From: a virus
Lineage: Duplodnaviria > Caudoviricetes
DNA: 31,129 bases
Reading direction: 5' to 3' (one strand)
IMG/VR virus record: IMGVR_UViG_3300012682_000012
Coordinates: 1 to 31,129 of that record
A program made the translations under genes and the position numbers. Numbering within the stretch: position 1 is the first letter of the stretch; the number at the start of each line of letters is the position of its first letter. The notes below the pieces were generated by a model. That model was given only the letters and a program-made list of their open reading frames with translations. It searched no databases and was not told the DNA's origin. Shown here in pieces: positions 1 to 31,129 of the stretch.

Positions 1-119
1 ATCAACCGCTCGATAGGCCGTCGTCTGATGACCGGACTGCCGATTGATTACTAATTCATACTGAGGAGGCTTACAGACTGACCTAAGCCTCTGAATGTGT
101 TAATTAGCAAGGAGATGAT

Positions 120-212
120 ATGAACATACAAATAGGCTCACCGGCTTGGTACGAATGGATGGAACAAGAGCAGCAGGCCTTTTTAGATAGGGTTTCAGGA
201 GTTGATTTATGA
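120..212 (+). CDS. small hypothetical protein (30 aa)
   Basis: AAGGAG SD upstream of ATG 120; ATGA overlap with the next ORF; below the ORF-track size cutoff. Confidence 0.55.
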   Translation: MNIQIGSPAWYEWMEQEQQAFLDRVSGVDL

Positions 213-616
213 GTGATAACCATGATATGTTTTGTGCCTGTCCTGATTGTCTGAAAATAAAAAGCGGTGTTAATGATGTACATGTCGGAACCAGCACACC
301 CAACCAGGAAACGATGAGGGAGCGACTATCAGCAATCGACGTTGACTTTGGCTATGCAATTGGAAACTTAGGTACAGACTGCAAGAACAATGCCCTTGAC
401 GCCCTCGAAGCCATTATTGCCGAGGCGTGTACGTCGGCGAGGATTGATGAGCTTAAAAAAATTACCGGTAAACTCGACTTTTTATCTTGTCAACCAGATT
501 GCACAGACGAACAACACGCTAGACATGATGGTAGTTTTACGACTTACGAAAGGCATTCAAATTTAATTGATGACCGCATAGACGAACTACAAAAGCCAAC
601 TAAGGAGCAATCATGA
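209..616 (+). CDS. hypothetical phage protein (135 aa)
   Basis: Coupled to both neighbours by ATGA overlaps; N-terminal CxCxxC; internal ARIDEL/DRIDEL repeat. Confidence 0.75.
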   Translation: MSDNHDMFCACPDCLKIKSGVNDVHVGTSTPNQETMRERLSAIDVDFGYAIGNLGTDCKNNALDALEAIIAEACTSARIDELKKITGKLDFLSCQPDCTDEQHARHDGSFTTYERHSNLIDDRIDELQKPTKEQS

Positions 617-1146
617 CATCCAACAACAAAACAAATGATATCCCATATTTTGCACTTGGTAATACTGAACCGATACCGGATAACTTGCCGGAAGAATTAA
701 AAACCCTACTCAGTGCAGGACGTAGAGAAGCCGGGTATGACGATAACGGCAACAAAACACCTGATTCCGTTGACGTTGCACACGGGAATGTAAACATGAT
801 TGGCGACAGCGAACTACAGGCGATACTCGAAGAATTGCACGAAAGGGTTGCAATGAGCTGGATTAAAAACGACAGACAAACACACTCCATGCTTACTCAT
901 ACAAATGGTGACAGTTGCGTTACCGAAGCCATAACCGCCCTGCACAAGTGGCGCCGAGATACATGCTTGGCTAGGGTGCCGGAGAAAAAGACATTAAAAA
1001 CAGATACACCACTTGATGACGAAGACGGCGATAAGTTCTGTGTCGAATGTGGACAGTTTGAATTTGAAGGAAAACTTTACTGTCAATGCGTAGGTTTTAA
1101 CGAAGCAATCGACCAGATGAAGCAAGCAATAAGCGAGGGGGAATAG
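613..1146 (+). CDS. hypothetical phage protein with C-terminal Cys cluster (177 aa); paralog-like to 8345-8989
   Basis: AAGGAG SD; CVECG...CQC; shares the W-R-x5-A-x2-PEKK block with 8345-8989. Confidence 0.75.
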   Translation: MTSNNKTNDIPYFALGNTEPIPDNLPEELKTLLSAGRREAGYDDNGNKTPDSVDVAHGNVNMIGDSELQAILEELHERVAMSWIKNDRQTHSMLTHTNGDSCVTEAITALHKWRRDTCLARVPEKKTLKTDTPLDDEDGDKFCVECGQFEFEGKLYCQCVGFNEAIDQMKQAISEGE

Positions 1147-1299
1147 ATGTCAACACCCCAACTAGTAGGCACCCTAGCCGGTATCTTCGCCCTGTTCTGT
1201 ATAGCGACCGTCTGGAGTGTGGCTGTGATGATTGGACGCATGAGCGAGACTTCGCATCAGGATTATGTGGACCGGATTGGGGATGGGAAGGACCAGTGA
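1147..1299 (+). CDS. small single-TM membrane protein (50 aa)
   Basis: MSTPQLVGTLAGIFALFCIATVWSVAVMIG...; fills the gap exactly; GTGA overlap with rusA. Confidence 0.6.
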   Translation: MSTPQLVGTLAGIFALFCIATVWSVAVMIGRMSETSHQDYVDRIGDGKDQ

Positions 1300-1655
1300 T
1301 AATCTCAGTTACCCCGATGGGTGCGCCACGAATGACACAGAGAGACCGCTGGAAAGGCCGCCCAGTCGTAGAGCGGTATCATGCCTATAAGGATGTAGTA
1401 AAGCTATCCCTGCCCGGCTACGTCCTGCCGCCAGTCCTCAAGATAGAGTTTCATATAGCCCTACCGAAGTCCTATAGTAGTAAAAAGAAACTCAGCCTGT
1501 ACGGTCAGTACCACAGCGAGAAGCCGGATATTGATAACCTAGTCAAAGGCTTCATGGACTGTTTCGGCAGTGACGCTCATGTCGCTGTACTACATGCCGG
1601 TAAGTACTGGTGTGTCGAGGGTGAAGCACCTTGTATAGTATTAGGAGAAACATGA
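1296..1655 (+). CDS. rusA: RusA-family Holliday junction resolvase
   Basis: KPDIDNLVKGFMD...D catalytic signature, N-terminal P-x-x-x-P-R, typical size. Confidence 0.85.
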   Translation: MIISVTPMGAPRMTQRDRWKGRPVVERYHAYKDVVKLSLPGYVLPPVLKIEFHIALPKSYSSKKKLSLYGQYHSEKPDIDNLVKGFMDCFGSDAHVAVLHAGKYWCVEGEAPCIVLGET

Positions 1656-3697
1656 ATATTACACATTACGATCTGTTCGCCGGTATCGGTGGATTTTCAA
1701 TAGCCTTAGAGGAGGTTTTCGACGATGCAACAATTAAGCATATTTTCTGTGAGTGGGAGTCATTCCCTACCAGCGTCCTTAGAAACCACTGGCCGGACGG
1801 CGAGTTCTACGGTGACATCGCTGACCTTGTTACCGACACCTCAAGCCAGCGACAACAGGGACAGGGGAAGTATAAACGACCCAAGCATACAAAGGCGGAT
1901 AAGATTGGGGAAACAAATACCATTGCAAGCAATAATACAAAGGGATTCACGATTGTTACCGGTGGATTCCCCTGCCAGCCATTCAGTCACGCCGGACGAA
2001 GACAGGGAACGGCTGACGACCGCTCTGTCGGGGATGCTTGCACTTGCGGAAAGCAATGTAGTATTATCGGTGTATGCAACGGAGATACGACAACATCTGT
2101 CCAAGATGCAAGGAACGGCCTCGTCGGACAGTCAATCGAAAAGGCGAGCAAGTCAACGCAGGGTTTTGCCAACCCTGTTCAACAGTCCATCAAACGGAGT
2201 GGAGAGCAGCCAACAGAGAGAAACGTCGAGCAACGGAGCGAGCTTGGGCATTCAAACACAAGAACGAGATATTCAAACGATATGGAGGGAAATGCGTCTG
2301 CTGTGGAGAAGCCAACCGAGCATTTCTCACAATCGACCACATCAACGGAGGGGGGAACGAGGAACGGAAACGAGTCCACAACCAGACATGGAGACTCGTT
2401 ATCAAGGACAACTACCCACCGGACAAGTACCAAATCATGTGCTACAACTGCAACAACGCCAAGCATCGCCTCGGAACCTGTCCACACCAGAAGTAGAGAC
2501 TTTACAATTGTCACAGGAGGATTCCCATGTCAACCCTTCTCACATGCTGGTAGACGAAAAGGTACAGCCGACGAAAGATACCAATGGCCTAATATGTTCA
2601 ACGTCATTAAAAACGTCAAACCCGACTGGGTCATCGCTGAAAACGTGCGTGGGCTTGTTACTTGGAACGACGGACTGGTACTCGAAACAGTGTGCGCTGA
2701 CTTGGAAAGCGAAGGTTACGAAGTCCAACCGCTTATTATTCCAGCTGTCGCCGTCGGTGCGCCGCACAGAAGGGACAGGGTCTGGATCATCGCCAATCGC
2801 CCTGACACCGACAGCCAGCGAGAGCGTGATGGACTTGGTGAAGTTCAAGGCAAGAATGGAGAAGTACCCGAACGGAACGACCATGCCGAACCTGGCGACA
2901 CAGGTAGACAACCTGAAGAAAGCCACCAACATCAAAATGCTCAAAACCCCTTCAGCCAGCGAGTGGAACGGCGGGGCGAAAGTGCAGGACAAATACTGGG
3001 AGGCGAAAGCTCCGAAGTTCAAGACACGGGACCAAGTTGGCCGGATTGGAATAGAAACTGGCAAGAAGTTGCGTTTAGCACCTGCGATGACTCAATGGAT
3101 GCAAGGTTTTCCACCTTCTTGGACGGACTTCCAGTAGATGTTTATGGTACAATGATGGTATATGGGACGCAAAGCTATACTAGAACAAATGAAAATATGC
3201 CCCGCTTGCAAGCAGCCTTTCAATCGCCGGAGGTTCGGGAAAAGATTAGAGGATTTTACCCGATGGCAAGCGAGGAAATTCTGTACGAAATCGTGTGCCA
3301 ACTCGAAAGAGGTCTTGAGTCATCCAAAAAGCTATCTGCGGAGAATTCTGACTATACCGAAAGAAGTCTGCACTCAGTGTGGTGTGAAGAAATCAGACGG
3401 CAAGCAGATAAGCGTTCATCACAAGGATGGAGACTTATCGAACAACAAGCCAGAGAACTTACAGATATTGTGCCAGAGTTGCCATATGAAATTGCATTGG
3501 AGCTTATGGAGGCAGGGTATTGTCTTTGGAAACTATACTCGAGCTTACACCCCAAAGCGGTGGCAGACCCCAGACTTGTGGACGGAGTTCCCTACAGTCG
3601 AGCCAAGTGGAGAAAAGATAGCCTCAAAGCCTACGGTAACGGTATCTGCCCCCAAGTCGCCATTGAAATAATGAAAGCTATCAAACAGGCTATTTAA
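1652..3697 (+). CDS. C5 DNA cytosine methyltransferase, alpha chain (681 aa; motif IV duplicated, motif IX absent, two in-frame inserts)
   Basis: Motif I DLFAGIGGF, II FCEWE, III GDI, IV GGFPCQPFS twice, VI ENVRGL, VIII PHRRDRVWII, X AYGNGICPQVA. Start placed at ATG 1652 (AGGAGA SD, ATGA overlap with rusA) rather than TTG 1631. Confidence 0.92.
   Translation: MNITHYDLFAGIGGFSIALEEVFDDATIKHIFCEWESFPTSVLRNHWPDGEFYGDIADLVTDTSSQRQQGQGKYKRPKHTKADKIGETNTIASNNTKGFTIVTGGFPCQPFSHAGRRQGTADDRSVGDACTCGKQCSIIGVCNGDTTTSVQDARNGLVGQSIEKASKSTQGFANPVQQSIKRSGEQPTERNVEQRSELGHSNTRTRYSNDMEGNASAVEKPTEHFSQSTTSTEGGTRNGNESTTRHGDSLSRTTTHRTSTKSCATTATTPSIASEPVHTRSRDFTIVTGGFPCQPFSHAGRRKGTADERYQWPNMFNVIKNVKPDWVIAENVRGLVTWNDGLVLETVCADLESEGYEVQPLIIPAVAVGAPHRRDRVWIIANRPDTDSQRERDGLGEVQGKNGEVPERNDHAEPGDTGRQPEESHQHQNAQNPFSQRVERRGESAGQILGGESSEVQDTGPSWPDWNRNWQEVAFSTCDDSMDARFSTFLDGLPVDVYGTMMVYGTQSYTRTNENMPRLQAAFQSPEVREKIRGFYPMASEEILYEIVCQLERGLESSKKLSAENSDYTERSLHSVWCEEIRRQADKRSSQGWRLIEQQARELTDIVPELPYEIALELMEAGYCLWKLYSSLHPKAVADPRLVDGVPYSRAKWRKDSLKAYGNGICPQVAIEIMKAIKQAI
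1725..3137 (+). CDS. overprinted methyltransferase beta chain (470 aa; TRD-like repeats plus motif IX)
   Basis: Open for 470 codons in the +1 frame inside alpha; GGAGG SD at 1711-1715; ends RLAPAMTQWMQGFPPSWT (motif IX-like); three L-x-T-P-x-A-S-[DE] modules. Confidence 0.85.
   Translation: MQQLSIFSVSGSHSLPASLETTGRTASSTVTSLTLLPTPQASDNRDRGSINDPSIQRRIRLGKQIPLQAIIQRDSRLLPVDSPASHSVTPDEDRERLTTALSGMLALAESNVVLSVYATEIRQHLSKMQGTASSDSQSKRRASQRRVLPTLFNSPSNGVESSQQRETSSNGASLGIQTQERDIQTIWREMRLLWRSQPSISHNRPHQRRGERGTETSPQPDMETRYQGQLPTGQVPNHVLQLQQRQASPRNLSTPEVETLQLSQEDSHVNPSHMLVDEKVQPTKDTNGLICSTSLKTSNPTGSSLKTCVGLLLGTTDWYSKQCALTWKAKVTKSNRLLFQLSPSVRRTEGTGSGSSPIALTPTASESVMDLVKFKARMEKYPNGTTMPNLATQVDNLKKATNIKMLKTPSASEWNGGAKVQDKYWEAKAPKFKTRDQVGRIGIETGKKLRLAPAMTQWMQGFPPSWTDFQ
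2038..2067 (+). promoter_or_regulatory. putative internal sigma70-type promoter for nested HNH-1 (leaderless)
   Basis: TTGCAC(2038-43)-N18-TATTAT(2062-67)-N6-ATG(2074). Confidence 0.5.
2074..2496 (+). CDS. HNH endonuclease nested in the third forward frame (HNH-1)
   Basis: CPRC...CQPC Zn finger, then YGGKCVCCGE...LTIDHINGGG...QIMCYNCN HNH core; stop lies 4 nt before motif IV copy 2. Confidence 0.88.
   Translation: MQRRYDNICPRCKERPRRTVNRKGEQVNAGFCQPCSTVHQTEWRAANREKRRATERAWAFKHKNEIFKRYGGKCVCCGEANRAFLTIDHINGGGNEERKRVHNQTWRLVIKDNYPPDKYQIMCYNCNNAKHRLGTCPHQK
3162..3671 (+). CDS. HNH endonuclease nested in the alpha chain, in the beta frame (HNH-2)
   Basis: CPAC...CTKSC Zn finger; CTQCG...VHHKDGDLSNNKPENLQILCQSCH HNH core; TGgTACAAT (3145-53) lies 8 nt before the ATG. 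Confidence 0.9.
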   Translation: MGRKAILEQMKICPACKQPFNRRRFGKRLEDFTRWQARKFCTKSCANSKEVLSHPKSYLRRILTIPKEVCTQCGVKKSDGKQISVHHKDGDLSNNKPENLQILCQSCHMKLHWSLWRQGIVFGNYTRAYTPKRWQTPDLWTEFPTVEPSGEKIASKPTVTVSAPKSPLK

Positions 3698-3712
3698 GAT
3701 ATTTAACTGCCG

Positions 3713-3743
3713 ATATAGCAAGCACTATGTATGCTTGCTATAT
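3713..3743. repeat. 12-bp perfect inverted repeat after the MTase gene
   Basis: ATATAGCAAGCA-ctatgta-TGCTTGCTATAT. Confidence 0.75.
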
Positions 3744-3882
3744 GAAGACCTTACAGACATCCCCAGAACGTATAAGCCGCCGGGCATTCTGTCGGCCTTC
3801 ACAAGAAGCTATGAAGAACCGGGTACTGTTACCGGGGATACATGAGTGTCTTGTAGTAAGATGAGTATGTCAGGTTGTCACC

Positions 3883-3911
3883 GCCCTCTCTAATGTGAGA
3901 GGGCTTTTTTT
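3883..3911 (+). terminator. intrinsic terminator
   Basis: GCCCTCTC-taatgt-GAGAGGGC followed by T7. Confidence 0.85.
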
Positions 3912-4174
3912 GTATTCTAAACAGACCTTCTTTTCTCTTGCTAAGAAGGCCACCTTACAATCAACTGGCTCGGAAGTGGATTCTATTACTAGAGTCTTAC
4001 TATTCCTTATAGTCAGTGGTATTACAACGTCAGTACTACTAGGTAGTCCAAACGAAGTGCGGAAGATATTACAATATTTACTTGCCGCTAATTGTTAAAG
4101 TTCAGAGGGGGTCTATCCTCACTTCCTCACCAGAGCTTTATTACGATAAGCTAAAACGCTGTTTATACTTGTGG

Positions 4175-4361
4175 CCTTAGCAAATAAGCAAAGTAGAGGG
4201 AGGTATTAACCAATTTATAGCCTCGATAAAGGCGTTTTATCAGTTTATTGCAGGTAAGGGGTCATCTGTTATTCCGGCGGCCATTAACTACTCTAGGTGA
4301 GTGCTCGACTACCTCCGGCAGCTTACTTGCTACTGCCCTCTATATTGCTTACTTGTTAAGG
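4175..4361. ncRNA. candidate structured ncRNA
   Basis: 26-nt imperfect inverted repeat (4175-4200 / 4336-4361) enclosing further stems; no long ORF. Confidence 0.45.
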
Positions 4362-4413
4362 TGTGTACCGGCCTTTTAAAGTCTCCCGGTGGCTGTATAA
4401 AGCCTGACCAGAC

Positions 4414-4488
4414 TTGACGCAAGGCTTATATGTATACTACACTATAGGTAGGTTAAGAAGTCGGACACATCGAAAGATGTGTCTTTTT
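4414..4488 (+). ncRNA. candidate ~40-nt antisense sRNA with promoter and terminator
   Basis: TTGACG-N18-TACACT; GACACATC-GAAA-GATGTGTC-T5; opposing promoter TTGCTA-N17-TATAGT on the minus strand at 4572-4544. Confidence 0.55.
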
Positions 4489-4619
4489 CTATATGTAAGA
4501 CACTCACTCGCTAGTCTTGGGTTAAGAAGTCTAGCTATCAATCACTATACAGCTAACGCTCAAAACTAGCAACATCTGGTCACTCCCCCGCCCTTCTACC
4601 CCTTCTGAGGCTCTTAAAA

Positions 4620-4662
4620 TGCCTGTAGGTTACGTTTTTAGCCTATCCGTAACCTACAGGCA
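4620..4662. repeat. 15-bp perfect inverted repeat
   Basis: TGCCTGTAGGTTACG-N13-CGTAACCTACAGGCA. Confidence 0.85.
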
Positions 4663-4689
4663 AGGGCAGAAGTGATATGATACGGCTAT

Positions 4690-4848
4690 ATGAAGCGTAT
4701 CGTAGACGGCCTCTTAGTCCTTATCTGTGCAATTATGGGTAGCTACTCCTTGATTGATGGTCGGCTGTTCATAGCCCTTATATACTTCATCGTCGGGTTT
4801 CTGTTCTACATGCAGCTGGAACGTGGCGTGTTTAAGGACGGCAAGTAG
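4690..4848 (+). CDS. small two-TM membrane protein (52 aa), probably leaderless
   Basis: MKRIVDGLLVLICAIMGSYSLIDGRLFIALIYFIVGFLFYMQLERGVFKDGK; TGaTATGAT 8 nt before the ATG. Confidence 0.6.
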   Translation: MKRIVDGLLVLICAIMGSYSLIDGRLFIALIYFIVGFLFYMQLERGVFKDGK

Positions 4849-4869
4849 CTGTATACATAAATGTGAACA

Positions 4870-4915
4870 CAAAAAATCGCCCTTGTTGAAACCTTACGGT
4901 AGGGGCGATTGTTTT
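4870..4915. terminator. bidirectional terminator between convergent membrane-protein genes
   Basis: A-tract, AATCGCCC...GGGCGATT stem, T-tract. Confidence 0.65.
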
Positions 4916-4948
4916 GTTGAGGGCTACCACCGGTGAGTGGTATATCTA

Positions 4949-5164
4949 TTATACCTGACGATTGCCGGTGAAAAAACTAGCCAGACCTGCCAGTAAGGCA
5001 AGTACGGCTGCAAACTTGGTGATGATGTCAGCAACTCCGACTGCTTGTGGTACTTGCTTCAGAATGGCGGCAATTATAAGCAATATTACAAACACGCAGA
5101 CTCCGTAGAATACTGCCAGGATTATCTTACCTAGTAAGTTAGTCGGTGAAAAGAAATTGTTCAT
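4949..5164 (-). CDS. small two-TM membrane protein (71 aa)
   Basis: Two hydrophobic helices; GGAG SD upstream. Confidence 0.75.
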   Translation of the reverse strand: MNNFFSPTNLLGKIILAVFYGVCVFVILLIIAAILKQVPQAVGVADIITKFAAVLALLAGLASFFTGNRQV

Positions 5165-5206
5165 ATATAGTTACTCCGTTTAATTACTTATACAATAGCA
5201 CACATG

Positions 5207-5407
5207 AAAAACACCCCTATTGCTAGAGGTGTTAGTGAACTTTATTTCTTGCGATTAGGTTCGTATTTGTATTTGGCGATAACGGTATAGGTTTGAACCT
5301 AGCCACCATGTTTGTTAATACAGACAATCCCGATCCTATTGCGAGCTAAGATCAGTTTTTAATTGTTCGTAACCTTGTATCAGGTTGTCTATGCTTGGAG
5401 TATACCA
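5207..5407 (-). ncRNA. candidate ~190-nt structured sRNA unit
   Basis: TGGTATACT extended -10 (5407-5399); terminator at 5233-5207; stems with G-U pairs that work only on the minus strand. Confidence 0.5.
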
Positions 5408-5464
5408 CATAGTTCTTATGCTACAACCATAAAATATTCACATAGGTAGCGTATACTCAGGACT

Positions 5465-5674
5465 ATGAAAGCAAAACAAATACGTTACATCGACCTTAAC
5501 CGTTCCAAATATCACCTGACAGGAGTTTCCAAGTACTTCAATGACTGGGTAGCGAAGATCAAGTATCAGGGCAAAGTTCATAAAATTGGCATTTACTCAA
5601 CACCAGAAGCAGCACATCAGGCATACTTAAAGACTTGTAAAGCACTCGGTATAAAGGTGAAGACTAAGCCGTAG
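5465..5674 (+). CDS. stand-alone AP2-domain DNA-binding protein
   Basis: TGVS...WVAKIKYQGKVHKIGIYSTPEAAHQAY; TATACT 7 nt before the ATG. Confidence 0.8.
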   Translation: MKAKQIRYIDLNRSKYHLTGVSKYFNDWVAKIKYQGKVHKIGIYSTPEAAHQAYLKTCKALGIKVKTKP

Positions 5675-5951
5675 CTAGTTTTAGAGAACCGAACGTCGGT
5701 GTAACAGGTTCACGCCGTATACGTTCAATCCGTAGATGTGCATCCGTCACGACATGCAGCTGACGTTTGAGTACTCTATGTACGTCGATCCGTTCCGGCA
5801 GGTTGTCCTCTGCTAATATCGTGAACTGTCTGCCATTACATGTACCGTGTAGGAAGCTCACACAGCCGTCTAGACTGGCGATCAGCGGTGATACGGGTAA
5901 TTCTGTAACTGGTGGTTGAAAGTGTATTGTGATGACTGTAGTATAGCACAA
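5664..5951 (-). CDS. hypothetical protein (start uncertain)
   Basis: 95-codon ORF with no internal ATG; TGcTATACT lies just inside the annotated TTG start. Confidence 0.5.
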   Translation of the reverse strand: MCYTTVITIHFQPPVTELPVSPLIASLDGCVSFLHGTCNGRQFTILAEDNLPERIDVHRVLKRQLHVVTDAHLRIERIRREPVTPTFGSLKLATA

Positions 5952-5972
5952 TCATAAAACGTATGATAACTA

Positions 5973-6005
5973 TTGACATGTACTATGTATTACATGTACT
6001 ATGTA
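5973..6005 (+). promoter_or_regulatory. sigma70-type promoter overlapped by a 14-bp direct repeat (operator candidate)
   Basis: TTGACA-N18-TACTAT; ACATGTACTATGTA at 5976-5989 and 5992-6005. Confidence 0.75.
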
Positions 6006-6034
6006 ATCATAACAAACACAAGGAGACAAACGTT

Positions 6035-6163
6035 ATGCAACTAGTAAATAGAATCGAGGAATACATGGCATTACGAGGCAACAAGAAGAATCAACATAGT
6101 ATCGACATGGATGGATATAAAGTATATTACGAGCAGATTGGTAACGTAAAGGGAAACCGTTAA
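6035..6163 (+). CDS. small hypothetical protein (42 aa)
   Basis: AAGGAG SD before ATG 6035; the upstream extension in the ORF track overlaps the promoter. Confidence 0.6.
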   Translation: MQLVNRIEEYMALRGNKKNQHSIDMDGYKVYYEQIGNVKGNR

Positions 6164-6342
6164 TGTCCTGTGAGACAGTCGTACAGAAAGCCTTTGATAA
6201 GCTCTACGACCTAGAAGTGTTCCTACCTGACAACTCCGAACCCTGCACTGCCGACCTCCTCTGTGAACGTCGTGGTGTCAGGCATCGTAAGGACTGCATC
6301 GGTAAGACCATCAGTATCGAGAGTTATGCCAGGGGACTATAA
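6163..6342 (+). CDS. small Cys/His-containing protein (59 aa)
   Basis: TAATG coupling at both ends; MSCETVVQKAFDKLYDLEV... Confidence 0.55.
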   Translation: MSCETVVQKAFDKLYDLEVFLPDNSEPCTADLLCERRGVRHRKDCIGKTISIESYARGL

Positions 6343-6384
6343 TGGATACTGACGAACCATCCTACGAGACAGGAGACCCTAAAT

Positions 6385-6624
6385 ATGAGCGATGATAAAC
6401 CGAACGACAAACCAGATGATAAGAAAGTCTGGAGCAATGACCCGGCTGCCCCTCATAACAATCGACATCATCAAGGCCATTATCGTAGCTATGAGGACTG
6501 GGTAGAGCAAAGCGGCTTTCAGGGAACGGCTGACCCGGACATGACTAAGTACCCAGGAGAGGATGACCCGGATTATAAACCACGTAATAAGGCACGAACA
6601 GATGAACACAGCGACACAAAATGA
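6385..6624 (+). CDS. acidic hypothetical protein (79 aa)
   Basis: AGGAG SD; operon context. Confidence 0.6.
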   Translation: MSDDKPNDKPDDKKVWSNDPAAPHNNRHHQGHYRSYEDWVEQSGFQGTADPDMTKYPGEDDPDYKPRNKARTDEHSDTK

Positions 6625-6787
6625 GAGTATCCCGAAGAAATGGTGGATTGGCTACGACACTCAGCCGCTCAAAATCACCAGACAATCAAAGTACAGTCCG
6701 GACCTGCTTACCATACCGACTGTCTTAGCTGAGGTTGAGGATGGCGATATAGACCCACGGTTCGATCAAGACTTGGAAGGCAGTTGA
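6602..6787 (+). CDS. hypothetical protein (~61 aa)
   Basis: Fills the operon gap; start uncertain. Confidence 0.55.
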   Translation: MNTATQNESIPKKWWIGYDTQPLKITRQSKYSPDLLTIPTVLAEVEDGDIDPRFDQDLEGS

Positions 6788-6788
6788 T

Positions 6789-7187
6789 ATGGCTCAGCAC
6801 TACACCATAAGAGATGTCCGTAAAGGACAGGAAGTTGAAGACAACTACGGCAAGTATCAGAATTATGCTCTTGCACTGGAAGAACACGGCGAACCGGTAA
6901 AGCTGATGCTCAACATAGACAAGCCTGCTCCTAGGGTCGGAGATGTTGTCTACGGAAATCTGGAAGAGTTTGAGTCCGGGAGTAGGACCTACTACATGCT
7001 TAAGCCGTGTCCAAAGCCTGAGCAGCCACCTATCACAACTCAGGAGGCGATACAGAGCCAGTGGGCGATAGGGCAAGCTGTACAGTGTTATCTGGCTGGA
7101 GAACCTTCCGCAGAGGCATATGATAACATCGAGCGTGAAGCTAAACATTTTTACCGTATGATTAACAATATAAGAGGAGACGCATAA
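6789..7187 (+). CDS. hypothetical protein, possibly OB-fold ssDNA-binding
   Basis: Beta-rich N-terminus and helical C-terminus; adjacent to the SSB-like gene; function is inference only. Confidence 0.6.
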   Translation: MAQHYTIRDVRKGQEVEDNYGKYQNYALALEEHGEPVKLMLNIDKPAPRVGDVVYGNLEEFESGSRTYYMLKPCPKPEQPPITTQEAIQSQWAIGQAVQCYLAGEPSAEAYDNIEREAKHFYRMINNIRGDA

Positions 7188-7755
7188 TGAGCGACATATA
7201 CAAAACCCACGTACCACAATCAGGTGGAGGCGGTCTATATCTAAAGATTACCGACGGCCAGACTGTCAAACTACGGATAGTCAGTGAACCGGCTATATTT
7301 GAATCTGAAAGCCAGCCGGACGAACAAGGCCATACACGTATTTCCACCCGCTACGGCTGGTTGGTATGGAACCAGGACGAGCAGACACCTCAGATACTCC
7401 AGCAATCAGCTACGTTCTTCAAACAGCTTGCAGGGCTTGCTCAAGACGACGAATACGGCGATCCAACCGGATACGATATAAAAGTAAAACGTGACGGTAA
7501 CGGCCTCGATACCACTTACATGATTACCCCCAGTGCTAACCGTGATCCACTTGGAGCTAATGCTCAGAAGGAGCTACGGCTATCGACCTTCTTGAAAAAC
7601 TCAAGGCTTCGCCGTATGCACAGCACGTTATGTGGCTTGATGACGCTAAGAACAAACCAGCACCAAAGCCTGAAGCCGAGGACACACTGCTCAAGAAGAC
7701 TCCGCCGACTATAGACAGAGACGAACCTATTAACCTCGATGACATACCTTTCTAA
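7187..7755 (+). CDS. SSB-like protein with a -1 frameshift near 7561-7600
   Basis: YDIKVKRDGNGLDTTY core; the -1 frame continues AIDLLEKLK...EPINLDDIPF* (canonical SSB C-terminal tip) to TAA 7755. Confidence 0.75.
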
Positions 7756-7759
7756 CGCT

Positions 7760-7933
7760 ATGGCATTCAAACAACTCATACATCCCCTTGGATGGGGAGA
7801 TAAAGAACTAACCTGGCTCATATCCACTAACATGAACGCTACGAACATGTACCGGGCTATGGGATATAAAGGAACAGTGATTACTCCCCAATTCAAGGAG
7901 AGATTATATAAACTCGGATGGACTGGCAAATGA
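7760..7933 (+). CDS. small hypothetical protein (57 aa)
   Basis: ATG 4 nt after the corrected SSB stop; ATGA overlap downstream. Confidence 0.55.
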   Translation: MAFKQLIHPLGWGDKELTWLISTNMNATNMYRAMGYKGTVITPQFKERLYKLGWTGK

Positions 7934-8379
7934 GTAAACAGATGAGCTACCAAAGCCTACATGATTGGGTGAGAAAACAGCTAGGAACGCCAAGCCTATG
8001 TGTTATGTGTAAGACGACTACCGGAACATTTGACTGGTCTAATATAAGCCATGAATACAAGGCCGATATAAATGATTGGCAACGATTATGCCGTAAGTGT
8101 CACCATGCATTCGATAAAAAGTCTGATACATGGAAAGCAACTGTACTCAAGAAATATGGACGAGCCTGTCCTCGACTACCTATTGTTGATTTAGAAAAAG
8201 TCATGGCTGACCCTATATGGATTCGTCGTCACAACGGCCTGAGCTACCATAGCTGGCGGTTATCCGTCGATAGCGGTAGTTCAGCCAAGGACTTACAGCA
8301 GCAGTTCAATATAGGCAAGCAACGGGTACTGGAGTACTTACGGATTGATTATGAAGAACAACATGACCAACAAAAATGA
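7930..8379 (+). CDS. HNH-like endonuclease / Zn-finger protein
   Basis: YQSLHDWV...CVMC...WSNISHEY...DWQRLCRKCH; possible C-terminal HTH. Confidence 0.7.
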   Translation: MSKQMSYQSLHDWVRKQLGTPSLCVMCKTTTGTFDWSNISHEYKADINDWQRLCRKCHHAFDKKSDTWKATVLKKYGRACPRLPIVDLEKVMADPIWIRRHNGLSYHSWRLSVDSGSSAKDLQQQFNIGKQRVLEYLRIDYEEQHDQQK

Positions 8380-8989
8380 TGAACTAACGGCAATACTTAA
8401 CTGGCTAGTACAAGACCATCTTGACATACAAGGAATGGACTCTGAGAGCAAGGAAATATGGGAAAACGATAAACACGCTGCCATAGCTAAACTCCTACAG
8501 TGGCGAGCTGAGAGCGTTCTGGCTATATTGCCAGAGAAAAAGGACATGTCGGCTTATGAGGGTGTTACTGAAGATGGCGGTATAGATACAACTATTTATG
8601 ATGATATTGATGACGCCCGTGGTGTTAAAAATGGAGAAATGTTAGCTCATCTTTCTCAGTTTGTAGCCGATACCACTCATAACCAAACTACCGATGATAT
8701 AAAAGAGTTACTACTAGGCCACCAAGATAAAGACAGCCGTGAAGCACAAATGATTGTAACTCATAGAAATGAACAGGGTAAGCCCACTGTCTGGTGCGAC
8801 CCTGAAATTGTTGATTTAGTAAAAGCACTGAATGACGGCGGTGTTCCAACCATTGCCTCTTGTTCGGGCCATGGCGAGCGCAACGGTAATATCATGCTTA
8901 AAGATGGCCGTGAGTTAATAATTGCTAACGACTTTGATGATGCACGTTGTATTGAGAATAAAATAACAACGAGTCAGTGTAAATCTTGA
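8345..8989 (+). CDS. chimeric hypothetical protein with C-terminal D-x2-I-x2-LV-x2-LN...T-x2-SCSGH domain
   Basis: N-terminal half resembles 613-1146; the C-terminal motif resembles the TYW3/Taw3 N-terminal motif; true start probably ATG 8351 or 8363. Confidence 0.65.
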   Translation: MIMKNNMTNKNDELTAILNWLVQDHLDIQGMDSESKEIWENDKHAAIAKLLQWRAESVLAILPEKKDMSAYEGVTEDGGIDTTIYDDIDDARGVKNGEMLAHLSQFVADTTHNQTTDDIKELLLGHQDKDSREAQMIVTHRNEQGKPTVWCDPEIVDLVKALNDGGVPTIASCSGHGERNGNIMLKDGRELIIANDFDDARCIENKITTSQCKS

Positions 8990-9063
8990 CTTCTGCATAA
9001 CCAGTATGATAAGTAATAGATAGCGACAAAGCTAAAACAAAAAACAAAACAAAAGGAACTATT

Positions 9064-9159
9064 ATGACTCGAAAACTACGAGTAATCTATAAAGCTCATC
9101 AGGATCACATTGCTGTACACCGGATACTGACGACTGCTAACGAAGCCTATATATTTTAG
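9064..9159 (+). CDS. small hypothetical protein (31 aa)
   Basis: AAAGGA SD in an A-rich leader. Confidence 0.45.
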   Translation: MTRKLRVIYKAHQDHIAVHRILTTANEAYIF

Positions 9160-9186
9160 TAAGTATAAGCTGTATAATCCACCTAT

Positions 9187-9528
9187 ATGAATAAGCCAAA
9201 ATTACCAGCCATCACATTACCAAAGTACTTAAACAAAACAGTTTTACTTGTAGCAGTCGCTGCACTCGTCGTACTCAGTCTCATCGTATTCGGAGTTGTC
9301 CGGAGTGTCCAGGCTGAGCGTGTGGCGAACATACAGGCCACTGAGAGCCGTTTGCAACGAGAAGCTGAAGCAAAAGAGCTTGTAGCACTTAGGGCTGAGG
9401 TAGGCAAGCTGAAAAACGCTAACAACTTCCAGACTGCTAAGAGCGAGAGTGTCTGTGATTGGGTACGCTCGACACAGCCACGGTACCGCTACACAGTGCC
9501 GCCACTCTGCCAGCTTCCTAAGAACTAA
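9187..9528 (+). CDS. membrane-anchored coiled-coil protein
   Basis: N-terminal TM, coiled coil, two C-terminal Cys; TATAAT 8 nt before the ATG. Confidence 0.75.
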   Translation: MNKPKLPAITLPKYLNKTVLLVAVAALVVLSLIVFGVVRSVQAERVANIQATESRLQREAEAKELVALRAEVGKLKNANNFQTAKSESVCDWVRSTQPRYRYTVPPLCQLPKN

Positions 9529-9531
9529 CAT

Positions 9532-9825
9532 ATGTTTATTATCACATTTCTAGCCGACAACTTATATGCCGGATTACTCGGAGTCTGGTGGATTATGGGT
9601 GTATATGTGCCTCATTACTCCTGGGCTGAATACGGCGGCTTACTGAAAGGCTTCCTCTGGCTGATACCGGCTCGTATTGCTTACGGTGTGTTCTTCCCTG
9701 AGAAGGTTGTTATTAAACAGGCTAAGCGGCGTGTCGGCTTGTATCGCCGGTCATCTAAGGTCAAGCCGTCAAAGACCGACCATCAGTTAGCTTCGGCAGC
9801 TATATTCAATAGTATTCACCATTAG
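9532..9825 (+). CDS. membrane protein (97 aa)
   Basis: Hydrophobic N-terminal half and basic tail. Confidence 0.65.
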   Translation: MFIITFLADNLYAGLLGVWWIMGVYVPHYSWAEYGGLLKGFLWLIPARIAYGVFFPEKVVIKQAKRRVGLYRRSSKVKPSKTDHQLASAAIFNSIHH

Positions 9826-9830
9826 AGACA

Positions 9831-10331
9831 TCACAATTGAAGGAGTTTGGATTTATCCACACCGGCTGACGCTGACCCGAACGATTGGGAGCTTGTAATC
9901 GGTTGCTGTATAGCCTGTATCTGTGGGCTAAGGTCAGGTAAACCACTTAAGAAGTCAGTCTTTTTCTGGGCTTTCTTTTCCTGAAAGTGTTTTTTGAGGG
10001 CTGTAGCAACGGCATGTACGGCGATAGCTCCGGCGGATATCTGAGCCCAGTGGGTAGACATGAAGGGCAGGAACGGAGCGAAGTTAGTCCCTTGGGTAAT
10101 CACGAAGTTAGCAACCGTTAGCAGTGCCGACCAGAAGGCAACGTTTAGGACGATGAACTCACTAGCAAGCTTCTCAGCGTACTTCCTGAGGTGTCTCCGC
10201 TTAACGTAAGCTACGATACCGATAACCGCTGGAATCGAAGCCAGCAGTACTCCAAGGGCATACCATGAATGGGCTGGTACGCCGTTTACATAGTCCAGCA
10301 CGTAGCCCAGTATCTTAATAAGTGAGTCCAT
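9831..10331 (-). CDS. putative holin
   Basis: About 3 TM helices; TAATG-coupled to the endolysin. Confidence 0.6.
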   Translation of the reverse strand: MDSLIKILGYVLDYVNGVPAHSWYALGVLLASIPAVIGIVAYVKRRHLRKYAEKLASEFIVLNVAFWSALLTVANFVITQGTNFAPFLPFMSTHWAQISAGAIAVHAVATALKKHFQEKKAQKKTDFLSGLPDLSPQIQAIQQPITSSQSFGSASAGVDKSKLLQL

Positions 10332-11824
10332 TATTTCTTCCTTCTGGCACTAAAGCCGTCTAATACTTGTTTTGAATTATTCTTAATAAATACCTGACTC
10401 TTAACAATTACCGGTAGTGCCTTGGTATAGAGGTCTTTAGCAGGGGTCATGATGAATGCTAGGTCGTAGACGTTTATTTTACCGTCGTCGTTGGTATCAA
10501 GTGCCTGACGTATCGGCCTGTCTTCTACCTCTTCCATGAGGTCTTTGTAGATGCCGTATAGCTTGCCACGTTTGAACTCTGAATCCGGTATCAGGTAGGT
10601 GTTACCGTTTATCATGGCGTACCGACTGATAGGACCTTGGGCATTCGGTGGCAGGTTGAGGGTTTCACTGTGATTTTCAAGGTTGCTAATAACAGCCGAC
10701 TTAAAACCTTTATACCTGAATACTGTCGGTTGCTGGTCTTCGTTGTACCAGAACCATTTAACCTCTGGTACTTCCGGCAGGACTTCTACAGGTTTGGTGA
10801 TAATCTCTATGACTGGCGGTTCAGGTAATGGGATGATAATCGGTAGCTTGTTGTCGTCGAGGTTCACCCACCAGTCACGGTCAGTCATGTTCTTATCTGA
10901 TATCTTGTAGAACTTCTCAACCTTTTCATGGACATAGTAGGTAGTGTTCGGCTCGATGTTTACTTCCAGATGCATGTTCCATTTCATTCGGGCATCAGTC
11001 AGGGACGGGTAGCACATCATAGATACCATGAAGTTGACCGTTTCAGCTGGTTTGACTTGTACTGGTGGAGCAGGGGGGATGTACGGCGGTGGTGGCGGAG
11101 GTGTGTAATCAGCACAGTCGAGTGTATTATAGCCATCTACCTGACCGGATTCCCGGTAATAATCATAGCCGGTGTAGTTGTGATGAACTTTATCATAGAC
11201 GGTTTTAATCTCACCGGCTCCGTGTGTCTCGACTGGATTCTTAGCCATGAAGTCAAAGCTGGTATAGTTCATGCCCCACTTATAAGTCGGCTGTTTCGTG
11301 AGTGTAATCTGTTTACCTAATGGATAAGTCTCAGTGATGGTGTGCGGTGGAGCGGCTGGGGCAGGGGACGGTACCGGAGCTGATGGAGTTGGGCGTAACA
11401 TACCGGCGATTCGTGACCTTGCAACGAAGCGAAGCCGGATAGCGTCACCACCAGTACCAGTACCATTACCGGTCTGTCCATTCTGCTCTAGTATTTCAAC
11501 AAGTGTCGGAGTCAGTCCACCGCTGGCTATGCCGATATGTCCGTAGGTATTGCCATTGACTCCCCACAGTACGACTATATCGCCCTTTTGAGCCTGTGCG
11601 TTGCTGACTTGGTTGAAGCCTGTCAGTATCTCCGGCTTGGTCTGTGTCCAGAAGTGGATAGCATTACCCGGCCAGTCAGATCGAATGCCTTTAGTTTCAA
11701 TCATGTACTGTTTGACTAAGCTGACGCATTGATGTGACGTCTGTGCTGTTTCACCATTACCAATAAGTAACGGATCTGATATCCGTTTACCGAGCCATCT
11801 ATCCCTGAAACTGTCGAAGTTCAA
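10331..11824 (-). CDS. CHAP-domain endolysin (497 aa)
   Basis: QCVSLVKQY / GNA / YGHIGI / LEQNG CHAP motifs; Pro-rich linkers; AAGGA 7 nt before the TTG. Confidence 0.85.
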   Translation of the reverse strand: MNFDSFRDRWLGKRISDPLLIGNGETAQTSHQCVSLVKQYMIETKGIRSDWPGNAIHFWTQTKPEILTGFNQVSNAQAQKGDIVVLWGVNGNTYGHIGIASGGLTPTLVEILEQNGQTGNGTGTGGDAIRLRFVARSRIAGMLRPTPSAPVPSPAPAAPPHTITETYPLGKQITLTKQPTYKWGMNYTSFDFMAKNPVETHGAGEIKTVYDKVHHNYTGYDYYRESGQVDGYNTLDCADYTPPPPPPYIPPAPPVQVKPAETVNFMVSMMCYPSLTDARMKWNMHLEVNIEPNTTYYVHEKVEKFYKISDKNMTDRDWWVNLDDNKLPIIIPLPEPPVIEIITKPVEVLPEVPEVKWFWYNEDQQPTVFRYKGFKSAVISNLENHSETLNLPPNAQGPISRYAMINGNTYLIPDSEFKRGKLYGIYKDLMEEVEDRPIRQALDTNDDGKINVYDLAFIMTPAKDLYTKALPVIVKSQVFIKNNSKQVLDGFSARRKK

Positions 11825-11852
11825 TTCATAATCCTTATGTTATATTATCATA

Positions 11853-11942
11853 CTACCGACACTCAGTACCAAGGTGCTTGCAACGGTATCCGGATGCTGT
11901 CTTATGGCACCCAAGCAGTGAATGTAATAATCGTATAAACAT
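11853..11942 (-). CDS. putative Cys/His micro-protein (29 aa)
   Basis: MFIRLLHSLLGCHKTASGYRCKHLGTECR fills the gap, starting 5 nt after the upstream stop. Confidence 0.4.
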   Translation of the reverse strand: MFIRLLHSLLGCHKTASGYRCKHLGTECR

Positions 11943-11947
11943 GATTA

Positions 11948-12418
11948 TTAAGCCTGTATCTCGTAATCAACCCAGCCGATAAAGGTAGCAGAAGCAAGGA
12001 ACTTCATACCGTAAGGCAAGCTGGTACCTGTGGTAAGACTAACCTTGAGGCCATGCTGAGAGTCATCGGCAAAATTACAGGACAGCGTAGCCTTTACATA
12101 GTTTGTACCGATTGTCGTAATGCCGACCGGCAGTGAAGGATTGGCAACAGTAAAGTACTCGCCGGAAACTTTAGTCACTGAAAATGTCACCCGTTTGCTG
12201 TAGGTCTTCCAAGTTCCGTAATCGTAAACCGTCCAGCCGTTGACATCGGTTGACTTTATCATAAATGTCGTTTTAGCAGGAGTAACGGCGTTGTTAGCTA
12301 TATTCGTGCTATCTATACCACCATTAACAACAGCAGCAATCTGGTTAATAGGATTATTGATGTCACTGGCGTCTATGGTGTCGCCTGGGTTTGATTGACT
12401 TGGTGATACGAGACTCAT
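11948..12418 (-). CDS. short tail fibre / tail accessory protein
   Basis: N-terminal GDTIDASDINN anchor-like segment, IANNAVTPAK repeat-type motif, beta-rich C-terminus. Confidence 0.6.
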   Translation of the reverse strand: MSLVSPSQSNPGDTIDASDINNPINQIAAVVNGGIDSTNIANNAVTPAKTTFMIKSTDVNGWTVYDYGTWKTYSKRVTFSVTKVSGEYFTVANPSLPVGITTIGTNYVKATLSCNFADDSQHGLKVSLTTGTSLPYGMKFLASATFIGWVDYEIQA

Positions 12419-12432
12419 GTATATTTTCTCCG

Positions 12433-14520
12433 TTATCTAAGGGCGCTAATTAAATCTTCGGTATCAGTTTCAGCACTAGACATACCAGTACCGTCTGCAA
12501 TACTCTGCAAATAACCTCTTACGGTCGCTAGTTTTTGTGCTCTTACTGCTGGGCTATCACTGGCTTGAGGCAACTGTGCCCTGAACGTTCGCATTTCGTC
12601 TTTTGTTGCAGCTGCTCCGGTACGCATACGGACGATAGTATCGGCTATGTTATCAGCAGCAGCGTCAAATGAAGCAGTACCAAGGACGTTTTGACCTAGA
12701 CCGCCGAGTAGCCCCCTGCCAGCCACTACAGTGCCTTTAGGGACGCCGCCATTATTTATAATTGATTCAAGCGTGTTCAAGCTGTCTATACCGCTGTTAG
12801 CTGTAGCAAGCTGTTTAGCAGCTGTAGCACTAATTGGCTTAGCGGTAGGATTAGACATTGACTGTAGCTCCTGCATAGTGCTGACAACACCTAGATAGTC
12901 TTTCACGTCGTCCATATTGCCACCGTTAGCTAGTATCTGTTGTATGCTGGCGTTAGCGTTAGCAGGGTTGAATGGGTTACTGGCGTCAACCTCTGTTTCA
13001 GCATTAGCGTTATCATTGAAACTTTGAGATAATGAATCTATGGAAATATTAGGCGGCATAGTACTCGTATTAGTCGTATCACTAGTCTGCATACTGTTCC
13101 CTGATTGATTGCCTGTAAGGGCATTTACAAGGGGAGTTCCTACTGCTGTTCTGGCAGTCAATTTCTTTATACCTCCAAGATTGTCTAATCCCTGCATAGC
13201 TGTACCGGCAGTTTGACTTGTTACTCTTCCGGCTGCTCTGTTTGCTAGCTTATCAGCTCCCTTGGCAAGCATTGAACGCCCGGCACTGCTGTTAACCATC
13301 TGGGCGGTAGCACCAGCTGCTAATCCGGCAGGGCCACCACTAGCAGTCATAACGGCCGGTATAAGTCCAAACGGACTGCTTCCAGCACCAACACGACTCT
13401 TTTTATCTGCCTGTTCAAGTAATGACTTGAGATTGTTCAGTTCTTCTCCAAGATCTCCAACTTTGGTACTCTTATATCCAAGCTTAGACAGTCCAGCGTC
13501 AGCTTTTATACCTGCCTTGTCGGCGGCATCGTTAATGCTGCCCCTGAATCCTTTAGATACCCGGTTGAGTATTTCATTGGCATTACGACTAACCGTGTCG
13601 GTTGCTTCGTAGTTAACCCGTCCGGCAATCTCGCTTTTAACGGCATTTAGTTCTGTGGCTGATATATTATCGCCGAAATTATCGAGTACACCCTTAGCTT
13701 CTTTGAGTACGTCCTTAGCAAACGCTTGGCTAGCTGGAACCTTACTACCGGCTTCTTTGGAAATCTGTGCCTGTATCTGCTTATATACTTCAACTTTTGG
13801 TATAGTACCGATTGATTCAACTGCACCACTATAGGCACTGAAACCAGGCTTGAGTACTTGCTCGTCAGCTCCCTTGACGCCGTAGCTTGGTATCTTGAAA
13901 CGGCGGAGTGTTTCGCCGACTTCTTCGCCTGTACGGTTAGCGTGTTTGGTTGCAAATCCGCTTTCGTTCAGCCTCATACCACGCTGGGCTAGGCCATCAG
14001 CTAGGCCGTTCAGTTTATTAGCAACCCTACCCGGTGTCTTCTGGGCTGTTGCCTTGGTTCCACCGGCAAGGAGAGCATCAGTCAGTCCCTGTTTGCCAAC
14101 TGTCGCAGCTTTGGCTGCCGTACCTGCTCCCTTGAGTAGTCTAAGTGGCCCAGCTCCCATGACTCCAGAAATAGCACCCTCAGTCAATGCCGATTTGGCT
14201 GAGCCGCCTTCTCCTAAGAAGTTTTGATCGTCACGAACTTTATTCTCAATACCACGTCCGACAGTACCGCCACCGAAACCGCCGATCAATGCTCCGGCCA
14301 GTCCACCGATAGCCGTACCAAGTACAGGAACTACGGAACCAAGACCAGCACCAATAGCTGCACCACCTAAAGCACCACCAGTACCACCGGCTTCACTTAT
14401 AAAGCTCGTAAGTGAACCGCCACGGCCTTTTCTCTTACCACTCGTAGATGCTTGCCTCCTCGGAGTTTCAAAGTTTACAGGTTGATAATTGGCTGCTAAT
14501 GCGTTTAAGTCATATCCCAT
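12433..14520 (-). CDS. DNA ejection / internal virion protein (695 aa)
   Basis: Gly/Ala-rich and helical, with a glycine-zipper segment; located after the tail genes in a podovirus layout. Confidence 0.65.
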   Translation of the reverse strand: MGYDLNALAANYQPVNFETPRRQASTSGKRKGRGGSLTSFISEAGGTGGALGGAAIGAGLGSVVPVLGTAIGGLAGALIGGFGGGTVGRGIENKVRDDQNFLGEGGSAKSALTEGAISGVMGAGPLRLLKGAGTAAKAATVGKQGLTDALLAGGTKATAQKTPGRVANKLNGLADGLAQRGMRLNESGFATKHANRTGEEVGETLRRFKIPSYGVKGADEQVLKPGFSAYSGAVESIGTIPKVEVYKQIQAQISKEAGSKVPASQAFAKDVLKEAKGVLDNFGDNISATELNAVKSEIAGRVNYEATDTVSRNANEILNRVSKGFRGSINDAADKAGIKADAGLSKLGYKSTKVGDLGEELNNLKSLLEQADKKSRVGAGSSPFGLIPAVMTASGGPAGLAAGATAQMVNSSAGRSMLAKGADKLANRAAGRVTSQTAGTAMQGLDNLGGIKKLTARTAVGTPLVNALTGNQSGNSMQTSDTTNTSTMPPNISIDSLSQSFNDNANAETEVDASNPFNPANANASIQQILANGGNMDDVKDYLGVVSTMQELQSMSNPTAKPISATAAKQLATANSGIDSLNTLESIINNGGVPKGTVVAGRGLLGGLGQNVLGTASFDAAADNIADTIVRMRTGAAATKDEMRTFRAQLPQASDSPAVRAQKLATVRGYLQSIADGTGMSSAETDTEDLISALR

Positions 14521-14522
14521 AA

Positions 14523-15254
14523 TTAAAACCTCAACTTACTACCGTTAGATAACACACCAGCGTTAACCGTCTTGAATAGGTCAGGTCTGAGTTGCATATA
14601 CAGGTCAATTTTCGCCTTGTCCTTCTGATTGCCCCTGACAGCACTAGCCATCGTTGCTTTGTAATCGCTTTTAAGTTGAGCGTCACTTTGTTGTTGGACA
14701 CGACCAAATACATCATTATAAGCGGCTTGCTGTACTGGGTTAGTCTTTGGAGCCGCTTGCTGTTGTTGTCTCTGTTGTGGATTTCCACCGCCGAGTAATG
14801 ATGACAAGCTTGAACCACCGGAACTTGCCTCAGCCCTTGCCCGCTGTGCATCAGCACGAGCCAGAGCATCCTGTTCCCTTTGGTATTCCATAGCATCACG
14901 TTGCTGTTTGACGCCCATAGCCGTCTTACGTTGGTCGAGATTCACGTCATTAAGAGCGTCACCGAGTGATTGACGCTGTGAGATGTACTTACCTTTGAGT
15001 TGAGCAACTGCCGGTAAGAACTGTGTAGCGGTATACTTCTGCTGTTCGGCTATCGGAGCGCCACCGTAGAACGTACCACGGCCTATAGCACTCTGAGTAA
15101 TGCCGTCAAAGGCTTCTGTCTGTTGTCCCTTGAGTCCGGCTACATCAGCTTGTTCCTGTCCTTGTAATGCCCCGATACGGTCATTGATGGACTGTCGTGA
15201 TGGGTTATATGAGGCGTCCAGTTCTCGTATGATACCGTCTAAATCTGCAGCCAC
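14523..15254 (-). CDS. DNA ejection / internal virion protein (243 aa)
   Basis: Gln/Ala-rich coiled coil, RGTFYGG motif, gene position. Confidence 0.6.
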   Translation of the reverse strand: MAADLDGIIRELDASYNPSRQSINDRIGALQGQEQADVAGLKGQQTEAFDGITQSAIGRGTFYGGAPIAEQQKYTATQFLPAVAQLKGKYISQRQSLGDALNDVNLDQRKTAMGVKQQRDAMEYQREQDALARADAQRARAEASSGGSSLSSLLGGGNPQQRQQQQAAPKTNPVQQAAYNDVFGRVQQQSDAQLKSDYKATMASAVRGNQKDKAKIDLYMQLRPDLFKTVNAGVLSNGSKLRF

Positions 15255-15265
15255 GTTTTACATCA

Positions 15266-15298
15266 ATCGACTTACTCTGTATATGTGGGAGTATACCA
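15266..15298 (-). promoter_or_regulatory. conserved late promoter plus leader, copy 1
   Basis: TGGTATACT-N5-ATATACAGAGTAAGTCGAT on the minus strand. Confidence 0.8.
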
Positions 15299-15328
15299 TA
15301 ATGCTTATATCTATCACAAACATACGGG

Positions 15329-15955
15329 TTAGTTGGCCGTTTCCTGTAAAAGATAGTATGTCAGAGGTACTGACAGTATCGTATCTGCCGCTCCACTCGT
15401 CACACTGGATGAAGCCTGTATAGTTAAATTAGTAGCATCTACACCATATAGAATGGTTAATTTTACGGCAGAACCGCTAAACGTATCAAACCAATAAGCA
15501 TTATTTGAACTTGATGAAACTACTGGAAGTGGAATACGGCCACTAGATATTAATAATGATGTTGAAAAGTCCAAAATCTTACCAGCGACGTAAGCCTGTA
15601 TTATTGGCGTATACGACAAACCATGAGGAATGACTAACTTAACATAATTTACTTGCCCTGTTCCGTAGAGAAAAGCTGGTATCTGTGTATCAGACTTGGT
15701 AACAACTTTGAAAGAGTTCTGAGCACTGTTGAAATATAAATCTGCATCATTGGCAGAAGTTACGTCTATTCCCGTCTTAGACACTTTAATACGACTATTA
15801 CCGGTACTATCAAGGCCAATCAAAATACTTGGTATACCGTTTCTGTCCTTGTATATCTTAGTAACATTCTCATTAGCCAACTGAGCAAAGTTCTTGTTCA
15901 TCATGGCTATCTGCTGATTAGTAGCAGTATTACCCGGTATCTTATCGAATGCCAT
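15329..15955 (-). CDS. tail-associated protein (208 aa)
   Basis: IKVSKTGIDVTSA...LYFNS and IPHGLSYTP motifs typical of tail proteins; coupled to the nozzle gene. Confidence 0.65.
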   Translation of the reverse strand: MAFDKIPGNTATNQQIAMMNKNFAQLANENVTKIYKDRNGIPSILIGLDSTGNSRIKVSKTGIDVTSANDADLYFNSAQNSFKVVTKSDTQIPAFLYGTGQVNYVKLVIPHGLSYTPIIQAYVAGKILDFSTSLLISSGRIPLPVVSSSSNNAYWFDTFSGSAVKLTILYGVDATNLTIQASSSVTSGAADTILSVPLTYYLLQETAN

Positions 15956-17943
15956 TAGTTAAGCCTTTGAACCTGCAAGTTAATTACATGGCCGTCGAAC
16001 GAACAAGGTTCACGGGCAGCATCATGCTTGTACCGTAGCTGTAAGCGTCGCCATTCGCCTGGTATATTCGGAGCGTTGTCCATCGGGTTAATCTGCTGTG
16101 AGCCGCCGAAACGTGAGCCGGAATCGAAGGTCACGCCGGTATCGAAACGTACACCACCGCTAGCAAGTGATACGTCGCTGGTACTCGGTGCATCTGAGTA
16201 GTCCGTAGCATAGCCGACAGTGATACTGTAGCTACCTGTCACGCTGTCGAAATGAGGTCGGTATTCAGTTGCCCGTTTGTACTGGGCTGGACTGTCATAG
16301 TGGTTGTATGCCGTTCTCAGTTCGTAGGTCAGTGGCTCGCCCATATTGGTGTAGTCGTTGGTTATCTGTTCACTCAGCATTAACATACCGACACGGTTGG
16401 AAGCAGCTATCAGGTAGTTGTCATTACTGGCACTTGATGCATAGCTGAATCCGATGTACTGCCTTGTGTCGTCACTCTCACAGATGCCGTACAGGATGTT
16501 ATAGATCATGCACCGGCTGTTTACCGCTTGGCCGTTCGGCGTGTAGTAGATGTACAGGCGGTTGTTGTGGAGCTGTAACACGGTATTCTGTTTAGCAGTC
16601 AGCGCCATCCACCAGTTCAGGACAGGCGTCGTGATGTTGGTTTCCTCAGCACCGTTGAACCGGTATATGCCGTCGTCACTGGCAAGGAATACATAATCCT
16701 CGTCCCAGACAACTGACTCCTGGCTGAACGTACCTTTTTGGCCGATGGCGTTGTCCTGCTGGAACGTCGCCTTGCTGTAGCCGGAGTATATATACTTGTT
16801 GTTACGAGTATGAACGTAGATGCTACCCTGTAATTTGCTGAATGCCACGGCTGGATCGGCAGTTTTCGGGGCGGGGAAGTACTCGAAGTTGGTCGAATTG
16901 AACACGTCAAACTGTGTATAGCCCTCATCAGAGTAAAACGCCTTGTTCGGGTCGGCTGCTGATAGATAGAACATGTATACCTTATGCTGAATAATGGCGC
17001 TGGCTGCTTCCGGGGCGGTGGTTATCTGACTGGCCGTACTGGTTGCAAGGTCGTACTTCCGTGGCTTGCCGATGCCGTCAACGTATCTCAGGACATCATT
17101 GCTGAAATCAAACCGGACGTAGGTAGATAATGCAGAGATGCCGGTATCAACTGACGTAGCCACGCCGGTAGTCTCATTAACACTGTAGACTGTCGTACCG
17201 TGAGCTATAAAGGTGTAGCTAGTGCCGTTGGTACGTTTGAAACGTATTGTTCCTTTAGTACCTCCAGTCGTAGCAGTACTCAGTTTGACGTTGAAATCGA
17301 CGTTTGCCGCCGTCCACGTCACACCGCCGTCTGTACTCATTTTGCCTGTCGTCGTGTTGGTTGTGGTACTGATGGTGTAGCTGTTCGTACCACCAGCCTG
17401 GACATAGCCGACTACCCAGTACACGGTGGCATTGGTAATATCAGGGCAGGTAATCGAACGGGCTTTCAGGTACTGGAATACGGCAGTCAAACTGGACGCC
17501 GAGACAGTTGTTCGGACTAATTCAGTGCCAGGGCTTCCAGCGTTATCGGAATACAGGGCGTAGACAATCGTACCTGTTCCGCCGTTGCTGTTCCTGATGT
17601 TGGCTTCTAGTGCCGTCAGACGAGCCGTAGAGGTGGCAGTCAGCTTCTTAGCCCAGCGTATCGTATTACTGAAGTTGAATGTTCCGGGTACTGTGACACT
17701 GGCTTGCTGGACGTTGACGACTTCACCTATAGGGATAGACAGTAAATCATTGCCCTTTCGTGTGTCCCACTTGCCGACTTGGTTTTCTCTGGCATCCGTA
17801 ACATACCGCCATTTATTCGGTGATACGTCGTCGTTACTGGAGTTGGTATCAATCCCCTCAGTATACTGGTAGTCCTTGCTCTGGCTTTTACGAGTCGTGA
17901 CACTCGGTACTGCTACCCGGCGGCGAACGGCACTTCTGTTCAT
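15955..17943 (-). CDS. tail nozzle / tubular protein B-like (beta-propeller) with an inserted beta-sandwich domain
   Basis: 662 aa, beta-repeat character, follows the adaptor; inserted LYSDNAGSPGT...YWVV domain. Confidence 0.7.
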   Translation of the reverse strand: MNRSAVRRRVAVPSVTTRKSQSKDYQYTEGIDTNSSNDDVSPNKWRYVTDARENQVGKWDTRKGNDLLSIPIGEVVNVQQASVTVPGTFNFSNTIRWAKKLTATSTARLTALEANIRNSNGGTGTIVYALYSDNAGSPGTELVRTTVSASSLTAVFQYLKARSITCPDITNATVYWVVGYVQAGGTNSYTISTTTNTTTGKMSTDGGVTWTAANVDFNVKLSTATTGGTKGTIRFKRTNGTSYTFIAHGTTVYSVNETTGVATSVDTGISALSTYVRFDFSNDVLRYVDGIGKPRKYDLATSTASQITTAPEAASAIIQHKVYMFYLSAADPNKAFYSDEGYTQFDVFNSTNFEYFPAPKTADPAVAFSKLQGSIYVHTRNNKYIYSGYSKATFQQDNAIGQKGTFSQESVVWDEDYVFLASDDGIYRFNGAEETNITTPVLNWWMALTAKQNTVLQLHNNRLYIYYTPNGQAVNSRCMIYNILYGICESDDTRQYIGFSYASSASNDNYLIAASNRVGMLMLSEQITNDYTNMGEPLTYELRTAYNHYDSPAQYKRATEYRPHFDSVTGSYSITVGYATDYSDAPSTSDVSLASGGVRFDTGVTFDSGSRFGGSQQINPMDNAPNIPGEWRRLQLRYKHDAAREPCSFDGHVINLQVQRLN

Positions 17944-18596
17944 AATTCAATATACGTCCGGTTAGATGGCATGAATACCGGGCCATCCTCAATATTCATA
18001 GCATAGCGGATATTCATAGCCTCTAGGCCGTCTTCAAAGTCCTGTTTATAGGTTGCTGCTATATCATGGTTTCCCCGGTACTTCTCAGCTCTAGACACGG
18101 CATATAACTCAAGTAGCTCCCTAAAGGCTTCTGGTACGTCAGGTGTAGTACCAGCGGCTATAACTGTCGGTAGCTTCCGGTACTTTTGAGTATATGAGTA
18201 AGCTTTATCTATCGGACAGTTAAATACAACCATGTCGCCGTACTCAGTCCAGAACACTGGCATACCTGATTTTTCCGTCGTAGGATCGGGAAACTGTTCG
18301 TAAAACGTATCATTGTCTAAATAGGTGTCTCTATTCAGCTTGAAACGGGTAGCCGTATTTGCAGGGTCTACCAGTACGCCACTGATAGTGTTCTCATGGT
18401 TCGATTGCTGGGCTACGGTCGTCACACCTATCGTCAAGATCTGCGTAAATGAGGTTTGCCAGAACTTAAACCGGAAAGTATTAGCAACCGTGTTTTGACC
18501 ATAATTCAGATAGCGAAGTATACGAGTCGATGAGAAACTAGCGTCTTTTAAGTCATCCTGTACTGCTGATATAAGATCGGTTCCTGTGTATGGCAT
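17940..18596 (-). CDS. head-tail adaptor / tubular protein A-like
   Basis: 218 aa, ILRYLN and PDVPEAFRELLELYA motifs; gene position. Confidence 0.7.
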   Translation of the reverse strand: MPYTGTDLISAVQDDLKDASFSSTRILRYLNYGQNTVANTFRFKFWQTSFTQILTIGVTTVAQQSNHENTISGVLVDPANTATRFKLNRDTYLDNDTFYEQFPDPTTEKSGMPVFWTEYGDMVVFNCPIDKAYSYTQKYRKLPTVIAAGTTPDVPEAFRELLELYAVSRAEKYRGNHDIAATYKQDFEDGLEAMNIRYAMNIEDGPVFMPSNRTYIEL

Positions 18597-18608
18597 GATG
18601 TCTATCGA

Positions 18609-18637
18609 GACTTACTCTGTATATGGTCAGTATACCA
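18609..18637 (-). promoter_or_regulatory. conserved late promoter plus leader, copy 2
   Basis: TGGTATACT-N4-ATATACAGAGTAAGTC on the minus strand. Confidence 0.8.
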
Positions 18638-18790
18638 GATACGGAAATAAATATAAGCATTTCAATCTTACTTGTCTACGCTTATAATATGTGGTTAAAT
18701 TGAGTCAAGCGAAAGTCTACAGTGATATAGACTTCAAGCCCACGGTTCAGGCTAAGTACACGCATTGACTGTCAGATTATTAAGAATAAT

Positions 18791-18866
18791 GAAAAACCCC
18801 CGGAGTGGTTCCGAGGGCGTCTACAGTGATGCTTTTATTCTACACCGGTGGTTAGGGAGATGTCAA
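18791..18866 (-). ncRNA. candidate ~40-nt antisense sRNA with promoter and terminator
   Basis: TTGACA(18866-61)-N18-TAGAAT(18842-37); GC stem plus U5 at 18817-18792. Confidence 0.6.
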
Positions 18867-19081
18867 TGGACTTCGACAACCATCGTTACAGGCAACAGTA
18901 CAGTAACAGTAGTTCTAAAGAACTAAACAACAGTAACAGTACTGTACAGTTATCAACTAGTGAGGTATTTACAAACCTCACCGATCTTATAAAGCCAGAG
19001 GACAGTTATATGCCCTACTACTGCAAGCGATATAAAGACCTAGGCTATGAGCGGTTTATCTGGCATACTAGCCTTCTATAG
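18848..19081 (+). pseudogene. probably C-terminally truncated protein (replication-initiator-like N-terminus)
   Basis: S/N-rich linker encoded by ACAGTA repeats; runs into an unrelated GT2 fragment near 19055. Confidence 0.45.
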
Positions 19082-19676
19082 AGGTGATACTATCCGTACT
19101 TATATGTCGGGGTATATGAGTGAAACGTTCTTTGGTCGTGAGGTTAGATTCTCCGATGACTCCTTGATGACCCTGTATGCTTTGAACCACGGTAAGACGG
19201 TACAGCAAACTAACTCAATTGCCTTTAGTGCCGTACCGAATAAGTACAGCCATCACATCCGGCGGTACATTCGCTGGATGAGAGGTAGCTTTATCCGGAC
19301 ATGGTGGCGTTTTAAGTACTTGCCCCTGACGAGTTACATCTACTGGCTGCACTTATTCCGGTGGGTACAGTTTGCCCTATCTGCCGTAGCCAGCGTATAC
19401 CTGATTTACAGCGGTATCTTCCATAATCGGCAGTTGTTACCGTATCTGGTGTTAGTACCCGTCATAATCGCTTACGTGCAGTCTCTGAGGTATCTGATTA
19501 TTAGGCGATCAGATGAGTCGGTTGTGTCTCAGTTTGTAACGTTTCTGACCGCTCCTATTGCTATGATATGGCTACTCTGTGTTATGCGGTTCGTTAAGTA
19601 TTACGCTTACCTGACCGTGTTTAAGACTTCCTGGGGAACTCGAGGCAAGGTTGAAGTCGGAATGCAACAAAGTTAG
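19047..19676 (+). pseudogene. C-terminal half of a processive GT2 glycosyltransferase (hyaluronan synthase/NodC-like)
   Basis: LSGILAFYR, SDD, RYIRW (QxxRW position), TM helices, C-terminal WGTR; N-terminal DxD domain missing. Confidence 0.8.
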
Positions 19677-19804
19677 TGGGTAGTCAATACTATTATCGTG
19701 GGGCTAAGTGGGTTTCTACAACCTGACTTAGTGGCATACCGTCATGGGTAGCATAAAAATACAGGCTGTACGTGCCGAGCAGGACGCCGGTTATGAGGAG
19801 GAGG

Positions 19805-20404
19805 TTACGGAGTTTCATGTGGGGGTATGACATTTAATAAGGCAAACTGGCCGTGTAGTTCAAGGGCTTTACGGTTGTAGGCTTCGGCGGCTTGAAGAGA
19901 CGTATCATAGCGACCGAGGTGAATGTTTGATAATCGTGCTACGTACTTCTGTCGATTCTTATCATATGTCACACCTTTATAACCAGTTGTATTACTTTTC
20001 CTAATTCGTAAATTCCACTTATTCTGAGCTGAAGTGCAAGGCCTGAGATTACATATCCTATTATCAAGAGGGTCGTGATTTATATGATCTATTTCTAGTC
20101 CTTCAGGAAAATTCATAACGAATTGGTGCATAGTCAGATTATTATTTGTTGCTACATAACCAGTAGAAGTTTTATACCACCTAATTCTATCCAACATGGC
20201 ACATTCTCTGTCTACAATTGCATGCCCGTCCTTGCCATTTATACCTAGAGGAATCCTAGCAATATCACCATCTATGATAGCTGGTCGATAATCAAAGCGG
20301 GTTTCTATGATACCGCCGTACACTCTTGTCTGAGTATAGTGTCTATCACAATAATTTCTAGACTTGATTACCCTAGTACATTTTTCAGCGGTACATATAT
20401 TCAT
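19805..20404 (-). CDS. HNH-AP2 homing endonuclease
   Basis: C-x4-C...YCDRHY; IDHINHDPLDNRICNLR; TGYKGV...HLGRY...AAEAYN; start placed at ATG 20404 because TGaTATAAT lies 7 nt upstream. Confidence 0.9.
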   Translation of the reverse strand: MNICTAEKCTRVIKSRNYCDRHYTQTRVYGGIIETRFDYRPAIIDGDIARIPLGINGKDGHAIVDRECAMLDRIRWYKTSTGYVATNNNLTMHQFVMNFPEGLEIDHINHDPLDNRICNLRPCTSAQNKWNLRIRKSNTTGYKGVTYDKNRQKYVARLSNIHLGRYDTSLQAAEAYNRKALELHGQFALLNVIPPHETP

Positions 20405-20440
20405 AAGTACCATTATATCAGTTCCAAACAGTTATGACTA

Positions 20441-22963
20441 CTATGCTATTGCTCTAACAACAGGGGTAGTTTCGGTCAAAATAATATTGTCAAAGTAGGC
20501 GTCCATGATAAGGGTGCCTACACCGTCTTGTCCGTTTATCTGTAGTGTTGGAACCAAGTAGAAGTTGCCAACACTAGAATTAGTAGTAAAGGTAAAACTA
20601 TATAGCGTCCATGCAGTTGCCGTAATCACACTATCAGCACCAAATATCTCTACGCTTGTACCAGATATGTCTTTTTTAGCTAATTCAATTTTTGCGCCTG
20701 TAGTAGCTGTACCTGATACTACATTTGTTTTCATCCAGTAACTACAGGTATAGCTTGTACTAGGTCGGGAAACTATCGCAGCACCGGAAGTCGTTAGTGG
20801 CTGCCCAGTACCGGAAGCATTGCTATATACAAATATCCTAGAACCTGTAGTTATAGTTGAAAGTTTCATAGCACAAGTTCCAGAATGTGCATTAGCAGTA
20901 TCGAATAATGCCGTAGTGGATCCAACGACACCACGCCTATACCAATTAAACAAAGTTGGATTTGCCGTTCCACTTGCCGTTCCATCTATCCAGTTAGATG
21001 TTGTCTGTGCCGTATTTGTAGGCGGATAATACTCGAACGATCCATTCTCCACTTTATTACCGCCGACAATTTTACGAGCCTTAGAAGGCGTATCACTGCT
21101 ATAGGTGGCTCCGGTTATAACTCCGTGGTTTGCATTACCTGAGCTGTCTAGAGCGGTTGTACCGGCTCCTTCGTTGAGTTTCCAGAATCCTACTGGCGTT
21201 TGTGTACTTATGCCAGCAGTAGCTAATTGCGCCATCTCTGCTGCTGTTAAGGCAGTATTCCAGACCCGAACATCGGCTATCTTTCCTTGGAAGTATTCGG
21301 TAGAGTTGAAACGACGCCCAATACGCCAGACAGAAGAAGATATATTAATCGTATTAGCTAGGGTTGCAACCGTACCTTTTTGTACACCATCGATATACAT
21401 GCGTATATCTGCATTACCGATAACAGCCGCCACATGATGCCAGCCTGTTTTTACTAGCAGCGACCCCGTACCGCTATTTGCGTCAGTACCGAACGTAGAC
21501 ATTGTCACACGGTTATTGACACCATCGTAAGACAAAAGCATCATCGCTCCGAGAGAGTTAGCACCAGTCCCAAATATAGACTGAGAACTGTACGCACCGT
21601 TAGGGTTAATCCAAGCTGAAACAGTACGAGTACCCGTACCTGTTATGCTTGCAATGGCTACACCCTCAACATACGAAACAGCTCCATCAAACCCTAAACT
21701 AGCCTTAAAATCTCCCACCGCTAGCCTACCGACTGGTGTGGTTTCTACTAGAGATATGTCATCGAACCTCGCTATCTGTCCAGTTGCGTTAGCCGTATGA
21801 ACAACAAACACCCCAAGGCCAGCAGTGCTAGCTCCACTCGTAAAGTTCAAAGTCAAAGTCCTGTACCCACCGGCAGCAGTGCCCACACTAGAAACCTGAC
21901 TACCACCGACATAACTTCGAGAGCCATTATATTCATGCTTGAATAACGCCACGTTGTCACCGGCTGTAAAACTAGCACGACAGGTAATTGTATATGCCGT
22001 AGATGACTTGATAGGTATAATTTTATCGACGTTGCTATCAACCGCTCCTGTACCTACGTTCATATCAGTTGTACCGACCCTACTAGCTCCTGCGCCGGAA
22101 GATGTCAGCTCAAGTGAATACAATCCTGAATTTGGAGCAGTAGGAGTTAATGCAGCACTACCAGTAACACTAGTCATACGATACCAATTAAATAAACTGT
22201 TTGAAGCACTACCAGCAACAGTGCCGTCTATCCAGTTTTTACCTGTCGTAGCAGCCACAAAAGGCGGTGCATACTCCATATCACCATTAGCAACTAAGTT
22301 GGCGCCGACTTGTTTGCGGGCAGTTGAGGGGGTGTCTGCGTTCCATAACGTAGAAGAACTTAACGTTCCAGTATTGGCATTACCCGAAGCATCGCCGATA
22401 GCTGTTCCCGCTCCCTCGTCGAGCATCCAGCGTCCTGTCTGTCCAGTTGGTACGCTACCGAGTCCGGCGGTTGCTACTTGGGCTATTTCGGAATCTGTGA
22501 GCGTCCTGTTCCAGATAGCCAGTGAATCCATCGGGCCATTTAAAAATTGAGAAGCTAACTGTCCGGATATAGAAGCAGTCGGAGTGCCAGTGTTCGCAGC
22601 TCCGAGACTAGCAGTAATTGTATCGACTAACGCCCCGTTAATGTAAAACTTAATAACGTTCGTCGCACTAAATGACATTGCCAGATTGTACCAGAGTCCA
22701 ATTTCAACTTTAGCACTAGCTAGAGCCGAGCCGTGGTCTGCTTTGTTGTAGGTAGTAAATAGAAACTGTCGAGCGCCTGTTACTCCAAAGCCGTAACAGT
22801 TTTCAACACTAAAAAGTCTTTGAACTCCCAGCACATTAGCGAACTTAACATTAGTAGAAATAGTAAAGTCGTTCGGATAGTTGAACTTTGCACCGAGATT
22901 TATATTATCAATTCCATTGAATCGAATTGAAGCGTTAGATGGTTGTACAACCTGCCGTGGCAT
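20441..22963 (-). CDS. LamG/concanavalin-like plus carbohydrate-binding virion protein (840 aa), likely receptor binding
   Basis: Two LamG-type units (W-x-[HN]...YI[ND]G...WN-x2-LT...W-x-L-[DN]EG-x-G) each followed by an N-x-V-x-NG-x-[MF]E CBM-like unit. Confidence 0.8.
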   Translation of the reverse strand: MPRQVVQPSNASIRFNGIDNINLGAKFNYPNDFTISTNVKFANVLGVQRLFSVENCYGFGVTGARQFLFTTYNKADHGSALASAKVEIGLWYNLAMSFSATNVIKFYINGALVDTITASLGAANTGTPTASISGQLASQFLNGPMDSLAIWNRTLTDSEIAQVATAGLGSVPTGQTGRWMLDEGAGTAIGDASGNANTGTLSSSTLWNADTPSTARKQVGANLVANGDMEYAPPFVAATTGKNWIDGTVAGSASNSLFNWYRMTSVTGSAALTPTAPNSGLYSLELTSSGAGASRVGTTDMNVGTGAVDSNVDKIIPIKSSTAYTITCRASFTAGDNVALFKHEYNGSRSYVGGSQVSSVGTAAGGYRTLTLNFTSGASTAGLGVFVVHTANATGQIARFDDISLVETTPVGRLAVGDFKASLGFDGAVSYVEGVAIASITGTGTRTVSAWINPNGAYSSQSIFGTGANSLGAMMLLSYDGVNNRVTMSTFGTDANSGTGSLLVKTGWHHVAAVIGNADIRMYIDGVQKGTVATLANTINISSSVWRIGRRFNSTEYFQGKIADVRVWNTALTAAEMAQLATAGISTQTPVGFWKLNEGAGTTALDSSGNANHGVITGATYSSDTPSKARKIVGGNKVENGSFEYYPPTNTAQTTSNWIDGTASGTANPTLFNWYRRGVVGSTTALFDTANAHSGTCAMKLSTITTGSRIFVYSNASGTGQPLTTSGAAIVSRPSTSYTCSYWMKTNVVSGTATTGAKIELAKKDISGTSVEIFGADSVITATAWTLYSFTFTTNSSVGNFYLVPTLQINGQDGVGTLIMDAYFDNIILTETTPVVRAIA

Positions 22964-22966
22964 AAC

Positions 22967-23224
22967 CTAAGCCCCCGTATCGGCTTGAGGTAAGCCCATA
23001 GCAGCCGTGACGTCAGTGCCAGCGTCCGGTCGGACATTCGCTTGGAAGCCAGCTATATAAGCTTGCAGGTACGCTCGTATGGCGCTGAGGCAAGCTTCTT
23101 TGCTGTCTACTGGTAGGGCTAGTTTGTATGTCTGATTGAGGCCTGGAATAGTTGAGCCGGTAATCGTGAAGGTAACGACTCCAGTTGCTTTGCTGTAGCT
23201 GTCGAGGGTTATACTGCGTGCCAC
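22967..23224 (-). CDS. hypothetical structural-module protein (85 aa)
   Basis: Tight operon spacing. Confidence 0.65.
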   Translation of the reverse strand: MARSITLDSYSKATGVVTFTITGSTIPGLNQTYKLALPVDSKEACLSAIRAYLQAYIAGFQANVRPDAGTDVTAAMGLPQADTGA

Positions 23225-23228
23225 TGGA

Positions 23229-24023
23229 TTATCTCCAAATTACTGTTAAGTTACCAGCAGCCGTACCAGTCGTGGCAATCGTCAGGCCAGTTGTGAAACC
23301 AACTTCGAAACCGATAAATCCAGCGTTGGTTGGTTTGAGTATCGAGATGATAGTTCCTGAAGCAGCCGTATTGTCGTACAGCGTAGCTTGCCAAGATGAA
23401 CCGATGTCGCCAGTAACTACACCCCTTAGAACACCTGAGCCAGACTTAACGACTGTCGTAATCGGAGCAGCCGTAGTACCTGTTGAAATGTTGGTTGCGC
23501 TATGGCCGTAAGGGTAGGTAGTTACGGCGTCGTTTACTGGGTCTAGTCTGGTTTCAAGACTGGATTTCTGTGTGTCGGTGGCTTCGTTGAAGGCTTTGTC
23601 CGGGCCGATCACGACGACGGCAACGATATCACCGGATGCAAATACAGCCGTCATGTTAGCAAGTGTAAGTGTCAGTGTGCCGTTATTCCATACAATACTC
23701 GTCATTGGAAGTGAATCAACTACACCGGTAGAGCTGATGCGCTTGACGATTCCATTAGAGAAGTTTAGGACTGATAAGTTAGAAGACAGTACCGTGTTAG
23801 CGAAAGCGCTGAGTACGATGTTCTTCGTGCCGACTGTTGGCGTAGCTACAAAGTCGAGTGATAGGTTGGAGTAAGTGTTATTACCACCACCGACTGACGA
23901 GCTGGAACTTGAGCTAGGGCTAGTACCAGTACCGGAACCGCCAGAAGTTTTGAGAGTATTAGTCGCAGGATCGTACACAGCATTGAGTACTTCCTGTTGG
24001 CCGTATGAACCGCCTGTAGCCAT
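23229..24023 (-). CDS. putative virion structural protein (264 aa)
   Basis: T/S/G/V-rich and beta-rich; LYDNTAASG C-terminal domain. Confidence 0.65.
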   Translation of the reverse strand: MATGGSYGQQEVLNAVYDPATNTLKTSGGSGTGTSPSSSSSSSVGGGNNTYSNLSLDFVATPTVGTKNIVLSAFANTVLSSNLSVLNFSNGIVKRISSTGVVDSLPMTSIVWNNGTLTLTLANMTAVFASGDIVAVVVIGPDKAFNEATDTQKSSLETRLDPVNDAVTTYPYGHSATNISTGTTAAPITTVVKSGSGVLRGVVTGDIGSSWQATLYDNTAASGTIISILKPTNAGFIGFEVGFTTGLTIATTGTAAGNLTVIWR

Positions 24024-24034
24024 GTAAATATCTT

Positions 24035-24068
24035 AATCGACTTACTCTGTATATCCCGAAGTATACCA
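24035..24068 (-). promoter_or_regulatory. conserved late promoter plus leader, copy 3
   Basis: TGGTATACT-N5-ATATACAGAGTAAGTCGATT on the minus strand. Confidence 0.8.
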
Positions 24069-24086
24069 TAAATAGACATAAGAATT

Positions 24087-24123
24087 AAAAACAGACCCTA
24101 GGATGTGGCTAGGGTCTGTTTTT
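24087..24123 (-). terminator. intrinsic terminator of the head operon (bidirectional-capable)
   Basis: AAAAACAGACCCTAG-N7-CTAGGGTCTGTTTTT. Confidence 0.9.
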
Positions 24124-24144
24124 CTCGCAGTAATTTTGTATCTA

Positions 24145-24549
24145 CTAGCCTTGTCCGGGTCGGAAGTTTCCGGCAGCCACGTCTTTCAATGTTGCATTTA
24201 ACTCTTTGGCACGTATTGCTAACTCATCAACGGTTTTACTCGTCATAGCAGCTATCGTAAAGGCTGGTGTTGACTTCAGTATATGAAAGTCAATTAAGTC
24301 TTCATTTGTTTCCTGATTAACCAGTGAACTATTGACGTCGCTCAACTGAGCACGTTTCTGCTGGCCTAAATCCATCTTGTCATAGTCTGCCTTGGGAACG
24401 CCATGCACGAGTCCCTTTTTCTTGTCCTCTTCTATGGCGTTCTGACGGGCTTCTTCGGCGGTTAGCTTGACGGCTGTTTGTTCCGACTCAAATGTTTTCT
24501 TAACGTCGGCTTGGTCTTGTGCTTTTTCAGCAGCGGTTTGTTCTGCCAT
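24145..24549 (-). CDS. hypothetical protein downstream of the capsid gene (134 aa)
   Basis: AAGGAGG SD. Confidence 0.75.
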   Translation of the reverse strand: MAEQTAAEKAQDQADVKKTFESEQTAVKLTAEEARQNAIEEDKKKGLVHGVPKADYDKMDLGQQKRAQLSDVNSSLVNQETNEDLIDFHILKSTPAFTIAAMTSKTVDELAIRAKELNATLKDVAAGNFRPGQG

Positions 24550-24602
24550 AGGGTGTCCCCTCCTTGTTGTTTAAGCTAGGAGGGGACTATATGCCCCTAC
24601 TC

Positions 24603-25448
24603 CTAGACGAATGCTATTTTAACTGCTGTCGTGTTACGAAGTTCTTTGACTCCGTAGATGATGTCTGTTCGTTGTTCAAATGCACCGGAACGGACGTTGT
24701 CCCAGCCAGTAACAGAAACGTCTTTTTGAATACCAAGAGCAACAGACTGCTTGTGGAACATGTAAGCAGTTCCAGCAGGGATGTTGTTTGATACACGAAC
24801 CTGGACTCCGTAGAGTGCCAGTACACGGCCAGATACGACCGGCTTACCGTTGGTGTCCATGATGTAATCGCTTGAACTGAAACGAGTCTCAGCCAGGATG
24901 TCGTTAAATCCATCAGGGTTGACGGCAAGTGTCACATTCTCCCAGTCCATGACATTGGATTCTCCAAGAACCTGAACAGCGTTCCGTATTTTTGAATCAG
25001 TAAGTCCTGTTGCTGCAGCCAAAATAGAGTAGCTTGCGCCACCGGCGGTGACTGCTGCTGCCAGAGCGGTAACGATATCCTGATCAACTGCATCTTTTAA
25101 GATGTAACCAGCGTCGGCTGTGTACTTCTGGCGAAGGTTGTACTTACTTTGAACTTCCAGCATCTTGTAGATCTGATGCGCTTTGTACTTCCATTTGTTG
25201 ATAGCCAGGGCGACGTTTGTTTCCGTAGCGGTATCAAACGTGACATCCGTACCTTGGGCGAGGTCACGGGCTGCACCGGAGTTGCTGAACGGTGTGATGT
25301 TCAGTGTCTGACCGAACTCTTTAACTTCGTCGTCGTAACGGTCAACCCGCTCGGCAAGTACCAGACTCTTTTTCAAGTAGTCAAGTGTATCGGTTCCCCA
25401 GAGGGTTGGTGAATAGGCACTGTGTGTGGTGGTAGTTGAACCAGCCAT
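24603..25448 (-). CDS. major capsid protein (HK97 fold, P22-coat-like)
   Basis: PTLWG N-arm, GQTLNI, GRVLALYGVQVRVSNN, C-terminal YGVKELR; follows the scaffold gene. Confidence 0.85.
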   Translation of the reverse strand: MAGSTTTTHSAYSPTLWGTDTLDYLKKSLVLAERVDRYDDEVKEFGQTLNITPFSNSGAARDLAQGTDVTFDTATETNVALAINKWKYKAHQIYKMLEVQSKYNLRQKYTADAGYILKDAVDQDIVTALAAAVTAGGASYSILAAATGLTDSKIRNAVQVLGESNVMDWENVTLAVNPDGFNDILAETRFSSSDYIMDTNGKPVVSGRVLALYGVQVRVSNNIPAGTAYMFHKQSVALGIQKDVSVTGWDNVRSGAFEQRTDIIYGVKELRNTTAVKIAFV

Positions 25449-25483
25449 AATGTTTGTTCCTTAGATGTAAAGTTGCTTAATGG

Positions 25484-26245
25484 TTAAAGCAAGCTCGCCA
25501 GTGTACTCTGTGTCTGTGGTGACGCCCTTTGTTCAGGTGTTAAGCCTGCATACCAAGCATCACGGGTTTCACGAGTAGGGCCACCCGTTGCCATTGCTGA
25601 CGACGAGGCGTTACCAGTAACTGCCTTTGCTTGCTGCTTATCAGCAACCTTCTGGAGGGCTTCACGGCCACCTTCTGTCTTCAAAGTGCTTTCCCGGCTA
25701 GGGTCAGCGCCTTTTGCCATATAGTACAGTTGTTCAACACTGAAGTAACCATTGTTGACGAGTAGTTTCAGGTTAGGGTCTTGTGTGACCATATCCGTCA
25801 TCTTGTCCTCGTACTGTTTAGCATCTGGATTATTATTCCAGAACTTCTCAACGTTACGTTCCATCTTCATAGCTTGCACTTCTTTGGCCAGTTGTGAAGT
25901 TTGTGGGTCGTCATTGTAAGTGTCGGCCACGTCACTCTGAGCTGGTTCAGTCAATGCGCTTTGGAGTTGGGCTTTTTCAGAGCTGGCTTGGTGCATCTGC
26001 TTTTCAGCGTTCCGGTACATCTCGGCAACTTTTGCAAGTGCTTCGGGTGAGGTCGGATCAATGCCCTTATTCTGTAACCATTCTAGATTTGGGTCAGTTG
26101 CCTGATTATCCGCTTCGTCTTGGCTGTCGGTTGGTGTTGTGGGTTCGGCTGGTTGGTTTTCCGCCGCTTGAGTGTCTACATCTGCCGGTTGTGTCGAATC
26201 GACGCCGGTATCAGTAGGCTCATTGGTTGTGGTACTTTCGTCCAT
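25484..26245 (-). CDS. capsid scaffolding protein
   Basis: Acidic disordered N-terminus, YRNAEK coiled coil, located before the capsid gene; AAGGAG SD. Confidence 0.75.
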   Translation of the reverse strand: MDESTTTNEPTDTGVDSTQPADVDTQAAENQPAEPTTPTDSQDEADNQATDPNLEWLQNKGIDPTSPEALAKVAEMYRNAEKQMHQASSEKAQLQSALTEPAQSDVADTYNDDPQTSQLAKEVQAMKMERNVEKFWNNNPDAKQYEDKMTDMVTQDPNLKLLVNNGYFSVEQLYYMAKGADPSRESTLKTEGGREALQKVADKQQAKAVTGNASSSAMATGGPTRETRDAWYAGLTPEQRASPQTQSTLASLL

Positions 26246-26279
26246 GAACCTGTCTCCTTTATAGATTGTTAAATTGGAA

Positions 26280-26394
26280 CTTCTAACCCGTAGATTTCAC
26301 TTAATTTACAGAGTAAGTAAACGGAGAGCCTTCTCTCCTAGCATAAATGCTTTCAAGTAATTGAAAATATATACGTGCTACTACGAGCTAGAAG
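26280..26394 (-). ncRNA. four-way-junction RNA element upstream of the scaffold gene
   Basis: 14-bp closing stem (2 G-U on the minus strand) enclosing three abutting hairpins at 26295-321, 26323-338 and 26339-380. Confidence 0.7.
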
Positions 26395-26472
26395 CTTGAT
26401 AAGCCGGGGGATGTCCCCGTAGCGACTGGTGAATAGTATGGTCGTACCACTCATCAGCCAATACGGAAGCAT

Positions 26473-26778
26473 CTAGGGCGATATACCGGCGGCGTCCCGT
26501 ATGTCCTGTTCAGCTTGACGTTCTGCCTCGAAGAAGCCACCAGCTTTAAGCTCTGCCGTTCCCATAATCAGGTTAATAACGTTCCGGTATGCCGTCGCCT
26601 CGACTACTTTAATAGCCTTAGCCTCCAGTCCCTCTGCTTTCTCAGCTTCGTCGTGGGTAGAAAAGTGCAATTCCTTGAGCTTCTTCATCAGATATAGGCC
26701 GTATTCCGTACCGATGAAGTCAGCTGCCAGTTCAGATATACGTTCCAGGTCGCTGGTTATTGTCCTGTCTGGTATCAT
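26473..26778 (-). CDS. small helical protein between portal and scaffold (101 aa)
   Basis: ATGA overlap with the portal gene; position typical of podoviruses. Confidence 0.75.
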   Translation of the reverse strand: MIPDRTITSDLERISELAADFIGTEYGLYLMKKLKELHFSTHDEAEKAEGLEAKAIKVVEATAYRNVINLIMGTAELKAGGFFEAERQAEQDIRDAAGISP

Positions 26779-28502
26779 CCGGCTATACCTTGGGGCATTT
26801 GCTCAGGTGCTTGTTGTTCCATAGCCAGTGCCTGATCTTCAGCTGGTATGTCTCCAGTCATAGGATCAGCCATAGCCGGGTCTGCCATTGGGTCAGCTTG
26901 TGCCATCTCAGCCGGGTCAGACTGTCCGATAATCTTGTCCATCTCTTCTTCACTGATATCAAACATCTTGGGATAAAGTATCTTCTTCGCTTGCCAGACG
27001 TTGTTGCTAGGGTCAGCAATGATAGCTGTAAAGGCTGCCTGTGCCGCTTGGCTCTCCTGAGCCTTGCCACTCTTAACACTAGCCTCCAGTCGTATCTGTG
27101 GCTCATAGGACTCATCGAACTGGCTCGGGTCAAAGGCTCGGAACTTCGGACCGTCCATGCTGCCGACTGGTACTAGTTGTTTATCCTTTATGAAATAGAG
27201 CATCATCTTATAGACGATCTTCGCCCGTTGTCTCAGCCCTTCCTTCTCAAGCATACGGACGTATATCTCGAATCGCTCGCCTGCTTGGTTGATCTGGGCT
27301 TTTATCTCAGTAGCGGTGGACTGTGAGGCACTAGTAACGCCCTTAACAACTTGGTCGCTGGCGGTAGCTTCCCGCATGTCATTTTTAATAAGGTTTGTCT
27401 CACTAAAGGCTGCACCGTCGATGCGTGGCTTGATGAGGTACTGCATACTACCAGCTTTGAACGGATAGCCGGTACTCGGTAGGTTCTTCATTTTCGGCAA
27501 CCAGTCAGCGTACATCGGGTCAAGTGTGAACTGAGGATTAAGGGCGTCAGTCACGGCGTCTGTCCGTTGGTTGGTGACATCGTTTAACAGTTCCTGGCTG
27601 TGTGCAATCGGATCAACAATCGCCTTGCCGTAGATGATCGATTCGTCAGCTATGAAACGATGTATGACGAGGCAGTGTATGCCAAGTACGTTCTTACGGT
27701 CTTCTATAGTGTTGCTACGGTTCATAATGGACTTGATCCGCTTACCGTCCCAGATTTCGATGACCTCTACCTGCTCTTTGTCGTTGCCGATAGAACCGAG
27801 CTGCATGTCCTTGAGTTCCTTGTCAGTCTGCTCAGAGCTTTGACCACCGCCGGTACTGACATCGAGGTTCTTGAATCGTGGTTTCATCTCGCCAGTCTCA
27901 GGATCAACCAGCTGTACCTTCTTAAGGGCTGCTATGGTCGTATGGTAGCGCCGTCCGGTGTAGTAGTTATCTGGATCAGTCCACAGCTGCATTGGGTCAG
28001 TCAGGCTAGGGTCGATGATGGCGTCACGGACGTTCAGGTTCATGCACCTCGGCTTGTCGCCGTCCATGTAGATCCACTCGGTGCTGGTGCCGTATAACAG
28101 ACCGCTCCGGACGCTCTTAATGGTCTTGAGATCCCAGTTATCACAGTCCCACCAGTAATCAAACTGAGCATTAAGGGCTTTGAGGTCTGGCTTCTTGCCG
28201 TCGTTCTCATAAGTAGACTGGATGTACTTGTACATGTCCTGTGGTACGAAGTCGATACTTGGACGGCCACTACATAGTGCTGCCGTTATAGTCTCAACCG
28301 TACCGAACGTCATAGGTACGAACGTATTAGTGATACCTTTATAGCCGACCATTGCCCGCTTGTTGTTATACAGCTTCCAGTTACGTTCCCAACGGGCATG
28401 ATGGTTGTTCTTGGCGTATTCCCAAGAGGCATTGAAACGGTCAAGTGTTGACTTGGCTGATTTCATTGTATGTGTGCCGCTATTGCTGTTCGTGTCTGAC
28501 AT
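26775..28502 (-). CDS. portal protein (P22-like)
   Basis: 575 aa; YGKAIV...Q-x2-LN...D, TATEI motifs; Q/M/A/P-rich tail; gene position. Confidence 0.85.
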   Translation of the reverse strand: MSDTNSNSGTHTMKSAKSTLDRFNASWEYAKNNHHARWERNWKLYNNKRAMVGYKGITNTFVPMTFGTVETITAALCSGRPSIDFVPQDMYKYIQSTYENDGKKPDLKALNAQFDYWWDCDNWDLKTIKSVRSGLLYGTSTEWIYMDGDKPRCMNLNVRDAIIDPSLTDPMQLWTDPDNYYTGRRYHTTIAALKKVQLVDPETGEMKPRFKNLDVSTGGGQSSEQTDKELKDMQLGSIGNDKEQVEVIEIWDGKRIKSIMNRSNTIEDRKNVLGIHCLVIHRFIADESIIYGKAIVDPIAHSQELLNDVTNQRTDAVTDALNPQFTLDPMYADWLPKMKNLPSTGYPFKAGSMQYLIKPRIDGAAFSETNLIKNDMREATASDQVVKGVTSASQSTATEIKAQINQAGERFEIYVRMLEKEGLRQRAKIVYKMMLYFIKDKQLVPVGSMDGPKFRAFDPSQFDESYEPQIRLEASVKSGKAQESQAAQAAFTAIIADPSNNVWQAKKILYPKMFDISEEEMDKIIGQSDPAEMAQADPMADPAMADPMTGDIPAEDQALAMEQQAPEQMPQGIAG

Positions 28503-28667
28503 GTAAAAGTATAATTGCTTACCCTAATTACTACGGATTATACAAGCCTGCAATGAAATAGCAAACACTTGTATACTTTTTATGGTTAATGTCCTCATGA
28601 GAACCAATCTGCTACTACTAAAAAGACGATGCCGAGTATCGTTAGTATGATGACCGCTCCGACTATC

Positions 28668-28874
28668 TCAAGCATGCTCTTCCTTGTGATTACAGGTACA
28701 GGTTCCGAGGTATTGAATAGTCGTCAGGTCTATAAGTTCCATGAGTAAGTCGTCTTCCAGCTCAGTCGGTGGATCAGGTAGTTCAGCTACGGCAGACATG
28801 AAGTCGTTATAGGTTTCCTCTACCGGACAGGCGACGACGGCTAAGGCTAGGCTGATAAGTGGGGCGAAGTCCAT
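28668..28874 (-). CDS. hypothetical protein (68 aa), probably leaderless
   Basis: TACACT 8 nt before ATG 28874; C-terminal CxCxH. Confidence 0.55.
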   Translation of the reverse strand: MDFAPLISLALAVVACPVEETYNDFMSAVAELPDPPTELEDDLLMELIDLTTIQYLGTCTCNHKEEHA

Positions 28875-28938
28875 TACTCGGTAGTGTACTATTACCCACA
28901 GCTGCTGTATAGCCAACAAAATACGAACAGCAGTGTAT

Positions 28939-29115
28939 AAAAAAAGCCCTCCTGGTGAGAGGAGGGCGGGCAGTGAGCTTTTTCAGGAGTGGTTAGACCG
29001 TTTAACGCTTATTGAGGCGACTAGTTTCGAGGCTAGATGTCTGAACATACTCTGCAGGCTTAGAGTTATTACTTAACTCTGAATATAGTATATCAAACTA
29101 TATTGTATTTGTCAA
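28939..29115 (-). ncRNA. ~140-nt stand-alone transcription unit (sRNA or 21-aa peptide)
   Basis: TTGACA(29115-10)-N17-TATACT(29092-87); 5' hairpin AGAGTTA/TAACTCT; terminator GCCCTCCT-N6-AGGAGGGC-T7 (28967-28939). Confidence 0.65.
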
Positions 29116-29418
29116 CACTTTTATGTAATAATTATTCTTCGTATTCACCTGTGTCTCTGACTCGTGTGCCTCGTCTTGTGTCATTGGACGACCATCACTG
29201 TGACCAAGCGCCTTGCCAGCTGGTGTGTTGTCAAGCGGAAGATCGGGGTTATCGGCTAGCGTGTCCTTCAGGTGGCTGAAGTCAGCACCAGGTTCATTAA
29301 GCTTTACGTCATCATAGTCTGGATTATTCTCACGGCTGTCACCTTGAGGGCTGGGGCCACTATCGAGCTTGCCGTCTTTGGCTTCTACGCCGCTGTCTTC
29401 GGTTTTCTTGTCTGTCAT
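29098..29418 (-). CDS. acidic disordered hypothetical protein (106 aa)
   Basis: AAGGAG SD before ATG 29418 (MTDKK...). Confidence 0.65.
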   Translation of the reverse strand: MTDKKTEDSGVEAKDGKLDSGPSPQGDSRENNPDYDDVKLNEPGADFSHLKDTLADNPDLPLDNTPAGKALGHSDGRPMTQDEAHESETQVNTKNNYYIKVLTNTI

Positions 29419-29486
29419 AGGGTTACTCCTTGTTAATTTACTTAAACAATATAACCTATGTGTCAGTTGTTTGACAGTAAGGTATC

Positions 29487-30716
29487 TTACGCCCACTGGT
29501 TAGCGGCTTGTTGTATCCACGGGTCAACGTATAGCTCTCCAGTACCGACATTAGGTCGGAGTCCATCAAAGCCGTAGCGTACAGCGTCCATACCATCAGA
29601 CCAGAAGTGATCAGGTTCGTTGATGATAGTGCCGTCCTTGTCAGTCTTCCAGACGTAGTTACTGTAGCTCTTACCTATATTGATACTGCGGCGTGTATAG
29701 CTGATCTTCTGTGTCTGTACCCAGTCGATGCCCCGCTTGACACTACCCTGTCCCTTATTGGCTCCGATGATATTGACACCGTAGCCGGATATCTCCTCAA
29801 TGCTCTTCGGTTCGGCACTGTCAGCAATCACTAATGTCTGTGGCTGGTCTATGTTGTTCAGCTTGTCGGCTATGTCCTTATTGAGCATACCCTTGCGGTA
29901 CAGCTGTTCGTCGAGTATATAGCCACCGTTATAATAGTAGATGTCCACGATGACCGCCGGGTCGTTACTGAATCCGAAGTCCAGCCCTCGGCGTTCCAGC
30001 CTAGCCTCATGCGGTATGTCTTCAATGACGTTCCAGCCTTTATAGATACGCCCTTCAGCTTCTCCGAGTTCACCAAGTCCATACACCTGCCAAGCGAACT
30101 TATTACGTTTCAGCTGTTCAATCTCGTGTATGATCTCCGCACTGAGTGCTTCGTTGTCGAGGTACGTCACTTTGATGAAGTCCAAATCCTCACGCTGTCC
30201 GATGTAGTCGGTGTACATGTAGAACTCACTAACAGGGTTCCAGTCTATCCAGGCGTATTCCCTTGTACGGAGTAGCAACTGCCGCCATGTCTCATGTGCC
30301 AGCGTGTTACCCTCATTGACGAATAGCCTGTCACGCCTCGGTCCTCTGACCTTCTCGGACTGGTCACCGCTGAAGAACTCAATCTGACTGCCGGTATTGC
30401 CTATCACCCTATAGTTAGCGTTGACGTCTACCAGCGGGAAGGTATAAGTGTAGTCCGTCTTACTCCACCGTCTGTCCTCCCAGTAACCGTGTTCCTGCAT
30501 GATTGATTGGAAGTCACGCATTGCACCCTTACGGAGATGAGGGAACGTCTGGCTGACTATACTGGTAAGTGTCGGCGTGCTATCAGTCATGGCGTCGTCC
30601 ATCAGTAGCTGTAAAATACTGATTGTCTTACCGGCACTCGTACCGCCACTGACTGAGCGAATACGTTTCCGCATCTTAGCCAGCTTCTTAGTTGTCGTCG
30701 TCAGGCTGTACATCAA
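29487..30716 (-). CDS. terL: terminase large subunit, PBSX-type
   Basis: Walker A GGTSAGKT, Walker B LFVNE, DWNP, nuclease GLDFG and DGMDAVRY. Confidence 0.95.
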   Translation of the reverse strand: MMYSLTTTTKKLAKMRKRIRSVSGGTSAGKTISILQLLMDDAMTDSTPTLTSIVSQTFPHLRKGAMRDFQSIMQEHGYWEDRRWSKTDYTYTFPLVDVNANYRVIGNTGSQIEFFSGDQSEKVRGPRRDRLFVNEGNTLAHETWRQLLLRTREYAWIDWNPVSEFYMYTDYIGQREDLDFIKVTYLDNEALSAEIIHEIEQLKRNKFAWQVYGLGELGEAEGRIYKGWNVIEDIPHEARLERRGLDFGFSNDPAVIVDIYYYNGGYILDEQLYRKGMLNKDIADKLNNIDQPQTLVIADSAEPKSIEEISGYGVNIIGANKGQGSVKRGIDWVQTQKISYTRRSINIGKSYSNYVWKTDKDGTIINEPDHFWSDGMDAVRYGFDGLRPNVGTGELYVDPWIQQAANQWA

Positions 30717-31128
30717 TGCTCTTTGTTACACCACCCATGATTGGCTGGACTAAATGGATAGTCGTGTCGGACTCGCTCTTAGTACTGAACTCGCTTTTGA
30801 GTTTACGCTCCAGATACCACTTGGCTGTATTGACGTCTTTATTGATGTCATCGATGACCTTTTGACGGGCTGCTAAGATGGGCCGTAACTTCAGTGCTTC
30901 CTTGCGCTCGGAGAACTGAGGGTACTTTTTTTGGTACGCATAAAGTGTGTCAGGATTTATATTGGCGTAGAAACAAGCCTCCTTATCACTGGCACCGATG
31001 GCAAAGGCCTGTTCAAGTTTTCCGATAACTTCTGTAGTTACAGATGTAGGACGGCCGCCAATACCCTTACGGCTAAGTGACGCTATACTAACGCCGGTTG
31101 ATTTACGCTGGGTGTGACTTCCTGCCAT
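30688..31128 (-). CDS. terS: terminase small subunit
   Basis: GGRPT, HTH (GASDKEAC...INPDTLY), AKWYLERK; directly upstream of terL. Confidence 0.85.
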   Translation of the reverse strand: MAGSHTQRKSTGVSIASLSRKGIGGRPTSVTTEVIGKLEQAFAIGASDKEACFYANINPDTLYAYQKKYPQFSERKEALKLRPILAARQKVIDDINKDVNTAKWYLERKLKSEFSTKSESDTTIHLVQPIMGGVTKSIDVQPDDDN

Positions 31129-31129
31129 G

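Follow-up and report, generated by a model that had tools for sequence, protein, structure and literature searches.

A nuclease gene within two overlapping frames

How can a nuclease gene sit inside a methyltransferase gene that is already read in two frames and leave both of those frames open? The question is raised by a phage contig of 31,129 nt, here called the window and analysed over its whole length, which carries terminase, head and virion genes and, preceded by a RusA-like gene, a C5-methyltransferase locus. Three ORFs overlap at this locus, each in a different forward frame: the methyltransferase chains alpha (1652–3697) and beta (1725–3137) and an HNH nuclease, HNH1 (2074–2496). The initial annotation had reported that all three frames are open over 2074–2496, and our ORF and stop scan confirms it. 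Every forward frame is stop-free from 2060 to 2493, a stretch of 434 nt bounded by TAGs at 2059 and 2494, and the next longest stretch open in all frames on either strand of the window measures 172 nt. The insert had been described as spanning 555 nt from repeat to repeat; we likewise find a direct repeat of 74 nt (1946–2019 and 2501–2574, 70% identical), 555 nt apart, which encodes motif IV of the methyltransferase twice. Gene annotation misses two of the three genes at the locus.

A single contig from run X1, which is probably the source sample, covers positions 1595–2718, including both junctions of the insert, with zero differences to the window. Runs X2 to X4 contain short pieces only, with two pieces of the HNH1 element in X2, and no RNA holder was listed. 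The triple-open arrangement is real and not an assembly artefact.

The two-frame host enzyme

The alpha chain (681 aa) is a C5-methyltransferase by its matches to PF00145 (E = 1e-45) and to TIGR00675 (dcm, above the cut-off). Its start is taken as the ATG at 1652, which is preceded by AGGAGA; the ORF lister begins at a TTG at 1631. Alpha contains motifs I–III, motif IV twice, motifs VI–VIII and motif X, and its frame continues through both HNH elements described below. The beta chain (470 aa, +1 frame) has GAGGAGG 9 nt before its ATG and matches phrog_1008 (E = 1e-19) on residues 239–468 only. Features of the chain are repeats of the LPTP type and an end resembling motif IX, and its frame continues through HNH1. 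Of 67 beta chains, Pfam assigned 1 to DNA_methylase, with a weak match, and a search of beta against PDB sequences gave no match. P0121, from another lineage, is a full-length beta chain with 61% identity. An atlas look-up returned viral clusters without names.

Of 210 viral loci with similarity to the motif IV–VIII region, the best 80 were compared in layout. All 80 possess a single motif IV, 5 of them having less than 555 nt of sequence upstream of it. Motif IV is crossed by an open +1 (beta) frame in 79 of these best 80, a motif IX-like block with the pattern G-[FYL]-P ends the beta frame in 73, and an LPTP-type repeat lies upstream of motif IV in 32. Columns W, G and P are invariant. Judged from these sequences, the two-frame layout of the host is ordinary for related phage C5-methyltransferases. 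By analogy with M.EcoHK31I, the alpha and beta chains of the phage family would act as a pair.

HNH1 and its predicted promoter

HNH1 (140 aa, third forward frame) is a predicted nuclease with a zinc finger and a beta-beta-alpha-metal fold, matching phrog_2255 with E = 1e-15. It had been called a motif-complete HNH; a nuclease motif is present, but it is the HNN variant of the form DH...N...CxNCNN (D88 H89, N95, C123-x-N-C-N-N), and Pfam returned no match for the protein. D88, H89, N95, C123, C126 and N127 are invariant in all four aligned HNH1 sequences. The comparison with PDB sequences yielded one weak match, to a maturase HNH (E = 0.06), and cultured phage records contained no close copy, the best being below 60% identity. 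HNH1 is a member of a widespread family of free-standing nucleases. The proposal that the element overprints itself has to be revised on this point: HNH1 appears to derive from the free-standing family, with codons adjusted to keep the host frames open, and de novo overprinting was rejected on account of that family.

The 5' end of the element (2025–2073) begins with codons that hold the beta Gly (TTALSG) and lose the alpha YLW. It also contains the promoter-like site TTGCAC-N18-TATTAT (2038–2067) noticed in the initial annotation, with TTGCAC at 2038 and TATTAT at 2062, the −10 box lying 6 nt before the HNH1 ATG. The sequence and the 6-nt spacing are present as described, but the −35 box agrees with the consensus at only 3 of 6 positions, and the site is absent from the output of a consensus promoter scan. 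Of 9 embedded HNH genes whose start could be located, 5 have the pattern TAnnnT at precisely this 6-nt distance from the ATG, compared with 1 of 22 other genes of the window phage. A box at this distance predicts a leaderless HNH1 mRNA. Expression of the nuclease in the third frame is likely driven by its own promoter.

Occupied, empty and hybrid alleles

Motif IV occurs twice in 8 of 246 stored proteins (P0001–P0008), all with an HNH1-type insert 47–58% identical to that of the window; protein alleles were found through their open alpha frame, a search to which broken alleles are invisible. DNA was found for two other occupied alleles, L137 and L138, and both are triple-open over 443 nt. Host-frame stops in homologous inserts had been named as evidence that would speak against the arrangement, and neither of these two same-site inserts has any. 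L137 and L138 share one identical block of 563 nt, whereas their flanks are 77% and 66% identical. An identical block within divergent host genes points to recent homing of an HNH1-type element.

The search for insert-free alleles proposed earlier was also successful. Locus L021 is the empty form of the L137 host gene: its motif IV is identical to copy 1 of L137 at 66 of 66 nt and then continues with YLW, which places the insertion after the DDR codons. Runs X1 to X4 contain the corresponding empty-allele joint at window position 2024. A further locus, L020, has a single motif IV whose 5' part corresponds to copy 1 and whose 3' part corresponds to copy 2, with the switch within a shared run of 8 nt. 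This run is too short for L020 to be an assembly chimera. L020 is likely an excision product of recombination between the copies, though it may also have arisen by conversion with no involvement of the nuclease.

Host and element distances are correlated overall (Spearman 0.66), which indicates that much of the transmission is vertical. Searches of viral contigs with a degenerate pattern for the 5' part of the element and with the alignment of the insert found nothing.

Avoidance of stop codons

When HNH1 was recoded with random synonymous codons at the codon usage of the phage, 4.1 stops were expected in the alpha frame and 14.2 in the beta frame; the chance of an open frame in the same simulation was 0.004 for alpha and 8e-9 for beta. 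A beta stop arises where an HNH codon ending in T precedes AA, AG or GA, and we refer to such third positions as at-risk sites. HNH1 of the window has T at 0 of 34 at-risk sites compared with 15 of 68 safe ones (p = 0.002), and the HNH gene of L137 has T at 0 of 36 compared with 11 of 58 other sites (p = 0.006). The two results are partly dependent, with 25 at-risk sites common to both (18 with the same beta codon) and 6 and 11 specific to a lineage, and the DNA covers two independent element lineages only. The check for stop depletion suggested in the initial annotation thus reveals depletion specifically in the beta frame, with T absent from all 34 at-risk sites where about 14 stops were expected.

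Relatives of HNH1 provide a comparison. The 137 loci collected yielded 70 distinct HNH relatives, a count that leaves out L136, which is the window itself, and L139, the sole GTDB match, which fell by chance in an unrelated gene and was rejected. Nine of the 70 lie inside a C5-methyltransferase, with the alpha frame open in all nine, and L137, at the same site as the window, is the only one with an open beta frame. The remaining eight, here called dual-only, have their insertion between motifs I–III and motif IV, ahead of the beta start, with 5–17 stops in the beta frame; in all eight the beta start (ATG) is near the HNH stop. Pooled, they have T at 88 of 266 at-risk and 126 of 419 other sites. 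At the window site the beta frame would have to remain open, because beta starts upstream of the insertion. Among the 61 relatives outside C5-methyltransferases, the +1 frame is open in 3, the +2 frame in none and both in none; one +1-open relative (L147) lies inside an apparent amino-methyltransferase ORF. Inferring definite beta stops from alpha proteins alone, a weak method, gave 0 of 8 same-site proteins with such stops compared with 3 of 10 proteins with an insert at the III–IV site.

Codons that differ between the window and L137 have synonymous to nonsynonymous ratios of 27:36 in the HNH frame, 12:54 in the alpha frame and 8:57 in the beta frame. By this measure the nuclease is the protein under selection and the shadow frames are merely held stop-free, as expected of linkers.

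Two copies of motif IV and their probable roles

The repeat had been used to delimit the insert. We see it as the key to the mechanism: one motif IV belongs to the host, the other is recoded, and the roles of beta and alpha are probably split between them. Copy 1 (1946–2024) is host-derived and keeps the beta consensus, with the insertion point at its end (after 2023/2024). Copy 2 (2501–2578) is borne by the element, is synonymously recoded in alpha and is followed by an intact YQWP helix. Profiles of motif IV were built from 69 distinct ungapped single-copy alleles, L020 included. Both copies score normally with the alpha profile. With the beta profile, copy 1 of the window scores 61 and copy 2 scores 36, compared with 35 ± 7 for random synonymous coding; the corresponding scores in L137 are 62 and 39. 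Just past copy 1 the element loses the near-invariant Trp of alpha and retains the Gly of beta. In one occupied protein (P0007) the catalytic PCQPFS is gone from copy 1 only. Copy 2 is identical between L137 and L138 despite their different hosts and lies inside their identical block, which indicates that copy 2 travels with the element.

The beta scores, the Trp and Gly pattern, the intact helix after copy 2 and the loss in P0007 together suggest that alpha likely uses copy 2 of the element as its working catalytic motif and beta uses copy 1 of the host. We infer that alpha loops out copy 1 and the nuclease shadow in the loop between motifs III and IV, a loop that should be tolerant since the dual-only relatives carry their HNH insertions there.

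A second hidden element

A second element lies at motif IX of beta (3102–3569) and was not mentioned in the initial annotation. It brings a recoded end of beta with its stop (3135) and a TG-n-TACAAT box (3145–3153). The HNH2 ORF (3162–3671, 169 aa) is in the frame of beta and matches Pfam HNH (E = 1e-4, above the cut-off) and phrog_1271 (E = 8e-13). The element entered after position 3101, and alpha is the only host chain read through it. Empty joints from 3101 to 3570/3576 are found in runs X1 and X4; elsewhere the site is empty in L013 and L015 and occupied in L025, with the protein P0012 as a further piece of evidence for the element. HNH2 and HNH1 are unrelated in sequence, with just a weak match of 20 aa. 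HNH2 at motif IX mirrors the trick of HNH1 at motif IV.

Alternative explanations

The open beta frame could have a different cause if the element homes and is read through in alpha while the working beta is re-initiated downstream of it, the open frame serving only to prevent transcriptional polarity or the making of a truncated peptide. In L137 and L138 a beta-frame ATG overlaps the HNH stop, so that a short beta by re-initiation is possible there, and the proximity of the beta ATG to the HNH stop in all eight dual-only relatives fits the same idea. The beta chain of M.EcoHK31I survives loss of its N-terminus and has internal starts, according to the passages available from PMC2836561. L020 carries the recoded block alone, and this, together with the upstream LPTP-type repeat being found in 32 of the best 80 loci, suggests that the upstream part of beta may be non-essential. 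Re-initiation nevertheless leaves unexplained why the first codons of the element retain the beta Gly and destroy the alpha Trp, and the dual-only relatives put up with 5–17 stops in the same frame. Moreover, the first beta-frame ATG in the window comes 50 nt past the HNH stop, and a strong Shine–Dalgarno sequence precedes the beta ATG at 1725. We regard this explanation as unlikely.

It is quite improbable that an intron or intein that escaped recognition, or ribosomal bypass from one repeat to the other, removes the insert. Its length is a multiple of three, it has direct repeats on both sides, and unorthodox phage introns exist, as parts of PMC11855218 describe. However, excision at the RNA level would need no stop avoidance in two frames, and there is almost no non-coding room. 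Group I and group II introns were rejected, with no Rfam intron match and folding z-scores (−0.15 and −0.13) no better than those of shuffled sequences, and so was an intein, since neither host frame has an intein domain in Pfam and the alpha insert ends with HTRSRD before copy 2. Similarly small is the probability that the inserts inactivate the methyltransferase and that the open frames are a recent relic. Phage methylases can be dispensable (from the same parts of PMC11855218), and alpha bears two long shadow inserts. Against a relic, the window and L137 differ at 47 third positions with both frames still open, and copy 2 and the downstream motifs score like those of empty alleles. A chimera of two phage genes joined at the repeat might be suspected in a metagenomic contig when related empty alleles are present in the same run. 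It was rejected as extremely improbable, in view of the X1 contig that crosses both junctions, the mere 70% identity of the repeats and the recurrence of the layout in seven other proteins.

Comparison with known systems

Out-of-frame HNH genes in phage methylases have been described by Arsenault, Gosselin and Gogarten (2025; PMC11855218) for the ShiLan domain and the Pacc40 gp60 insertion. The accessible parts of that paper propose read-through without splicing and leaderless translation and report similarity of 11 residues at the junctions. HNH1 resembles the ShiLan case in being out of frame in a stop-free methylase, in its patchy distribution, in being less diverged than its hosts, in the absence of intron or intein signs, in the predicted leaderless translation and in a short duplication at the junction. 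The splicing-independent linker strategy put forward in the initial annotation is therefore not new, having already been published for ShiLan, although it agrees with what we find here, namely no signs of an intron or intein, avoidance of beta stops and the existence of both empty and occupied alleles. There are also clear differences. ShiLan gp65 has a DPPY motif of the amino-methyltransferase type, whereas the host in the window is a two-frame C5 enzyme; part of the ShiLan HNH lacks an open third frame, whereas all three frames are open in the window; and the duplicate of 11 aa in ShiLan contrasts with one of 26 codons that spans the catalytic motif and whose copies appear to divide the alpha and beta roles. 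Comparison of gp65 with alpha gave no match, and that of the ShiLan HNH with HNH1 no significant match. Judged by sequence, the HNH1 element is distinct from the ShiLan domain itself.

The available passages on M.EcoHK31I (PMC3404938, PMC2836561) describe an alpha chain with motifs I–VIII as well as X, plus a beta chain nested in another frame with a motif IX-like end, a layout shared by the beta ORF of the window. They assign the target recognition domain (TRD) to alpha and describe no nuclease insert; the window beta has a greater length, a start close to motif I and variable LPTP-type repeats as a candidate TRD, the role given to them in the initial annotation, and the window carries HNH1. 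The WHO elements of yeasts home together with a resistant piece of their host gene (PMC7282813, in part), but they replace its whole 3' end and keep the nuclease outside the host ORF, whereas in the window the duplicated part is a short motif within the gene, and two host frames run across the nuclease. Endonucleases out of frame with their host protein also occur within inteins (bioRxiv 10.1101/2025.01.02.630785, in part), where protein splicing operates, unlike here, where none is indicated. Long triple translation is rare in humans according to the sections available of PMC13352861. Human SRD5A1 also has more than 100 codons open in three frames, and its translation has been shown, but its extra frames look regulatory rather than selected as proteins. 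The window, where translation is predicted, differs in having a conserved protein family in each frame. The portions of PMC8227390 at hand contained nothing on long triple overlaps, and the literature covered, mostly outside the subscription journals, included no paper that describes a nuclease triple-coded within a two-frame methylase. Read-through of an out-of-frame HNH without splicing is thus a published idea; triple coding in a two-frame methylase and the probably divided motif IV copies distinguish the window from it.

Proposed mechanism and implications

These results lead us to consider it probable that a mobile HNH cassette, inserted after motif IV and stop-free in both host frames, is read as a likely unspliced linker in both chains, with the nuclease likely expressed from its own promoter. 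The nuclease would cut empty alleles at or near the conserved junction of motif IV and YLW, and repair would copy the cassette in. The 3' end of the cassette would then supply a recoded motif IV, followed by the next helix of the host. In alpha, the old motif IV copy and the nuclease shadow would be accommodated in the tolerant variable loop, whereas in beta the old copy and the first codons of the cassette would preserve the beta sequence, the nuclease shunning third-position T that would create beta stops. Recoding and interruption together would render the occupied allele immune, and recombination between the copies would be limited. Where it does occur, such recombination would leave a single recoded and probably resistant allele, as in L020.

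A stronger version of this reading has, in our estimation, about an even chance of being correct. It holds that the triple-coded region of about 140 codons is maintained by selection, that all three products are made and working, and that the element amounts to a cleave-and-rescue cassette of natural origin, which leaves a resistant allele when it is excised. In this reading the homing nuclease would invade a dual-coded catalytic motif and rescue both host proteins together, giving the old copy to beta and the recoded copy to alpha, with the stops purged from both shadow frames.

It is very rare for a long stretch of DNA to be triple-coded with each frame belonging to a conserved protein family, and this case comes with built-in controls: one nuclease family is found free-standing, dual-coded and triple-coded, and a single host gene is represented by a series of empty, occupied and excised alleles. 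The question posed by ShiLan, whether such inserts are read through and how they are tolerated, could be addressed here with mutations that are silent in two frames. For phage C5-methyltransferases as a family, the locus argues strongly, if indirectly, for translation of the nested beta chain.

HNH elements in related methyltransferases

Relatives of HNH1, the nuclease gene nested in the two-frame C5-methyltransferase (window 2074–2496), form a broad family within the loop between motifs I–III and motif IV of C5-methyltransferases, with members at loci L081, L082, L140, L141, L149, L152, L157 and L188 and in about 30 stored proteins. The genes in this loop are dual-coded only, and the beta start lies close to the HNH stop. 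In stored proteins P0012–P0014, motif III is duplicated instead. At L188:1738–3594, the methyltransferase with the embedded HNH is also split further downstream by a second, free-standing HNH ORF, and L081:1391–1455 matches the Rfam int-alpA RNA with a score above the gathering score.

The family also extends to L147:1303–3126, where its nuclease gene is embedded out of frame in an ORF resembling N4/N6 methyltransferases, the third frame having a single stop. Such a host would be of the ShiLan type (PMC11855218).

Other HNH genes and the beta chain

A second hidden HNH element lies at beta motif IX (window 3102–3671); it supplies beta with a recoded end and has a -10 box of its own. Its ORF lies in the beta frame and extends through the original host beta end. 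The element is also present in L025 and P0012, and locus L057 has a related one. A third, free-standing HNH gene (window 19808–20413, minus strand; phrog_99, E 5e-40) is located among the virion genes.

Beta begins with MQQLSIF (window 1725–1745), which resembles a sliding-clamp binding motif (consensus QLxLF); QLxLF-like starts occur in many related beta chains.

Probable loss of the HNH1 element

Locus L020 (2980–3090) has only one motif IV, a hybrid of the host-derived copy 1 and element-borne copy 2, which fits the scar expected from loss of the element.

Follow-up and report, generated by a model that had tools for sequence, protein, structure and literature searches.

The window, by which we mean the whole stretch of 31,129 nucleotides analysed here, is a 31-kb virus record that encodes a terminase, an SU10-type portal protein, a major capsid protein, an SU10 adaptor, internal-virion-like proteins and a CHAP endolysin. 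The phage is podovirus-like and probably has a saccharibacterium as its host, on evidence that is thin: the host assignment follows from a portal homolog (54% identity) on a 178-kb contig named Candidatus Saccharimonadales and from one scaffold-like Atlas cluster labelled Saccharimonadota, a label that comes from a single member. The names "scaffold" and "ejection protein" are inferred from gene position and weak leads. Atlas neighbours of the scaffold gene include T7 capsid assembly and scaffolding clusters, which we treat as a lead only, and gene 14523-15254 is called a putative ejection protein from its position alone. Gene 23229-24023 has no family match and is the first gene past the capsid-operon terminator at 24123-24087. 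The coordinates of the features are collected in Table 1.

Table 1. Predicted RNA, complementary leader sites and neighbouring genes in the window
Feature	Position	Strand	Remarks
Target site 3	15270..15281	(-)	SD-less leader of gene 14523-15254 (GTG start); -10 box 15295-15290
Target site 2	18610..18621	(-)	SD-less leader of SU10 adaptor gene 17940-18596; -10 box 18634-18629
Target site 1	24040..24051	(-)	SD-less leader of gene 23229-24023; -10 box 24065-24060
Major capsid protein	24603..25448	(-)	phrog_267, PF19821
Putative scaffold gene	25484..26245	(-)	strong SD AAAGGAG 26260-26254; precedes capsid gene
Multi-branched (four-way-junction) RNA	26280..26394	(-)	intergenic, 5' of scaffold gene; predicted from fold z, homologs and covariation
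P4 guide hairpin	26296..26322	(-)	guide ACUUACUCUGUA at 26318-26307, mostly in loop; guide co-varies with leaders
P3 hairpin, 6 bp	26323..26338	(-)	98% of cells paired; double changes in 4/4 pairs; A-U to C-G double change at 26336/26325 in X1
P2 arm, distal part A/U-rich	26339..26380	(-)	two alternative predicted registers
P1 5' strand	26381..26394	(-)	pairs with 26293-26280, 14 bp, two G-U; G-U to A-U at 26388 in X1
Long hairpin A	26417..26466	(-)	upstream of junction RNA; followed by GGGG-N-CCCC hairpin 26418-26407
Small conserved ORF	26473..26778	(-)	between portal gene and RNA
SU10-type portal gene	26775..28502	(-)	PF23899; heads predicted transcript carrying the RNA
Weaker fourth site TTAGGGTAAGC	28517..28527	(-)	portal leader; duplex -10.3 kcal/mol; -10 box 28542-28537

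Elsewhere in the window, positions 3700-5460 hold about 1.7 kb without a long ORF, with several hairpins with U tracts and promoter-like boxes. At 19047-20413, the virion cluster of the minus strand is broken up by a plus-strand 209-aa ORF and by an HNH-AP2 endonuclease gene; the 209-aa ORF has its own upstream region, with ACAGT repeats at about 18890-18930. A close relative, X1, joins across window positions 28633-28935 in its one contig, so that 301 bases are absent, including the small ORF 28668-28919.

The minus strand of 26270-26404 gave a folding energy of -43.6 kcal/mol (z -5.48), and none of 200 shuffled sequences was equally stable. An earlier note on this DNA had drawn the segment as a 14-bp closing stem with two G-U pairs, ending about 20 nt before the scaffold SD and enclosing three abutting hairpins with about 2 unpaired junction bases. 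The closing stem is present at 26280-26394(-), and we counted 19 nt from it to the AAAGGAG of the scaffold gene. The three abutting hairpins can also form, at -38.5 kcal/mol and with 3 unpaired junction bases, which is near the earlier figure; they are, however, 1.8 kcal/mol above the minimum-energy fold (-40.3 kcal/mol), in which an extra 3-bp helix closes the junction. The guide, as we call the 12 bases complementary to the leaders, had been placed partly in the loop of the last hairpin, and in the ensemble 7 of its 12 bases are more than 80% unpaired. A promoter scan of the window flagged no dedicated promoter upstream of the element. Rfam 15 at the gathering threshold gave no match in the window or in 8 related loci, phi29 pRNA and published motif families being among the models, and by E-value the segment 26200-26520 gave two chance-level matches only (E 1.1 and 7.2). 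Hairpin A and the GGGG-N-CCCC hairpin (together 26407-26466(-)) precede the junction RNA in other close-clade loci as well, and are possibly a processing site or a remnant of an older element.

A string search of the window agrees with the earlier claim that the loop is the exact complement of a sequence common to three leaders: the 12-mer TACAGAGTAAGT occurs exactly at target sites 1 to 3 on the minus strand and at 26307-26318 on the plus strand, so that the minus-strand RNA carries its complement. Each leader copy, at the 5' end of a predicted transcript, lies 8-9 nt below an extended -10 box, TGGTATACT, and 13-16 nt above the start codon. When the upstream regions of 38 genes of the window were scored for duplex energy with the guide, only the three leaders reached about -17 kcal/mol; the next best were the region of gene 12433-14520 at -11.5 kcal/mol and the portal leader (Table 1). 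A cognate site is present in the portal leaders of most relatives. No cis partner was found for the guide of the window, or for the guides of most close-clade RNAs. Three further genes that lie next to promoters in the window appear to be leaderless. Chance as the origin of fold and match was ruled out by the exact 12-mer copies, the fold z and the cognate-versus-permuted test given below. On its one contig, relative X1 has an apparently different gene behind site 1, and an A-to-G change there keeps a G-U pair.

Relatives were gathered by capsid, portal, adaptor and DNA-pattern searches, and the same RNA was observed 5' of the scaffold gene in 15 related loci, including two variants (L003 and L011) and a near-identical pair (L004/L005). 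Fold z ranged from -3.0 to -6.5 in all 15 RNAs folded, L011 being left out. In a 14-row alignment, 88% of cells pair versus 70% in shuffles, and double changes occur in 14 of 18 pairs. Pairing by helix was 88% for P1, 93% for the short register of P2, 98% for P3 and 71% for P4; the long P2 register reached 73.5% in an alignment that misplaces two rows, and both registers remain candidates. The UA preceding P3 is invariant in 14 of 14 aligned RNAs. All 3 substitutions that separate the RNA of X1 (a single contig, depth 2.9) from that of the window keep pairing, and they comprise a double change in P3 and one change in P1 (Table 1). The fold, which the earlier note had proposed to follow through homologs, is thus kept with compensatory changes by the z in relatives, by the alignment and by X1. 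A four-way-junction covariance model run against 62 sources matched nothing beyond the 14 loci on which it had been trained, once in each genome; the L003 and L011 variants escaped it, as did the entire distant clade described below. Among the 14 stretches returned by a DNA pattern scan, 4 proved to be true RNAs, 2 of them new, and the others were tRNA or chance. The variants, at L003:1428-1516 and L011:558-680, have folds of their own; in L003 the loop is still CUACCC, and the leader that matches it has an AGGA of its own.

The RNA is retained where the capsid is of another family. In L027/L050, L040, L043, L044 and L045, the major capsid protein belongs to a family other than that of the window, with portal, scaffold and RNA kept, which suggests exchange of the capsid gene. 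In L001, the RNA and the leaders are kept though about 370 nt part the RNA from the scaffold start. The same locus (G001, classed as a provirus) has a GC-rich flank upstream of the terminase at L001:650-4480; by eye we take its genes to resemble those of actinobacterial mobile elements (excisionase-like, Lsr2-like), and the flank may be chimeric or come from the host.

Searching with the portal brought in a more distant set of 49 loci, which have 34-44% identity to the query. The intergenic region could be parsed in 46 of them, and most have a simpler version, a long stem around an A/U-rich linker and a C-rich loop. Examples of this stem before the scaffold gene, within L066-L114, lie at L072:6203-6338, L091:12136-12252 and L066:4010-4116; in one subgroup, the 5' arm of the stem is made of the last codons of the small post-portal ORF. 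In 12 of 22 loci, the distant-clade loop can pair in cis, over at least 8 pairs, with a segment above the scaffold SD, and its CCC core is common with the trans sites. Among close-clade loci, a cis partner was observed for hairpin A in 4 of 15 (L004/L005, L044 and G006), whose hairpin A loop can pair over 10-11 bp with the segment directly above the scaffold SD. In these loci, hairpin A has the cis partner and the four-way junction bears the trans guide. Together with the distant-clade loops, this suggests that the junction module arose as a specialised copy of an older pseudoknot.

To compare guides with leaders across phages, close-clade leaders were chosen by protein homology (portal, adaptor and putative ejection gene) and not by motif, giving 26 leaders from 13 phages, and 14 guides. 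Cognate duplexes had a mean energy of -15.0 kcal/mol, versus -10.9 ± 0.75 kcal/mol with permuted guides (p = 5e-5); with close sisters dropped and per-phage averages taken, the 11 phages gave p = 2e-5. The cognate guide was top-ranked for only 12 of the 26 leaders. Four leaders were without a register, namely the portal leaders of L002, L044 and G006 and the ejection leader of G006, the last extracted too short; the portal registers of G001 and G003 are poor, and one inner position of the G003 guide does not match its leaders. In front of the L044 and G006 portals is a long structured leader of a different kind. Portal leaders without the motif at L044:4600-4660 and L045:9870-9929 share a structured leader of 62-63 nt that starts with GCGCAAGACAGCCACTGA. 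Guide and leader read CACCAACCCCAA and TTGGGGTTGGTG in G006, and ACTTACTCTGTA and TACAGAGTAAGT in the window. The guide types GAGTAAGT, GGTTAAGTG, GGGTAAGTG, GGGTAGGTG, GGGTAGACG, GGGTAAACG and GGGTTGGTG fall on separate branches of the portal tree, four inner forks of which are unresolved. Of 26 distant-clade portal leaders, 22 remained after near-duplicate removal, and these gave a cognate mean of -15.7 versus -13.4 ± 0.55 with permuted guides (p = 5e-5), the cognate guide being top-ranked in only 3 of 22 with the crude 138-nt region used. Loop and leaders, which were expected to change together if they pair, therefore co-vary in 13 close-clade and 22 distant-clade phages.

The motif might alternatively be read at the level of DNA, as a protein operator, or an RNA-DNA contact affecting transcription, that lies in the initially transcribed region and has one inverted copy between the genes. 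Its distance to the -10 box, fixed at 9-15 nt, and a GGGTAG core that is nearly constant in much of the close clade would both fit such a site. We observed that departures from Watson-Crick pairing in the distant clade (219 positions) comprise 26 G-U, 7 A-C and 32 transversions (p = 0.0013 for G-U versus A-C). A double-stranded DNA operator would not predict this excess, which points to an RNA duplex. Over all 12 positions the close clade has no G-U excess (12 G-U, 13 A-C and 34 transversion mismatches), in keeping with a DNA site; at the inner nine positions there are 9 G-U versus 4 A-C, and three of the four A-C come from two poor registers. Behind a -10 box, 38 sites are mRNA-oriented versus 2 reversed, as counted with core patterns tailored per phage after the data had been viewed; one reversed site is itself a guide and the other is the reverse side of a forward site. 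The site has turned along with the putative ejection gene of G006, which runs opposite to the remaining virion genes. Moreover, the inverted copy always lies within the loop region of a covarying RNA fold, and uORFs preserve the spacing to a start codon (see below), both of which speak against a DNA-level site. The operator that the earlier note had named as its alternative is thus disfavoured by the G-U excess and the orientation, and we consider any DNA-level site very improbable. Pairing in trans between RNAs, the reading that the note had put forward, is backed by covariation of the fold, loop-leader co-variation, the distant-clade G-U excess and the mRNA-oriented sites; from these comparisons, guide and leaders very probably pair RNA to RNA in trans.

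The leaders also keep a regular geometry below the motif. Of 38 sites, 33 have the start of a long ORF 17-25 nt below the core. Two exceptions, in G006 and L044, have GTG uORFs of 12 and 11 codons, respectively, that start 21-22 nt below the motif; these uORFs lie at L064:6901-6970 (minus strand of G006) and L044:9386-9445, and each ends on the main ATG in a TAATG overlap. The other three exceptions are L042, with a hairpin in the spacer, one leader with its own AGGA at 32 nt, and one 35-codon ORF at 26 nt. Since the spacing to the start codon is kept, including by the uORFs, we favour control of translation initiation, and the predicted pairing likely acts at that step. Anti-SD energies averaged -0.9 kcal/mol for 25 close-clade motif leaders versus -8.0 kcal/mol for 13 scaffold leaders (p = 6e-7), as calculated with an E. 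coli-type anti-SD. From these energies, the host uses SDs and the close-clade motif leaders avoid them. These leaders are also too long for the leaderless class. A paper on CPR ribosomes gives anti-SD loss for some Parcubacteria and, in the text searched, does not state it for Saccharibacteria (PMC9297842).

Leaders that are neither leaderless nor SD-led favour activation over repression, and so does the proportional late output that coupling to the head-operon RNA would give from host-type promoters. Our main reading is that the element pairs in trans with the leaders of other virion operons and activates their translation, and we put its probability at about 0.5. In such a mechanism, the loop seed (CUACCC-type; CUUACUC in the window) would nucleate on a leader, and pairing would then open the 5' strand of the weak P4. 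The resulting duplex of 9-14 bp would end about 11-16 nt above the start codon, the normal place of the SD helix. The stacked P1-P3 together with the A/U-rich single strand would retain S1, a 30S subunit or a protein that recruits one of them. Made from host-type promoters of their own, the portal, adaptor, tail and ejection mRNAs would be translated only after, and in proportion to, the build-up of the head-operon RNA. We advance more tentatively, and as somewhat doubtful, a fuller version: a trans-acting ribosome-delivery RNA whose reprogrammable guide loop replaces the SD on SD-less late mRNAs, serving as a master switch for virion translation and descending from a pseudoknot that enhanced the scaffold gene in cis and survives in the distant clade. 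Two other routes to activation were rejected. Guide binding opens the initiation region by 2.7 kcal/mol versus 2.5 kcal/mol in shuffled leaders (24 leaders, p = 0.41), which leaves anti-antisense activation unsupported as a general rule; individual leaders that fold over the start include the G006 adaptor leader and that of L047. An SD supplied in trans by P3 was ruled out by a UAGGAG that is not kept (CCAAG in L002, GCAG in L004).

Against activation, the spacing and the uORF coupling are equally compatible with repression. The duplex, alone or with free scaffold or another phage protein, would then block the 30S subunit, and the low-copy portal, adaptor and ejection proteins would stay low while capsid and scaffold are high. 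All of the pairing and spacing evidence is compatible with this arrangement, and weak starts (GTG or TTG) at 12 of 26 leaders fit low output. Distant-clade target leaders often retain an AGGA SD, and the duplex there ends 1-2 nt above it; a duplex adjoining the SD is a geometry typical of repression. There are supporting precedents, in that the P22 scaffolding protein is described as implicated in its own translational autoregulation (10.1101/2022.12.13.520362) and T4 gp32 as repressing via a pseudoknot (PMC10690425). However, close-clade leaders have no SD and leave little to repress, and under repression by the head transcript the minor proteins would be expected to drop as capsid output rises. 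We judge a repressive role unlikely, though it is the strongest competitor of activation.

Two further readings leave initiation on the target mRNAs aside. Pairing might tether the late mRNAs to the head-operon mRNA or shield their 5' ends from nucleases, favouring co-localised synthesis and assembly or stability with no direct effect on initiation. The site starts about 3 nt past the predicted +1 (9-15 nt from -10 box to core), which can be likened to the 5'-end protection that FasX gives to ska, and every target is a virion gene. Yet the start-codon spacing is as tight as the -10-box spacing, and a uORF or hairpin restores it where the real gene is farther off; stability or tethering alone needs no such restoration, and we regard this reading as improbable. 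Information could also flow in reverse, with leaders binding the loop, remodelling the element and freeing a cis pseudoknot above the scaffold SD, so that scaffold and capsid synthesis would sense the other late transcripts. The distant-clade loops with cis partners and their shared CCC core would suit it, but the window and most close-clade RNAs offer the guide no cis partner, the RNA and leaders of L001 are kept despite the distance to the scaffold start, and the spacing of the leaders to their own start codons would go unexplained. We therefore hold reverse flow to be highly unlikely, and activation in trans remains our preferred reading.

Stoichiometry (few portal, adaptor and ejection subunits versus hundreds of capsid subunits) and late timing behind ordinary host promoters are usually credited to transcription activators or to the strength of ribosome-binding sites. 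The comparative evidence points to a head-operon RNA that addresses other virion mRNAs by base pairing, and it provides a natural series of guide and target variants. If it activates, the element would do in bacteria, and in trans, what viral translation enhancers do, and would amount to a compact translation switch that can be programmed; if a plain repressor, it would be a variant of the base-pairing regulatory RNAs and still a new RNA family. It would also give a view into translation in Saccharibacteria.

We found no description of the element in the literature searched, which lay outside subscription journals. The available text of a 2025 review of phage sRNAs includes no comparable late-gene element (PMC12197685), and a further report, as far as its accessible part goes, concerns other RNAs (10.64898/2026.07.01.735769). 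Motif and taxon terms were unmatched in the readable supplements of a catalogue of 10,006 viral candidate RNAs, where the element may be listed unannotated (PMC10690425). Overall, our comparisons argue for a real RNA system that is apparently undescribed, with strong comparative support for the predicted guide-leader pairing; activation and repression are graded separately above.

Judged by sequence, the element has the marks of a trans-acting base-pairing regulatory RNA, a seed complementary to several target mRNAs and compensatory change. SviR of PLE is described as a trans base-pairing sRNA that lowers translation of a putative structural gene (10.1101/2022.04.08.487710), and lambda PreS/LPR1 as another, with PreS enhancing dnaN initiation (10.1101/2024.10.31.621285). 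Like SviR and PreS, the element would be a phage-derived RNA with trans complementarity to several mRNAs, by predicted pairing. Those two, however, are stand-alone sRNAs with host or helper-phage targets, whereas the element is part of the head operon, is built on four covarying helices and matches the SD-less leaders of the phage's own virion operons at fixed spacing.

The element also resembles the control elements of T4 gene 32, of tisB, which has an S1-binding pseudoknot standby site according to the available text (PMC7708055), and of the P22 scaffold gene, in that a structured RNA lies directly above a ribosome-binding site, here that of the scaffold gene. In the distant clade, the RNA is predicted to form a pseudoknot, as pseudoknot operators do, with a linker rich in A and U. 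Those elements act only in cis, whereas the loop studied here is complementary to leaders in further operons as well, and the close clade, unlike cis pseudoknot operators, has a separate module for its trans targets. The phi29 pRNA, about 100-120 nt long, is a structured podovirus RNA; it has a multi-way junction and forms intermolecular pairs through its loops. The element shares with it a podovirus-type phage, a multi-way-junction RNA and intermolecular loop complementarity; it differs in having no Rfam match and in that its partners are mRNA leaders and not a second loop of the same RNA.

The closest analogue in how our favoured model would work is the 3' CITE of plant viruses, likewise a branched RNA with a loop complementary to 5' leaders, features that for the element come from fold, covariation and co-variation. 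A 3' CITE reaches distant 5' leaders by pairing through its loop, and it is described as bringing initiation factors or ribosomal subunits to them (PMC12656792). These are eukaryotic elements of plant (+)RNA viruses that lie in the 3' UTR, depend on eIF4 and act mainly in cis, whereas the element here lies between genes of a dsDNA bacteriophage that encodes terminase, portal and capsid proteins, and it would address several separate mRNAs. The element is not a member of the 3' CITEs, and we liken the two by mode of action alone.
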